A model generated the notes under the pieces. It was given only the letters and a program-made list of their open reading frames with translations, was not told where the DNA came from and did not search any database. DNA of 64,000 nucleotides from Myxococcota bacterium (GTDB lineage: Bacteria > Myxococcota_A > SURF-8). Every line of letters starts with the position of its first letter. Position 1 is the first letter of the stretch. This document shows, piece by piece, positions 1 to 64,000 of this stretch. The position numbers and the translations under genes are program-made. The stretch covers positions 4,928,001-4,992,000 of the forward strand of contig OZ223209.1 of NCBI GenBank assembly GCA_965140415.1, given 5' to 3'.

Positions 1-689
1 TCGGTGACGCAGTACATGGTGTTGAAATTCAGCAGGTAAGGATCACAGAACAGCGACACCTGATCGTCTTGATCCTGCATCGAAAGCACACAGTTGACAT
101 TATCGTTCTTCACGCGGACGCGACCGTCCGGTTCACAGGTGACCACATCGAAAAAGACAAACTGATCGGCGGTGAACACCTTTATATAGAGGTTACACCC
201 AGCCGTCGTTCCAGGCTGAATTTGAATGCGCTTCAATCCCATCGGGTTTTCCGTGGGTGTATCCAGATCCGGTTCGATACAGAAAGTCCCAGTGATTCCA
301 GGACAATAGCAATTCTGTGCTTGGTCGCCATCGCCGTCCACAGGCTGGTCGCCATCCGTCGTATCGCCATCGACATCCTTGTCGCCATCGACAATCTTAT
401 CTCCGTCGGCCTGATCGCCATCGGCATCTTTGTCACCATCGGGTGTCGTGGAATCGGTATCCTTGTCAGCAGGAGCCGGGAAGTCGCCATCGCTCAGTTC
501 TTTGCATACCCCATCCATAAAGAGGTAGCCGGGATCGCATACGCAAACACCATTTACGTAGGAGCCATGCTCCCCGCAATCCATGGTATCGCCATCGGTT
601 TGATCGCTGCCGGAGGAACACGCCGCCACCATAAACATCAACAAACCGATCAACGCAGCACGCCCGAATCGAGCGGTCGTTTCCATCAT
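1..689 (-). CDS. Lipoprotein with EGF-like Cys motif and DGD-repeat linker (3' end outside window)
   Basis: Not in the ORF track; translated by hand: MMETTARFGRAALIGLLMFMVAAC SSGSDQTDGDTMDCGEHGSYVNGVCVCDPGYLFMDGVC...PDGDKDADGDQADGDKIVDGDKDVDGDTTDGDQPVDGDGD. Lipobox VAAC, GGGGA RBS, frame open to the window edge. Confidence 0.85.
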   Translation of the reverse strand, partial: MMETTARFGRAALIGLLMFMVAACSSGSDQTDGDTMDCGEHGSYVNGVCVCDPGYLFMDGVCKELSDGDFPAPADKDTDSTTPDGDKDADGDQADGDKIVDGDKDVDGDTTDGDQPVDGDGDQAQNCYCPGITGTFCIEPDLDTPTENPMGLKRIQIQPGTTAGCNLYIKVFTADQFVFFDVVTCEPDGRVRVKNDNVNCVLSMQDQDDQVSLFCDPYLLNFNTMYCVT

Positions 690-770
690 TATCAGTCCCC
701 CCTGACCTTTATCGTTCCACGCAATCATTACCTACTCACCTGCTAGGGGCCTTACCCCGGCGTTAATGCA

Positions 771-787
771 TGCAAAAATCATACCTT
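771..787 (-). promoter_or_regulatory. Putative sigma-54 (-24/-12) promoter
   Basis: Minus strand AAGGTATGATTTTTGCA: GG-N10-GC with TTGCA, about 80 bp upstream of the ATG at 689. Confidence 0.55.
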
Positions 788-798
788 ACACCAACCCA

Positions 799-1263
799 TT
801 AGCGACCTCGCTTGAATGCGTCCTTTCGCTCGATCTTGTAACTTCCCATGCGCTCTTCTTGCAATGCTTTGATCTCGTTCAGCTTTTCATTCTTCAAGAT
901 CGTGACCTTAACCGCCACATGCAGCCCGTCATCACCAATCCGTTTTTCGATGGTTACGGGCTTGCCGGGTAGAACCAACTTGGCGGAATCAATGGAGATT
1001 GCCAATCCTTCATCCGATGAAAACTTGGTTTCATCGTTCAACCAGATCACCGCCGGCCATTCGACCAGATCCAGCAGCAATTTGTCCTGGTATTCGAATA
1101 CTTTTTTCACTTCCCCTGTAATTTGTTTCACATCCGGGTCGCTTTGACTCGCTGCGTTATCCGCCAGAGCCGGGATGGAAACCACCCAAAGCGCCACGAT
1201 GCAACAGAGGCTCACAAGCCCCAAAAGGCTGCGTCCGCGATTCCTATCAATCGGGTTATTCAT
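799..1263 (-). CDS. Hypothetical exported protein at the end of the minor pilin operon
   Basis: Signal peptide (…SIPALA|D), GGAGG RBS, starts 11 bp after the pilY1 stop. Confidence 0.7.
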   Translation of the reverse strand: MNNPIDRNRGRSLLGLVSLCCIVALWVVSIPALADNAASQSDPDVKQITGEVKKVFEYQDKLLLDLVEWPAVIWLNDETKFSSDEGLAISIDSAKLVLPGKPVTIEKRIGDDGLHVAVKVTILKNEKLNEIKALQEERMGSYKIERKDAFKRGR

Positions 1264-1274
1264 GCGTCGCCTCC

Positions 1275-4200
1275 TTATTTCTTGATCCGGTAGATTGCCG
1301 TCCGGGTCTGATCGATTTCCGGCAATCCGGCAATTTGAATGCGAACAACCGGTTTATCCGGACCGGTTTTGACATAAAGCACTTTCGAGTACGGATCGAC
1401 ATCCACGCGGGACAGGATCGAGCCGGTGAACTTCTGCCCGGCATAGGCTTCTGTATCTGAAATAGCATCGGCGCTGGTCACGAGTTGATCCCCGGAAACA
1501 TCCTGGATGGCGAAACTCGGGTTACCGCCATGCTCGGCGGACACCGTCATCAAATAGCCACCGCCGGAATCATCCACCGCACGGATATCGCAGGTACCCT
1601 GCATGTTGGGGGTGAAGGTCGTGAAGAACAGAACCCATTCCCGCTGCAACGCGTCACCGGAGCTGCGGAACATGTTTTCCTGCTCCCAAACCACCGGTGC
1701 AGTAATAATCTTCTCACCACGGTTTTCGTAGTTATCGAAAGTATCGGAGTTGAAGCTCGTGCGCCAACCATTCCAGCCGTCGGAAGGAAGATCCCCGGAA
1801 TTGACACGCGCGATGTAGCGAACTCTCACCGGATCCGTCGTTCCAGGGAACGTCTTCCAGTCGTCCACCACCTGATTGTGCAGTAATTCTAAGAACTTGA
1901 CACGCGCCGTATTTCCTGAACCCTTAGAAGGAGTGAGTTCATTGTCCACAATGCCGTACATATCCTGATAATCCCGAATACAACCGGCACCGTATGGCAG
2001 CTTCATGCACTCTTCGTCATCGGGATTGCGTTTGAATTCATCGAAACTGTCGTAAAATGCATCGTATTTTCCAGTACCGAAGAAGACCATCAGCTTATCG
2101 ACATTGGCTTCTTTGCCCAAAAACTTGTCTTTACCTTCGGGATTTCCCGGATCGGTGGTGCGCCAGACAACGGGCCGCACGGAAATGGGACGCGGATACT
2201 TGTAGAAGGTGTAGGTCTGGGTGTTGTCACCGGGAGCAACCAGGGTGTTTAAACGAGTGTTTTCAACCGTCATTTCGAAATCCGACAGATCCAGTTCGCT
2301 ACTACCACCTGCATCTTCTCGCATGGTGTTGAACAGCACATAACCAGTCACATTCGAGCGCGAGGAAACCGGAGCATCGATGTTGAAGCGCAGCAAATGG
2401 CCAGCCAGATCGCCGATGTACACCACATCCTGCAATCCGTCGTCATCGTAATCTCCAACTGTTGGCGAACTGAGCACATTGCCTTTAACACCAAGAGTCG
2501 CCTCGTCGCTGGACAGGCCGATCATCTGATCGTCTGTATTATCGACGTGGATGCGCGCAAGTTTCTTGGCTTTTTTCGTTCCCGATTCGACATCGAACAT
2601 GTCGATGGCGTAGAAGTAGCCTTCCTTCAGCAACTGTGCAGCGCTGTTTTCAGCATAGCCGGAACCGAAAAACACCAGCCATCTCAGAGGGATGGGATCT
2701 CCTTCATCGATTGTAGCCGTGGTCGCCTTGAACGGTCCGGAAGTCGGAATCGAATAGGTCAATCCCAGTTCACTGTCGGTGTAATACCACATCATCTCGA
2801 CGCGGTCAGAACCGGTGCCGGAGCCGGCAGGAGCCAAGTGCCCCTTCGGCGCAGTAATGTCGAACGCCCAGTAATGATCGCCACCGCCACGGCTACCCAC
2901 CATCAATACCGTGCGCCAATCTTGGGCGGAATAATCGTAAGCATCATGCACCACGGGGCGCAGATCCATCATCGGGGTACGAAGTTGCTCGTAAATCGGG
3001 TGAGCCAGATCTTTCAGCTTGGGTAGGACATCCCAGGGAGTAAAGGCCCAGATTTCATCGCCGCTTTCCACTTCGAAGGCATGCAGCGCGCCATCATTGG
3101 CCGCCACTAACAGAATCGGTACACGGAATCTGTAATCGTCCGAATCGAAATACGTACTATAATAATCCTCTTCCGCGCCAAAATCCTTCCAGCTATTGCT
3201 CGGATGCGCACCGATGTACACCGGGTCGGCGTGGGCGATATCACCCATCAGCCAGCGATCGGAAAGATCTGAATCGTAACGCTCGCGCAACAACTCGATT
3301 TCCGTCGGCGGGTCCGTACCCAAAGCATCCGGGTTTAACGGTCGGTGCAGGTCGTAGTCGTGCGATTCGTTATTATCGATCACCTTCTGTGCAACCGCCG
3401 CCACACCGGTGTCGTAGGTCAGTGAACCCAACGCCCAGGAGATGATATCCTGTGCGCGCTCGGCAGTATCGACTCCCATTTGAATGCGCACCTCTTCGGA
3501 CACACCGGAAGAGAGAGCACTGAACCAAAGCCGGGTACCGCTGGGGGTATAGGTAAACAGCTTGCGGCTTCCCCAATTCGCCAGCTTTTCGGTTTCCCAT
3601 TTCGGACCATCCACACAGAAGCCGAATACACAAGCTTCTCCACCACCACAACCGCTTGAGCAATGACCGGTCGCGCAGTATTTGGGACAGTTCGGTTTGT
3701 CTTCGCATTCCGCCGAATCCAGGCATTCATAACCGGCTTCGGTACAATCGGCGTCGTCTTTGCAACTCACCGGAATTTCATAGGCATAGACATGGCCGCG
3801 CCAATAACGTGGATCGAAATTGACATCGAACAGCGTCGGCTCACTCATCTCCTTGTCGCCGTTATCTTTTTCGTATTCGGTGTCATCCGATGAAACTTTG
3901 AACAGCGAACGGGTCGAGCCGTAGGTGCTTTGCAAGATCGGATCGTTGAAGGTCCAGCGCAGCGTAACGTATTGTGGTGTTGAACTGAGTTCCAGGTCGG
4001 TCCACTGTTGCGCGACGGCGTTATCATCCAGCAAGGTCAACGGAACCACCGGATAACCGGCGGCATTCTGCGCCAAAGGATTGTGCCAGTCGTATTCCGG
4101 CAACTCGTCGGTACGAATGCGCTCGAACACACTACCCCACCAACCGGCATACTGCTTGGCGGAAGGATGCAGGGCCAGTGTTCCCTGGAAGAAAGCCGAT

Positions 4201-5042
4201 CCGCCTGTACCACCCGCGATTTTGGATACATCGCAGAGATAGCAATAACCGAAGTCGTTGCCACTGGTGTAGGTGTCCGCACCGTGATAGAAACTCACGT
4301 TTTCATAGGCACGTCCCTGCGCGACGAGCTTCCAGGTGATATCGAAATAGGGTTCGTTATCCGGCTTGTAGATGTACTGCGTGACATCGAGAATACCTTT
4401 GTAGCTCGGATTGACGACGTCCAGTTCGCGAATGTAGCGCGACTGCACCTTTTCGCCGGGAACTTCACTGACCGAGTAATACTCCAGAATGTCGCCGGTA
4501 TACTGCGGGAAAATAACGCCGACCTGATTCTTGGCGATTTCAACCGCCGCCATCGAAGTGGTACCGTCCGCATTTTCATACCATTCCAGCGGTTGTGTTA
4601 AAATCGGACCGGCATACATGGTGGACCACTGACAGTTTTCCTCGCCACCCGTGCATAGATCGTCCAATCTCAAACCGATCACGGTGTTGGTCAAACCGGG
4701 GAAGGACACACCGGAACGATCCACTACCGTGTACGTCTGTACTTCGCGCACACAACTGTTGAATTGTCCGTGGTCGAAAACCGGCTGAACGGAACCGGCC
4801 ATGTGGATCAGCTTATCGTCGGTCAAAAAGCGACTGCCGCCCACTTCACCGCTGTTTCCACCTTCGGGATAAGCGCCGGTGCAGACGCCATCACGTCCGT
4901 CTAGGCCGTCCATGATGTAGTAAAAATCCCCGTTCAACCGGGAGTCCGTCTGCGCCCATCCCAATACAGGGAGCAAAAGTGCAGCCAGAACCAGAGAAAA
5001 ACCGCCTATGTATCGTTTTGCTTTCATGCCAGGCTCCATCAA
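1275..5042 (-). CDS. pilY1: Type IV pilus tip adhesin PilY1/PilC
   Basis: Signal peptide; beta-propeller motifs LMGDIAHADP, AANDGALHAF, GDEIWAFTP, LGLTYSIP, FFGSGY, Ca-binding DYDDDGLQD, VYIGDLAG, FFGTGK, LFFTTFTP; follows pilX. Confidence 0.9.
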   Translation of the reverse strand: MMEPGMKAKRYIGGFSLVLAALLLPVLGWAQTDSRLNGDFYYIMDGLDGRDGVCTGAYPEGGNSGEVGGSRFLTDDKLIHMAGSVQPVFDHGQFNSCVREVQTYTVVDRSGVSFPGLTNTVIGLRLDDLCTGGEENCQWSTMYAGPILTQPLEWYENADGTTSMAAVEIAKNQVGVIFPQYTGDILEYYSVSEVPGEKVQSRYIRELDVVNPSYKGILDVTQYIYKPDNEPYFDITWKLVAQGRAYENVSFYHGADTYTSGNDFGYCYLCDVSKIAGGTGGSAFFQGTLALHPSAKQYAGWWGSVFERIRTDELPEYDWHNPLAQNAAGYPVVPLTLLDDNAVAQQWTDLELSSTPQYVTLRWTFNDPILQSTYGSTRSLFKVSSDDTEYEKDNGDKEMSEPTLFDVNFDPRYWRGHVYAYEIPVSCKDDADCTEAGYECLDSAECEDKPNCPKYCATGHCSSGCGGGEACVFGFCVDGPKWETEKLANWGSRKLFTYTPSGTRLWFSALSSGVSEEVRIQMGVDTAERAQDIISWALGSLTYDTGVAAVAQKVIDNNESHDYDLHRPLNPDALGTDPPTEIELLRERYDSDLSDRWLMGDIAHADPVYIGAHPSNSWKDFGAEEDYYSTYFDSDDYRFRVPILLVAANDGALHAFEVESGDEIWAFTPWDVLPKLKDLAHPIYEQLRTPMMDLRPVVHDAYDYSAQDWRTVLMVGSRGGGDHYWAFDITAPKGHLAPAGSGTGSDRVEMMWYYTDSELGLTYSIPTSGPFKATTATIDEGDPIPLRWLVFFGSGYAENSAAQLLKEGYFYAIDMFDVESGTKKAKKLARIHVDNTDDQMIGLSSDEATLGVKGNVLSSPTVGDYDDDGLQDVVYIGDLAGHLLRFNIDAPVSSRSNVTGYVLFNTMREDAGGSSELDLSDFEMTVENTRLNTLVAPGDNTQTYTFYKYPRPISVRPVVWRTTDPGNPEGKDKFLGKEANVDKLMVFFGTGKYDAFYDSFDEFKRNPDDEECMKLPYGAGCIRDYQDMYGIVDNELTPSKGSGNTARVKFLELLHNQVVDDWKTFPGTTDPVRVRYIARVNSGDLPSDGWNGWRTSFNSDTFDNYENRGEKIITAPVVWEQENMFRSSGDALQREWVLFFTTFTPNMQGTCDIRAVDDSGGGYLMTVSAEHGGNPSFAIQDVSGDQLVTSADAISDTEAYAGQKFTGSILSRVDVDPYSKVLYVKTGPDKPVVRIQIAGLPEIDQTRTAIYRIKK

Positions 5043-5560
5043 ATCGAGCGACGCGTTTGCGTCTCGATCGTTTGAATGTGCCGAATATCGACCTGCGTAC
5101 CCGCAGTAGTATCCTCGCGAATCACTCTTGAATCGACCTTGTAAAAGTATGTCTTAAGCGCCGTGCCGCCTTCCTGCGCGCTAACACGCCCCTCACGGTC
5201 ACCCTTGATCTCCTTGGCGATCAACTTGATGCAATACTGCACGCGCTTTGAAGTCTCATCGGGGTACCAGTGGGTCGAGCCGGGATTCGCCGCATCGCAG
5301 GAGTAGCCCTCCATATCCGGGTCGGTAGAGGTGACGATCGCCCTGCGGGCAACTTGAATCCCCGCCTCGGCCCAGGCCATCGAAACGACCGAGCTTTCAA
5401 AACCCTGGGCGATTTTCATTTCCTGCACGGCCATGTTCACCGCCACCACGCCGATCATCGACATGGCGATCAGCAAAACCAGCGAAGCCAGTAACGTCAG
5501 CCCTTTGCGGCCTCGCAATACCTGGCCCATGCTTACAGCGCCTGTTTCCGGTTTTGTCAT
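5039..5560 (-). CDS. pilX: Minor pilin PilX-like (start uncertain: 5560 or 5530)
   Basis: Prepilin site RKG|LTLLASLVLL lacks Glu5, as is typical for PilX; AWAEAGIQVA motif; lies between pilW and pilY1. Confidence 0.8.
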   Translation of the reverse strand: MTKPETGAVSMGQVLRGRKGLTLLASLVLLIAMSMIGVVAVNMAVQEMKIAQGFESSVVSMAWAEAGIQVARRAIVTSTDPDMEGYSCDAANPGSTHWYPDETSKRVQYCIKLIAKEIKGDREGRVSAQEGGTALKTYFYKVDSRVIREDTTAGTQVDIRHIQTIETQTRRSI

Positions 5561-5576
5561 TCGTTTGCTCCCGCTT

Positions 5577-6647
5577 CTATGAGCCGCTTGGCGGCATGTA
5601 AGACGCCATGTTCGGAACATGGACGATTTTCTGCATTTTCACGTAATTGTGACGACAGTTCTCATTCGTCAACTGGATCGCGCGATCTCCCAACACATAC
5701 TTGGTTTTAACGTTGCCACGCGCGCAATCGTTGGCGGTGATCATCGGGTTGATGTACTTGGAACGCACCAGAACTTCGATCTTGACCGCACGAATCTTTT
5801 CTCGATCCGCAAGTTGCAGCGGCAGCCCGGTAGTCATGGTTGGCAGGAAGTCATCCTGATCGTCTAGCAGATAGGAAATCTGCATGTCCTCCACGCCTTC
5901 GCTCAGGACATACGTGCTGTTCTGCGAAACCAGACCCGGCGCCACGTTGAGATACTGGGTGTCACAGGGATCTTCCATGTTGTCGCGTACACAGCGTAAA
6001 AGCTGCTTGGCTTCGTTCACGGCAAAACTGTAAAAAACCGCCTTACGCACAACTACGGCTCCGGCCGGAACTGACCCTCCTTTGACCGCGATATATTCGT
6101 TAATAGGAAGCTGAGTGGGATCGTCACCCAATGCATCCACCTTCCCGCTCCCAAGGCGCTGGCGTCTCGCATCGAGCACTTCCACCGCCATGCCGGTACG
6201 AAGCGTATCATGCCCTTGCTCACCATCTACCGTCAATTGGCATACGTCACCAGAATTACAGGTAGTTTGGGTTGCTACAATCGCCATGCCGCCGGGGCTC
6301 ATTTTGAACTGGATAACATCCGGGCTGTTGTTGTTGTTGACGATTTTGTTGGTGAAGGTCATTTCCTGTTCAGGATGATCCCCACCAGTAACGTCTTCAT
6401 GCGCCTGCGTACCGAATCCCGCCATGATCAGATCGTTGGACATGACGTCCAGCACGGCGCGCCCGATCTGCTGCACCATGGAAACCTGGTTGGTAGACTG
6501 ATGCACGCGGTTACTGTTGATGAACAGCGCGAAACCCGCTCCCATCACGATACTGGACAGCACCATCGTGACCAGCAACTCCACCAGCGTCAGACCGCGT
6601 CGATCGCCTGGCCGCCCTTCGCTCATATGTTTACCCGTAATGATCAT
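5577..6647 (-). CDS. pilW: Minor pilin PilW-like
   Basis: RRG|LTLVELLVTM; DLIMAGFG; GVEDMQISY and IRAVKIEVLVRS motifs; start moved to the ATG at 6647, which has an RBS. Confidence 0.85.
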   Translation of the reverse strand: MIITGKHMSEGRPGDRRGLTLVELLVTMVLSSIVMGAGFALFINSNRVHQSTNQVSMVQQIGRAVLDVMSNDLIMAGFGTQAHEDVTGGDHPEQEMTFTNKIVNNNNSPDVIQFKMSPGGMAIVATQTTCNSGDVCQLTVDGEQGHDTLRTGMAVEVLDARRQRLGSGKVDALGDDPTQLPINEYIAVKGGSVPAGAVVVRKAVFYSFAVNEAKQLLRCVRDNMEDPCDTQYLNVAPGLVSQNSTYVLSEGVEDMQISYLLDDQDDFLPTMTTGLPLQLADREKIRAVKIEVLVRSKYINPMITANDCARGNVKTKYVLGDRAIQLTNENCRHNYVKMQKIVHVPNMASYMPPSGS

Positions 6648-6664
6648 CCTCTTGCTCCCCCGCA

Positions 6665-7210
6665 TTAGATGATTTGTGCCGTGATCGGCACGGAATCGAT
6701 CGTGATGGTTTCCTGACGGTCTTTCAAATCCGAGCGGTCGACCCAACGCACTCGAATCGAAATCGTTTTCCACGCACCAGGCTTTGTCTGATCGCCCTGG
6801 TCTTCGATCTGCCAGGAAAGCCAATATCTGAAATCGTTATTAAGAATTTCCGCATCCGGGTAGAGCAACTGAAACTGCGTTTTGTTCAACCCTGAACTGT
6901 TGACCGCTTTTTCTGCCGTCCAACCGCTGCCGTCTCCCGCAACCTCCACACTCGGATCCGGGTTATTGATGGTTTCCTTCAAGCCGATATCTACAGTAAC
7001 CTGTCCGGTGTTGGGATTTTGTGTGTAATCCATGCCGTAAAACTGCTCCAGTCGCGAGGCCAGGATCGAAGCCGCCATGCCGCGATCTTCACCACCGACG
7101 TTTCCGCGCATACCCAATACTTGCAACGAAGCCAGCGCCATCAGCCCGATTCCCAACAGGGCTACGCTCATCATGACTTCGATTACCGTGTATCCTCGTT
7201 TCTGCGTCAT
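6665..7210 (-). CDS. pilV: Minor pilin PilV-like
   Basis: KRG|YTVIEVMMSVALLGIGLMALASLQ; KTISIRVRW C-terminal strand. Confidence 0.85.
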   Translation of the reverse strand: MTQKRGYTVIEVMMSVALLGIGLMALASLQVLGMRGNVGGEDRGMAASILASRLEQFYGMDYTQNPNTGQVTVDIGLKETINNPDPSVEVAGDGSGWTAEKAVNSSGLNKTQFQLLYPDAEILNNDFRYWLSWQIEDQGDQTKPGAWKTISIRVRWVDRSDLKDRQETITIDSVPITAQII

Positions 7211-7238
7211 TTATTCGCTCCCTTGTAGAGAATCGCCT

Positions 7239-7772
7239 TTAGTTGGAGACTTCCGCACCCATCAACAACTCCGGCAAACCGATGAAGCGCAGGCTGACTA
7301 TGGCCTTGGGGCCGCCGTCCTTGCAACTTTCGGCGCCATCTTCAGACTGACAGACTGTTACCGACACCGCAGTGGGTGTTCCATCCGTCTGCACGAAATT
7401 TCCCTTATAGTCGAACATGCCGCCCTGATAGTTAGTCGGCAACAGAACCACTTTATTTCGATTAACGGCCACTTCTTCGATCAGCGCATCCTGACCGTCG
7501 TCATAGGTGCCACTGTTATTGCTATCCAGGAAGGTCTGGATCACGGTACCATCGGTGGTGCGCACAAAGATAACCCGGCCACCTTCGATTGCCTGTTGGC
7601 GAGCCGCCTGCAAAATCGATGTAATCTCCCGAGCAGGAGTATTGACATACGTTCGCATCGGCTTGGAACCCATGGTCGCCAAAGCGAATGCCGCCGTCAC
7701 GCCAACGATGGCCATGACGATCAACAACTCCACGAGAGTGAATCCGGTTTGCTTGTTGAACTGTTGGAACAT
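7239..7772 (-). CDS. fimT: Minor pilin FimT/FimU (GspH family)
   Basis: QTG|FTLVELLIVMAIVG; LQAARQQAI; FLDSNNSGTYD; GAAGGAG RBS before the ATG at 7772. Confidence 0.85.
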   Translation of the reverse strand: MFQQFNKQTGFTLVELLIVMAIVGVTAAFALATMGSKPMRTYVNTPAREITSILQAARQQAIEGGRVIFVRTTDGTVIQTFLDSNNSGTYDDGQDALIEEVAVNRNKVVLLPTNYQGGMFDYKGNFVQTDGTPTAVSVTVCQSEDGAESCKDGGPKAIVSLRFIGLPELLMGAEVSN

Positions 7773-7828
7773 CGGCAAGCTCCTTCGTCGCGTCTGAAAC
7801 GCATACAATTAGCCCATTCCACTATACA

Positions 7829-7845
7829 AGCAATTAATATACCAA
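7829..7845 (-). promoter_or_regulatory. Putative sigma-54 promoter of the fimT-pilVWX-pilY1 operon
   Basis: Minus strand TTGGTATATTAATTGCT, close to TGGCAC-N5-TTGCW, 56 bp upstream of fimT. Confidence 0.65.
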
Positions 7846-7960
7846 AGAAATGGAGAATTGTGAAGGGCTTTCGTTCGCTCGGAAGGAATTAATTTTTGCA
7901 GTTGTTTTGAAGACTTAAGCGGAAACAACAGGAAATTCGGTTCGTAACCTATATATGGAG

Positions 7961-7999
7961 AAAAAAGAGCGGCCACAAACCTCTGCCTGTGACCGCCTC
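7961..7999 (-). terminator. Putative intrinsic terminator after the pilE-like gene
   Basis: Minus strand GCGGTCACAG…TTGTGGCCGC followed by TCTTTTTT. Confidence 0.55.
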
Positions 8000-8055
8000 A
8001 ACTACGCATCTTTTTCATAGTTCCTGCAATTTTTGGATAGTCGACACCCGTTTAC

Positions 8056-8487
8056 CTACTCGTTCAGATCGTTTTTATCCCAGGTGAATTTTCCCTTTGA
8101 ATCCATGTACATAATGTCTTCGGTGTCGTCGTCGTCGATATTGCAGTCCGGGGGCGCACACTCGGCTTTAATTTTGTACCAGGTCGTAGTGGACTCGACC
8201 ACTTCCATGTCGTAACGAGCACGGGAATCCATACTCTCCCAGGTGCTGGGCTCATAGCCCGGAAGCGCGTCGAAATCCCCGCCTACCGGGAGATAACCCC
8301 CGTTTCTTGCTCGATAATTTTCCATGGCGATCCGAATTCCCTCTAATGCGACCTTCGCCGCCGCCTGCCGCCCACGCGCCAGTCGAGAGGTGTACATCGG
8401 GTAACCAATAGTGGTGAGAATCGCGATTATTACGACTGCGATCATCACTTCAATCAGCGTGAAACCTTTTTTTCGGGTCTGCATCAT
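8056..8487 (-). CDS. pilE: Type IV pilin, PilE/ComP-like
   Basis: KKG|FTLIEVMIAVVIIAILTTIGYPMY; AAAKVAL…MENYRARNGGY. Confidence 0.8.
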   Translation of the reverse strand: MMQTRKKGFTLIEVMIAVVIIAILTTIGYPMYTSRLARGRQAAAKVALEGIRIAMENYRARNGGYLPVGGDFDALPGYEPSTWESMDSRARYDMEVVESTTTWYKIKAECAPPDCNIDDDDTEDIMYMDSKGKFTWDKNDLNE

Positions 8488-8552
8488 CGACCTCAAATCC
8501 GGTTAGGGTTTCGCTGCAAAACAGCCATTTTCTCTACCATTGCAGGATTACC

Positions 8553-8569
8553 TGCAAAAATCATTCCTA
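8553..8569 (-). promoter_or_regulatory. Putative sigma-54 promoter of the pilE-like gene
   Basis: Minus strand TAGGAATGATTTTTGCA (GG-N10-GC), nearly identical to the site at 771-787. Confidence 0.55.
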
Positions 8570-8612
8570 CAGCATACACTCATAGCTGGCAGCGGTAATT
8601 TTATTTGCAGTC

Positions 8613-9830
8613 CTAGTGACCGCCGCCGCCACCGGCCATGGTAAAGATCGGCATATACATAGCGATCATGATAAAACCGATGAGACCACCGAGTACGGAC
8701 ATCATCAAAGGTTCGATCATACTTGTCAGTGCATCGACAGCTGTATCGACTTCTTCATCGTAGAAATCGGCGATCTTGCCCAACATGGCATCCAATGCAC
8801 CGGTGGATTCACCGACGGCGATCATCTGCACGACCATCGGCGGGAAAACGCCTGTGGCCATCAACGGCTCGGCCATCGACTTACCCTCGGTGATCTTGGC
8901 TTTAACGTCTCGAATTCCCTTCTCAATCACCATGTTACCCGCCGTTTTTTCAACGACATCCAAGGCTTGTAGAATTGGAATACCAGAGGACACCATCGTT
9001 CCCAGGGTTCGGGAAAAACGTGCCACTGCCGTTTTCTGAATCAAACTTCCAATGACGGGCATTTTCAAGAAAATCATATCCATCACGAAACGTGTTTTCT
9101 GGACTTTCATAATCGTTTTCCAAACGACCACGATCGCTATAATGCCGAGAACAATGAAGTGAATATAATTAACGAACCACTCCGATATGTCCATAACCAA
9201 CTGGGTTGGTCCGGGTAGATTGCCGCCGGACAAATCTTTAAACATGGCAGCAAACGTTGGAATAACAAACACCATCATGATCAAAATAACGATAATCGTT
9301 ACGAATAAAACCACAACAGGATAGGTCAACGCACTCTTGATGCGCTTTTTCAAGTGCTCAGCCTTCTCGATGTAGCCTGCCAGACGTTCAAGAATGGTAT
9401 CCAGAATACCACCCAGCTCACCGGCGGAAACCAGAGAGACATACAACTCATCGAAAATATTGGGATGTCGCTCCAAAGCCGAGGCGAACGTGGAGCCGCT
9501 CTCAACGTCAGACTTGACCTGGTAAAGTACCTTCTGCATGACCTTATCGTCGTTCTGAGCAGCAAGAATATCCAAACCCTGCACCAACGGCAGACCGGCG
9601 TCGATCATGGTCGCAAACTGCCGGGTAAAAACGACCAGAGATTTGGGCTTCATCTTCGGTTCCATGCCCGGAATCTTGATCTCGACAGCACCCATGGATT
9701 TCTTCACGGACGAAGGCATGATCTGCTGCTGTTTCAGTCGCAGAATCACCGCATTTTCGTCAGGTGCTTCCATCGTCCCCTTTTTGATTTCACCCGTTCT
9801 CGTCTTGCCTTCCCACTTGAAGAATGGCAT
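8613..9830 (-). CDS. pilC: Type IV pilus platform protein PilC (GspF family)
   Basis: FTRQFATMIDAGLPLVQ, GELGGILD, IKSALTYP, VGESTGALDAML. Confidence 0.95.
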   Translation of the reverse strand: MPFFKWEGKTRTGEIKKGTMEAPDENAVILRLKQQQIMPSSVKKSMGAVEIKIPGMEPKMKPKSLVVFTRQFATMIDAGLPLVQGLDILAAQNDDKVMQKVLYQVKSDVESGSTFASALERHPNIFDELYVSLVSAGELGGILDTILERLAGYIEKAEHLKKRIKSALTYPVVVLFVTIIVILIMMVFVIPTFAAMFKDLSGGNLPGPTQLVMDISEWFVNYIHFIVLGIIAIVVVWKTIMKVQKTRFVMDMIFLKMPVIGSLIQKTAVARFSRTLGTMVSSGIPILQALDVVEKTAGNMVIEKGIRDVKAKITEGKSMAEPLMATGVFPPMVVQMIAVGESTGALDAMLGKIADFYDEEVDTAVDALTSMIEPLMMSVLGGLIGFIMIAMYMPIFTMAGGGGGH

Positions 9831-9872
9831 CCTCGCCTCCTGGTCTACGTTTGGCTACCGGTCGAATATCTC

Positions 9873-10976
9873 TCAAAGATACTGCGATTTCTTCCCTTTA
9901 CTGGAAACGGGTCGTAAGCCCGCAATCATGTCTTTCAACTCATCCGGATCATGCGCCACCGTCATGGCATCTTCCAAGGTAATCAGGCGTTGCTGATACA
10001 GGCTGAACAGCGACTGCGACAGCGTCTGCATGCCGTGTTTACCTTGCCCCACCTGCATCTGACTGTAAATCTGATGCACCTTGTCATCGCGAATCAATGC
10101 CCGGATAGCTGCATTTGGAATCATTACTTCCAGAGCTAACACACGCCCGACCCCGCTGGCGCGTGGAATCAATGCCTGGGTCACGATGCCCGTCAGAACG
10201 AAACTCAACTGTGCGCGAACCTGGTCCTGCTGATGCGGCGGGAACATGTCGATGATGCGGTTGATGGTCTGCACTGCCGAATTGGTATGCAAGGTCGCAA
10301 AGACCAAGTGACCCGTTTCCGCAATCTGCAAGGTCGCTTCCACCGTCTCCAGATCGCGAATTTCGCCGATCAGAACGATATCGGGATCCTGGCGCAGAAT
10401 GTACTTGAGCGCCTTGGCAAACGAAGTTGTATCCGCTCCCACTTCACGCTGATTAACCAGCGAGTTTTTATGTGGATGCAAATACTCGATCGGATCTTCG
10501 ATGGTCAGAATATGGTTGTTTCGCTCGGTGTTGATCAGGTCCAGCAGGGAAGCCAATGTGGTGGTTTTTCCCGAACCGGTCGGTCCTGTAACCAGCACCA
10601 GACCACGCGACTTACGCGCAAGATCCGCCACGGTATTGGGTAGCCCCAGTTCCTGGAAACTCATGATTTTAAAAGGAATTGTTCTAAATGCGCCCGCCAC
10701 CGCGCCACGCTGCATAAACACATTGCCACGAAAACGGGAAAGCCCCTTAACGCCGAAAGAAAGATCCAACTCGTTTTCGGATTCAAACTTGGCTTTCTGG
10801 GATTCCGTTAGAATGGAATAGCACAGTTGTTTGGTCTCCGCCGGTGTCATCGGTGCGGTTTTCACCGGCACCAGGCGGCCATCGATACGCAACTGAGGCG
10901 GCGATCCGGTTGTAAGATGCAAATCACTTGCGCCTCGTTCGATCATGGTTTTCAATAACTGATGAAGGTTGACCAT
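9873..10976 (-). CDS. pilT: Twitching motility retraction ATPase PilT
   Basis: GASDLHL, Walker A GPTGSGKT, TIEDPIE, LRQDPD, AIRALIRD. Confidence 0.95.
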   Translation of the reverse strand: MVNLHQLLKTMIERGASDLHLTTGSPPQLRIDGRLVPVKTAPMTPAETKQLCYSILTESQKAKFESENELDLSFGVKGLSRFRGNVFMQRGAVAGAFRTIPFKIMSFQELGLPNTVADLARKSRGLVLVTGPTGSGKTTTLASLLDLINTERNNHILTIEDPIEYLHPHKNSLVNQREVGADTTSFAKALKYILRQDPDIVLIGEIRDLETVEATLQIAETGHLVFATLHTNSAVQTINRIIDMFPPHQQDQVRAQLSFVLTGIVTQALIPRASGVGRVLALEVMIPNAAIRALIRDDKVHQIYSQMQVGQGKHGMQTLSQSLFSLYQQRLITLEDAMTVAHDPDELKDMIAGLRPVSSKGKKSQYL

Positions 10977-11056
10977 TCGGTTTCTTCTTTCACTGCATAC
11001 CCGACGTTCGATCTGACAGACTACGCGCCAGTACAAACCCCGGATTCATACAAGGA

Positions 11057-12769
11057 TCAATCCGGAGACGTATTTCTCAGCACTTCCTCAAACGAAGTAA
11101 CCTGTTCGCCCAGTTTAATCAATCCCGATTGCCGCAGAGTCTGCATGCCAAGGCGAATCGCCTCACGTTTCAATTCGACGGCGGATGCGCCATTGAGCAC
11201 GAAATCCTTCAATTCATCTTTAAACGGCATAACTTCGTACACCGCCACACGTCCGCGATATCCGGTGTTCGAACAGTTTTTACAACCGCGTCCCTTAACC
11301 GGCTCCACTTCCTCGGCTCGCTGCGGGTCCATGCCGGCATCGATGAGTTTTGAGATTGCCAGTTCCGTCGGCTCTTTGCATTCGGAACACACACGACGAC
11401 AGAGACGCTGGGCCATAACGCAGACAACGGATGCCACGACCAGGAACGGCTCAACACCCATGTTCAACAGACGCGAAATCGTACTGGGCGCATCGTTGGT
11501 ATGCAGAGTGGATAACACGACGTGGCCGGTCAACGCGGCCTTGATCGCAATTTCCGCCGTTTCAAAGTCGCGAATCTCACCGACCATGATGATGTCCGGA
11601 TCCTGCCGCAGGAAGGAACGCAGGCTGCTTGCGAAGTTCAAACCGATATCTTCATGCATATGCACCTGGTTGATGCCGCGCAACTGGAATTCGACCGGAT
11701 CTTCGGCAGTACAGATATTAACGTCTGCCGTGTTCAACTCGGTCATGGCCGAATACAAGGTCGTCGTTTTACCGGAACCGGTCGGGCCGGTAACGAGAAT
11801 CATTCCCCAGGGACGATGGATCGAGTCTTTAAAATCCGCCAACGGAGCCGGATCGAAACCGAGCTTGGTCATGTCCAACTGGAGGTTTTCCTTGTCCAGC
11901 AGACGAAGCACGACTTTTTCGCCGAAGAGCGTAGGCAGGACCGAAACACGGAAATCCATTTCGCGGCCTTTACCCAACTTCAATTTCATACGACCGTCCT
12001 GGGGCAGACGGCGTTCGGCGATATCCAGGTCGCTCATGATCTTCAAACGCGACACAATGGCGTTACGAAGTTTCATGGGCGGTTTCATCACTTCATAGAG
12101 CACACCATCAATACGGTAGCGCACGCGGAAGAACTTTTCGTACATTTCCACGTGAATATCGGAAGCCGTCTTTTTGATGGCGTCGATCAGCATCAGGTTG
12201 ACGAGTTTGATAACCGGTGCTTCTTCAGCCTGGTTTTCCAAGTCGACGATATTGACCGAATCCTCTTCCTCGTCTCCCTCGCCACCGACTTCGATTTCAT
12301 CTTCGTCGAAACCGTCGAGGATATCTTCGTAATCCTCGGTCTCTTCCTGCGAATAATAGAACTCGATCGCCTCTTTGATCGCCGATTCGCTGGAAACGAC
12401 TACTTCAACGTTGTAACCGGTCAGGAACTTGATATCGTCTACGGCGAAGATATTGGACGGATCGGCCATGGCGACGATCAACGAACTTGCGGCGCGGCTG
12501 ACCGCGACCACTTGATGTTTTTCCGCCACTTCACGCGGGATCAAACGAATCACCGCCGGGTCGATTTCGAAATCACCGAGGTTAATAGAAGGAACACCAT
12601 ACTGCTGACTTAAAAAATCGGTCAGGTCGCTTTCGGCCAGATACCCCAACTTCGTCAAGTTGTATCCTAGCCGCCCACCCTCCTGGGACTGCAAATCCTG
12701 CGCCTTTTTCAATTGGGCCAGAGTAATTACATTTTCGCGGACCAAAAGCTGGCCAAGTCGGTTACCCAT
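11057..12769 (-). CDS. pilB: Type IVa pilus assembly ATPase PilB
   Basis: RLGQLL N-terminus, ASDIH, ERRLPQDG, GPTGSGKT, two CxxC zinc motifs. Confidence 0.95.
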   Translation of the reverse strand: MGNRLGQLLVRENVITLAQLKKAQDLQSQEGGRLGYNLTKLGYLAESDLTDFLSQQYGVPSINLGDFEIDPAVIRLIPREVAEKHQVVAVSRAASSLIVAMADPSNIFAVDDIKFLTGYNVEVVVSSESAIKEAIEFYYSQEETEDYEDILDGFDEDEIEVGGEGDEEEDSVNIVDLENQAEEAPVIKLVNLMLIDAIKKTASDIHVEMYEKFFRVRYRIDGVLYEVMKPPMKLRNAIVSRLKIMSDLDIAERRLPQDGRMKLKLGKGREMDFRVSVLPTLFGEKVVLRLLDKENLQLDMTKLGFDPAPLADFKDSIHRPWGMILVTGPTGSGKTTTLYSAMTELNTADVNICTAEDPVEFQLRGINQVHMHEDIGLNFASSLRSFLRQDPDIIMVGEIRDFETAEIAIKAALTGHVVLSTLHTNDAPSTISRLLNMGVEPFLVVASVVCVMAQRLCRRVCSECKEPTELAISKLIDAGMDPQRAEEVEPVKGRGCKNCSNTGYRGRVAVYEVMPFKDELKDFVLNGASAVELKREAIRLGMQTLRQSGLIKLGEQVTSFEEVLRNTSPD

Positions 12770-13052
12770 CGTCGCCACCTTCCAAAACAAACGGGTGCAT
12801 AGGCAAAACGTAACTTTTTACTGTGAGTCGTCCGTGTTACATCAGAACGCGTTTTTGCCACGTGACTTTACACGGTCCTCGGATTGTACCAGAACCCCGC
12901 TTGCGAAGCAAGAAAACAGAAACAACTTAAAACACTTCCAAATCCCCCCCTCTTTTTAAGGATAGAAGCCATCTCACCTTCGTGTCGTTAGAAGCGGCAT
13001 TCTCGCTTCGAAAAAAAAGCGCAGATTTTCGTAAAAACTCTTAAATAAAAAC

Positions 13053-13081
13053 TTGACAACATATGCCGGTCTCCCTAGTAT
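13053..13081 (+). promoter_or_regulatory. Sigma-70 promoter of rplU-rpmA
   Basis: TTGACA-N17-TAGTAT with an AT-rich upstream stretch. Confidence 0.7.
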
Positions 13082-13123
13082 GAACCGCCTTTGAAGCGAA
13101 GACTTTGATAAGAGGTGAATGTC

Positions 13124-13435
13124 ATGTATGCGGTAATCAAAACCGGTGGTAAGCAATACAAAGTTGCGTCGGGCGACAAGCTCAAAATCGAAAAACTCTC
13201 CGGCGAAGCGGGCGATGAAGTCACGTTCGACGAAGTGTTGATGGTCAAAAACGAAGACAGCGTGTCCGTAGGACGCCCTTTGGTGGAAAACGCAAGTGTT
13301 TCCGCTAAGATCTTGCGTCAGGACAAGCATTCCAAGATCATCGTTTTCCACAAGAAACGGCGTAAGACGTTCTCGAAGAAGACTGGCCATCGTCAGCCCT
13401 TCACCGAGATCGAAATCACCGGGATCAACGCCTAA
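13124..13435 (+). CDS. rplU: 50S ribosomal protein L21
   Basis: MYAVIKTGGKQYKV…GHRQPFT. Confidence 0.98.
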   Translation: MYAVIKTGGKQYKVASGDKLKIEKLSGEAGDEVTFDEVLMVKNEDSVSVGRPLVENASVSAKILRQDKHSKIIVFHKKRRKTFSKKTGHRQPFTEIEITGINA

Positions 13436-13450
13436 GAAAGGAGTGACGTT

Positions 13451-13723
13451 ATGGCTCACAAGAAATCGGGCGGTAGCGCCAAGAACGGTCGCGATAGCGC
13501 GGGACAACGCAGAGGCATCAAGCGTTACGACGGACAGTTCGTCTCCGGTGGCAGCATTTTAGTGCGTCAGCTGGGCACCAAGATCCATCCCGGAACCAAT
13601 GTCGGCCTTGGCAAAGATTACACTCTGTATGCCAAAATCGACGGCTATGTGAAATACGAAAACTTCGGTAAAGGCAAAAAACGGGTAGCCATCTATCCGG
13701 AAATGCCGGTCGTCAACAGCTAG
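13451..13723 (+). CDS. rpmA: 50S ribosomal protein L27
   Basis: [16 protein letters not shown]…GSILVRQ…HPGTNVG. Confidence 0.98.
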
Positions 13724-13744
13724 ACCTTCACCGATCGAGTTCTC

Positions 13745-13775
13745 AAGGCGAGCCACTGCGGCTCGCCTTTTTTTT
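13745..13775 (+). terminator. Intrinsic terminator after rpmA
   Basis: AAGGCGAGCC-ACTGC-GGCTCGCCTT followed by a T run. Confidence 0.85.
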
Positions 13776-13973
13776 ATAACTATCTCCTTAATCTAACTTA
13801 GAATTTAGTATTGCTCAAGCAATGGATCAGGATTGTATCCTGATCCGAAACGTTACGAGCGGGATTGCAATCCCGCTCGATGCTGAGCTTGATATAATGC
13901 GTTTTAGCCCCAAACAACAAACGGCGGGTCAAATGACCCGCCGCAGAGAACACAACCGTTTGTTTTTAATAGA

Positions 13974-15647
13974 TTATCTACCAAAGATGCGTCGGCGCAA
14001 CCCCAACACAGCCAAGGCCAGCAACAGCATCATCGCAACAGGATAGGATGTGCTCTGGCAGCCGCTGCCGCCATCTTCACCACTGCCGTCGCCATCGGTG
14101 TCACTAGTCGCGAAACAGACATTACCGGACAATTCCGTACCGTTCGGGCAGGCTTCGCACAACCCAGCCGAGGTACAACGATGATTGATCGGACATTCGG
14201 CGGGCGAGGTGCAACCGGTGCGTCCATTGCCACCATCGTCTACGTCGCCATCGGTGGTCACGGTATCGCCATCCTCCGGCTCGGAATCATCCTTGCAAAC
14301 GCCGTTGACGCAGTATTTTTTACTGGAAGAGCAATCTTCCCCAAACATCCACGAACCACCATCACAACGCTCCACAACATCTTCATTCTCAGGGCTGCAA
14401 CGCGCTTGTCCCGCCTGGCAATCCGTGGGGTTTGACTGATCGACACAAACTCCTTCTTCGCAAAGGAAATCGCCCGTACAAGCTTCCTTGAACAGCCAGT
14501 CGCCGTTCTGATCGCATTCCTCGACGGTATAGATCGTCCGGCAGCGCAATTCGCCGGTGGCGCAATTGGGATCACCGCTATCGCCATCCGTCGGACCGCC
14601 GCCATCCAGGCTGCAATCCATGGTAGCCAAACCATCGGTTTGATTGACGAACCACTGCTCGAAGGCCGTGCGCAGGCTTTCCAGTTTGGATAGATCGCCC
14701 GCATTGGCGGAAGAGCCTTCCGGCGTCACGAGAATAAACGCGCAGCGGAAATCGGTCTGGGCGCTGTTCATGTCCACGGTACCATTGGCGGCGGTGACGT
14801 CTGACATGGTGAAATCCACCTGGGTTCCGGTGAAATAGCTGCCACCCGGATCGGGCGGATCCGTTTTATTATGTTTGCTGGCACCCGTAATGTAATACAG
14901 TTCGTCCACGTCTTCCGGTGGAACCAGGCCCATCAGATACAGATCCAACGGACTCAAAATGCGGTTATTGGTTAGAGCGGAAAACTCTCCCGGTCCTAAG
15001 TGCGTATCGAACATATTCCCGCCAAGCACCGAACCCTGGGTTTGCAGAAAATAGCTCCAGTATCCATTGCCACCCAGCATCGCCGACGAATCACCGGTAT
15101 TGAGGGTGAGATAGGCTCCCCAGTAGCGCATCATGGCGCGTCCCAGCATCTCCACCTGCGAGTGCGCCGCGATTTCCTTGTCCACACCGAAATTGTAAAC
15201 CACATAAGCGGAGTACGGATCGCTGGTGTAATTGCTGGTCGCGTACATATCGCCGATAACTTTCAACCGGCTGTTGGCGGTAACACCGAAGGTCGTCGGA
15301 TCGTAGGAAGGATTCGGCGCATTGGTTCCGCTGGGCGCACGCGAGATCGGATACGCATCCGGCAGATAGCCGGAATCCATCAGGGAACTGGCGGTCTGCA
15401 TGAATACGAACAGGAAATCGAAGTCATCTTCGTATCCCAACTGGTTGTAGAAAACGGAGGCGGCAATCTGCATGTTGCCCACACCGATTTTGGCGTTTGG
15501 AATAATGTAATGGCCAACATCATTGACCACGGCAATGTTCCCTGCGGCAATCGCGGATGAAGGTCCACTGATCATCATACAAGCGGCAGCCATAGTCAGT
15601 AAAATCCACCGACCGATCCCTAATCGCTTTAACATAAGCTGTTGCAT
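13974..15647 (-). CDS. Surface protein: degenerate metallopeptidase-like domain, Cys-rich repeats, MYXO-CTERM-like tail
   Basis: Signal peptide; DDFDFLFVF, WSYFL…SVLGGN, SPLDLYLMGL; two to three Cys-rich modules; C-terminal GGSGCQST-hydrophobic-RRR. Confidence 0.8.
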   Translation of the reverse strand: MQQLMLKRLGIGRWILLTMAAACMMISGPSSAIAAGNIAVVNDVGHYIIPNAKIGVGNMQIAASVFYNQLGYEDDFDFLFVFMQTASSLMDSGYLPDAYPISRAPSGTNAPNPSYDPTTFGVTANSRLKVIGDMYATSNYTSDPYSAYVVYNFGVDKEIAAHSQVEMLGRAMMRYWGAYLTLNTGDSSAMLGGNGYWSYFLQTQGSVLGGNMFDTHLGPGEFSALTNNRILSPLDLYLMGLVPPEDVDELYYITGASKHNKTDPPDPGGSYFTGTQVDFTMSDVTAANGTVDMNSAQTDFRCAFILVTPEGSSANAGDLSKLESLRTAFEQWFVNQTDGLATMDCSLDGGGPTDGDSGDPNCATGELRCRTIYTVEECDQNGDWLFKEACTGDFLCEEGVCVDQSNPTDCQAGQARCSPENEDVVERCDGGSWMFGEDCSSSKKYCVNGVCKDDSEPEDGDTVTTDGDVDDGGNGRTGCTSPAECPINHRCTSAGLCEACPNGTELSGNVCFATSDTDGDGSGEDGGSGCQSTSYPVAMMLLLALAVLGLRRRIFGR

Positions 15648-15940
15648 TGTTTCCGTACTCCTGGATTTGCTCCATTACCGGTAAATGGTAAGCCGTGACG
15701 AGTCGAGCATAGTCAAACACCTAACGTAGCCTGATATCATACGATTAATGGCTCGTCAAATCAATCTTTCCAGTCTGTTTACCACATTTTTTGGCAACTT
15801 TTTCTTTTGCGAAAATAGAAGAATGAATGGGAACTTAAAATCGCACGATTCGATCACATTCCTTTTCTGCCAACCCTACTGAAAATGTGATATAATTCCC
15901 AAAAGGTAGGAACGAATCCAACTCGGGAGGAAGTGAACCG

Positions 15941-16672
15941 ATGCGAAACGGTAGCCTTTTGATCGTCTTATTGGTTGTGTTCTGGATGTCCGCTTGTAGC
16001 AGTTCGTCAGAATCAGCGTCTGTCAATCTCAATGAACAACAAGCGGATGGCGACACGCAACCGGCCATCCCGGAACCGATTCCGACTCCCGAGCCACCAC
16101 CACTGCTGCCTCCGTTGGAAGAAGGAGAAAGTCTGGACAGCCTGATGCAGCGCCAACAACAAGCCAAGCGCCAAGCGCCTCCACAGCCGCCGGAAAGCCG
16201 TGAAACCACCTATTTGTATTGCTGGAAGGATGAAAAGCAAACGGAACACTGTGTAAGTGAAGAAAGCGATATTCCAAAACAATACCTGGAAAACACCCGC
16301 AGAATCCGACGTGGTCCGTCTACGCATCGAGGTCCAAATGACCGACCTGTCACTCCGGAAGAAATAATGAAGGAGGATATCGGGCAACAGATCGAAACCC
16401 AACGCGAACAATATCGGCAACGTTACAAGGCATTGGTCGTTCGTTTGGAACAAGCCAGAAGCAAATATCAGCTCATGAAAGACAATCCACCTGCCTGCGC
16501 AGCAGTGATAGATCCGCGTCTCGCCGGAGAAAACTACGATCCCAATTGCGAGCAAAATTACAAGAAAGGCTTGCAACAAGCCAAAGCGCAAGTCGAGCAG
16601 GCAGAGAAAAACATCGAAGACCTGCGCGACGAAGCCCGCAGAAACAGTATCCCACCGGGGTATTTGCGCTAG
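15941..16672 (+). CDS. Lipoprotein with Pro-rich linker, DUF4124-like motif and coiled coil
   Basis: Lipobox MSAC; YCWKDEKQTEHC…DIPKQY; C-terminal EARRNSIPPGYLR. Confidence 0.7.
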   Translation: MRNGSLLIVLLVVFWMSACSSSSESASVNLNEQQADGDTQPAIPEPIPTPEPPPLLPPLEEGESLDSLMQRQQQAKRQAPPQPPESRETTYLYCWKDEKQTEHCVSEESDIPKQYLENTRRIRRGPSTHRGPNDRPVTPEEIMKEDIGQQIETQREQYRQRYKALVVRLEQARSKYQLMKDNPPACAAVIDPRLAGENYDPNCEQNYKKGLQQAKAQVEQAEKNIEDLRDEARRNSIPPGYLR

Positions 16673-16812
16673 AGAAGCCACTCTATCCATTAGAACCGAA
16701 ATGCATTCTTTTCTTTGCTTGTAGACAACCTCCGCCCTTTTTGTTATTGTTACACTACACAATATATTGCACAACATCGTAGCGATAACCTTTGATTGAT
16801 GGAGGGCGTCCC

Positions 16813-18075
16813 ATGACCCGAAGGATGGCGTATTGGTTGTTTCCGTGTGCATTCTTGCTGCTGATCTGCATGCTGTTGGTGTCATGCGGTTCCGATGACA
16901 ATCCACAAAATAGCGATGGCGATAGCGACGACATCGACGGCGATAGCGACGCAGTACAGTCGGAACCGACCTTGGCCGAAGAATTGGGGCTTACCGACTA
17001 TGTCGGACAAATCACTCCCATCGAGCATGCCCGCGAAGCGGAGGAAACCACCTACCGTTTCGACCCGGAGCAGGGACCGATCTGCATGCGTGGCGCAGAG
17101 TATAAAGTCGGCGTACGCGATCTCGGCTCGGACGATCTATTCATCTTCCTGCAAGGTGGCGGTGCCTGTTGGTCCGCATTCTGCCTGGCCGTCACCGGCG
17201 CGCCCGACGGCGTCCCACGAGTGGACGTACTCGACCCGGAAATGACTACCAATCCGGTAGCGGACTGGAATGTGGTTTACCTTCCCTATTGCGACGGCTC
17301 CTTCTTCGTCGGCGAGGCCGAACACGATGACAATATCAACGGCTTGGGCAAACGCATCCACAAAGGCTTGGCCAATCTGACCGCCGGGCTGGAAGTCGCC
17401 AAACTGCGTTTCCCCGACCCGGCACGCATTCTATTAGCGGGCAGTTCCGGCGGGGCCTACGGTTTGTTACTGGCAGGACCACTGGTGCGGCATTATTACC
17501 CGGATGTCGAGTTGATCATGATGGCGGATTCGGGCATCGGCCTTGCACGCGACGGCGAACCGGAATACTTGAACATCGCCCTGGAAGAATTCAATGTACA
17601 GCGGCTCTTCCCCGAAGACTGTGATACCTGCGTTGCGGACGGGCACATCACCGGTATGCTGGGCTATTTCCTGGAACACGATTCCCAGGTGCGAGTGGGG
17701 ATGTTCTCCTCCTGGTACGATTCCGTGCTGGCGACCATCTTTCTACAGGTTCCCGGCGAGCAGTTCGCCAAAGGATTGAAAGAACAGACCGACCGCATTC
17801 ACGAATTGTACCCGGATCGTTTCCACCGCTTCATCATCGATGGCAAACAGCATACGGCCCTTTTAGGAGATCCCAACGGCATCATCGGCTCGGACCTGAT
17901 GGCGGTGGAGTTGCCCGAAGGTGGACTGCAAAACCTGATGGACAACGTCCAAATCGGCGGTATGGACGACACCCAGATCGAGGGACAGTCCATATCCGAC
18001 TGGCTGGGCGGCTTGATCGACAACGATTCAGACGTTTGGAAGGATCAACAGGAAGAACGCGGAGAATTTTTCTGA
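16813..18075 (+). CDS. Pectinacetylesterase/Notum-family lipoprotein hydrolase
   Basis: Lipobox LVSC; FLQGGGACW, WNVVYLPYCDGS, nucleophile LAGSSGG, ADSG. Confidence 0.85.
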   Translation: MTRRMAYWLFPCAFLLLICMLLVSCGSDDNPQNSDGDSDDIDGDSDAVQSEPTLAEELGLTDYVGQITPIEHAREAEETTYRFDPEQGPICMRGAEYKVGVRDLGSDDLFIFLQGGGACWSAFCLAVTGAPDGVPRVDVLDPEMTTNPVADWNVVYLPYCDGSFFVGEAEHDDNINGLGKRIHKGLANLTAGLEVAKLRFPDPARILLAGSSGGAYGLLLAGPLVRHYYPDVELIMMADSGIGLARDGEPEYLNIALEEFNVQRLFPEDCDTCVADGHITGMLGYFLEHDSQVRVGMFSSWYDSVLATIFLQVPGEQFAKGLKEQTDRIHELYPDRFHRFIIDGKQHTALLGDPNGIIGSDLMAVELPEGGLQNLMDNVQIGGMDDTQIEGQSISDWLGGLIDNDSDVWKDQQEERGEFF

Positions 18076-18102
18076 GCCATTGCCTAGAATGTAAGCTTCG
18101 GT

Positions 18103-18230
18103 GGGTGGCACGGGCTAAGCCGTAGGCTTGCCCGTGAGCTGTATGGGCAGGCATGATGTGCCATGACGGGTGGCACGGACTAAGCCGTAGGCTTGCCCGT
18201 GAGTTGTATGGGCAGGCATGATGTGCCATG
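18103..18230 (+). repeat. Two tandem ~65-bp units each carrying a REP-like hairpin (family A)
   Basis: GGGTGGCACGGRCTAAGCCGTAGGCTTGCCCGTGAGYTGTATGGGCAGGCATGATGTGCCATG at 18103 and 18168. Confidence 0.9.
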
Positions 18231-18354
18231 GTCTCACGGAATGGAAATTCCGGGAGGCCGTGTGTAACTTGTTGATAATAAACAGCCTTCTACGATCTTC
18301 GATCGCGTAAGACTATGCACAAAATCTTCAAGTTAGTGGCTGAAAATGATTAAG
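18217..18354 (+). repeat. ~140-bp intergenic element, family B, copy 1
   Basis: Matches the reverse complement of 25886-26024, with a 51-nt identical core at 18220-18270. Confidence 0.9.
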
Positions 18355-18385
18355 GACCCGTATAACTCCCCAGAAAAACCCCACT

Positions 18386-18412
18386 AAAAAACGGCGGGCT
18401 TGCGCTCCGCCG
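18386..18412 (-). terminator. Putative terminator after the ArnT-like gene
   Basis: CGGCGG…CCGCCG stem followed by T6 on the minus strand. Confidence 0.6.
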
Positions 18413-18437
18413 CTATGAAAGACATCGCCGTGAATGC

Positions 18438-20651
18438 CTAGTCGGTCAAGTGAACCGATCCGATTTTGATGGCGTCTTCTTCTTTTTCCGGGCCGGAGAC
18501 CACCGGCAAACGCTTGTTGGAGCGGAAGAAACCGATCTTCAGATCCATGCGCCCGGTTGAGACACGTGAAGGAATCACGCCGGTCCAGGTGTCTTTGATG
18601 AACTGGCCCTTTTGCCAGCGATCGGTGGGATAATGCCCTCCTGTCGGCAGGTGATCGCCATTCAAGCGGCCTCCACCGAAATTGACATCGCCATGGATGA
18701 AAATTGAATAATCCTCGTTGACGGCGTCGAGCACCTCGAAATAAAGCGTGATGGTGATTTTCTCTCCGATCCGGTACTTCTCCTTGTCCGTCTCCCAACC
18801 CAACATCTTGATTTTATTATCCCAGTTGGCTTCGAAGGGTCTGGCCAGCACCGGACGTTGTTTGAGCAGGTAGGTGTCCTTGCTTACCGCTTCCTTTTCC
18901 AAGGGTTCGGTGGCCACCAGGTACGTGAAGGGATGGCTGGAATCCACAATGAACAGATCTCGGTTGCTTTCCTTCTTCACCTTGTTGCGCAGCTTGGAAT
19001 AGATGTTGCGATCCACCATACAAAAGAGTTTTCCCGGACGTTTAAAGAACTTGTCCGCCGATTTGACACTGCGTGAATTCAGATACACCGACTTGTTATT
19101 GAAGTAGTACGAAACACTACGGCGCTCCCAACTGTGGTATTCGCAGACCGGCTCGTCGTTGACGGCCAGTCGTTCGTAGGCTTCCCACAGTTTTTTCTGG
19201 CTCATCGTGTCCGACAAGCGCGGCATCAGCCACATGTTGCAGAACACGGAAAAGGCGATGGCGAACGCGCCCAGCAGGGCGAGATTGTAGATCCTGAAGC
19301 GTTTGAGCAGCACCGGCAATCCCATTGCGATTCCCATGGGAATGAACAGCACATACATCGCCGTGCGCGGGTCCACGCTATGCGGCAGGGCGCGGTCGTA
19401 GTAATAAATGAACAAGTGAATCAGGTACTTGTAGTTCGTCACCAGATCCTTGGCGACCACGCCGAACAGAAACACCGCCAGAAACATTTCCATGCGGGTC
19501 GCGTTGCTGACATCGCGCGGTTCACGGATCTTCGCCTCGATGTAGTGGGCGACGATCAACGCCAGGAAAGGAATGACCGGGAAAATGTAGTGGTTGAACT
19601 TGGTGCTTGAAAGAGAAAAGAAGATATACGGCATTGCAAAGCAGAAGAACGTCATCAACTGCTTGCGATTTTGATTGATATTCTCACCCACCTTGCGGTT
19701 CAAAAATCGCACGAAAGCGAAAGGCAGAAACGCCGACCAGGGGAAAGTTGCATAGAAGATCTGCCGCACGTATAAATCGAAGGTATTGTTCGGCTTCTTG
19801 ATCATGCCCGCCATTCGCTCGAAATGGTGGTAGATGAAAAACGAATGGAAATAGCTGTAACCGAATTTGCTGGTCATATACACGAACCAGGGCGCGGCGA
19901 CGGCAAAGAAGATGATCAGCCCGCGCACGAAACGCATGCGCTTTAACACCGCCCAGTCCCAGGTGACCACCACGTAGGAGCCCACAACCGAAGCAGGGAT
20001 TACGATTGCCAATAAGCCCTTGGAAAGCATGGCCAGACCGGAGAAGAACCAGAAGCCGTACATCCATCGCAACTTGTCGGGATATTTAAATAGCGCCACC
20101 AGTAAAAATCCCAAAGCCGTGGTTTGAAACACCACGTAGGGCATGTCGAAAATCGTTTGCCGGGCTATAAAGAAAAACTGTGGCGAGGTCGCCAGCACAA
20201 GCGTACTGATCAGCCCCACCCGCCAACTGAATAACCGACCGAACAGGAAGTTGAACATCACCAGACCGAAAGTGGCAATCAGCACAATCGGCAGGCGCGC
20301 GGCAAACTCCGTCTGTCCGAACACGGCGAAGGAAGGCTTTAAAAACCAGAACAGGATAACGGGCTTGGAAAACCAGCGGTCGCTATGGCGATAGGTGGGC
20401 GTCAACCAGGTATCGACCTGGGTCATTTCCATGGCCACCTGCGAATAATGCGGCTCCCAGGGATCCCAGAGCGGATAATCCATCTTGGGCAGATAGATCG
20501 CCAGAGAAACCAGCACTACCAATAGCGCCAGAATGACGTCACGATGTTTGAAAAATGGCAGAGCGCTCTGCGCTTCGTCGTTGTCCCACTGCTTCCACAT
20601 ACCTATGCTCTCCGTTTTTGTTGATCTCGACTCGTGGCGTTCGTCCATCAT
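18438..20651 (-). CDS. ArnT/PMT-family (GT83/GT39) membrane glycosyltransferase with soluble C-terminal domain
   Basis: LWDPWEPHY…EM, FSKPVI, EFAARLP, LSKG, APWF, TFPWSAF, TKFNHYIFP; many TM segments; C-terminal FIH…DH…YPTDRW domain. Confidence 0.88.
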   Translation of the reverse strand: MMDERHESRSTKTESIGMWKQWDNDEAQSALPFFKHRDVILALLVVLVSLAIYLPKMDYPLWDPWEPHYSQVAMEMTQVDTWLTPTYRHSDRWFSKPVILFWFLKPSFAVFGQTEFAARLPIVLIATFGLVMFNFLFGRLFSWRVGLISTLVLATSPQFFFIARQTIFDMPYVVFQTTALGFLLVALFKYPDKLRWMYGFWFFSGLAMLSKGLLAIVIPASVVGSYVVVTWDWAVLKRMRFVRGLIIFFAVAAPWFVYMTSKFGYSYFHSFFIYHHFERMAGMIKKPNNTFDLYVRQIFYATFPWSAFLPFAFVRFLNRKVGENINQNRKQLMTFFCFAMPYIFFSLSSTKFNHYIFPVIPFLALIVAHYIEAKIREPRDVSNATRMEMFLAVFLFGVVAKDLVTNYKYLIHLFIYYYDRALPHSVDPRTAMYVLFIPMGIAMGLPVLLKRFRIYNLALLGAFAIAFSVFCNMWLMPRLSDTMSQKKLWEAYERLAVNDEPVCEYHSWERRSVSYYFNNKSVYLNSRSVKSADKFFKRPGKLFCMVDRNIYSKLRNKVKKESNRDLFIVDSSHPFTYLVATEPLEKEAVSKDTYLLKQRPVLARPFEANWDNKIKMLGWETDKEKYRIGEKITITLYFEVLDAVNEDYSIFIHGDVNFGGGRLNGDHLPTGGHYPTDRWQKGQFIKDTWTGVIPSRVSTGRMDLKIGFFRSNKRLPVVSGPEKEEDAIKIGSVHLTD

Positions 20652-20702
20652 CTGTCAAACTTGACACGATGTGATAAACCATTTAGCCGAAAACTTCAAC
20701 CT

Positions 20703-21455
20703 TCATTTTTCTCGAGATTTCTCTTCCAGATGTTTTTCAATGGCCTTGCGCACATTCGGGTCACGCAATAAGGCCTGAAACTCCGGGCTATTGATTACTT
20801 CGAATATGTTTTCGCTTTGCAGATCCTGCAATAATTTCGGGTTTTTCAATGCCTTTTCGACACTGGCGACGGAATCCTTCTTCTTCTTTTTCACAACCGG
20901 CTTTGTCTGCGACGGCTGTTTTTCGTCCAGCAGTTGCGCCTTCAGGTGCCGATACAGCCGCAGCGTTTCATCCGGAGTGATGTAGTCGATGGCCCCGGTA
21001 CGCGCCATAAAACGCATGACGTGCGACTCCTGAAAGACGGCAATGGTCTCCGGGCGCGTTTTGAAGACCTGATCCTTGACCATGCCCAGAAGCAGGATTA
21101 AAATCACCAGAATCAAGGCCGCTTTCACGATTCCCAGAAACACGCCGAGCAGACCGTCGAACACGCCGACTGTTTCCGAGCCTTCCTTCAAGGAGACGAC
21201 GAGCATCTTTCCGAGCCGATACAATAGCAGATACAGCACCAGCCAGCAGGCGGCCAGCGCCATGAACTGTCCGACACCATGCACGTTTCCCACATGTTCG
21301 GCCAACCAGGCCCGCAGAATCGGAGCCATCCAGATCGAGCCCAGATACGCCAGTACCAATGCGGCCAGTTTTACCGCCTGTAATAGTCCCCCCACGAAAT
21401 AACCGAACACCGCATAGAGGGACGCAAATATGAGACAAGCCAGATCGATGATCAT
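20703..21455 (-). CDS. cvpA: CvpA family membrane protein
   Basis: IIDL…GYFVG; DGLLGVFLGIVKA motif; four TM segments. Confidence 0.75.
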   Translation of the reverse strand: MIIDLACLIFASLYAVFGYFVGGLLQAVKLAALVLAYLGSIWMAPILRAWLAEHVGNVHGVGQFMALAACWLVLYLLLYRLGKMLVVSLKEGSETVGVFDGLLGVFLGIVKAALILVILILLLGMVKDQVFKTRPETIAVFQESHVMRFMARTGAIDYITPDETLRLYRHLKAQLLDEKQPSQTKPVVKKKKKDSVASVEKALKNPKLLQDLQSENIFEVINSPEFQALLRDPNVRKAIEKHLEEKSREK

Positions 21456-21803
21456 GAAAACACTCCGTTTCGGATCGCATGATCCTACCGACAGCCCCGG
21501 CTAAAGTCAATAAATCACGTGGGATTGCGGCAATTTCGCCATCGAGTCAACGTGTACTTTCGTTGACTCCGATGAGCCTTAACGAACTTTCATCGTGCGA
21601 AAAGTTACCCTACGCTGTTTGAAATCACAGGAAGGGCGTGCTATACAAATCGGCATCCCCAAAGTTTCGCTGGATTAAGCCCAATTTCCCACCCCGATGT
21701 TTGTGATTCTTGGCCTCAGTGCGTGCTTGCGCCCTCGCCCGCTTTCTGCTATGCTTCGCGCATGGAAATTTTCAGGATATTCCTTGCAATTACGGAGTGA
21801 TCC

Positions 21804-23003
21804 ATGTCTTTTCGATCGATAGTGGCAATGCTGGCGTTGATGGCCTGTCTGGGAGTGATCGGATGCGGCGATCACGGTGACAACACCGAAACGACCACCC
21901 CTCCGGCTTCCCCCGAAATGCTTAGCGCCATTCCATCTTCGGATATCTTTCTGGTACAGATTCCCGGTGAGCCGGACGATGTTTTCCGGGAAAACAGCGG
22001 CACCACGACGGACGGTGACACCGTGGCGGATGGCGACGGTGATGGCGACATCGACGGCGATACCGATGTGGAAGCCAGCGGCGGCGGCGCCGCAACGGAA
22101 GACCGTAAGGAAAGCTTTTTAAGCTCCGCCCGCATCCATGCCTACTGGCTGAATCAATCGCTGTCCCCTTACCTGGATATCATGGAGCGCATCCAGCCCT
22201 ATCCCACTCAAACGGCCACGGAGCAGCAAGTGCTCTGGCAGCTTTCACAGCCGATTTCGGAAGAAGAAACGGTCGTGCCGCAATTCACGCTGACGAAACT
22301 GAGCGACACGAAATACAGTTATCAACTGAATCTGCGCGGCACTTCCGAGCAGAGCCAGTTCCTCTCGGCCTGGCAGGGCAACATGGACCACGAACAACTG
22401 AGCGGGGAATTGTCCAGCGATTACGGCGAAGGCGTCCTGAACTTGAACTTCAGCACCATCGCCACGGTAGACAGCAGCCAGACGCGCCAGGGCACTGTTA
22501 CCCTGACCTTCAATAACAGTTCGACAGACGGTCGCAGCATCACCTTCGACTACAAAGACTATGTCGCCGTCAACGACGACCCGGACACTCCCCGCGATCT
22601 GATCCACGAATACCACTATGGCCAGAACGGCTCCGGTTACTATCACTATCAAACCTGGGACAACTGGTACCGACGCAAGCCCAACGGCGCGGAATCGGAT
22701 ACCGGGATTCTGGAAATGCTGGACCACAACGTACGCTGGGTCGGGGAAAGCGGCGGCATGCCCGGCGGCGGTGCAGCTCTGGTTACGATTACCGGGCAGG
22801 ACATCGACGATCAGAACCTGGATCATGTCGAACTGCTGGAATGCTGGGACCGCACGCTGAAACGGACCTATTCGATCACGATGTACTACTGGAAGACCGC
22901 ACCTACGGAAGGCAACCCGACCTGCAGCGAGGATTCCATCAGCGGCGATTACGATCTGTGTCCCTTCCAGAACGTATTTACGCGCCCGAGCTGCGATCAA
23001 TAA
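21804..23003 (+). CDS. Hypothetical lipoprotein with DGD linker
   Basis: Lipobox VIGC; GGAG RBS; beta-rich body ending in ECWD…GDYDLCPF. Confidence 0.8.
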   Translation: MSFRSIVAMLALMACLGVIGCGDHGDNTETTTPPASPEMLSAIPSSDIFLVQIPGEPDDVFRENSGTTTDGDTVADGDGDGDIDGDTDVEASGGGAATEDRKESFLSSARIHAYWLNQSLSPYLDIMERIQPYPTQTATEQQVLWQLSQPISEEETVVPQFTLTKLSDTKYSYQLNLRGTSEQSQFLSAWQGNMDHEQLSGELSSDYGEGVLNLNFSTIATVDSSQTRQGTVTLTFNNSSTDGRSITFDYKDYVAVNDDPDTPRDLIHEYHYGQNGSGYYHYQTWDNWYRRKPNGAESDTGILEMLDHNVRWVGESGGMPGGGAALVTITGQDIDDQNLDHVELLECWDRTLKRTYSITMYYWKTAPTEGNPTCSEDSISGDYDLCPFQNVFTRPSCDQ

Positions 23004-23175
23004 CCTGCTAAATGCCGGTCGGCGCTCATCATGACCGACCGGCAACGGTGCCCGATTGGTAGCAGCCCGGAAAACAACAACAGGGCTGCTAGTAACCTCC
23101 CCTCTTTCGCGATACCATTCAGAGGGAACGTATTCTTCACCGGCCCGGGTCAAATCTAAAAGAGGAAAGTTCGTA

Positions 23176-24039
23176 ATGAAGCCAAACCGACAGCGCTTTT
23201 TTCTTGTTCTTTCGGTGCTGTTTCTTGCACTGCTCGTTTTCGGCTGCGTAAAACCGAAGCCAGACCCAAAGCGCGTTCAAACCGGTGGCAGCGGTTCGCT
23301 GCTGTACTCCCTGCATGTCGAAACAGACATCTACCGGCAGGTGGAAGTGCAAAGCACGCCGCAGGCAATTAACGCAACGACGGAAAACGCCGTAACCCAG
23401 GAAGCAATAGAGGCCGAAGACGAGCGAGAGGCCATCCAGCCGGAAACCACCTGGGTTTGGAAGAAAGTCGAAGTCGAAGAAGAACAGACCGACGACATCC
23501 AGGTTGAAGAAATCGGAACCGATGGCGAGGAGCAGGCATCCGAACATGCCGTCATGCCTACCGAAGAGCCCACCTGCTTGCAAGAGGAAGATCCCTGCGA
23601 ATGCATCGGCGACTTTTACGGCGAGGCGGCGATCATCTTCATTCCCGAACAGCCCATGAAAATCGTTTGGATGAATCGGCGCGGCTGGCCTGGGCATTAC
23701 GCCAACGGCACCCTGGTGCAGGATGGCGAAGACTGGCGCTACGGCGGACCGGTGCCGGGCGAGTTGGGTGGCTGCGAAGTCAGCAAGATGACCTGGGACT
23801 TCATGCAACGCTTGACGGAGTTGGAGTTGACCTGTCGCTGGGAGAACACGGAATACGAGTGCCGGGGCGAAGACCAGATCGAACTGAAGGTTTCAGAGCC
23901 ACAGGACATCAAACCGGAAGTCAAGGAACTGCCCTGGACCACCGAACTGGAGGGAACCGTCATTCGCTACGGCGACGAGCAACTGCGGGAGCCTTTGCCT
24001 GCATTCACTACGGAAACCGAAACCGATAGCGAACAGTAA
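23176..24039 (+). CDS. Hypothetical acidic lipoprotein
   Basis: Lipobox VFGC after MKPNRQR; AGAGGA RBS; Glu-rich. Confidence 0.7.
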   Translation: MKPNRQRFFLVLSVLFLALLVFGCVKPKPDPKRVQTGGSGSLLYSLHVETDIYRQVEVQSTPQAINATTENAVTQEAIEAEDEREAIQPETTWVWKKVEVEEEQTDDIQVEEIGTDGEEQASEHAVMPTEEPTCLQEEDPCECIGDFYGEAAIIFIPEQPMKIVWMNRRGWPGHYANGTLVQDGEDWRYGGPVPGELGGCEVSKMTWDFMQRLTELELTCRWENTEYECRGEDQIELKVSEPQDIKPEVKELPWTTELEGTVIRYGDEQLREPLPAFTTETETDSEQ

Positions 24040-24045
24040 GCTGCA

Positions 24046-25047
24046 ATGGATGCGATTAGCGTACAAGACCTGACGAAACACTACCACAGCAGCCTGCGGC
24101 GCGAGGGATTGGCCGGAAGCCTTGTCGATCTCTTTTCCAGGCGTAAGCAGCTGGTCAAAGCGGTGGAAAACGTCAGTTTCCGCGTCGAACAGGGCGAGAC
24201 AATCGGTCTGATCGGCCCCAACGGAGCGGGAAAATCCACCATCATCAAAATGCTTACCGGCATTTTAAAGCCGACTTCCGGCACGCTATCGGTGCTGGGT
24301 ATCACGCCTTTCCAACAGCGCAAACAACACGCCATGCAGATCGGCGTGGTCTTCGGCCAGCGCAGCCAGCTCTGGTGGGATCTGGCGGTTATCGAAGCCT
24401 TTCGCCTGCTGGGTAAAATCTATCAGGTTCCCCAACAGGATTTTCAAGCGCGGCTGGAGGCGTTTATCGACATTCTGGAGTTGGCTCCGATCCTGAATCG
24501 GCAGGTGCGTAAATTATCACTGGGCCAGCGTATGCGCTGCGATCTGGCGGCGTCATTGCTGCACAATCCACCGGTACTGTTTCTGGATGAGCCGACCATC
24601 GGCATGGATGTAGCGGTCAAGGCGCGTATGCGGGATTTCATCCGGCACATCCGCAGCGAATTCGGAACGACGATCTGTTTGACCACACACGACACCTCGG
24701 ATATCGAGGAACTATGCAGCCGCCTGATTCTGATCGATCGTGGACAGGTGCTGTTCGACGACTCACTGGAACGCTTTAAAACGATGCACGGCCATTACCG
24801 GACCTTGACCATCGATTTCGAAAACCTGTTAAGCGAAGAAGATCTGCAACGCCAGTTGAAGCAAATGGATGTCACGGCACAATGTCCCTTCCCCGGACGG
24901 GTGGAGGTCACCTTCAACCGCGAGCATTTCACGGCGCTGCAACTGATGCAAAAGCTTGGCGACAACTTCAGCATCCGCGACTTTCAAACCTCGGAAGTCA
25001 AGATCGAGGAGATCATCCGCACCATGTACGAGGGGTTCTCGTCGTGA
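24046..25047 (+). CDS. ABC transporter ATP-binding protein
   Basis: GPNGAGKS, VFGQRSQLWWDL, LSLGQRMR, LFLDEPT. Confidence 0.93.
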   Translation: MDAISVQDLTKHYHSSLRREGLAGSLVDLFSRRKQLVKAVENVSFRVEQGETIGLIGPNGAGKSTIIKMLTGILKPTSGTLSVLGITPFQQRKQHAMQIGVVFGQRSQLWWDLAVIEAFRLLGKIYQVPQQDFQARLEAFIDILELAPILNRQVRKLSLGQRMRCDLAASLLHNPPVLFLDEPTIGMDVAVKARMRDFIRHIRSEFGTTICLTTHDTSDIEELCSRLILIDRGQVLFDDSLERFKTMHGHYRTLTIDFENLLSEEDLQRQLKQMDVTAQCPFPGRVEVTFNREHFTALQLMQKLGDNFSIRDFQTSEVKIEEIIRTMYEGFSS

Positions 25048-25853
25048 GCAGTTTACGCGCCTACCTGCATTACATCAAACTCGGTTTTCTGGAACTGATG
25101 GCCTACCGCATCACCATCATCATGCTGACGCTATCGATTCCGATCACGATGTTCGCGCGCTACTACGTCTTTAAATCTCTGTATGAAAACGACACGCCGG
25201 TCGCCTCGGTGGAAGGCTACACTGTACGTGGCATATTGACGTATTTAGCCCTTACAGTGTTATTGCGTTCCTTCTTCCGCAGCGCCATCGACCGCCGCAT
25301 CGGGCGAGCCGTGCGCGACGGTCACATCGTGTTCGAGTTGATTCGTCCGCTGAACTACAACCTGATCATGTTCTTTCGCGCCGTCGGAAAAAGCGCCAAC
25401 CGCTTCATGTTCGTGTCGTTACCACTGGTGCTACTGTTTCTGTTCACGGATATTCTACTTCTTCCCCATGATCCGACGATTTGGCTCGTGTTTCTGGCAG
25501 CCTGCGTCAACGGTTATCTGCTGGCGTATTCACTGGAATTCTTTATCGGCATTCTAAGCTTTTTCACCGGATACAATATCGGCTTGATCTGGACCTTCGA
25601 CATGCTCACGACCTTCATGGCGGGACTGATCGTCCCGCTGCACTTTTTCCCGGAGCAGATCGCGAATATCCTACTGCACCTGCCCTTCCGGCACGTTTTC
25701 TACACCCCGGCACAATTGCTGTTGGGGCAGATTCCGCTTTCCGACGCGCCACCTCTGCTGCTCAACAGCTTTGTCTGGGTAATCGCAATCGGCTTGGTCA
25801 ACTACATGTTGTTTCGAATCGGGCGTGCTCGGCTGGCCATTGCAGGCGGCTGA
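25044..25853 (+). CDS. ABC-2 family permease (DUF990 type)
   Basis: GTGA overlap with the ATPase; VRDG…LIRPLN, GLIVPLHFFP, LPF…YTP, C-terminal GG. Confidence 0.85.
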   Translation: MSSLRAYLHYIKLGFLELMAYRITIIMLTLSIPITMFARYYVFKSLYENDTPVASVEGYTVRGILTYLALTVLLRSFFRSAIDRRIGRAVRDGHIVFELIRPLNYNLIMFFRAVGKSANRFMFVSLPLVLLFLFTDILLLPHDPTIWLVFLAACVNGYLLAYSLEFFIGILSFFTGYNIGLIWTFDMLTTFMAGLIVPLHFFPEQIANILLHLPFRHVFYTPAQLLLGQIPLSDAPPLLLNSFVWVIAIGLVNYMLFRIGRARLAIAGG

Positions 25854-25885
25854 AGAGAATCGGGAATGCTGTTGCCATAGCAACT

Positions 25886-26024
25886 CTTAATCATTTTTAA
25901 CCACGGATTCAAAGATTTTGTGCCATAGTCTTACGCGATCGAAAATCGTGGAAGTCTGTGTGTCTTCAATAAGTTACACACGGCCTCCCGGAATTTCCAT
26001 TCCGTGAGACCATGGCACATCGTG
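25886..26024 (-). repeat. ~140-bp intergenic element, family B, copy 2
   Basis: Reverse-complement match to 18217-18354; lies just 3' of pyrD. Confidence 0.9.
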
Positions 26025-26059
26025 ATTGCTTGATGAACAGAATTGAATTATATCTGCGC

Positions 26060-27025
26060 TTACCCGCGCATGTTTTTGGAAAACGGCAGGCTCTGTTGAT
26101 GCTTGTCGTATTCGATGGCGCCGATCCAGTCGTTGATGTCGGAGACTCCCATTTCCGCCAATAACGCCTGCATCCCGCCGGGCATCTCGGCCATGGCAGT
26201 CGGATTGACGAAGGAGGCCGTACCGACCTGCACCGCACAAGCACCCACCAGCATGAACTCCAACGCATCCTGAGCGGTCATGATACCGCCCATGCCGATC
26301 ACCGGAACGCTGACCGCCCGGCAGACGTCGTGCGTCATACGCAGCGCCAGCGGCTTGATGGCAGGCCCGGAAAGACCGCCGATAATGTTCGCCAGGATGG
26401 GGCGTCGATTGCGAATGTTCACGGCCATACCGGTGAAGGTGTTGACCAGGCTCAGCGCATCCGCCCCGGCATCGACAGCCGTTTTGGCCATCATAGCGAT
26501 ATCGGTCACATTGGGTGACAGTTTCACGATCAGCGGCACCTTGCAGAACTTTTTCGCCTCGGCCACCACTTCGGCCATCTGCTTGGGATCGGTGCCGAAC
26601 ACGATGCCGCCCTCGCGCACGTTGGGACAACTGATGTTCATTTCCAGCGCGTCCACGCCATCCACCGAGGAAAGCTTTTCGGCCAGTTCGGCGTATTCCG
26701 CCACGGTATGACCGTAGAAATTCACGATGCAGGCGGTTTCGGTCAGGCTTTTCAAAAACGGCAGCTTCTTTTCAACGAACACATCCAGCCCGACGTTATT
26801 CAGGCCGATGGCGTTAAGCATACCGCTGGGTGTTTCCCAGATGCGCGGTGTCGGATTGCCCGCCTTGGGTTGCAGGCTGATCCCCTTGGTGGCGATGCCA
26901 CCCAATAGCGCAGGATCGAAAAAGTCAGAAAGATCTTCGCCGTAACCGAAGGTGCCCGAGGCGGCGATGATCGGGTTTTTCAATGTCAGGCCGAAGCAGT
27001 CGACCGCAAGTTTGACGTCGCTCAT
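26060..27025 (-). CDS. pyrD: Dihydroorotate dehydrogenase family 1B, catalytic subunit
   Basis: KNPIIAASGTFGYG, GNPTPRI, NISCPNV, VKLSPN, GGLSGPAIKP; start coupled to the pyrK stop (TGATG). Confidence 0.95.
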   Translation of the reverse strand: MSDVKLAVDCFGLTLKNPIIAASGTFGYGEDLSDFFDPALLGGIATKGISLQPKAGNPTPRIWETPSGMLNAIGLNNVGLDVFVEKKLPFLKSLTETACIVNFYGHTVAEYAELAEKLSSVDGVDALEMNISCPNVREGGIVFGTDPKQMAEVVAEAKKFCKVPLIVKLSPNVTDIAMMAKTAVDAGADALSLVNTFTGMAVNIRNRRPILANIIGGLSGPAIKPLALRMTHDVCRAVSVPVIGMGGIMTAQDALEFMLVGACAVQVGTASFVNPTAMAEMPGGMQALLAEMGVSDINDWIGAIEYDKHQQSLPFSKNMRG

Positions 27026-27840
27026 CACTTCACCTCCTGCCGACCATAATCCGAAAGCTCCTGCGCCTGAAAGACCGGACCTTCCTTGCAGACCCGCACG
27101 AAGTTGCCGTGATCGTCCTTGGTTACGCAACCCAGACAAACGCCGAAACCGCAGCCCATAATCGCCTCCAGCGAAAGCTGGCAACTAAGCTTGTGCTCCA
27201 AGGCAATTTTACCGACGGCCTTCATCATCGGTTCCGGGCCGCAGCAGAACAGTTCGGTATTTGCATCAACCCCGGTTGCGATAATGTCCGTCAATAGCGC
27301 CGTCACCAGGCCCTGCTTGCCCAGGCTACCGTCTTCGGTAGCCACGCGCACGTTGACATTCAGCTCCTCCAACTGCCGGATGGCCTGAACATCCACTTTG
27401 GAACGACCGCCGATCAAAGCGACTTTGCGCACGTTCTTCATTTTCGGATGTGCTGCCAGTTCCACAAAAGGCGCAACGCCGATCCCGCCAGCCACGAAGA
27501 TGGCGCTTTTCATTGCGGAATCGATTGTAAACGGTTTTCCAAGCGGACCGACGAGTTCCACCTGTGTGCCGATCGGAAGCTGGCGCATCTGATGCGAACC
27601 ACGCCCGACATCCTTGATCAACAGATCCAACCGCCCTTCCGGGTTGCGGTGATCGGGCATGACGGCCCGGCAGATCGAATACGGACGCTTTAAGAACGGG
27701 TCTTGCAGACCGCTTGCACCGAGCATGATAAACTGCCCCGGCAGCGCCGCAGTCGCAAAAGGATAGCCCAGTTGCAGCAGGTAGTAATAACCGCCGGTAG
27801 ATTGCCGGCCTAGAATACGCGTGCTCGTTTTTTGCATCAT
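27025..27840 (-). CDS. pyrK: Dihydroorotate dehydrogenase electron transfer subunit
   Basis: PGQF, RPYS, GPLG, AGGIGVAP, CGPEPM, MGCGFGVCLGC…VCKEGPVF. Confidence 0.95.
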   Translation of the reverse strand: MMQKTSTRILGRQSTGGYYYLLQLGYPFATAALPGQFIMLGASGLQDPFLKRPYSICRAVMPDHRNPEGRLDLLIKDVGRGSHQMRQLPIGTQVELVGPLGKPFTIDSAMKSAIFVAGGIGVAPFVELAAHPKMKNVRKVALIGGRSKVDVQAIRQLEELNVNVRVATEDGSLGKQGLVTALLTDIIATGVDANTELFCCGPEPMMKAVGKIALEHKLSCQLSLEAIMGCGFGVCLGCVTKDDHGNFVRVCKEGPVFQAQELSDYGRQEVK

Positions 27841-28313
27841 GACAGGGTTAGCTCCATCAGTATCGCGTCTTCATTATCCGCTTGGTAGTAGTTCTTCCGC
27901 TTGCCGACCGCCACGAAGTCAAACCGTTCGTAAAGGCTTATCGCCTCGATATTACTTTCGCGCACCTCCAGCGTAACATGAATGTGCCCGCTGGACCTGC
28001 ATTCTTCCAACATGCTGCGAAGCAGCATCTCGCCGATGCCCTGTCGTCGGAAATCGGGCGAAACCGCCACATTCATCAAATGAGCTTCGTCGAGCACGGT
28101 CCAGTATATCAGATAGCCGAGCACGTGCGGCTCTTCTTTTTGCCGGGCGACCCGCTGCTTGGAGCGCGGGTTGAAAAATTCGTTTACGAACAGATCCGGC
28201 GTCCAGGGTGAACGAAAGCAAAGCCGCTCGATGTCGAGCACCTCGTCCAGATCGTCCAGCTGCATCTGCTCCCACAGAATGTCTGGCTGTGTTTTCTGGG
28301 CTGGATCGCTCAC
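27837..28313 (-). CDS. rimI: Ribosomal protein S18 alanine N-acetyltransferase
   Basis: IERLCFRSPW, NVAV…RRQGIG, TLEVRESN, RKNYY…EDAILM. Confidence 0.92.
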   Translation of the reverse strand: MSDPAQKTQPDILWEQMQLDDLDEVLDIERLCFRSPWTPDLFVNEFFNPRSKQRVARQKEEPHVLGYLIYWTVLDEAHLMNVAVSPDFRRQGIGEMLLRSMLEECRSSGHIHVTLEVRESNIEAISLYERFDFVAVGKRKNYYQADNEDAILMELTLS

Positions 28314-29113
28314 CGTTCCTCCTTGTCCGAATCCATCACCTTCACACCGACAGGCGGAACATCCTGCTGGAATCGAGTCATTCTCCGAACTTTGTAGCGT
28401 TCGTTCAATCGAGCCAGCCAGCTCGTCAACGTCTGGTCGTAGCGCTGCTTTTCAATGTCCTGCCGCACGTATTCCCTTAACTGTTCGGAATTGACGTTGG
28501 TATCCCGTGCCATCAAACCCGCCTTGCGGCGGCGTTCGATTTCCTGGTCCAGTTCGTCTTCCGTAATACGCGACATCATCTCCTGACGCCGCCGGATGAA
28601 ACGCTCGATTTTCTGGTTGCGCAACAATAACGCCGTCAGAGCCGACTCGCTTAGTTCCACCTGTTGCAGAAAACGTCCGTATTCCTGAACGGAAGGAAAT
28701 TGCTGCGAAAAAGCCAGACGCAGGCGGTTTCCTTCCGCCACGTCCAGTCCTTCGCTTGCATTGCTCACGCCACGTTCGAATTCCAGGTAAATCAGTTCTT
28801 TACCGATCAGGCGTTCACGTACCTTTTCCAGTAAATCGGCAGGGAGACGACCTCCCCAGTATTGTCCCTTTTCCACCAGAATCAAACGGGTTTCCTGGAC
28901 CACCTGAGTGTAGGTGATGGCGGTGTTTCCCACGCTGGCCACGACTTCGTCGATCAAACGCTCTTCGGCCTGCACGGTTTGTGCATAGCTCAGGCAGATA
29001 ACAAGCAGCAATCCCCGAACAAGAAACCGAATCAGGTCTCTTCGCCGCCAAATGGGTTGGTCAAAGGAGTTACAAAGCATTCCAACACGTTCCATAGGGG
29101 ATCTTTGCCCCAC
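28310..29113 (-). CDS. SurA N-terminal-domain-like periplasmic chaperone (true start probably downstream of the ORF start)
   Basis: Signal-like segment then LIDEVVASVGNTAIT…LI; C-terminal WLARLNERYKV; no PPIase domain seen. Confidence 0.65.
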   Translation of the reverse strand: MGQRSPMERVGMLCNSFDQPIWRRRDLIRFLVRGLLLVICLSYAQTVQAEERLIDEVVASVGNTAITYTQVVQETRLILVEKGQYWGGRLPADLLEKVRERLIGKELIYLEFERGVSNASEGLDVAEGNRLRLAFSQQFPSVQEYGRFLQQVELSESALTALLLRNQKIERFIRRRQEMMSRITEDELDQEIERRRKAGLMARDTNVNSEQLREYVRQDIEKQRYDQTLTSWLARLNERYKVRRMTRFQQDVPPVGVKVMDSDKEER

Positions 29114-29646
29114 GCCTTCTGTGCGGATGTCACATGGCCGTCACCCGGTTGCAGGTTCAGGCGCTTCATGATAGACGTTACTTGCTTGTTGCGCTGTTGT
29201 AAAGGGAGTTTATCGCCCTTTGTCAGGGCAATCATTACCGGCACTCCCGCTTCACGAAAAAGCTCCAGCGCTTCCAGATCTTCCTGGTTGGGCATCCGGC
29301 GGATATCGAACAGCAACGTAACGGCCTGAAGCTGTTGACGAGTCATAATGTACGATTCGATCATCCTCCACCAGCCAAGGCGCACCTGCTTGGGTGCTTT
29401 GGCAAAGCCGTAACCGGGCAAGTCCACCAAGTGAAACGCCTGATTGATCAGAAAGAAATTGATCTGCTGGGTCCGACCGGGCGTGCTGGACACGCGCACC
29501 AGGTTTCGTCGACCCAGTAACATATTGATCAGCGAGGACTTCCCGACGTTGGATCGCCCGCCGAAAGCCACTTCCGGCAACATGTCTTGCGGAAACTGCT
29601 TCTCGGTAGTCGCACCTTTGACGAAGGAAACATCTTTTATCAGCAT
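29032..29646 (-). CDS. engB: Ribosome biogenesis GTPase YihA/YsxC
   Basis: PEVAFGGRSNVGKSS, STPGRTQQINFF, VDLPGYG, TKGDK. Confidence 0.96.
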   Translation of the reverse strand: MLIKDVSFVKGATTEKQFPQDMLPEVAFGGRSNVGKSSLINMLLGRRNLVRVSSTPGRTQQINFFLINQAFHLVDLPGYGFAKAPKQVRLGWWRMIESYIMTRQQLQAVTLLFDIRRMPNQEDLEALELFREAGVPVMIALTKGDKLPLQQRNKQVTSIMKRLNLQPGDGHVTSAQKAWGKDPLWNVLECFVTPLTNPFGGEET

Positions 29647-29686
29647 ACCGTCACTCGTTTCTGTTCGAAATCGATTCCCGTCCGGT

Positions 29687-31168
29687 TTAACCCGAAGCGT
29701 AGGAATGCAGTCCGGAAAGCAGGATATTGACTCCCAAATAGGTGAAAATCACCACGCCGAAGCCGATCGTCGCCAAGGCGGCGGGCCAACGCCCCTCCCA
29801 GCCGTGCGTGATACGCACATGCAAATAGATACTGTACACGATCCAGGTAATCAGCGACCAGGTTTCCTTGGGATCCCAGCCCCAATAGCGTCCCCAGGCA
29901 TAATAGGCCCAGACCGCACCGGTGATGATCAGCATGGTCAGAAATGGGAACGCGAACAGGATCGTTTTGTAGGAGAAGTCGTCCAGCTTGTCGGCATCGG
30001 GCAATTGCGCCACCAACCAGTCGCGCTTCCATAGAATGAAATAAAACACCACGAAGTTCAACCAGGCTGTTACAAGCAGCAGGAATTCAAACGGATTGCC
30101 ACGCAGTGAAAAAGCGAAAGGACCGGTGGCATGCAACTGATAGTTGGCGACCAGGGTTTGCCCCGTCGCATCCAGGTGCTTGGCCTGCACCAGCGCCTTG
30201 ACCGCCTCGGGCGTCAGGTTGAAGGGTGCGGATAACGTCAACTGATAGATCGTCAGAATTAAAGCGGTGCTCAATGCCACAAAGCCCAGCGTCAGAATCC
30301 AGACGCGCGCCTGAGCTAAAAGCGTACCAGCTTTCCCCCAGCTTACGGTGTAAAGAATCGTCGCGGCAGTCAGAGCAGCAGCGGAAATAAGCAACGGCCA
30401 TCCGACACCCGGCACCGCCATTTTAAAGGGAGCGCTACCGGCCAGGCTCATTCCGGCGGCATTTTGCGCGGCATAGCTGACCGCCATCCACTTTCCCATA
30501 TGCTGAGCAACGATAGTGCCCATGTAATCACCTTGCGTCAGCAGGGCTTCGCCTCCGACCGTCAATACGATCATCGCGCCGATAGCCGCTACGCATAATC
30601 CGAAAACCGAAGTGGAAACGCCATCTTTGAGCAGGTAGAAAAAGCCCAGAATCGCCGCCAGTCCGAAAGCGGGATAGCTGATCGTCGCCATGGTGACATG
30701 CAGGTGAATCCACTTGCTCTGCAACGCCGGAACCAGCGGCGAGATCTCCTGGTTGATCAATAACGAAGCCGCGCCCATCACCAATAATGACAAGCTGATG
30801 GCGAAAATCGGAAGAATCGGAATGTTGAAACGTCGAATTCCGACCAGCGAAACCAGCGACATTCCCCAGCCGAAACAGACCAGCGACTCGTACAGGTTGC
30901 TCCAGGGTGGATGGCTGATCCAGATCTGGAACCATTCCCAGCCTTGCAGGATGCGTCCTTCCGCCTGCTGAAATGCCGCCACTTCCACTTCGCCCGCTTC
31001 GGCCCAGCGAACCAATAGCGCAGCGGTATGTAGCAAAAAGCCAAATAAAAACAAACCGAAACTCAGTTTCCCAAGCCATTTACGCTGACTGACCAGAACG
31101 GCGATGCTGGCGATCAACGCCAGCGCATACACAAGAAAACTGAAGGAAAACAAGCTTGTACTGATCAT
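29687..31168 (-). CDS. ccsA: Cytochrome c biogenesis protein CcsA/ResC (System II) with a large internal insertion
   Basis: [27 protein letters not shown] domain [27 protein letters not shown]. Confidence 0.93.
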
Positions 31169-32541
31169 GATGTCGCTCCCTCGTCGCTCCCGTTTTCGCT
31201 CAATCCGGCTTGCTGCCAGATCTTTTCCACCTCTCGCTGAAAACCGCGCGGATTGCGCTGCGTCAATCCCGTCAAGCGGATTTGGCCTTGATCGCACTGC
31301 ACCGAGATGCGCCGATGTGCGCTATAGAACGTCAGATAGAGTCCCAGCACCATTAAAAAACTGCCCAGCCATACCAGTGGCACGCCGGGGTCCACCACAA
31401 CCATCAAACCGCTGATGTATGCCGGTTGCTCCTCGGCAAAGGATACCAGTAGCGGTTGATCCCTCTGAACATTTCTGTTTTGCTCTTTATCGGCCAATAC
31501 CATGCTCTGAAAGGTCTCTCCCTCGCTCTTAGCGGCCAGAATCGCCGCCCGCATCGGTTGCTCGCCAACGGGAGGAGAGAAGGATGTCAGCATGATCATG
31601 GAATCGGTATTGGGCAAAGCCGCCTGCCGTCCGCTTTGCAGGTTTACACGGTCGCTTTTGCCGGTCGCCGGATCGGTAACCAACAGCGGCGCCCGTTCGA
31701 CATAGGTGGTCTGATAGAAATTGTACACGCCATAATTCAATGGGTCGTTGACTTCGATGGTTTTATGCGCCACCGTCTGGCCCGCTTCTTTGACGGTCAG
31801 AGTCGAGACGTAATCCTTCGGGCTTCCATTCTGAAAGCGCTCCAGGCGGAAGTCGTCCAATTGTACGGAAAAGCTCACGGGAACGCGCGTATAGCGTGTC
31901 CCGCTCTTCTTAAACATGTAATCGATGCTTTGCTGCTGCTCGATTTCCATGACGCCTTCAAAACCGAACAACGCACCGACGACACCGCCGATGATGATCA
32001 CGATCAGGCTGACGTGCACCACGTAGACCATGAAATGCGCCCAGGGCTGTTTGTGGGCATACAGACGAAGAGTACCGTCTTCCTCGAAGCGCTGTACCTG
32101 TTTAAAGCGCTTCTGCATGGCGTTTTGCAGCTTTTCGACCGCTTCTTCCGGGTTGTTTACCGTCGTTTCCAGCTTCACAAAGCGTTTTCCGCTGCCATTG
32201 ACACGTCTACTTTTCGGTTGCTCAAAGGCCAGCGCCAGTTTGCCCGATAGCGTATTCAACGAGCATCCCAGGATATTGAGCATCAACAGCAGCAGGATCA
32301 AGGAATACCAGGTCGAATGGTAGACATCGAAAAAGCCCAGCTTCATCAATATGTTGGACCACTGTGGTCCGTAGAGTTCCACGTATTGGGCCGGGTCGCC
32401 GTTTTGCAGGATGATCGTCCCCGCCACAGAACCGAGGGTCCACGCCGCCAGCAGCAACACCGTAAACTTCACGGATGCAAACAGCCGCCATATGCTATCG
32501 ACGATACCGGGTTGAGTTTTCTGCTCAGCCATCGCGGCCAA
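31165..32541 (-). CDS. ccsB: Cytochrome c biogenesis protein CcsB/ResB
   Basis: ASVKF…[22 protein letters not shown]…IEVNDPL…[10 protein letters not shown]. Confidence 0.92.
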
Positions 32542-32588
32542 GCCTCCTTTCGTGCGTCAAAGTGGAGTTTGGCTACCCAATTGGTGTG

Positions 32589-33035
32589 TCACTTCTTCGC
32601 GTTGTTGGCCTTGCTGTGCGGCAGGCGTTTCCAGGCGGAGGCTGGATTGAAATCCTTCGTGGTGGGCATTTCGCCACGATGGCAGCCCAAGCAGCCCTTC
32701 ATCGGTTCCGCGTTCAACCCCAGCGCTTCGGCTAAGTGATGATCTTTCATGATGTAATCTTTGGAATAATTCCGCCCTTCACCGTGGCAGGTTTCGCACT
32801 GCACCCCCTCGGCGACATGACAGCCCAAGCAGGCCGGATTCCGGCGTTGATCCGGCGGCAAACGATTGAATGCCGTGGCGTGCGGTCCTTGTTCCCAGGC
32901 GTCGAATTGAGCCTGGTGGCAGGTCCGGCACCACTGCGCGCCGACCATTGGTCCCGCCGCCTGCGGAGCCTGTGGAATCAGGACGCAAATGGAAAACAAT
33001 AGCAGTATCAACATGAAGGCTCGTTGTGCGGTCAT
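32589..33035 (-). CDS. Small tetraheme cytochrome c (c554-like)
   Basis: Signal peptide; four CxxCH motifs (CRTCH, CLGCH, CETCH, CLGCH); W…HA motif. Confidence 0.88.
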   Translation of the reverse strand: MTAQRAFMLILLLFSICVLIPQAPQAAGPMVGAQWCRTCHQAQFDAWEQGPHATAFNRLPPDQRRNPACLGCHVAEGVQCETCHGEGRNYSKDYIMKDHHLAEALGLNAEPMKGCLGCHRGEMPTTKDFNPASAWKRLPHSKANNAKK

Positions 33036-33136
33036 CCGAGTTAACCCCTTGAAATTGTTACGGCCAAACCTTACCTGTGCGCATGTTGCCTGTCAAGGCT
33101 TTTAGGCGGTTCACACTCGCGTAGCGAGGCGTGAAA

Positions 33137-33829
33137 TCATGAAATTCGCTGTTCGGAATCCGCCTTGCTCGTCACCGCCATGCGCGCCAGTTCGTCGGCG
33201 CGTTCGTTCTCCGGTACGCCCGCATGACCGGCAACCTTGATAAACTCCACGGCGGCATAACGCCCGATCTCATTGCGGATCTGTTCGATCAGTTCCGGGT
33301 TCTTCTTGGCTTTCCAACCCTTGACCAGCACCCCGATGGAGTAGGTGGAATCCGTGTAAATCTGCACCGGGCGCGAGGGTGTGCGGATGGTTTGCAAAGC
33401 CACCAGAATCGCCGTTAACTCCGCAACATTATTGGTGGATTTCCCCAGGTATTTCGAAATTTCCAAGCGATGTTCCCCGGACAGCAACACGACCCCCAAT
33501 CCGGCAGGACCGGGATTCCCCGAGCAGGCGCCGTCGGTCCAGGCTTGAATCGGCTCGCCTTTGGCTTTGGTCGCTCGTTTGGAACTGACCGGTTTTGGAG
33601 TAGCAGAGGTCTTCGATTCTTTCTTCTGCGCCGGTTTGGGAGCTGGCTTTGCCTTGGCGGGCGGAGGATCGTCCAGCGGACGCACGTTGGTCCGCGACGC
33701 CTTGTAGCTGCGGGTGTCGTCCGGTTTATAACGAATCTCCACCTTGCCGTTTTCCTCGATGATCCGGCCTTGCTCGTCGACGTGTACGTAAGCTTTGTTG
33801 GTTTTAAACCACATCCGTTCCCAGGGCAT
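33137..33829 (-). CDS. rnhA: Ribonuclease HI with N-terminal extension
   Basis: WTDGACSGNPGPAG, TNNVAEL, YTDS, KVAGHAG…NERADELA; start coupled to the MlaD stop. Confidence 0.92.
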   Translation of the reverse strand: MPWERMWFKTNKAYVHVDEQGRIIEENGKVEIRYKPDDTRSYKASRTNVRPLDDPPPAKAKPAPKPAQKKESKTSATPKPVSSKRATKAKGEPIQAWTDGACSGNPGPAGLGVVLLSGEHRLEISKYLGKSTNNVAELTAILVALQTIRTPSRPVQIYTDSTYSIGVLVKGWKAKKNPELIEQIRNEIGRYAAVEFIKVAGHAGVPENERADELARMAVTSKADSEQRIS

Positions 33830-34800
33830 CAGCGTGTTCCGTTTTGTTGCAGTTCTCGAATTCGTTTCATTCCGGAAGCCGGAGCAACCAGTCCGGCGGT
33901 ACCACCCTGCTGCTGGCCGAGTTGCCGGATCAGGCGCTCGTCGAAGAGCAGTCCCAGTTCTATGGCGTATTCCAGCCCGGAGAGCAGTCGCGCCTGCTTT
34001 TCGGCGGTCCATTTCAGCGCGGTGGCCAGCTGCTTGATCTGCTCTGAAAGCTGCCGCAGTTTTTCCTCGCTTTGCGCGTGGCGTTGGGGAAGTGCCTGTA
34101 ACAGCGGAGCGGCGGCTTGCAATCGTTCATTCAATCGTTGCAGGCTTTCCAGATCCAGTTCCGGCACTTGCTCTTCCAATGAGGCGAAACGTTCGAGAAT
34201 CGGAGGGATACGCTTCGCCTGATTGCCCATGCGCTGTACACCATCGAAAGCCGTGCGGGCCTGCGGCGCAAGATCGCGCACCTGCTCCCAATACGGAGAT
34301 AGTTGCTTCGCCAGTTGTACCGCTCTGGAAATCTGCCCGGCAACGTCAACCGCCTTCGGTCCCAGCTTTTCGGCGTGGTGGCTGTATTCTTCCAGGCGTA
34401 CCGGCAGCGGTCCCGCTTGAATGCGGCTGCCTACACTCAACTCTGCCGCATGCTCGTCACCCGGCTCCACTTCGATAAAGCGTCCGCCTAAAAAGGTCTT
34501 GTCGCGCAGCCGCGCACTGGCACCCTCGTGCAAGCGCAGTTTCGAAGCCAGCGCCAACGTGATGTCCGCCCGGTCGTGCGCCAGCGTGATCTCTTTTACG
34601 TACCCCCGAATCGCGCCTTTTACCCGCACCGCGTTTCCAACTTTCAACCCGGTGACATCCGCGAATTGGACGTGGTATTCAATGACTCTTTTCCCAGCAC
34701 CTGCACCGACGAACAACGCCGCCATTACACACACGGCCAGCCCGGCGAGCATCAACAGCCCGGTCAACAGGTTGGCTCGATTGGTAGGCGAAGCGTTCAT
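33829..34800 (-). CDS. MlaD/MCE family protein
   Basis: N-terminal TM; FADVTGLKVGNAVRVKG…G; LGGRFIEVEPG; helical C-terminus. Confidence 0.85.
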   Translation of the reverse strand: MNASPTNRANLLTGLLMLAGLAVCVMAALFVGAGAGKRVIEYHVQFADVTGLKVGNAVRVKGAIRGYVKEITLAHDRADITLALASKLRLHEGASARLRDKTFLGGRFIEVEPGDEHAAELSVGSRIQAGPLPVRLEEYSHHAEKLGPKAVDVAGQISRAVQLAKQLSPYWEQVRDLAPQARTAFDGVQRMGNQAKRIPPILERFASLEEQVPELDLESLQRLNERLQAAAPLLQALPQRHAQSEEKLRQLSEQIKQLATALKWTAEKQARLLSGLEYAIELGLLFDERLIRQLGQQQGGTAGLVAPASGMKRIRELQQNGTR

Positions 34801-34878
34801 ACGATCGTCGTTGCCTTCTGGTTAAAAAAAGATGTCCGAAACGAACCGGGCGACTCGATGAGCCGCCCGGTGTAACAC

Positions 34879-36102
34879 TTACTTGGTCTTCTTTTTCACG
34901 TCACCCGTGATCGGTGGCTTTACCGAAAGATTCTTTTGCCTGAGATGCGGCTTTTTCATGTCCGCTTCGCCTTTCCCTCTAGTGGTGCGGCTGAGCAGAT
35001 ACACCGGCAAAGTCAGTGTCGGTTGATCTTTGTTATCGGTCGCGATAATCACGTTGGAGGTAAAGCGTCCCGATTCCAGTTCCGCCTTCTCGTTCAATGA
35101 AACCGTCAAGCGATACGACGTACCCTTTTTAATCGGGTCGACTTTAATCAGTACCCGACCGCTGGGATCTTGGGCGTTTTTGATTTTAAACTTAACGGTA
35201 TTGGATTGTACCGTCGCCGTCGTTTCCCTGCGGTCTTCCTCGTCGATGCGCAGGGTCAAACGCCGAGGAACGACCTGGATTTCACCTTCCACCGCGACGT
35301 TGAAACGCAGGGTCAATTCCTTGACCTTGGGATTGTTGGTCTTCATCGAAACACGACCGGTCTGGTTGCCGATCTTGGTTCCTTTGACTGTAACTTCAAC
35401 GTAGGTCTGCATCACGCCTTTGTCGTCTTTCTCTTTTACGATTTTGGCGCTGGCACCTTCCAGGCTGACTTCCAAATTGGAAAGCTTGAGTCCCTTGGGA
35501 TTTTTAGCAAGGACTTTCATCCGCTGGGTCAGGCTTTCCCCTTTTTTAATGTTGGGGAAACGCAGGTAGCTGCGCTCGAATCCCAACTCCACGACTACAT
35601 TGGCGTTGACTTTCAATCGCACTTTTGGATTGACCGGATCGCTGGATTCCACGGTTACGCTCTTACCCAGTTTGCCATTACGTCCAGCTGTACTTACCGA
35701 AACCTTGATTTTTCCTTCCCCACCCGGGGGAACGTCCGCGTCGGTAATAACCGCGGCAGTGCAGCCTCACGAGCCTTTGGCACGTTCGATGTGCAGCACT
35801 CCTTTTCCGACGTTTTTGAACGTGAAAATATGTTCGGCCTTGTCACCCTGGTTGACATCGCCCAACTCGACTTCCGTTTTGGCGAATTCGATTTTCGGAG
35901 CGTTGGCCGGATCGACGGGAGCCTTGTCTTTTGCTTTCGTCTTGTCGATCGCGCTGCGTTGCGCTTTCTCGACGACCGGCTTCGCCGCCTTATCGGCGCT
36001 TTGCTCGGATTTGGAACAACCCGCGACACTGGCCATCACCAGAAACGCGGTTAGAACAGCCAGCACAAGCACCGGCGTTCGCCATCTCATTCGATCTTTC
36101 AT
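34879..36102 (-). CDS. DUF1573 (Ig-like) domain lipoprotein, probable selenoprotein with in-frame TGA at 35767-35769
   Basis: Track ORFs 35767..36114 and 34879..35652 are in one frame: FTFKNVGKGVLHIERAKGS-(TGA)-GCTAAVITDADVPPGGEGKIKV…KSVTVESSDP matches DUF1573 (F.F.N.G..L.I….SCGCT…IPPG…K.I.V.SNDP). Lipobox VAGC. Confidence 0.85.
35736..35756 (-). promoter_or_regulatory. Candidate SECIS hairpin
   Basis: CCGCGGTTATTACCGACGCGG begins after a 10-nt spacer 3' of the TGA; a second hairpin TTCCCC-CGGGT-GGGGAA follows at 35716-35732. Confidence 0.5.
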
Positions 36103-36388
36103 GTTTCTCTCCATTGTCGGTAATCGGTCAATCCATCAGTTAAACGAGCGCAGATCCTATCACAACCACATTCTTCTTTGCAAATTGACCGTACCAAAAA
36201 ACCTATAAAGGGGGTGTGATTTATCACAGCACGTGGTTGATTTTATCGATAGCGATCAAGAGTATCACAAGCTATTTCGGATGGTTCAAGGCTCCTGTCT
36301 TGAACCATTCGGTTTCCAGTTGGGGTGCCAGTCCCGACTACAAAGTCAAACGCTTAGAACAGGACGGGAGCCCTGCTCCAACATAAGG

Positions 36389-36483
36389 ATATTGCTGACC
36401 TATTTGATTTCGGGGTGGCGCGGGCCAAGCCGCAGGCTTGCCCGTGTTCGAGAATCACATAAGCAAGCTTCGTTTCGCTTTGC
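36389..36483 (+). repeat. REP-like element, family A (extended copy)
   Basis: Core GGGTGGCGCGGGCCAAGCCGCAGGCTTGCCCGTG at 36413-36446, with flanks shared with the copies at 45917 and 50808. Confidence 0.85.
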
Positions 36484-38157
36484 TTAGCCTTTCACCAGCT
36501 TCCGATAGCGCTTGCGGCGGTTTTTGGAGGCGTCGCCCAATTCACGCTTGCGCCAATCTTCATAATCGCGGTAGTTGCCGGTGAACCAGCGCACCTCGCC
36601 GTTTCCTTCAAACACAAGCAGGTGGGTGCAGATACGATCCAGGAAAAAGCGATCATGGCTGATCACCATCGCGCAACCTGCGAAGTCTAAAATGGCATCT
36701 TCCAGCAGACGAAGCGTGTTGACATCCAGATCGTTGGTCGGCTCATCCAATAGCAGCACGTTGCCACCGACTTTCAGTGTCTTGGCCAAATGGAAACGGT
36801 TGCGCTCGCCACCGGAGAGGTCGTCCGCGTCTTTCTGCTGATCCGAACCGCGAAATCCGAACCAGGAAAGATACTGCCGCACCTTCACGGCGCGCTTGCC
36901 CAGCATGACTTCATCGGAATCACCGGCTAAGGCTTTAACCAGTTGGCCGCCGCCTTTCAAGGATTCACGTCCCTGATCGACGTAGGCAAACTCTACGCTG
37001 GAACCGATTTCAATCGATCCCGCATCCGGGGTTTCCTGTTGAACGATCAAACGGAAAAGCGTAGTTTTCCCGGTACCGTTGGGACCGACCAGTCCGACTA
37101 CCGCACCTTTGGGCACCTTGAATTCCAGGTTTTCAAACAGAGTGGTTTCGAAACCTTTCGAAACACCATCAAACGTGATGACCTGCTCGCCGAGTTGCGG
37201 TCCCGGCGCGATCTGAATCACGGTGCCATCGCCCTCGCGCAAGGCGCTTTCCTGCGCAATCAGCTTTTCGTATTCGATCAGGCGTGTGCGGGCCAACTCG
37301 CTGCGATTCTTGTTGCTCATGTGAATCCAGGCCAGCTCGCGTTCGATGGCCCGGCGTTTCGTGCTGTTTTTCTTTTCGGATTCCGCCAACTTGGAAAGCT
37401 TCTGCTCCAGCCAGGAGGAGTAGTTCCCCTCCCAGGGAATACCGTGGCCGCTGTCCAGTTCAAGAATCCACTTGGTGATGTTATCCAGGAAGTAGCGGTC
37501 GTGGGTTACGACGATCACGCAGCCGGGATATTCGCGCAACTGCTCTTCCAGCCAGTCGACCGTTTCGGCATCCAGATGGTTGGTCGGTTCGTCCAATAGC
37601 AGCAGGCTCGGTTTTTCCAATAATGCTTTAGCCAGCGCCACCCGGCGACGTTCGCCGCCAGAAAGCGTCTCGATGATGCGATCGTCTTCAGGCAAACACA
37701 AGGCATCGGAAGCCACGGAAATCGTCTGGTCCAAGTCCCAGGCGTCGCGGGCGTCCAATTCGTCCTGCAACTCGCCCATGCGGTCCATGGCCTGCTGCAT
37801 CTCTTCGTCGCTCAGCTCTTCGCCCATTTTGGCGGCGCACTCGTTGTATTCATCCAGCAGTTCCTTGGTTTCGGCAAAAGCCGATTCCAGGGTTTCATAG
37901 ACGGTCAGTTCTTCATCCAGATCCGGTTCCTGAAGTACGATCCCCGCCGTATGCCCGGAAGTAAGTTCCGCATGCCCTTGGAAATCCGTATCCAAACCGG
38001 CCATGATTTTCAGTAAGGTCGATTTACCCGCGCCGTTTTCACCTACGATGCCGATCTTCGCGCCGGGGAAGAAACTGAGGTTGATGTTTTTCAACACCTG
38101 TTTCTGACCGTAATACTTGTTGAGACCCTGCATATGAAAAACGTATTGCTTATCCAT
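36484..38157 (-). CDS. ettA: Energy-dependent translational throttle protein EttA (ABC-F)
   Basis: NLSFFPGAKIG…NGAGKST; two ABC domains; GIPWEGNYSSWLEQK linker. Confidence 0.93.
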   Translation of the reverse strand: MDKQYVFHMQGLNKYYGQKQVLKNINLSFFPGAKIGIVGENGAGKSTLLKIMAGLDTDFQGHAELTSGHTAGIVLQEPDLDEELTVYETLESAFAETKELLDEYNECAAKMGEELSDEEMQQAMDRMGELQDELDARDAWDLDQTISVASDALCLPEDDRIIETLSGGERRRVALAKALLEKPSLLLLDEPTNHLDAETVDWLEEQLREYPGCVIVVTHDRYFLDNITKWILELDSGHGIPWEGNYSSWLEQKLSKLAESEKKNSTKRRAIERELAWIHMSNKNRSELARTRLIEYEKLIAQESALREGDGTVIQIAPGPQLGEQVITFDGVSKGFETTLFENLEFKVPKGAVVGLVGPNGTGKTTLFRLIVQQETPDAGSIEIGSSVEFAYVDQGRESLKGGGQLVKALAGDSDEVMLGKRAVKVRQYLSWFGFRGSDQQKDADDLSGGERNRFHLAKTLKVGGNVLLLDEPTNDLDVNTLRLLEDAILDFAGCAMVISHDRFFLDRICTHLLVFEGNGEVRWFTGNYRDYEDWRKRELGDASKNRRKRYRKLVKG

Positions 38158-38416
38158 GTTTTTCCCCTGACTATCAGCGGTTTCGGACTGCCGATGAATG
38201 TATTTCGAATATGGCGGTAACGGATCGTCTTCCCTTCGCCTTGAGGCGCATCATACGCGAAAGCGGTCGATCTGCCAAGCCATCCCGATGAATTTTTCGC
38301 GATATCGAATCATCAAAAAGCTTTTCACTGATCGAATTGACACATCATTATAACTATGTTACATGGAAATCCGTTTCTAGCGGTTCGTACTCTAAAACAT
38401 TAGCAGGGAGAGTATC

Positions 38417-38755
38417 ATGCGTATTCATCATGCGGCCTTGTTGGCGCTGCTGTCGTTCGTCTTAATCGTTGTTCTTTCGGCCTGCGGCGATAGCCTGCCG
38501 GGTAAATGCAGTTCGTATTGCAAAAAAGCACGCGATTGTTCCGCAGAGTTGGACAATCCCTTCAGCATCAGCGAATGCAAGCGCACCTGCGAGGAAGGCA
38601 CCGAGGCCAACTACTTCGCCGGCTGCGGCGAGGAAGCCGACGATTTATTCCAGTGCCAGATCGATGCCGACTGCCGCGACTGGGAAAACGACCCGGAGCT
38701 GTGCGAGGATGAAGAAGAAGATCTGACCAAGTGCATCGAGCGCTACATCGACTAG
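38417..38755 (+). CDS. Small Cys-rich lipoprotein
   Basis: Lipobox LSAC; 10 further Cys in about 85 aa; GGGAG RBS. Confidence 0.75.
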   Translation: MRIHHAALLALLSFVLIVVLSACGDSLPGKCSSYCKKARDCSAELDNPFSISECKRTCEEGTEANYFAGCGEEADDLFQCQIDADCRDWENDPELCEDEEEDLTKCIERYID

Positions 38756-38864
38756 ATCTGCCGTTACTCATTTTCATTTGCTGGAAAGCGGTTATACGTC
38801 ACAGCTTCTCATTCCAAAACGGGATGGGTGGCTGTGAGTGATTTCACGCTGAAAGGATGTTGCG

Positions 38865-39242
38865 ATGTATCGCGTAACGCGGGAAGCGCATTTCAGCGCC
38901 GCCCATCATCTAAGACGCTACAATGGAAAATGCGAACATCAGCACGGCCATAACTGGCGGGTGGAAGTTACCGCCCAGGGACATACGCTGAACGAAGGCG
39001 GTATGCTGATCGACTTCGGCGAGTTGAAAGTCGCCTTGAAAGAGGTGCTGGACCGCCTTGATCATCAGGATTTAAACCTGGTTCCCCCCTTTGACGTACA
39101 GGAACCTTCCGCCGAAAACATCGCCCGTTATATCCTGGAGGAAGTCGGCAAACTGATCCAGACTGAAGGGGTGGAGATCGCCGAAGTCAACGTCTGGGAA
39201 ACTCCCGGCAGCAAGGCCACTTACCTACCGGACCCGGTCTGA
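38865..39242 (+). CDS. queD: 6-carboxytetrahydropterin synthase
   Basis: FSAAHHL…KCEHQHGHNW, IDFG, LDH..LN, PSAENIA, VWET. Confidence 0.93.
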   Translation: MYRVTREAHFSAAHHLRRYNGKCEHQHGHNWRVEVTAQGHTLNEGGMLIDFGELKVALKEVLDRLDHQDLNLVPPFDVQEPSAENIARYILEEVGKLIQTEGVEIAEVNVWETPGSKATYLPDPV

Positions 39243-39245
39243 TTC

Positions 39246-40295
39246 ATGAGCAGCGACAAGCGAAAATGGCTGTGGTTGTCGCTGGCGCTGCTAAGCGCTC
39301 CGGCGGCATTGGCCGGAGTGGCGTATTGGGCGACCGGTGGCTGGCCGGAACCCAAGGAAATGACTGGGGATATCCTTAGCGGCGACTGGGGCGCACAGCC
39401 GCCTGAAAAGCGTCCCGACACGCTGCGCATTCTCTCTTACAACATGCACTACGGCGTTGGTGCCTACGACGATTTCGACCGCCGCCGCACGCAGGCGGAG
39501 TTGGATGAGGTTCTGCAAGGCTTGATTCGGTTGATCGAAACGCTGCAACCCGATGTCGTATTGCTACAGGAAGTCGATTACGACTCCGCACGTACGCGCG
39601 GCATGAATCAATTACGCATCATCGCCAAGGGGGCGGGACTGCGTTACATGGCCCCGGTTTCGACCTGGAAAAAAGGCTATGTGCCGTTTCCCTACTGGCC
39701 TCCGTCATTGCATTATGGCCGCATAGACAGTGGCCAGGCGGTGCTTTCGCGTTTTCCCATCGTTTCCAATCGACGGCTGCACCTTCCCAAACCCCAGGCC
39801 AAGCCGTTTTATTACAACCTGTTTTACTTAAATCGCACCCTGCAACACGTTCAAGTCGATGTCGCCGGGCGGATTCTGGATGTCTATAACGTCCATACCG
39901 AAGCCTACGATCAGGATAATCGCCTGTTACACGCGCAGATCATTCGCGAAAAGCTAAAACTTTGGGGCGGCGAGTGGCTCGTCTTGGCGGGCGATTTCAA
40001 CGCCATTCCACCCGAAGCGACGTTGCGCAAGGACTTTCCAGACGAACCCGAAACCGATATGACAAGCGACCGCTCCATTTCGGTGCTACGGAAATTGGGT
40101 TTGCGCGAAATCATCGAAGAATCCCGCTACAAAGAAAACGAACAAGCGGCGCTCAGTTTTCCTGCCTTTAAACCTAACCGCAGATTGGACTATCTTTTCT
40201 TTTCCAAGAACTTCCAAATGAAAGAAGGACGCATTGCCAAGGAGGCAGGCGAATTAAGCGACCACCTGCCGACCTTCGCCGTCTTGAAGTGGTAG
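39246..40295 (+). CDS. Membrane-anchored endonuclease/exonuclease/phosphatase family protein
   Basis: LSYN, LLQEVD, LSRFPI, NVH, AGDFN, RLDY, SDHLP; N-terminal TM. Confidence 0.9.
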   Translation: MSSDKRKWLWLSLALLSAPAALAGVAYWATGGWPEPKEMTGDILSGDWGAQPPEKRPDTLRILSYNMHYGVGAYDDFDRRRTQAELDEVLQGLIRLIETLQPDVVLLQEVDYDSARTRGMNQLRIIAKGAGLRYMAPVSTWKKGYVPFPYWPPSLHYGRIDSGQAVLSRFPIVSNRRLHLPKPQAKPFYYNLFYLNRTLQHVQVDVAGRILDVYNVHTEAYDQDNRLLHAQIIREKLKLWGGEWLVLAGDFNAIPPEATLRKDFPDEPETDMTSDRSISVLRKLGLREIIEESRYKENEQAALSFPAFKPNRRLDYLFFSKNFQMKEGRIAKEAGELSDHLPTFAVLKW

Positions 40296-40367
40296 CAGCA
40301 GAATTTTTGTCGGCCTGAAATTCGGATCGAGCTGGGGCTTAACTCGAAATTTGGAGTGTTCCCGGCG

Positions 40368-40425
40368 GACCGTAAACGCACGTAAATGAACAGTAGATGA
40401 CCGGTAAATGACCACTACATGACCG
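40368..40425. repeat. Degenerate ~11-bp tandem repeat
   Basis: GACC GTAAACGCAC GTAAATGAACA GTAGATGACCG GTAAATGACCA CTACATGACCG. Confidence 0.6.
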
Positions 40426-40566
40426 CGTTTATACAGTAAGAATCGAGGTAACGCGACGGTGCGCGAAAGTGCACGAAGCTTCAACGGGTTTCATGCTGCA
40501 ACTTGCACCGACAGTAACTTACACTCATTTCCACATAAAAGACCCAAAATAACCACTAAAACGGCA

Positions 40567-40594
40567 GAGGGCCGATCCAGCAGGATCGGCCCTC
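40567..40594 (-). terminator. Perfect 12-bp hairpin 3' of the alpha-2-macroglobulin gene
   Basis: GAGGGCCGATCC-AGCA-GGATCGGCCCTC; the T tract is not immediately adjacent. Confidence 0.55.
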
Positions 40595-40625
40595 AAGCCC
40601 GGGAAAAACCCCCACGCGGGGTTCG

Positions 40626-43600
40626 TTACATGACGTCCTCTACCACAAAATCGGTCGGAGCGCAATTGCTTTTGCTCTCCGGTTCGTAGTACGGAGATGC
40701 TTCGCAGGAACCGGACGTTCCATCCATCGGATAACGCGCCAATAATTGATACGTGACTTCGAAAGTCTGTTGCGCGTCGATGCGTTCGACGTACAGAATC
40801 AATTGACGCCCGGCTTTCTCGAAACGCTGCAACACCGTATCTTGAACCTGCTGATTGAGCATGTCGGTCATCAAATCGAAGCCCGGCGGCAGGCCAAGAT
40901 CCACCAGCACCATCAAGACGTTGGAATCGGTTACGTTGCTGATACTGGCGGTGGCGGTGACGATATCGTTTACTGCCAGCGTGGTTTTGTCGTATTCGAC
41001 GTCGATCGTAATCGGTCCACCCTGCTGGTAGGGATCGCCTTCGCTGGGCAGCCAGTAACTGGATACAACGCTGTACATCACGTTGCCTTCGCCGCTGACG
41101 ACGAGATTGACTTCATTTTCGCCCGCCTGCAAGTACTCGGTCAGAACGACCTGCTGCAAGACATCGGAGTTATCGGCGTCGATCGTCAACACCGCCGCCT
41201 GCGAACCGTTGGCCATTACGGTGACGGTTGCATTGGCGTTCTCATCGCCGCCTTGCATACTTAATGTAGCAATAAAGAAGCGCAGCGCCTGGATCGTGCC
41301 CGCCGTGGTGGACCATTCGCCAAAGGAGCCCTTCTGCGCGACCAGCCAATCGGTGATGCCGCCAACCAGATCGACGTGAGAATTGGCTTTGATCAGCGCC
41401 TGCCCGATCAGCGCGGTGGTTTCCATTCCAGCCGAGCCGCCGGTGCCGTACATTTCTGTCTGCTGTTCCTGATCCCAATGAACCTTGCCGTCTTCATCCT
41501 CGATACGTAAATCGTAAAGCGCCTGCGTAACCGGGGCGATGGCGGAATCGTTGGGGTTGATGGTAGCCAGCATCATGGCGATCAGACCCAGCGAGTAGTT
41601 ATCATCCATCGCTTCAGAGACATTCGCCTTTACCCAGCTTGCACCCTTGGCGACTTCCGGACCATCGTAGCCGCTTTCGGCCAACGCCCAGGTGATATAT
41701 GCCGTGGTGCGGACCTTGCTGCTGGTGAAGTTATTGACTGCGCCTTCGTGAATGCCGCCCGCATCGAAATCGTAGGAGCCGTCGCTGTTCTGCAATCCAG
41801 CCAGCCAATCCTGGGTGCGTGCGATCATGTCGTCGTCGACATTGTGAACCTTTGCCATATCGGAGAATTCAAGCAGGCCGTAGGCGGTAAGCACGCGATG
41901 TGCGGGCGGAGAACCGAACCATTCGAAGCCGCCGCCGTCTACTTCGTAGCTGAGCAGACGTTGATAGCCCTGGCTGATCTTATCGCGTGCGTTCAATTCG
42001 ATTTCAGGCGTAATCTGGCCGGTCAGGATCATGTAATCGAGCACCAGCACGTTCGGATAGGTGCTGCTCGACGTCTGCTCGAAGCAGCCGGACGGCATTT
42101 GCAGCAGGCTGTCCAAACCTTCGATCACCTGGGAGAGCAGACCCGGATAAACCTTGACCCACAACTTGCTGGCGTCGGCAATGGCGTCTGCCGGGATCGT
42201 AGCCGTAACCGATTTGTCGCCGTCCAAACGACCGCTGACGGCGTTACGCACTTCCAGGCCATCGGGAATGACTTCGATGCTGCGGCGAATGGCATCGCTC
42301 ATCTGATCGCCGATGCCGTTTACGGTCAATTCGTGCCAACCGACTTCCACCACTTTCACCGGGAAGTAAATACCGGTAACGGAATTGGGACCGACCGTGA
42401 TCTGGCGCGAATTGCCTTCCAGATATTCGATCCAGCTTTCTTCGCTGGCTTCCAGCGAAATGGTCTGCGAGGTGCTCAGGTAGTTGTAAATCGCGATCGG
42501 CACATGCACGATATCGTTCTGCGTCAACGTTGCGGGGAAGTCGATGTCGATAAAGAAATCCTGGTATACGATGACGTTGCCGACATTGCTGCCGATCTGA
42601 CCGCTGCGGGTATTGGCCAGCGCCGTCATGCGCCAACTCGTGATGGAATCGGCCATGGTAAAGGAAACTTCCGCTTCACCACCGGCATCGGTAACGACCG
42701 CCGGGTTGACGTACAGCGTTTCCGGGAAGTAGGAACGCACGCGCGGACCATCGCCTTCGCCTTCCGTATCCTTGCCATTCTGATCTTCACCCTCGGAAGA
42801 GGGGTCCGCCGGTTGTTCGTTCCATTCCTCGCCATCGGCCATCGGCGGTTCTTCGCCACCGGCCAGCGCGCCGTCGTCGTCGCGCCAGTCATCCTGGCCA
42901 TTGGTATGACCGTACACGGATTCGGTTACGGTGATGTCGTCGTCGGTGCCGGTTTTTTCGTCCATGCCATTACTGACCAGTTCCAGGGTGCTGTCGCTAT
43001 AGCTCAATTTGTAGGCGTGACCCCAGGGATCGTAGAGCGGATCTTCGGATTCGTTGCGCTGCTCGATCCAGGCTTGAACGCCCTGCGTACCGCTGATGAA
43101 ACCGGCTTCCATCAGCCATTGGATATGCTCCGTAATTTCCGTCAGATCCTTTTCAACCGCTTCGGTGGCAGTGGCTTTGGCCACGGTATCCACTTCGGCG
43201 AAGGTATTGACGTTCATGCCGTAGGCGGCATCGGTTCCGGCTGAAGCCAAAAACGCACCTGCATAGGCTTCACGCTCGTCGGCTTGCTCCTGATCCTCCG
43301 GCTCCGGATCGAGCAGGTCCGCCGCATCGAAGCCATGAATTTCATAGCGCGGCTGCATCAGTTCTTCTTCCAGCGCGAAGTAAACCTTTTCCATACCGGG
43401 TTTCATGTCTTGCAGAGCGAAGACAGCTTCGTCCACCACCTGCACACCGATCACCGACTGCACGCCGTTATTGTCCGCATCTTTGACGCGGAAGGAAACG
43501 GAGGCTTCCTCGGCGGGAGCAAAGGTATCTTTGCTGGGCAGAATTTCCACGGTGAGCGAATTGCCCAGTTCGACGAAGACCAGCCGCCGGTCGCGGATGA

Positions 43601-45575
43601 TTTCACCCGCCGCACCCAGATAGTAGGCCATCAATTCGATGGAACCGTTCAGGGTGGCGTCGATGTCCAGCGTGTAGGTGCTGGCGCCGTCGGTCAACGA
43701 CAGCGTCGTCATCAGCATGGTCTGGCCATCTTTAATGACATCCAGATAAACGCGGTCGGGCAGATGCGCCGCTTCCCAGCCGTCGTTGGTGGCCAGCACC
43801 GAAATCTGAATGGAGTCGCCCACTTTGTAGATCGAACGATCCGTGCGCAGCATGACGTATTCGCGCGCAGTTTCGGCGGAGAAAGAGAACTCGCTTTGCG
43901 CGGTGTCGCCATTAGGCAGGCTGGCCGCCAAATTAAACGACAGGCTCTCCTCTTCCGGCGTCAAAGTGAAGGTGGTCAAGCCCCACAGACCGGTATTTAC
44001 ATCTTCGATGGTTCCGGTATTGCCGTCTTCGCCATGTGTGTAGCCGACATCGATGGTGGCGTTAACAGGCTTGCCGAAAGGATCGGTAGCCATCAGATAG
44101 AAGGTGTTTTCCACGCCCGGCACCAAGGAGCCGCTTTCGGGAACGACCGCCAGCAAAATGGCGTTTTCCACCACCATCACCGTGGCGGATTTGATCTGCT
44201 GATGACCGGCAGTATCGATGACTGCGATTTCCAAGAAGGCATACGCCTGATCCTGATCCAGTTCCTGCGCGACGAAGTAAGTCGGCAGTTCCAGGTCGAA
44301 TTCGAATCCGCCGTCGGCATCCAGCACGCCGGTAATGGTGGCGAAGGTCGTCAGTTCGACGTCGAATTTCTGCGCGGTGATTTCCACCGAACCGCCTGCA
44401 ACCGGCTGACCGAAGAAGTAGTCCGCCTGGACGGAGCCATGCAGGTTGTTGCCGGGGCGATAATAGGTTTTATCGCTGGTAAAGCCAACGCTGAATTTCG
44501 GCAGCGCGTAGCGTTCGACGGTGACGGTCTTCTCGCTGGTGAATTCGCCGACCTTGGCTTCGATTTTGAAGCTGCCTTCATTCAAGATGGTCGCCAGTTT
44601 GAATTCCGTGGAAGCCACGCCGTATTCGCTGGTTTCCAGTTGATCCTTGAACACCTTGTTGCCCTTGGCATCGAAAACGGAGAAGGTCACCGGCAAACCG
44701 GCTTCGGGAGCCAACGCCGGGCGCTTTAAGCAGAGACCGCGAATGTGAATGGTCTGTCCCGGCTGGTACATCGGCTTATCGGTGGTCAACAGGATCTTGG
44801 CTTCACGCGTAATCGCCAACGGGCTCATGGCCTGTTCCTGCTGCTCGCCGCCGGGCAGATCGATCAGGGTTTTGAGTTCCTTGTCGCCGAATTCTCCGGC
44901 AGGCAACTCGATTTTCACATCCGCCATACCGAATTCGTCGGTGGTGCCGGAACCGACCTGCACATCCAGGCCGTCTTCGTCGGTCAAAAAGAAAGCGGCC
45001 TGTGCACCTTGAACCGGCAGACCGCTATTGGGCTCGGAAACGATCAACTTATAAAAGGACTGGCTGCTCTCGAAAACACTGTCGGAGCCGAGTAGCTGAG
45101 CCTGAACGTAACGATACATGGCGTGCAAGGAGCGCGAACCCCAGATTTCGGGTTGCTTGTCTACCTGCGCCAGGTTGAATGTGACGATGTACTTGGCTTT
45201 GTCATCCGTGCCGAAATCCTCGGGTAGATCGGCCAAGGTGACTTCGCTGTCGGTAGTGGCATCTGAAAGATCGATGCGCACCGTTCGTTCGGTGACTTTC
45301 ACCGCATCCAGATCGGTCAGCCCGACCGTCAAATCCACCGAGCGATCGGCAGCTTTTTCCTGATGGATCGGAATCACCACCGAAAGGCCGTCGGAGGTCA
45401 AGCGCGCGGAGAATTCGCTTTCCAATAACTGGAAGGTCGCGCTCTCCAGATTGTCGTTGGTGTTGGTGTTAAAGTCGTCGTCCGGCGAGTCGCTGGAACT
45501 GCTACAGCCCAGCGCGCCCAGAACGAAAACCAGAACCGCGAAAATCCAAATCGGGTAGGTTTTAAATGGTTGCAT
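40626..45575 (-). CDS. Alpha-2-macroglobulin family thioester lipoprotein
   Basis: Lipobox ALGC; TDKPMYQPGQ, VERYALPKF, VVDEAV, RVRSYFPET, ADSITSW, thioester MPSGCFEQ, DLGLPPGF; AGGAG RBS before 45575. Confidence 0.93.
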   Translation of the reverse strand: MQPFKTYPIWIFAVLVFVLGALGCSSSSDSPDDDFNTNTNDNLESATFQLLESEFSARLTSDGLSVVIPIHQEKAADRSVDLTVGLTDLDAVKVTERTVRIDLSDATTDSEVTLADLPEDFGTDDKAKYIVTFNLAQVDKQPEIWGSRSLHAMYRYVQAQLLGSDSVFESSQSFYKLIVSEPNSGLPVQGAQAAFFLTDEDGLDVQVGSGTTDEFGMADVKIELPAGEFGDKELKTLIDLPGGEQQEQAMSPLAITREAKILLTTDKPMYQPGQTIHIRGLCLKRPALAPEAGLPVTFSVFDAKGNKVFKDQLETSEYGVASTEFKLATILNEGSFKIEAKVGEFTSEKTVTVERYALPKFSVGFTSDKTYYRPGNNLHGSVQADYFFGQPVAGGSVEITAQKFDVELTTFATITGVLDADGGFEFDLELPTYFVAQELDQDQAYAFLEIAVIDTAGHQQIKSATVMVVENAILLAVVPESGSLVPGVENTFYLMATDPFGKPVNATIDVGYTHGEDGNTGTIEDVNTGLWGLTTFTLTPEEESLSFNLAASLPNGDTAQSEFSFSAETAREYVMLRTDRSIYKVGDSIQISVLATNDGWEAAHLPDRVYLDVIKDGQTMLMTTLSLTDGASTYTLDIDATLNGSIELMAYYLGAAGEIIRDRRLVFVELGNSLTVEILPSKDTFAPAEEASVSFRVKDADNNGVQSVIGVQVVDEAVFALQDMKPGMEKVYFALEEELMQPRYEIHGFDAADLLDPEPEDQEQADEREAYAGAFLASAGTDAAYGMNVNTFAEVDTVAKATATEAVEKDLTEITEHIQWLMEAGFISGTQGVQAWIEQRNESEDPLYDPWGHAYKLSYSDSTLELVSNGMDEKTGTDDDITVTESVYGHTNGQDDWRDDDGALAGGEEPPMADGEEWNEQPADPSSEGEDQNGKDTEGEGDGPRVRSYFPETLYVNPAVVTDAGGEAEVSFTMADSITSWRMTALANTRSGQIGSNVGNVIVYQDFFIDIDFPATLTQNDIVHVPIAIYNYLSTSQTISLEASEESWIEYLEGNSRQITVGPNSVTGIYFPVKVVEVGWHELTVNGIGDQMSDAIRRSIEVIPDGLEVRNAVSGRLDGDKSVTATIPADAIADASKLWVKVYPGLLSQVIEGLDSLLQMPSGCFEQTSSSTYPNVLVLDYMILTGQITPEIELNARDKISQGYQRLLSYEVDGGGFEWFGSPPAHRVLTAYGLLEFSDMAKVHNVDDDMIARTQDWLAGLQNSDGSYDFDAGGIHEGAVNNFTSSKVRTTAYITWALAESGYDGPEVAKGASWVKANVSEAMDDNYSLGLIAMMLATINPNDSAIAPVTQALYDLRIEDEDGKVHWDQEQQTEMYGTGGSAGMETTALIGQALIKANSHVDLVGGITDWLVAQKGSFGEWSTTAGTIQALRFFIATLSMQGGDENANATVTVMANGSQAAVLTIDADNSDVLQQVVLTEYLQAGENEVNLVVSGEGNVMYSVVSSYWLPSEGDPYQQGGPITIDVEYDKTTLAVNDIVTATASISNVTDSNVLMVLVDLGLPPGFDLMTDMLNQQVQDTVLQRFEKAGRQLILYVERIDAQQTFEVTYQLLARYPMDGTSGSCEASPYYEPESKSNCAPTDFVVEDVM

Positions 45576-45686
45576 GATTTCTCTCCTGTCGATCGTTCCG
45601 AATATACTTTCGTTACCGTTTTCCTGTCGAAAACCGGGTACTTCTAAAAGTGACAACTTGTAATAAAGCGCCAACCTATATGATGC

Positions 45687-45703
45687 AGCAAGTTCCATAC
45701 CAA
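45687..45703 (-). promoter_or_regulatory. Putative sigma-54 promoter of the alpha-2-macroglobulin gene
   Basis: Minus strand TTGGTATGGAACTTGCT. Confidence 0.65.
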
Positions 45704-45823
45704 GTGAACGAAGCCCGCCAATTCATGCAAATTCGAATTTTCTTTACTTATATGTAACTGATATTACAAGGCATATCAGGCATGGCGAACAAGAGACGGT
45801 CTCGCACTCGGACAGGAAGGCAT

Positions 45824-45841
45824 TGTAAAGGCTACTTGACA
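45824..45841. promoter_or_regulatory. Candidate upstream activator palindrome
   Basis: TGTAAA-GGCTAC-TTGACA (TGT-N12-ACA), about 120 bp upstream of the -24 element. Confidence 0.4.
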
Positions 45842-45916
45842 GTTTTCATCCGATTGTGACAAGCAGGGAAGATGGGATTTTGCTTTATTGGTTTGAAACT
45901 CCTGTCCCGACGGATG

Positions 45917-46017
45917 GCATGGGCAAAGCGAAGAGAAACGAAGCCCATGTGAATGTCGAACACGGGCAAGCCTGTGGCTTCGCCCGTGCCACCCTTAAAT
46001 CAGACAAATTTGCGATT
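45917..46017 (-). repeat. REP-like element, family A (extended copy)
   Basis: Core CACGGGCAAGCCTGTGGCTTCGCCCGTGCCACCC at 45961-45994. Confidence 0.85.
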
Positions 46018-46182
46018 TCTTGAGATGCACCTGCGCCAACACACCAACGCAGAAACCTGGAAATTCTTCCCCTTTTTTTCCTGACATGCTACAGTATGGG
46101 ATTGAAATTGGGAATCCACGGACACGGACAATGTGGATCGTCGATCCGGGCGATCCTGCCACGAAAAAGAGAGAATTCTATC

Positions 46183-48258
46183 ATGACTAACAAAATCCAC
46201 TGGCTGGCAGCGGTCTGCCTTACTCTATTGCTTTTTTGTGCCTGCTCCGACGATGGCGATTCCTTCATTTCCGACGGGGATACGTCAGATGGCGATATGA
46301 TCGACGGAGATAGCGATTCAAGTATCGATGGCGACAGCGACGCGGTAGCAGCTATTCCGCGATTGCAGGCAGAAGCATTAGCTGGGTTGTCTCCCAACTT
46401 CAACTTCAGCGACGAATCCGATTTCTTCAACTTCCCCTACCCTAACGATTATTTCCTGGCGGAAGACGGCCACATCCGTCTGCCCGGCTTTCCCACAAAT
46501 AACAGTTCGCTGGTCGAAACCTTCATTGAAGAAGCCGAGCGCCTATTAGACGGATTCGGCAACAACAGCCCGACGTTCTGGACCTTCCCGGAGGCCATCG
46601 ATACGGATTCATTACCGGCGAATCTGGCAGAGAGTGTGGACATTCAAAGTGCGGTGCTGCTGGTCAACATCGATCCGAATTCGGAGCAATACGGCGAATT
46701 TACACCGCTGGACTGGCATTACACCAGCGAAGCCAACGACTACGAACCGGCCAACCTGCTGGCCGTGGCTCCGGCAGATGGCTTTCCGCTGATGGGTGCG
46801 ACGACTTACGCCATGATCCTGACCGATAAGCTGTTGGATACACAGGGAAATGCGCTTGGCCGCTCCGAAAGCATGGCGGAACTGCTGCAAGGACTGGGAC
46901 AGGCAGAACTCGATCTGGTCTATGCACCTTTGGTGGATTGGCTGGTGGAACAGGCCGAATTGCTGCCGGTCGAGCGGGTGCGGGCAGCGACCGTCTTTAC
47001 GACATTGGACCCGACAGCCGAACTGAAAGCGATTTACGATTATCTGAAAGACGAATATCCAAGCGGAGCCGTCACCGGGGAACTGGTGGATTGCGAGTAT
47101 ATCGGAACCGCAGGAAATTTCATGCGTTTCCACGGACATTACAGCGCGCCCAATTTCCAGGAAGGCGAGGTTCCCTACGCCGCCGAGGGTGGAAACATTC
47201 TCTTCGACGAAAACGGCGATCCCATCGTACAGAAAATGGAAGACCTGCGCTTTGTCCTTACGATTCCGACCGATGGTCAGATGCCAGCAAACGGCTGGCC
47301 GCTGGTAGAAGTTTCCCACGGCACGGGTGGTTCGGCCACCGGCTTTGTGGGCACCGGGGACTTCTCCCGTTCGCGAGCTTTGGCGGAAATGGGACTGGCC
47401 GCCATCGGCATCGATCAGCCCTTACACGGTCCCCGCTCGGATGTCACCGACGACGATTTGCTGACTTTGTATACCTTCAACTTCCTGAACGTCCAATCGG
47501 GGCGCAGCGTTTTCCGGCAGGCGGCCATCGACAATATCGCATTGACGCGCTTTATCCGCGCGGGCAAGTTGCAACTCTCTGCCAATACCTGCACGAACTG
47601 GCCTGCCTCATTATCAGCACCGACCTTCGACCCGGACAACCTGCTGTTCATCGGTCATAGCCAGGGCGGCATGAGCGGCGCATTGGCGGCGGCGGTGGAA
47701 GACGATATCAAGGGCTGGATGCTATCCGGTGCCGGTGGTCGCATGGCGGTGACGATTATCGAGCGCGAAGACCCGGACATTCTGGAGATGGTCAGCACTT
47801 TCATCAGCCTGGATCGCGAAGACGCGCACATTCACCACCCGCTGGTCGCCTTGGTGCAATGGCTGACGGAAATCACCGACATGATCAACTACGCTCCGTA
47901 TTGGGAGGAGCGCCCCTTTAACGGACACGCTCGTAACGTCATGCTTACCAACGGTTTTCTGGATACCATGACGCCGAAACGCACGGCGGCGGCACTGGCG
48001 ACTTCCGGGCGACTGCCACAGATCGAGCCGGTCAGCGAAACGCTGCCGGGGCTGGAGTTACTGGGAATGTCATCCTATTCGCGCCCAGCCACAGACACCA
48101 TCACCGGCCCGGACGGAGAAAAGGCCACCTCCGGTTTCTGTCAATACCCGGACGACGGCCACTTCGCCATCTTCCGCAACCAGGACGCACTTGAAATGTA
48201 TCAGGAGTTTCTACGCTCGGTCGCCTACGACAACAAGGGCGTGTTGGGCTACGAGTGA
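46183..48258 (+). CDS. Lipoprotein alpha/beta hydrolase (lipase-like) with Ig-like N-terminal region and DGD linker
   Basis: Lipobox FCAC; FPYPND, LDGFG, WPLV..SHGTGG, IDQPLHG, GHSQGG nucleophile, DGHF. Confidence 0.85.
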   Translation: MTNKIHWLAAVCLTLLLFCACSDDGDSFISDGDTSDGDMIDGDSDSSIDGDSDAVAAIPRLQAEALAGLSPNFNFSDESDFFNFPYPNDYFLAEDGHIRLPGFPTNNSSLVETFIEEAERLLDGFGNNSPTFWTFPEAIDTDSLPANLAESVDIQSAVLLVNIDPNSEQYGEFTPLDWHYTSEANDYEPANLLAVAPADGFPLMGATTYAMILTDKLLDTQGNALGRSESMAELLQGLGQAELDLVYAPLVDWLVEQAELLPVERVRAATVFTTLDPTAELKAIYDYLKDEYPSGAVTGELVDCEYIGTAGNFMRFHGHYSAPNFQEGEVPYAAEGGNILFDENGDPIVQKMEDLRFVLTIPTDGQMPANGWPLVEVSHGTGGSATGFVGTGDFSRSRALAEMGLAAIGIDQPLHGPRSDVTDDDLLTLYTFNFLNVQSGRSVFRQAAIDNIALTRFIRAGKLQLSANTCTNWPASLSAPTFDPDNLLFIGHSQGGMSGALAAAVEDDIKGWMLSGAGGRMAVTIIEREDPDILEMVSTFISLDREDAHIHHPLVALVQWLTEITDMINYAPYWEERPFNGHARNVMLTNGFLDTMTPKRTAAALATSGRLPQIEPVSETLPGLELLGMSSYSRPATDTITGPDGEKATSGFCQYPDDGHFAIFRNQDALEMYQEFLRSVAYDNKGVLGYE

Positions 48259-48309
48259 TCCTCGAGCAGACATCCGTGCATCGCCGAAGAATTCTGTAAG
48301 GAGTTTACC

Positions 48310-50115
48310 ATGCCGCGCATCGCTTTGTTGATGTTACTATTATTCAGCACGTTATTATCTCTTCCCGCAACGGCGGCGGTTCCCTGCCGCAATCCCACCG
48401 TGGGCATGGAATGCGACTTCGAAGGGTTTCGCTTCGGCGCACTGGAGCCGGAACTAGAGACAATCACCGCAACCTGCCGCCTGATCAGCACGAAACTCGT
48501 GATTTTCGTGCAGAACGGCAAGGAAGGCACGGCGACGGTGGAGCGGCTGCAAACGCTGGTGAATGCCTTCGAAACGGCGACACCCGCCAATTCGGAGCAG
48601 GGTATCCTTCGTGCTGCAAAAAACTACGGTTCGCTGCCTGCCACTCCCGACAACGATGACCGCGTGTACCTGGTGGTAGGCGATATCACAAACAACGCGC
48701 CCAATCCCGTGACCGCCTATTTCCGGGAAAAGGACATCGAACTGGATCACGGCGAACCGCTCGAAGGCAGCAATCAACACAAGGTAATATTCCTGGAAGT
48801 GGACAATTTCGACTCCGACCAGCGCCAGGGAGATCTGGCGCGCGAAACGCTGAACCTTACGCACTATGGCTTCGACGCCAACGAGGAAGAATGGATCAAG
48901 GATATTCTGGCGCGCAAGTTCGTAGTGGAACTGGGATTCGACAGCTACCTGGACCCGGTGGCGCAGTTTGCGCAATCGCCCAATAAACCGCTGGTCTCCG
49001 ACGATCCGGACCATGGCGCCACGACACTGTTCGGTATCTATCTTTCCGAAGTGTTCGAGTCGCTGTTTTTCGTAAGCTGGTTACAGGATGATACCAACGG
49101 CATGGCGGGCTTCGAGGAAAAACTGGGTATCGGCGGCGGTTTGTACAACAACTTCTGCGATTACTTCCATGAGTGGGCAACCTTTAACGGCCTGAATATG
49201 GGTGACTACGCCTACCACAGCATCCAGATCAACGATTTCAACGCGCGTTTCATTCAGAATCATCCGGGGACCGTGGCGGACAGCCTGGTTCAATATGCCG
49301 CCTCCTATATCGAAATCGATGTATCCGACGTGCAGCCGGAAGATGACTTTGAAGTAACCTACGAAGTGGCCGACACCACCGGCGTGCGCGTCACGGCGGC
49401 GCGTATCAATCGGCAGGGCATGCAGACGGGAGAGATCGGCGAACTGACCATCAACGCCGGACAGCCGACGCTCTTCCATTTCGATGATGCCGGCGAAAGC
49501 TACGATACCATCGTGCTGATTTCCTCGCGTTGCGCACCGGCAGACCCGATGCTCTACACCATCACAACCCGTGTAATCGAGCCGGTGCAACCGGATGGCG
49601 ACGAATCCCCGGACGGCGACACGGTGGTTACAGACGGCGACAGTGAAAGCTCCGATGGCGATTCGACCGATGGCGACGTGACTATCGATGGGGACGCCGA
49701 AGCGGAAGCGGATACTTCCACACCGATCATCGAAGGTTCGCTGAGTTGCCCGGAAGTGAACGAATGCTACCTGGACGCCGCCAACTCGACCGAACAGCAG
49801 GACTGTGTGGATGCGGGTACAAATCTGGCGCAGCGCCAATGGGCGGCGTATGTGGCCTGTATCAGCGGCGAGAAGGGTGGGCAGAACTGCCTTTCGCTGG
49901 AGACCGTCGAAGAGCGCGAAGCCTGCATGATCACCAACTGCACCAACGACGAATTGAAAGTCTGCGGCATCAATATCGTCGATCCGGGCGACAATCCCGA
50001 AGATCTGGGCGGATCGAGTTGCGCCGGTTTTAACGGAACGCATAATCACTGGCTTTGGCTATTGCTGTTAGCTGCTTTCGTTCTTCGTCAATGCAGGCAA
50101 CGGATGAAAGCATGA
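48310..50115 (+). CDS. Surface protein: degenerate M30-like metallopeptidase domain, DGD linker, Cys-rich domain, MYXO-CTERM-like tail
   Basis: Signal peptide; YGSLP..DNDDRVYL..DI…AYF..D…SN…IFL; C-terminal GGSSC-hydrophobic-RQCRQR. Confidence 0.78.
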   Translation: MPRIALLMLLLFSTLLSLPATAAVPCRNPTVGMECDFEGFRFGALEPELETITATCRLISTKLVIFVQNGKEGTATVERLQTLVNAFETATPANSEQGILRAAKNYGSLPATPDNDDRVYLVVGDITNNAPNPVTAYFREKDIELDHGEPLEGSNQHKVIFLEVDNFDSDQRQGDLARETLNLTHYGFDANEEEWIKDILARKFVVELGFDSYLDPVAQFAQSPNKPLVSDDPDHGATTLFGIYLSEVFESLFFVSWLQDDTNGMAGFEEKLGIGGGLYNNFCDYFHEWATFNGLNMGDYAYHSIQINDFNARFIQNHPGTVADSLVQYAASYIEIDVSDVQPEDDFEVTYEVADTTGVRVTAARINRQGMQTGEIGELTINAGQPTLFHFDDAGESYDTIVLISSRCAPADPMLYTITTRVIEPVQPDGDESPDGDTVVTDGDSESSDGDSTDGDVTIDGDAEAEADTSTPIIEGSLSCPEVNECYLDAANSTEQQDCVDAGTNLAQRQWAAYVACISGEKGGQNCLSLETVEEREACMITNCTNDELKVCGINIVDPGDNPEDLGGSSCAGFNGTHNHWLWLLLLAAFVLRQCRQRMKA

Positions 50116-50747
50116 TGGAGCGCGACGTCGTTTTCGGCAGCAACCCGCAACTGGCCGGGCGCTGGGGCGAATCCAAGCAACCCAAGGCGGCGCTCGTCTT
50201 TTCCCATCCCCACCCGTTAATGGGCGGCACGATGAGCAATAATGTCGTGCGGCTCTGCTGCCACTGGCTCAATCGCATGGACATCGCGACCCTGCGCTAT
50301 GATTTTCGCGGCGCGGGCGATTCCGGCGGCGAGCACGACGGCGGAGCCGGGGAAGTCGAAGATGTTCTGGCCGCCGTTGCGCAGGCACGCTGGCTGCTTG
50401 CGGAGTCGAATTTGCAACTGCCGCTGGTGCTGGCGGGCTACAGCTTTGGAAGCTGGGTCAACTGGCAAGCACTACCGGAACTGGACGATCTCTTTGGCCT
50501 GGTGCTCGTCTCCCCGCCGATGGCGCTGGACCCCTACCATTTTACGCCGTATCCCGACTTGCAACTCCCCGCGCTGGCTTTGGTAGGCGACCGCGACGAA
50601 TTTTGCCCGGCGGTGCAGTTTCGTCCGCAGATCGACGCGCTGTGTGCAAAAATGCAGGTGCATGTCGAAACGGGCATGGACCACTTCTGGTTCGGGCAGG
50701 AACGCGCACTGGCCGAACGCATCGCCACACGTTTCGGGTGGGGGTGA
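50112..50747 (+). CDS. Alpha/beta hydrolase (HPHP..GG type)
   Basis: SHPHPLMGGTM.N.VV, RYDFRGAGDS, AGYSFG, GDRDE, DHFW. Confidence 0.9.
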   Translation: MMERDVVFGSNPQLAGRWGESKQPKAALVFSHPHPLMGGTMSNNVVRLCCHWLNRMDIATLRYDFRGAGDSGGEHDGGAGEVEDVLAAVAQARWLLAESNLQLPLVLAGYSFGSWVNWQALPELDDLFGLVLVSPPMALDPYHFTPYPDLQLPALALVGDRDEFCPAVQFRPQIDALCAKMQVHVETGMDHFWFGQERALAERIATRFGWG

Positions 50748-50807
50748 AGAAAAAAATTCCTCCGAAGACATACTATAAGACTTTGCGATTGACTATGAAA
50801 ACGGGTG

Positions 50808-50911
50808 CCATGGGCAAAGCGAGAGAAACGAGCTTGCCCATGCAACTCCCGAACACGGGCAAGCCTGCGGCTTAGCCCGCGCCACCCTGGAATCAAGCAG
50901 GTTTGCAATAT
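50808..50911 (-). repeat. REP-like element, family A (extended copy)
   Basis: Core CACGGGCAAGCCTGCGGCTTAGCCCGCGCCACCC at 50854-50887, preceded by a CATGGGCAA…TTGCCCATG hairpin. Confidence 0.85.
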
Positions 50912-50952
50912 GTTGTATTGAATCCTTCCTCTATTTTCCCACCATCAAAGCC

Positions 50953-50981
50953 TTGACCAATATTCGGGGGTAGGCTAGCAT
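50953..50981 (+). promoter_or_regulatory. Putative sigma-70 promoter of pruA
   Basis: TTGACC-N17-TAGCAT. Confidence 0.5.
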
Positions 50982-51052
50982 GACTCCGCCAACCTGGAGC
51001 CTTTGAGGAATTGCAGCGTTTAAAGTAAAACTTGTTTCAAAGGAGGAAAGCC

Positions 51053-52684
51053 GTGAGTCTTGGAATGTTTAAAACGCCGACCGTAGAGAACGAACCGATC
51101 AAAGGGTATGCCCCCGGATCTTCCGAGCGCGCGTCGTTGAAAGCCAAGCTGGCTCAACTGGCCGGGAAGACCGTTGAAATCCCCATGGTCATCGGCGGCA
51201 GGAATGTCCGCACCGGTGATCTGGCCGAAACCCGAAGCCCACACAATTTCGAGTTGTTGTTATCCAAACACCACCAGGGCGGAGAAAAGGAAGTACAGGC
51301 CGCCGTCAATGCCGCCGCCAAGGCGCGTAAGGAATGGTCGAACTGGAGCTGGGAAGAACGCGCCGCCGTATTTTTGAAGGCCGCCGATCTGCTGGCCGGT
51401 CCCTACCGCGATACCTTGAACGCCGCCACCATGCTGGGGCAGAGCAAGACCGCGTTCCAGGCCGAAATCGACTCCGCCTGCGAGCTGATCGATTTCTTCC
51501 GCTTCAACGTGGAATACATGGTGCAGATTCTGCACAACCAGCCCGCCAGTTCTCCCGGCATCTGGAACCGCGTGGAATATCGCCCGCTGGAAGGCTTTGT
51601 CTTTGCGGTGACACCGTTTAACTTTACTTCCATCGCAGGCAATCTGCCCACCGCACCGGCTTTGATGGGTAACACGGTTATCTGGAAACCAGCGAGCACG
51701 TCGGTATACTCCGCGCACTTCATCATGCAGCTACTTAAAGAAGCCGGACTACCCGACGGCGTCATCAACATGGTGCTGGGATCGGGCGGTAAAATCGGCA
51801 ACCCGGTGATGAATCACCCGGATCTGGCCGGTATCCACTTCACCGGCTCCACAAACACCTTCCAGTCAATGTGGAAGACGGTTGGAAACAACATCGCATC
51901 CTATCGCAGCTACCCGCGTATCGTGGGCGAAACCGGCGGCAAGGACTTTATCTTCGCGCATCCCTCTGCAGATCCAGATGCCTTAGCCATTGCCATCGTG
52001 CGCGGCGCGTTCGAATACCAGGGGCAGAAATGCTCTGCCGCTTCGCGAGCTTATATTCCCAAGAGCCTGTGGAATCGGCTTTCCAAGCGATTGGAAAAGG
52101 AAATCGCCACCATCAAAATGGGTGATGTCAGCGATTTCCGCACCCTGATGGGCGCGGTCATCGACAACGCCAGCTTTACCAACATCAAGGGCTACATCGA
52201 CCGGGCGAAGAAATCGCCCAACGCCCAGATACTGATCGGCGGTGGAACGAATAAGAAAAACGGCTACTTCGTAGAGCCGACGGTCATTCTGGCTAAAAAG
52301 CCGGATTACGAAAGCATGGTGCAGGAGATCTTCGGTCCGGTGATTACGATCTACGTGTATCCGGACAAGCAGTTCAGCAAAACCCTGCAACTTTGCGATC
52401 AGACCAGCCCCTACGCATTGACCGGCGCAATCTTCTCCCAGGATCGCACGGCGGTGAACGAAGCCGTGAATGCGCTGCGGCATTCCGCAGGGAATTTCTA
52501 CATCAACGACAAACCCACCGGGGCGGTTGTCAATCAGCAGCCCTTCGGCGGCGGACGCGCCAGTGGCACCAACGATAAAGCGGGCAGTTATTTAAACCTA
52601 CTGCGTTGGACGAGCACGCGTTCGATCAAGGAAACCTTCGTTCCGCCTACGGCCTATGCCTATCCGTACATGAGCGAAGAGTAG
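51053..52684 (+). CDS. pruA: L-glutamate gamma-semialdehyde (P5C) dehydrogenase
   Basis: NEP..YAPGS.ER, QAEIDSACELIDF, PFNFT, ETGGKDF, FEYQGQKCSA, GRASGTNDKAG; AGGAGG RBS before a GTG start. Confidence 0.95.
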   Translation: MSLGMFKTPTVENEPIKGYAPGSSERASLKAKLAQLAGKTVEIPMVIGGRNVRTGDLAETRSPHNFELLLSKHHQGGEKEVQAAVNAAAKARKEWSNWSWEERAAVFLKAADLLAGPYRDTLNAATMLGQSKTAFQAEIDSACELIDFFRFNVEYMVQILHNQPASSPGIWNRVEYRPLEGFVFAVTPFNFTSIAGNLPTAPALMGNTVIWKPASTSVYSAHFIMQLLKEAGLPDGVINMVLGSGGKIGNPVMNHPDLAGIHFTGSTNTFQSMWKTVGNNIASYRSYPRIVGETGGKDFIFAHPSADPDALAIAIVRGAFEYQGQKCSAASRAYIPKSLWNRLSKRLEKEIATIKMGDVSDFRTLMGAVIDNASFTNIKGYIDRAKKSPNAQILIGGGTNKKNGYFVEPTVILAKKPDYESMVQEIFGPVITIYVYPDKQFSKTLQLCDQTSPYALTGAIFSQDRTAVNEAVNALRHSAGNFYINDKPTGAVVNQQPFGGGRASGTNDKAGSYLNLLRWTSTRSIKETFVPPTAYAYPYMSEE

Positions 52685-52711
52685 ACAAAACTCTTACAAG
52701 CCTGCCATTTG

Positions 52712-52738
52712 CGCCCGCCCGAAAAGGCGGGCGTTTTT
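52712..52738 (+). terminator. Intrinsic terminator after pruA
   Basis: CGCCCGCC-CGAAAA-GGCGGGCG followed by TTTTT. Confidence 0.85.
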
Positions 52739-52873
52739 CGTTTCCACGTATTGCTTGACTCTGCATATATATAAGCATATAATTAGTCTGGGGGTTGAAA
52801 AAACACCCAGTTAAGAATAATAACGAGGTAATCGACGGGAATCCGACTGAACGGATTCCGAGAGGTGGCACCC

Positions 52874-53950
52874 ATGTATTTATCGTTGTTGCAGTATCTG
52901 AAATGCCCTCAGTGTGCGCACGACACACTGGAGTTGTCTGCAAAAACTCAAAACGGTGAAGAGATTCTGGCGGGTGATCTTCGCTGTCCAGCGTGTAAGC
53001 GGATCTTTCCGATTATCGATTCCGTCCCCAACTTCCTGCCCGAAGCAGAGACTCGCAAGCCCTGGCGCAAAGCCTGGAGCTACAAGTGGGATCATGTGGC
53101 CAAAGACGTTCGCTACAGCGAAGAAGGGGACGAGGACTTTGAGATCAAGATGAACTACTCCGGCCAGTTTTCCGGCGATCTGTCCGGAAAACTGGCCTTG
53201 GATGCCGGTTGCGGCAGCGGACAGGACACCGCCCGCATTGCACGTCTCGGGGCGGAGGTCATCGCCGTGGATCAGAGCACCGGAGTGTACCAGGCACATA
53301 AGTTTAATGCAGGCAAGAACTACCGTTCCCCCGTGCATTTTATCCGCGCCGACATTTTTCACCTGCCATTGAAGGATGACATTTTCGACCTTATTTACAG
53401 TAACGGTGTACTGCATCACACACCGGACACCAAGCAAGCGTTCGATTCGGTCGCACCGTTATTGAAGCAAGGCGGCGATATCGCCATCTGGGTATACGAC
53501 CGCACGCAATACTGGCGGCTGTTCGAAACCTTCTGGAGGCCGGTGCTTTCCCGCTTGCCTCATCCCCTGCTTTCGCTGTTTCTGCATTCGGTCAACCGTC
53601 CCTGGCACGCGATTTACCGCTACCGCAAGTTCATGATGAAAACCGTGAATCCCTGGCCGGATAACACCGTAGCCGAATTCCTTTTCGATCTGTTCAGCGG
53701 CGGACATGTGCTCTATCTGCTTACGGATTATCACTTGCATCTTGCACATCGGGTGGAAGACCATTATATTCGTTATCATCATGCTTTCGATGGCTATGCG
53801 CCACGCTATGCATGGGGACACAACGAATCGGAGTTATTCGACTGGTTCAGCTACCACGGCATTCGAACCACCGCCATTTCTCCGGTCAGATGCGGATTGA
53901 CGGGCAAGAAAGACAATACATGTGCGGTATCTGCGGAATCTTCTCCTTAA
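52874..53950 (+). CDS. Trm112-like zinc ribbon fused to a class I SAM methyltransferase
   Basis: LKCPQC…LRCPAC..FPI..VP; LDAGCGSG; FDLIYSNGVLHHTPD. Confidence 0.88.
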   Translation: MYLSLLQYLKCPQCAHDTLELSAKTQNGEEILAGDLRCPACKRIFPIIDSVPNFLPEAETRKPWRKAWSYKWDHVAKDVRYSEEGDEDFEIKMNYSGQFSGDLSGKLALDAGCGSGQDTARIARLGAEVIAVDQSTGVYQAHKFNAGKNYRSPVHFIRADIFHLPLKDDIFDLIYSNGVLHHTPDTKQAFDSVAPLLKQGGDIAIWVYDRTQYWRLFETFWRPVLSRLPHPLLSLFLHSVNRPWHAIYRYRKFMMKTVNPWPDNTVAEFLFDLFSGGHVLYLLTDYHLHLAHRVEDHYIRYHHAFDGYAPRYAWGHNESELFDWFSYHGIRTTAISPVRCGLTGKKDNTCAVSAESSP

Positions 53951-55716
53951 ACAGAACCAGACTGGACAAAACTCCATTGGCGACTATGAGCCGCTCGCTG
54001 ACTCATCGTGGACCGGACGCAGAAGGAACCTTCGTCGATGACAACGGCCTGCTGGCTTTCGGACACCGACGCCTGAAGGTGCTGGATCTATCGGAAAATG
54101 GCGCACAACCGATGAGCAGCCCGGACGGGCAGGTTCATCTTTGCTACAACGGCGAAGTTTACAACTTCCTGGAGTTGAGGAAGGAGTTGGAAGCCAGTGG
54201 ATATCGCTTTCGCTCCCAGACGGACACGGAAGTCGTGCTCGCCGCCTATCAACAATACGGCTGGGATTTCGTTGAACGCCTGAACGGAGATTTCGCCTTT
54301 GCGCTCTACGACAAGCGCAGCGAAACCCTGCGACTCTACCGGGACCGAATCGGCATCCGCCCGCTCTACTACTTCGAGGCCAACGGTGTATTCGGTTTCG
54401 CCTCCGAGATCAAGGCGCTGCTCGAACATCCGGCGGCACCACACGCGCCGAATCTGGATCGCCTGCGGGAGTACATCGGGCATTTGTATATCTGCGGTGA
54501 AGAAACGCTGTTTCAAGGAATTTACGAAGTGCAGCCCGGTTCGTATGTGGAAGTGAGAAACGGTCGGGTGCGAACCGGGCGCTACCATCTCTTCAGTTAC
54601 GACCCGGAAGTACGCCGCATGACGGCGAACGAGCGAAGGGAGCGCTTCGTCGAATTGCTGGACGATTCGATCCGGCTGCGTCAGATCAGCGATGTTCCAC
54701 TGGGGCTGTACCTTTCGGGAGGCGTAGACAGCAGCTACTTAGCCTGTCGCATGCGCGCCGCAGATGCAGATGCCGACATCCACAGCTATTCCCTGGGGTT
54801 CGAATACGGCGATTACAACGAGTTTCCCTATTCCCGGCAGGCTTCCACCACTGCGGCAACGACGCACCGGGAATTCATCGTGCGCGAATCGGAATTCTTC
54901 GACGTGATCGACAAGGTGCTGCGTCACTATGATGAACCTGTGCCGCACCTGGTGGCGATTCCGCAGTATTACCTGGCGCGCGAAGCCAAGCCGAATATCA
55001 CGGTGGCTCTTTCCGGTACGGGTGGAGACGAACTGCTGGCAGGCTACAGCCACTATTTCGCAGCGATGAAACTGCATGAAGGCACGCTGGATCTGTCGCG
55101 CGCCGACAGGGATGTGGCCGCGTATCAACAGGGACTGAAGCCGGAACAGATCGCCTCCGAATTTAAAAGCTGCTCGCAGATGTGGCTGGTGGATAAGATC
55201 ATTCCCGGCGAGGATTACCGCGATTCCGTCGCACGGCATTTTCGGGAGGGTGGATACCCGGACTTTCTTTCCAACATGCTGTACATGGATTTAAAATCGC
55301 ACGTCGTTCACATGATGAACAAAGAAGATAAAATGAACATGGCTTTCGGCGTGGAGGGGCGCTTCCCCTATTTCGATTACCGCCTGGTACAGTTCGCCCT
55401 GTCGCTACCCCTGGAAGACAAGATCCACAAAACGACCACCAAGGCGCTGTTGAAAAAGCTGGCGGAAAGTTATTTTCCTAAACGTTTTCTCCATCGCGAA
55501 AAGCAGGCATTTCCCACGCCGGTGGAGCGCTGGTTCGCAAAGGACAAGCGCCATCTACGTTTTCCCGTTCTGCGCAAACAGCTTTCGGACCAGTTGAATT
55601 TCAATGTAATCGACGAACTCGCCAAGCAGCACAGCGAAAGCAATCGCCAGCACACCAGACGGCTCTGGGGTTTGTATTGCCTGGACGTCTGGTTCCGACA
55701 GCACTTCTATTCCTGA
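53920..55716 (+). CDS. asnB: Asparagine synthase (glutamine-hydrolysing) family amidotransferase
   Basis: MCGICG, HRGPD, HRRL, NGEVYN, DTEV, LSGGVDSS, SGTGGDE, EGRFPY.D. Confidence 0.93.
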   Translation: MCGICGIFSLNRTRLDKTPLATMSRSLTHRGPDAEGTFVDDNGLLAFGHRRLKVLDLSENGAQPMSSPDGQVHLCYNGEVYNFLELRKELEASGYRFRSQTDTEVVLAAYQQYGWDFVERLNGDFAFALYDKRSETLRLYRDRIGIRPLYYFEANGVFGFASEIKALLEHPAAPHAPNLDRLREYIGHLYICGEETLFQGIYEVQPGSYVEVRNGRVRTGRYHLFSYDPEVRRMTANERRERFVELLDDSIRLRQISDVPLGLYLSGGVDSSYLACRMRAADADADIHSYSLGFEYGDYNEFPYSRQASTTAATTHREFIVRESEFFDVIDKVLRHYDEPVPHLVAIPQYYLAREAKPNITVALSGTGGDELLAGYSHYFAAMKLHEGTLDLSRADRDVAAYQQGLKPEQIASEFKSCSQMWLVDKIIPGEDYRDSVARHFREGGYPDFLSNMLYMDLKSHVVHMMNKEDKMNMAFGVEGRFPYFDYRLVQFALSLPLEDKIHKTTTKALLKKLAESYFPKRFLHREKQAFPTPVERWFAKDKRHLRFPVLRKQLSDQLNFNVIDELAKQHSESNRQHTRRLWGLYCLDVWFRQHFYS

Positions 55717-55901
55717 CTGCGAACAACAAGCATAAGGTCGGAGATGGCTGTCATGGAGACTTATTAGCCTACTCCAACAAAAACAATCCCTTGCGTTTTC
55801 ACGGACCTTTCAGTACAGTTTGCTTCCAAGGAAGCCTGGAATGACGCCGTCCTCACATGGGGGCGACTGCAACTTCATTCGATCACGTAAGGAGAGAAGC
55901 G

Positions 55902-57143
55902 ATGTCGAAGCTTGCAATCAATGGCGCGAAGCCGCTAAGAAGCAAACCCTATCCCACCTGGCCGCCGTATGGCAAGGAGGAAGAAAAGGGTCTGTTGGAA
56001 GTATTGCATTCCCAGAACTGGGGCGGGTATCCTTCTCCCAACGTGCGCGCCAATACCTTTGCCAACGATTTCGCGGCCCATCACGACGCCGGTTTCGGTA
56101 TTTGCTGCGCCAACGGTTCGGTTTCGCTGGAAATCGCCTTGAATGCGGCAGGGATTCAAGCCGGTGACGAAGTTATCGTGCCTTGTTACACCTGGCTGGC
56201 AACAGCCGGTTGTGCGGTGTTCGTTAACGCCGTGCCGGTATTCGTAGACGTGCGCCCCTCCGATTACACCATCGACCCCAAACTGGTCGAAAAAGCGATT
56301 ACCAAGAAAACGCGCGCCGTCATCGCCGTGCATCTGGGCAGTTCCATTGCCGATCTGACGGCCTTGAAACGTATCTGCAAAAAGCACAAGCTGGTGCTGA
56401 TTGAAGACTGTGCCCACGTGCATGGCGCGAAGTATAAGGGCAAGGGTGTAGGCAGCCACGGCGACTTCGGTTCCTTCTCCTTCCAGTCTTCCAAACTGAT
56501 GACCGCCGGTGAAGGCGGTATCGTCATCACGAACAACAAGGAATTCGAGATGCGCCTACAGTCGCTGGTGAACTGTGGCCGTAAAGAATGGGGCTACGAC
56601 GACTACAAGGGTCATGTCTTCGGCAACAACTACCGCATCAGCGAATTTCAAGTGGCGGTATTGCAGGGCCAACTGAAGAACCTGGCGAAGTTCACCAAAA
56701 AACGAGCAGAAATGGCCGCGCTGCTGACGGAAGAACTGGACAAGATCAAGGGGATCAAAACGATCAAGGCTCCCAAGGCCGTGACCCAGACCACCCACTA
56801 CCAGTACATCTTTAAATATGATCCCAAAGGCTTCAAGGGGCTGCATCGCGACCGCTTCCTGGAAGCGCTGGCGGCGGAAGGGATCATGGCCGACGGCGAT
56901 TTCTACGAACCAATCCAGGCGCGACCCATATTCAGTCCGTCTATCAAAAAGTATCCTGCGTTAAAGCAGCGCTACCCAAAAGGCATCACCGCCGAGAGCG
57001 CGGATACGCCGGTAGCCTTTAAAGCCGCTTACGAAGAAGCCTGCTGGCTGCATTATCCGTACCTGATGGGAACGAAGAAAGACGTGATGGACATCGTTCG
57101 CGCAATCCGTAAAATCCAGGATAACGTAGACGAGTTACTCTAG
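55902..57143 (+). CDS. DegT/DnrJ/EryC1/StrS aminotransferase, RifK/BtrR/StsC-like
   Basis: P.WP.Y N-terminus, GDEVIVPCYTWLATA, IEDCAH, FSFQSSKLMTAGEGG, NYRISE. Confidence 0.92.
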   Translation: MSKLAINGAKPLRSKPYPTWPPYGKEEEKGLLEVLHSQNWGGYPSPNVRANTFANDFAAHHDAGFGICCANGSVSLEIALNAAGIQAGDEVIVPCYTWLATAGCAVFVNAVPVFVDVRPSDYTIDPKLVEKAITKKTRAVIAVHLGSSIADLTALKRICKKHKLVLIEDCAHVHGAKYKGKGVGSHGDFGSFSFQSSKLMTAGEGGIVITNNKEFEMRLQSLVNCGRKEWGYDDYKGHVFGNNYRISEFQVAVLQGQLKNLAKFTKKRAEMAALLTEELDKIKGIKTIKAPKAVTQTTHYQYIFKYDPKGFKGLHRDRFLEALAAEGIMADGDFYEPIQARPIFSPSIKKYPALKQRYPKGITAESADTPVAFKAAYEEACWLHYPYLMGTKKDVMDIVRAIRKIQDNVDELL

Positions 57144-57295
57144 TTCTTTATCGCTCCGCTTTGGCGCAGCCGATTCTCGATATGTACATTTTGGAAAATG
57201 ACTTGACATCGGTATGGTGAATCGCCATGCTCAGAATTACGAGGCTGCGATTCCGCATCCCTTGCTAAGTGATCGACCATGGGAGGCAGGCTGAA

Positions 57296-58504
57296 ATGCC
57301 CCGAGCACGTGTTTCGAAGGACAAAGCCGCCGGCAAATCGTCCGGTAAAAGTACGGAAAAGAAAAGTACTCCAAAAACCACTAAGAGGACGATCAAACGT
57401 CCCTTGCGAATCGGTTTGATCGGAGCCGGGTGGATCTCGACGGTACATTACGATGCCTTCAAGGCCATCGGAAACTGCGAGGTCATCGCCCAGGCCGACC
57501 CGGACAAGGCTCGCCATAAGGAGTTCATTAAAGAGCGCCCGATTCCCAGCTATCACAAGTCGCACCTGGAAATGATCCAGCGCCGCGATATCGACGTGGT
57601 GACGGTGGCGGTACCCAACAATCTGCATGCACCTTTGGCCATCGATGCCTTAAAGGCAGGTAAGCACGTTATAGTGGAAAAACCGCTGTGTTTGACGATA
57701 GCCGAAGCGGAAGAAATTCAATACTGGTCGCAAAAGAAGGGGCGCGTGGTCGGCTATGCCGAAGAGCTTTGCTACGTTCCCAAATTCGTGCGCATGAAAC
57801 AGATTGCGGACGAAGGCGGAGCCGGTGACATCTATATGGTGAAACAGTGCGAGAAGCACGCCGGGCCATATTCACCATGGTTCTGGACCGTCGAACAGGC
57901 GGGCGGTGGAATTCTGATGGACATGGGCTGCCACGCCATTGAGTTCTGCCGCTGGTTCATGGGCAAGAAGCCGGTCAAGTCGGTCACGGCTCATTGTGGT
58001 CGCTACCTGCATACCTGGGCGCCGGTGGAGGACCATGTCATCCTGACCATGGAATTCACGGACGGCACCCTGGCGCATGTGGAAAGCAGTTGGGCCTTGC
58101 AAGGCGGCATGGCGTCTACGGCGGAAGCCTACGGTACCCAGGGCGTATTATACGGCGATCTGCTGCAAGGCATGGGACTGCAAGTCTATTCCCAGCAGGG
58201 GTATCCGCCCATGCCTTACAATCGCGCCCAAACCAGTGGTCCGGAAAGTGTAGGCTGGTCCACACCGGATTACGAATGGCTCTGGAACAACGGCTATCCG
58301 CAGGAGATGCAGGATTTTCTGACTTGCGTTCGTGAAGGCGGAACTCCGTTGGAATCGGCTCAGGATGGCCTGGCGGTATTGGAAATCATGCTGGCGGCCT
58401 ATCATTCTGCCGGAACCGGTCAGCGGGTGGAACTGCCATTCCGCCCGGACATTCATCGCCCGGTGGAATTGTGGATCAATCCGCAAAAACAACTTAAGCT
58501 TTAA
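57296..58504 (+). CDS. Gfo/Idh/MocA family oxidoreductase
   Basis: IGLIGAGWI, PN..H, GKHVIVEKP, GGGILMDMGCH. Confidence 0.92.
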   Translation: MPRARVSKDKAAGKSSGKSTEKKSTPKTTKRTIKRPLRIGLIGAGWISTVHYDAFKAIGNCEVIAQADPDKARHKEFIKERPIPSYHKSHLEMIQRRDIDVVTVAVPNNLHAPLAIDALKAGKHVIVEKPLCLTIAEAEEIQYWSQKKGRVVGYAEELCYVPKFVRMKQIADEGGAGDIYMVKQCEKHAGPYSPWFWTVEQAGGGILMDMGCHAIEFCRWFMGKKPVKSVTAHCGRYLHTWAPVEDHVILTMEFTDGTLAHVESSWALQGGMASTAEAYGTQGVLYGDLLQGMGLQVYSQQGYPPMPYNRAQTSGPESVGWSTPDYEWLWNNGYPQEMQDFLTCVREGGTPLESAQDGLAVLEIMLAAYHSAGTGQRVELPFRPDIHRPVELWINPQKQLKL

Positions 58505-58568
58505 AAATACAGTGTACCATTAAACACCATACTACTTGCTTTATTGATTAAACAGATGGGATGCTGAG

Positions 58569-59039
58569 ATGGCGGAATTGGTTCGAGTGTTTTGTGTTGA
58601 AGATCCTCCACCTACTCGAAAGGAGTTGATGGAACTCCTGTCCGAAGAGGGCTTCGATATTCACTCCGAAGATGAAGGCGATGAAGAAAACGAGTTCGAG
58701 GAGCCTTCCTGGCATGAATTCATCATGGTGTATCGGGAAGATCAGGAACCGATTAACCTGGAGTACATGGGCGAAGAAGACAGCGACGAATTTTCCGAAT
58801 TGCGCGATGAGCTGATCGAAATGCTGGACGACTTCGAAGGATCGGAGATTCCACGCATTGAAAAACACCTGAACAAATCCATCTTTGTCATCAGCATCCA
58901 TTGCCTGGATGAAAGCGATGATGAGGGTCAAGCGATCGTCAACGCGCTGCAGAATTATTTAGCAACCAACCACGATGGCCTTGCATATGTGGAAGACGAA
59001 GGCTTTTACGCCTCGGATGAACTGATTTTGGAAACCTAA
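58569..59039 (+). CDS. Hypothetical highly acidic protein
   Basis: 156-aa ORF co-oriented within the cluster; strongly D/E-rich. Confidence 0.7.
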   Translation: MAELVRVFCVEDPPPTRKELMELLSEEGFDIHSEDEGDEENEFEEPSWHEFIMVYREDQEPINLEYMGEEDSDEFSELRDELIEMLDDFEGSEIPRIEKHLNKSIFVISIHCLDESDDEGQAIVNALQNYLATNHDGLAYVEDEGFYASDELILET

Positions 59040-59063
59040 CCTAGCAAACGACTGGCAAATTCA

Positions 59064-60089
59064 GTGATAGTAAAAAAAGATACGGCAACAAATACCGCCG
59101 CCGCTCACGTGCTCGGATTCGATGGCGGTGGAACGAAATCGATTTGTGTGATCGCCCAGGCGGATGGCACCGTGAAAGGTGTGGGACGCTCCGATTGCAC
59201 CAACTTTCAAGGCGTAGGCGTCGAAGCGGCAAAACAGGAAGTAGCCAGGGCTATCGAACTAGCATTGAAGGACGCAAAGCTGAGGCCGGATCAGATTGCC
59301 ACTGCCGCTTTCGGTATCGCCGGAGCGGATCGTGACGAAGATTTCGAAACCGTTGCAGGCTATGTGGATGTCTCTCAGCCTGCCCCACATTGGATGCTGG
59401 TCAACGATACCACCATCGCACTACGTGCGGGAACCAGCGATGGCATCGGCGTGGCGATGGTTTGCGGCACCGGTTCCAATTGCATCGGATTCAATGCCGC
59501 AGGCAAGCAGGCAAAAGTCGGTGGTCTGGGACACCTTACAGGCGACGTCGGCGGCGGTGAGGATATTGTAGAAAAAGCGATCATTGCAAGCCTCAAAGCG
59601 GAAGATGGACGCGCTCCCAAAACGATCCTAGGGCAACGATTGGCTCAGGCCATGGGGCTGAAAAAGCTGGAGGATGTAATCGTCTTCACCTATGCCGACA
59701 ACTTCCAGCCCGTCAATTTCGGTCAATATTCCACGCTGGTCTTCAAATGCGCCGCAGAAGGCGACCGCGTTGCCCAGCGCTTACTGGAAAGAATCGGACG
59801 GGAACAGGCTCACAGTGTCGTCACGGCATGTAAGCGACTCTTCAAAAAGGACGAGACCTTCCCCGTCGTGCTGGGCGGCTCCATCATGCAGAAATCCAAT
59901 CCGCCTTATTTTGCAGACGCCATCAAACAAGCCGTCGGCAAACGCTATCCCAATGCCAGCGTACACAAACTGACCAGCGATCCCGTAATCGGAGCGGTCG
60001 GCTTTGCGCTGGATCTGCTTCACGGTAAGGCGGGACGAAATCGCATGGCAAAGCTGAAACGCAGCTACAAGCCTTATCAAACAAGTTGA
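59064..60089 (+). CDS. BadF/BadG/BcrA/BcrD family sugar kinase (GlcNAc kinase-like)
   Basis: LGFDGGGTKS, GIAGAD, VND, CGTGSN, GG.G…GD.GG, VLGGS. Confidence 0.88.
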   Translation: MIVKKDTATNTAAAHVLGFDGGGTKSICVIAQADGTVKGVGRSDCTNFQGVGVEAAKQEVARAIELALKDAKLRPDQIATAAFGIAGADRDEDFETVAGYVDVSQPAPHWMLVNDTTIALRAGTSDGIGVAMVCGTGSNCIGFNAAGKQAKVGGLGHLTGDVGGGEDIVEKAIIASLKAEDGRAPKTILGQRLAQAMGLKKLEDVIVFTYADNFQPVNFGQYSTLVFKCAAEGDRVAQRLLERIGREQAHSVVTACKRLFKKDETFPVVLGGSIMQKSNPPYFADAIKQAVGKRYPNASVHKLTSDPVIGAVGFALDLLHGKAGRNRMAKLKRSYKPYQTS

Positions 60090-60092
60090 AAC

Positions 60093-60818
60093 ATGCCCGC
60101 TCGCAAAACAAAACCTGCCACGAAAGCCAAAACACCTAAAAAAATGGTGAAAAAGGAAATCCGTTCGGACTTCCCAATCGCGACGGTCATGGAAATCCTG
60201 CGCAAAGAAACGAAAAAACTGCGTGTGCCGATTGTTACCGTTCAGGCGCAGACGAAGAAAGATCCCTTTCGCGTATTGATTTCAACCATCATCAGCTTGC
60301 GCACCAAGGATGAAGTCACCGCCCAGGCATCCGAACGCTTGTACGCTTTGGCGGACACACCGCAAGGCATACTGAAACTGGGTGAGAGAACCATTGCCGA
60401 AACGATCTATCCAGCAGGCTTTTACAAAACCAAAGCCGCCAACATCATCAAAGTATGCCAGTTGCTGTTGGACGAATACGACGGTAAAGTGCCCAGCGAA
60501 ATCGAACAACTGGTCGCGTTTCCCGGTGTCGGGAGAAAGACCGCCAATCTGGTGCGCACGCTCGGCTACAACTTGCCCGGTATCTGCGTGGACACTCACG
60601 TTCACCGCATCACCAACCGCTGGGGTTACGTGAACACACCCAACCCCGATAAAACCGAAATGGCGTTGCGCGAGATTCTGCCGAAGAAATACTGGATTCC
60701 GATCAACGACTGGCTGGTAGCCTACGGCCAGCATTTATGCGTTCCCGTTTCGCCTCATTGCAGTCGTTGTAAGCTGGAACCTTATTGTGAAAAAAATGAC
60801 GTAACCCGCAGCCGCTGA
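60093..60818 (+). CDS. nth: Endonuclease III
   Basis: PFRVLISTIISLRTKD, HhH FPGVGRKTA, VDTHVHR, 4Fe-4S motif C-x6-C-x2-C-x5-C. Confidence 0.94.
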   Translation: MPARKTKPATKAKTPKKMVKKEIRSDFPIATVMEILRKETKKLRVPIVTVQAQTKKDPFRVLISTIISLRTKDEVTAQASERLYALADTPQGILKLGERTIAETIYPAGFYKTKAANIIKVCQLLLDEYDGKVPSEIEQLVAFPGVGRKTANLVRTLGYNLPGICVDTHVHRITNRWGYVNTPNPDKTEMALREILPKKYWIPINDWLVAYGQHLCVPVSPHCSRCKLEPYCEKNDVTRSR

Positions 60819-60972
60819 TCTTCACCCGATTCAAGTTACCAACATTCGCTCATGGTTATTAATCGCTCGGATTGCGTTGCGTTGCGACTTCGGATACAGT
60901 TTGAACGAACGACGAAACATCATCCATGATTCACCCCACGCGATCTTTTTGTGTATACGAAGGAGTGGAAAC

Positions 60973-62061
60973 ATGCGCAGAGTATGTCTTTTCAGTGTGC
61001 TGCTGGCAATATGCTTCTTGGTTGGCTGCAACACGGATGACACGGATAGCGATGGCGATTACAGCGCAGGAGATTATGAAATCGATGTACTGGCCGATGG
61101 CGATATTGATGCCGATTCGGATACCAAGTTGCCTGCACGACCGGAATACCCGATGGATGAAACCCTGCGAATCAATCAGATTCAGGTAAAGGGCACGCAC
61201 AACAGCTATCATGTATTTACCGATGAGCCGCAACCGGTCTTCGGTGGCGATCTGGCTCCACTGGATGTTCAGGCCGACCAACAGGGCGTGCGCCAGTTCG
61301 AAATCGACGTTCACTACGATGAAGAACGGGGCTTCGTTGTCTATCACACCTTCTTCGGGGATACCGGCAGCAACTGCGAACTGCTCACCGACTGTCTGCA
61401 ATCGTTGAAAGACTGGTCGGATATGAACCCCGGTCACCAGGTGCTATTCATTTTCATCGAACCCAAAGACGATTTCGAACCATTGATCATGGAACAGCAT
61501 TGCGACGATCTGGACCAGTTGATCCTGTCCGTGTGGCCACAAGATCGCTTGATCCGTCCAGACGACGTGCGTAAAGAATATGCCACGCTTAGAGCGGCAA
61601 TTGAAGCCGATGGCTGGCCGAGCATGGCAGCGGGACGCGACAAAGCAATGTTCTTTTATTTCGATTCCGGTTCCTATCGGGATGCCTACCTCGATGGACA
61701 TCCCAATGCGGAGGGGCGGGCCATGTTCCCGCGAGCGGATAAGGATCTATCGTCTCCGATCGGGGCATTCGTCAATTTCGATGACCCGCTCACCGATTCC
61801 GACCGTATTGCCGAATTCGCCCAGGCCGGTTTTCTGATTCGCACGCGCACCGACGTTGCCAGCCAGGGATTGTCCGATGGCAATGAAGAACGGGTGCAGG
61901 CCGCGCTTTCATCGGCGGCTCAGATGATCAGCACCGATTATCCCGTGATGACGGATTTGTTCGATTACGTTTTCGATATTCCCGATGGCCAGCCCAGCCG
62001 CTGCAATCCCCTGCTCGCTTCAACGGGATGCACGCCGGCGGATGTAGAAAACCTGCCCTAA
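60973..62061 (+). CDS. Ca2+-dependent PI-specific phospholipase C-like lipoprotein
   Basis: Lipobox LVGC; QVKGTHNSYH, GVRQFEIDV, WS..NPGH, EPKD, GWP, IRTR.D, ISTDYP. Confidence 0.85.
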   Translation: MRRVCLFSVLLAICFLVGCNTDDTDSDGDYSAGDYEIDVLADGDIDADSDTKLPARPEYPMDETLRINQIQVKGTHNSYHVFTDEPQPVFGGDLAPLDVQADQQGVRQFEIDVHYDEERGFVVYHTFFGDTGSNCELLTDCLQSLKDWSDMNPGHQVLFIFIEPKDDFEPLIMEQHCDDLDQLILSVWPQDRLIRPDDVRKEYATLRAAIEADGWPSMAAGRDKAMFFYFDSGSYRDAYLDGHPNAEGRAMFPRADKDLSSPIGAFVNFDDPLTDSDRIAEFAQAGFLIRTRTDVASQGLSDGNEERVQAALSSAAQMISTDYPVMTDLFDYVFDIPDGQPSRCNPLLASTGCTPADVENLP

Positions 62062-62076
62062 GTTATATGGCGGCGT

Positions 62077-64000
62077 TTAAAAGAGAATCTCGGACTCTTG
62101 CGAAAGTTCCGTGATCGTATGGTCCAGATCCAGGTCCATATGAAAACAGGTATACTTTCCCGCTTCGCTTTCCACAAGCAGGCGGCCTTCGTGCTCGCGC
62201 ATGATCCCATGGCTGACCGACAGGCCCAGACCGGTTCCGACTCCACGCGGCTTGGTGGTAAAGAAAGGATCGAAAATCCTGCCAAGATTCTCGGTATCGA
62301 TTCCCATGCCGTTATCTCGCACACTGGTACGAAGCCAGCGAATGCCGTCTTCTTCCAGGGTTTGAGCTGAGATATGGATGATCTTGTCCTCGTGGTAGCT
62401 TGGGAAACGTTCGTTCAACGCATCCGCAGCATTCGTAACCAAGTTCATCAGCACCTGCTGGATTTGCTGGTTACGACAAACCACTTCCGGTAGATTTGGC
62501 GGGATCTCCGTTTTCAAGGTGATCTGGTGTTTGCGTAACAACGCCCGAATCAAAGATAAGGTATTATCCACCAGTGTTTTGATATTCGCAGGGCTGTGAA
62601 TTTCCTGTTCCTGTCTGGCGAACGCCAGCAGGTTTCTGACGATCATCGCGACCCGCTTGCTTTCTCCGATGATTTCGTTCGAAAAATCGTATTGACGGGT
62701 ATCTTGAACACTTTCATCGAAAATCAACTGGGCATAGTTCATGATACTGTTGATCGGATTGTTGATTTCATGCGCCACACCGGAAGCCAAGGTTCCGATC
62801 GATTCCAGCTTTTGTTGTTGTCGCAGTTGAGCATCGTGGCGGCTTCGTTCCTCTTCTTCCTTGAGCCGGTCTGTAACATCCCGCAATGTCGCCAGGATCA
62901 GGCCATCCGGCAATATACTGACGCTGATTTCCGCAAATAACTCCCGACCGGAACGATGAAGCACCTGACGCACCACCAGCGTGTGAAGTCCTTTCCGCCA
63001 GTCATCGAAATCTTCTTTTACAAGATAAGCATACTCATCATGGACCATGTTGAAGATGGATAGCCCAATGAATTCTTCCTGGGAATACCCGAAAATCTCC
63101 AGCACTTTCTTATTGGCTTCGACGATCCTATAGTCATTATCGATCAAAGCAATCCCGTCGCTGGACTGCTCCATCAGCATGCGGTAGCGCCCTTCGCTTT
63201 CCCGAAGCACTTCCTCGGCCTGACGACGTTTGGTAATGTCGTGCAACACGATTAAAAGCTGGTCGCGGCCTCCAATCACCGTGCGACGCATGTTGATTTC
63301 CGCCCAGATATGTTTGCCATTCTTCGACTTGATCAACCACTCGAAGATCTGTGGAACGCCATTAACGGCTGCATCGACGAAGTGGCGGGCTTTTCGAATG
63401 GTGTGCGGGGGATGCTCTTCCAGCAAATCCAAGAAGGCGAGTTTGCGGGCTTCTTCCTTGGTGTACTCCAACAGATCGAGAACTTTACGGTTGGTGTCCA
63501 GAATCCGCTGCCCATCCAACATCGCTACGATCAGGGCGTCATTACTGGCATTATAGATAGCCCGATAATTGGCTTCCGATTCCACTAAAGCAGTTTCAAC
63601 TTCTTTTCTGACTGTGATGTCTTTGCTGATGGTCAACAGGTGAGGAGCGCCCTGAATCATGATCGGTCTGCCCGACATCAGCGCTTGTCGACTCTGCCCG
63701 TTTTTTGCGCGGAAAGTCGCTTCGAAATCGTCGATGTACCCCTTGGTGCGCATGAGGTAGATCATTTGATCGCGTTTTTCGGGATTTTCCCAGAACTTCA
63801 GCTTTGTAACATCCTTCCCAATCACTTCCTCTCGACTATAGCCGGTAACTTCCGTGAATCCCGGATTTACGTCAACGAAAAATCCCTGGTAGTTGGAAAT
63901 GATGATCGCATCGGGAGTCGCCTCGAAAACCGACTGAAAGTGTTGCCGGCTTATTTCCAGTTCAGATTCATCCTGCTTTCGCGCCTTATAAGCCATGATC
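62077..64000 (-). CDS. Multi-PAS sensor histidine kinase (5' end probably outside window)
   Basis: Three PAS domains, H-box GVAHEINNP, NLVTNA, DNGMG, FDPFFTTK, GTGLGL. Confidence 0.93.
   Translation of the reverse strand, partial: IMAYKARKQDESELEISRQHFQSVFEATPDAIIISNYQGFFVDVNPGFTEVTGYSREEVIGKDVTKLKFWENPEKRDQMIYLMRTKGYIDDFEATFRAKNGQSRQALMSGRPIMIQGAPHLLTISKDITVRKEVETALVESEANYRAIYNASNDALIVAMLDGQRILDTNRKVLDLLEYTKEEARKLAFLDLLEEHPPHTIRKARHFVDAAVNGVPQIFEWLIKSKNGKHIWAEINMRRTVIGGRDQLLIVLHDITKRRQAEEVLRESEGRYRMLMEQSSDGIALIDNDYRIVEANKKVLEIFGYSQEEFIGLSIFNMVHDEYAYLVKEDFDDWRKGLHTLVVRQVLHRSGRELFAEISVSILPDGLILATLRDVTDRLKEEEERSRHDAQLRQQQKLESIGTLASGVAHEINNPINSIMNYAQLIFDESVQDTRQYDFSNEIIGESKRVAMIVRNLLAFARQEQEIHSPANIKTLVDNTLSLIRALLRKHQITLKTEIPPNLPEVVCRNQQIQQVLMNLVTNAADALNERFPSYHEDKIIHISAQTLEEDGIRWLRTSVRDNGMGIDTENLGRIFDPFFTTKPRGVGTGLGLSVSHGIMREHEGRLLVESEAGKYTCFHMDLDLDHTITELSQESEILF

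Follow-up and report, generated by a model that had tools for sequence, protein, structure and literature searches.

Selenoproteins of the DUF1573 kind are already on record. The family was introduced as OS_HP2 by Zhang and Gladyshev in 2007 (PMC1976440), and a "DUF1573 domain-containing protein" with the motif UGC appears in tables of both PMC9312934 and PMC13188914; these sources bear out the statement, in a preliminary description of the present locus, that Sec forms of this family had been seen before. DUF1573 is also mentioned in PMC10682907. No function is assigned to the DUF1573 selenoprotein in the accessible parts of the DUF1573 literature found, and the 2007 figure legend covers SECIS elements for five of the six new families, OS_HP2 being omitted (PMC1976440). 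For bacterial SECIS elements, the bSECIS model places 16-37 nt between the UGA and the apical loop (PMC13188914), and for the SelB complex of M. thermoacetica and for E. coli fdhF the loop G lies about 20 nt from the UGA (PMC4605307). In the 2026 BSepDB paper, a canonical SECIS is given for 87.4% of the bacterial selenoprotein entries, with the rest suggesting uncharacterised features, and a 2026 review states that distinct SECIS classes must exist (PMC13188914). No distal or two-hairpin bacterial SECIS was found in the literature at the level of titles and the opening parts of abstracts, a coverage reaching little of the subscription journals, supplements and figures, and no two-hairpin SECIS appears in the accessible text of PMC4605307, PMC8659212, PMC11431864 and PMC13326102 or in section 5 of PMC13188914. 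No DUF1573 row was found in one file of the BSepDB supplement.

In the present study, a gene of this kind was analysed in a Myxococcota genome, within a window of 64,000 nucleotides (the whole stretch of DNA that was analysed). Its in-frame TGA very likely represents selenocysteine (Sec112) in a predicted exported DUF1573 protein. The Sec112 protein resembles the OS_HP2/DUF1573 selenoprotein in its PF07610 domain, which scores above the gathering score, in its U-G-C motif, in the alignment of the TGA with a conserved Cys, and in the alternation of Sec and Cys among homologues, whereas two additional Ig domains and a lipobox set it apart. Against the NCBIfam model NF041425 the protein reaches 86.7 bits, below the cut-off of 100 that is passed by three relatives (L031, L098 and L109, 102-109 bits), and it was therefore assigned to the broader DUF1573-UGC kind, as a borderline case of the NCBIfam subfamily. 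Herein we propose that Sec is inserted into a DUF1573/OS_HP2 lipoprotein of three Ig domains by means of a two-hairpin SECIS whose loop lies 40 nt after the UGA, a model that, taken as a whole, we hold to be fairly probable. The RNA signal weighs more than the selenoprotein, by which a family known from prediction since 2007 gains one more member.

The in-frame TGA and its decoding

The gene and its parts are as follows, in window coordinates.

36102..34879, minus strand: whole coding sequence, 407 codons, with the TGA read as Sec112
36107..36112, minus strand: Shine-Dalgarno-like GGAGAG before the ATG at 36102, from the sequence
36016..36102, minus strand: predicted lipoprotein signal peptide, residues 1-29, lipobox V-A-G-C29, assigned by eye and by a simple pattern
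35596..35892, minus strand: DUF1573 (PF07610) Ig-like domain 1, residues 71-169, with U-G-C, from the profile match and the model
35769-35767, minus strand: in-frame TGA, predicted Sec112, from translation, relatives, contigs and the association with selA
35763..35761, minus strand: Cys114, partner residue of U-G-C, invariant in 84/84 aligned rows
35284..35589, minus strand: predicted Ig-like domain 2 without cysteine, spanning about residues 172-273, from the model with bounds estimated from the strand list
34987..35283, minus strand: predicted Ig-like domain 3, likewise without cysteine, spanning about residues 274-372 and succeeded by a basic tail, from the model and a weak PF07610 match, bounds estimated

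The start at 36102 was picked from the possible ATG codons (the others being 36114 and 36090) because GGAGAG sits closely upstream. The two open reading frames from which the preliminary description had started, 36114..35767 and 35652..34879, are in frame and divided by one TGA, with 114 stop-free bases between them, and translation shows a single internal stop, the TGA in K-G-S-[TGA]-G-C-T-A-A. The read-through product comprises 407 codons, the length that had been estimated. Residues 71-169 align to the complete PF07610 profile (1-98 of 98) at 96.3 bits, against a gathering score of 26.1, and the upstream piece alone reaches only profile positions 1-41 at 29.3 bits. By both translation and alignment, the TGA coincides with the first Cys of the S-C-G-C-T motif of DUF1573, as had been claimed. 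Gene callers were expected to split such a gene, and the public protein collection does hold the 257-aa 3' piece as a protein of its own (P0002). In three runs of a single study, one contig per run covers the codon and no other letter occurs there; one of the three runs is possibly the source of the assembly.

Several further results bear on the decoding of this codon. First, the sel genes that had been proposed as a check are present in the genome, namely a selC-selA-selB cluster and, in addition, two selD genes. One selD forms the C-terminal half of a 732-aa protein (L010:325-2523; G000:C1 about 1065700-1067900, G000 being the genome under study) and has Cys, not Sec, at the active site; the N-terminal half resembles a NifS-type cysteine desulfurase. 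Second, the suggested alternation of TGA and Cys was observed, since the aligned codon is TGA in eight relatives of 28-44% identity, these being the full-length orthologs with TGA among 61 genomes, and C-x-C occurs in 118 of the 120 protein homologues listed, the other two being N-terminally cut pieces. Third, a PF07610 match at E<=1e-8 was found in 43 of 401 genomes of the phylum and an in-frame TGA within the domain in 20 of the 401, the genome under study included, with the codon position verified in all of the 20 except G145. selA was detected in 17 of 19 TGA-form relatives compared with 0 of 10 Cys-form genomes, and tRNA-Sec in 17 of 19 compared with 1 of 10 (the Cys-form match and that of G002 are both weak), where the ten Cys-form genomes are not ten independent cases because nine of them belong to one family. 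In a tree of 130 domains, built by a quick search and with many forks unresolved, the Cys forms are nested among the Sec forms. A search of named genomes for related loci returned seven distant ones.

If the TGA were a true stop, the gene would be a pseudogene, a split gene or the product of an assembly error, a reading that could draw on the 3' piece stored under its own accession and on two TGA-form genomes, G001 and G002, in which selA and selB were not found. However, G001 contains a TGA peroxiredoxin gene with an ordinary SECIS, and its sel cluster is therefore probably unassembled, which points to a gap and is no proof of one. Moreover, termination at the TGA would leave a single domain truncated at position 41 of the 98 in the profile, the contigs agree on TGA, and the same codon recurs in 98 non-redundant genes of about 22-44% identity whose frames are open downstream. 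A true stop is thus highly improbable, and we regard the decoding of the TGA as Sec as close to certain.

At least five further predicted selenoprotein genes were found in the genome by a script followed by an NCBIfam check (L209-L213), each with an in-frame TGA. The PrxU, FdhA and SelW-like genes score above the NCBIfam cut-offs, and the HesB-like and SelL-related genes below.

G000:C1 5462897, minus strand: PrxU
G000:C1 5909792, minus strand: FdhA
G000:C1 4669790, minus strand: HesB-like gene, SECIS ambiguous
G000:C1 1849491, minus strand: SelW-like gene
G000:C1 3407269, minus strand: SelL-related lipoprotein

The SECIS loops of the Prx, FdhA, SelW-like and SelL-related genes lie 17-21 nt after the UGA. 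A de novo Sec candidate at G000:3372936 was dropped, as it matched no NCBIfam family.

Two hairpins downstream of the TGA

Two hairpins were located in the coding region behind the TGA, numbered from the UGA.

35736..35759, minus strand: hairpin 1 (+8..+31), predicted spacer, conserved in folding but not in sequence and with no G kept in the loop, from folding
35716..35732, minus strand: hairpin 2 (+35..+51), UUCCCC-CGGGU-GGGGAA, loop +41..+45, predicted SelB-binding loop, from motif conservation

The preliminary description had read a hairpin close behind the TGA as the signature of Sec decoding. A hairpin is indeed present 10 nt from the U of the UGA, but its loop, UAUU, is without the G of the bSECIS consensus loop; the conserved G-loop hairpin is the second one, and the assignment of the first as the signature SECIS was not upheld. 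Under a bSECIS rule of a 3-9 nt loop, a 4-16 bp stem, a G in the first two loop positions and an energy of at most -7.5 kcal/mol, hairpin 2 qualifies with the loop CGGGU, 6 bp, -8.6 kcal/mol and a G within the first two positions. Like the consensus bSECIS, hairpin 2 lies in the coding region 3' of the UGA and has a 6-bp stem and a 5-nt loop with G-G at loop positions 2-3. Unlike the consensus, it has its loop 40 nt after the UGA, outside the range of 16-37 nt, and is preceded by a separate hairpin; in addition, its loop C-G-G-G-N differs from the G-G-U-C of the Prx and FdhA elements of the same genome. No Rfam match of note was obtained over 34500-36600.

The conservation of hairpin 2 was analysed in genome loci and in 119 loci returned by a metagenome scan whose pattern fixed the peptide alone (U-G-C-T-A...x-P-P-G). 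From the 182 records mapped, 21 were dropped because of a weak score, the lack of U/C-x-C or truncation, and the remainder collapsed to 98 Sec and 17 Cys non-redundant genes. Positions +35..+50 read TTCCCCCGGGNGGGGA in 83 of the 98 Sec genes compared with none of the 17 Cys genes, the former not being a family-wide frequency because the scan demanded the P-P-G peptide. Among genes encoding the peptide [IVL]PPGG[ED], the motif was present in 83/88 Sec genes and 0/4 Cys genes, a comparison in which the Cys controls number only four and the genes are kin; codon usage would yield 0.56 of 88. Identity at third positions is 0.92-0.96 at +36, 39, 42, 48 and 51, compared with 0.28-0.65 at the other 14. 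Four of these five fixed positions represent a pairing choice in the 6-bp stem and the fifth is the loop G, which is kept at its synonymous site in 91 of 98 Sec genes, and the 5' arm is under selection as is the 3' arm. A blind 17-mer search of the 401 genomes recovered the motif in 20, once in each, including a single occurrence in the genome under study, compared with one for the reversed control, and in 17 of the 20 a TGA stands exactly 37 nt upstream of the 17-mer. These results support well the conclusion that hairpin 2 is a selected RNA element tied to the TGA and, to a moderate degree, the prediction that it is the SelB site.

Other explanations for the motif were considered. A DNA palindrome recognised by a regulator was ruled out, since each genome with the motif has a single copy, which in nearly all cases lies 37 nt behind a TGA, and internal restart at the Shine-Dalgarno-like arm of hairpin 2 was rejected in view of the lack of a conserved start codon downstream. 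Two antisense open reading frames on the plus strand (35170-36054 and 35600-36208), which are open in several orthologs as well, gave no Pfam match and were taken as shadows; they cannot account for hairpin 2 because third positions elsewhere vary.

Hairpin 2 is almost without covariation (a double change in 2 of 96 rows) because the peptide locks the sequence. Applied to all 96 rows, RNAalifold produced no consensus structure, and from the 83 motif carriers it recovered hairpin 2 alone. In the gene at 36102..34879 itself, hairpin 1 is unremarkable (z -1.13, with 26 of 200 shuffles as good), and 13% of synonymous recodings are as stable for hairpin 1, 23% for hairpin 2 and 4% for both together, the pair thus surpassing 96% of recodings.

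Across the family, hairpin 1 shows selected folding. In 80 of the 83 motif carriers, the stretch +7..+34 surpassed synonymous recodings in stability (-11.6 vs -6.9 kcal/mol); the corresponding numbers were 6 of 17 for Cys genes (-5.3 vs -5.3 kcal/mol) and 44 of 83 for a control stretch upstream of the UGA. In its commonest register, 88 double-change cells were counted against 41 +/- 5 in shuffles and 37-52 in slid controls, with no excess in the number of pairs having double changes (5 vs 5.3 in shuffles). The register shifts from gene to gene, but in 71 of the 83 genes hairpin 1 closes on its 3' side within +31..+33, for a folding window that ended at +34. The G pattern is present in the lowest-energy loop of hairpin 1 in 11 of the 86 genes having hairpin 2 compared with 8 of 12 lacking it (p 1.5e-4), and under a looser rule in 37/86 compared with 9/12 (p 0.06), both tests being inflated by kinship.

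An alternative is that Sec is inserted with hairpin 1 as the ordinary SECIS, hairpin 2 being an accessory that causes a pause, enhances readthrough or protects the mRNA after a stalled UGA. In favour of this alternative, hairpin 1 is found at the customary distance from the UGA, is selected in Sec genes only, and allows a G-containing loop to be drawn in the 37 genes that satisfy the loose rule, and the 3' arm of hairpin 2, GGGGAAGG, is Shine-Dalgarno-like. However, hairpin 1 has no conserved loop base and rarely forms the G pattern at lowest energy where hairpin 2 is present. The accessory role of hairpin 2 is in turn opposed by the retention of its loop G at a synonymous site, by its agreement with the consensus loop rule and by selection on the 5' arm as well as on the 3' arm. 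We therefore consider this alternative unlikely, and hairpin 1 is probably not the SelB-binding loop.

For the preferred reading, in which SelB recognises hairpin 2, the following steps are proposed. With the UGA in the A site, hairpin 1 would fold just outside the mRNA channel and take up about 20 nt. The G-loop of hairpin 2 would then be about 20 nt of chain from the codon, which is the spacing of the ordinary SECIS loops of the genome, and SelB would bind the G-containing loop of hairpin 2. In other words, hairpin 1 would shorten the path and so place the loop of hairpin 2 where SelB expects it. We judge these three steps together to be rather probable. With slightly less assurance, we suggest that the DUF1573-UGC genes represent a distinct class of bacterial SECIS, composed of a sequence-free spacer hairpin and an invariant distal G-loop hairpin, with branches of the family switching between this arrangement and an ordinary single hairpin. 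The DUF1573 two-hairpin element offers a concrete and testable SECIS design, for which nature provides about 100 variants as well as Cys forms as controls. If the proposal is true, the search rules for SECIS would widen past 37 nt, the switching of branches would illustrate the relocation of a SECIS where the residues directly following Sec do not permit coding for the loop, and a route to Sec in recombinant proteins would be available in which the 10 codons after the UGA are nearly free in sequence.

Several related loci may be described here. The TGA-form genes of G001 (G001:C2:1776071-1777195) and G002 (G002:C83:5471-6574) carry the hairpin 2 motif. Two Sec genes (L087:553-612 and L090:1466-1525) have, by eye, a different distal hairpin at the same place, with the loop GGU and a bulged U; behind a G-less first hairpin, it is possibly an independent version of the two-hairpin design. 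A gene at L082:1335-2468 encodes two DUF1573 domains, the first with C-G-C and the second with U-G-C, and has no clear SECIS of either type. The genome under study also encodes a Cys-form paralog (L021; G000:C1:2180872-2181156, minus strand) with S-C-G-C-T, two Ig domains and neither hairpin, which is a natural control within the genome.

Predicted architecture and possible role of the U-G-C motif

The protein is predicted to be exported and lipid-anchored, as the lipobox V-A-G-C29 suggests, and a simple pattern recognised the basic N-region, the hydrophobic stretch and the lipobox ending in Cys; a crude pattern fits 35 of the 75 Sec relatives whose N-terminus is complete. A structure model built from 84 aligned rows has a pLDDT of 95 and three beta-sandwiches, in line with the Ig-like fold that had been proposed, and puts U-G-C into a short loop that connects two domain 1 strands. 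The best fold matches are VesB, Hydin, CEP192, MSP, PapD-type Ig domains and P. gingivalis 2QSV, the top one reaching Z 11.7 with an rmsd of 2.1 over 97 residues (VesB/Hydin/PapD-type Ig domains), and a PF22544 match scored 61.6 bits. Searches of the PDB by sequence gave weak matches only. The model thus predicts three PapD/ASH-like Ig domains on a lipid anchor, all three sharing their fold with the PapD-like/ASH (ASPM-SPD-2-Hydin) Ig domains, the VesB Ig domain and 2QSV (Z 9-11.7). In contrast to the Sec112 protein, 2QSV is without the C-G-C motif at the aligned place, and no redox role is given for any of these matches; a shared fold by itself shows no function. Cysteine positions are conserved only at U112 and C114, and His91 is present in 73 of 84 rows. 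No longer fused forms scored among 95 candidates, which is weak evidence.

With respect to function, we propose that, outside the membrane, the U-G-C loop would cycle between selenol/thiol and selenylsulfide and would exchange disulfides with client proteins of the envelope, which the PapD/ASH-like domains would hold, two steps to which we jointly give an even chance. Such thiol-disulfide exchange is favoured because of redox precedents for C-x-C, a thioredoxin-like fusion and the absence of copper families from the neighbourhoods scanned. The C-x-C motifs of CsgC, YphP and a CGC peptide are reported to have potentials in the isomerase range (PMC3173608), MauE uses C-G-C (bioRxiv 2026.03.05.709764), and C-x-C peptides are able to replace PDI in yeast (bioRxiv 2026.01.27.701630). 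The fusion was observed in a Cys homologue (P0086) that carries a thioredoxin/AhpC domain. As is predicted for the Sec112 protein, the redox-active Ig proteins CsgC and nDsbD combine a periplasmic Ig-like beta-sandwich with C-x-C or a related cysteine pair. However, the CsgC motif joins the BC loop to strand C, whereas the Sec112 motif follows the presumed strand C (by element order only), and neither CsgC nor nDsbD is among the 50 fold matches listed; no membership is claimed.

A second possibility is that the U-G-C loop, perhaps with a contribution of His91, serves in the envelope as a binding site for a soft metal or metalloid (Cu, Hg, As). The frequent retention of His91 is consistent with this view, as is the occurrence of ArsR genes next to 3 of 36 metagenome loci, in whose neighbourhoods 84 of 85 extracted ORFs were scanned. 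DsbD_2, found beside 2 of the 36, is compatible with either reading, and no copper-handling Pfam family was detected in the 84 neighbour ORFs of these 36 loci or in 36 ORFs from 14 relatives. We regard metal binding as the less likely rival of thiol-disulfide exchange. One branch (L064, L074, L106, L109 and L113) adjoins ArsR, ABC/FtsX and DsbD_2 genes in an arrangement resembling a metal(loid)-stress operon.

Alternatively, the protein might be a structural or adhesive Ig scaffold in which U-C is merely a stabilising bond. The fold matches are scaffolds and chaperones (Hydin, CEP192, S-layer, PapD), and domains 2 and 3 are without cysteine. However, selenocysteine is generally kept at chemically active cysteine positions, and C-x-C rings are strained and redox-active in the precedents described (PMC3173608). 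A purely structural bond thus appears improbable, and envelope thiol-disulfide exchange by U-G-C stays the favoured, still tentative, role.

Two further observations concern fusions and partners. A Sec-DUF1573 protein of Methylomirabilota (L057:377-1225) is fused to a cytochrome c domain and has an ordinary single SECIS. The genome under study encodes a MauE homologue with C-G-C (G000:C1:4014260-4014640, minus strand), a possible membrane oxidant for envelope disulfides; MauE was found in 24 of 30 genomes with an ortholog compared with 144 of 371 others, a co-occurrence that is confounded by kinship and was not taken as support for MauE as the oxidising partner.

Neighbouring genes

No conserved operon partner was found in the neighbourhoods compared (relatives and metagenome loci), and no client was indicated by them. 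Downstream of the gene, the window contains an mlaD-like gene and RNase HI at 33137-34800 (minus strand); mlaD follows the gene in 3 of 15 genomes, all of one family and including G001 and G002, and RNase H also follows in G001. A predicted lipoprotein of 1690 aa with a C-x-E-Q motif is encoded at 40626-45698 (minus strand) of the window, and it resembles a bacterial alpha-2-macroglobulin, with C-x-E-Q as the putative thioester motif.
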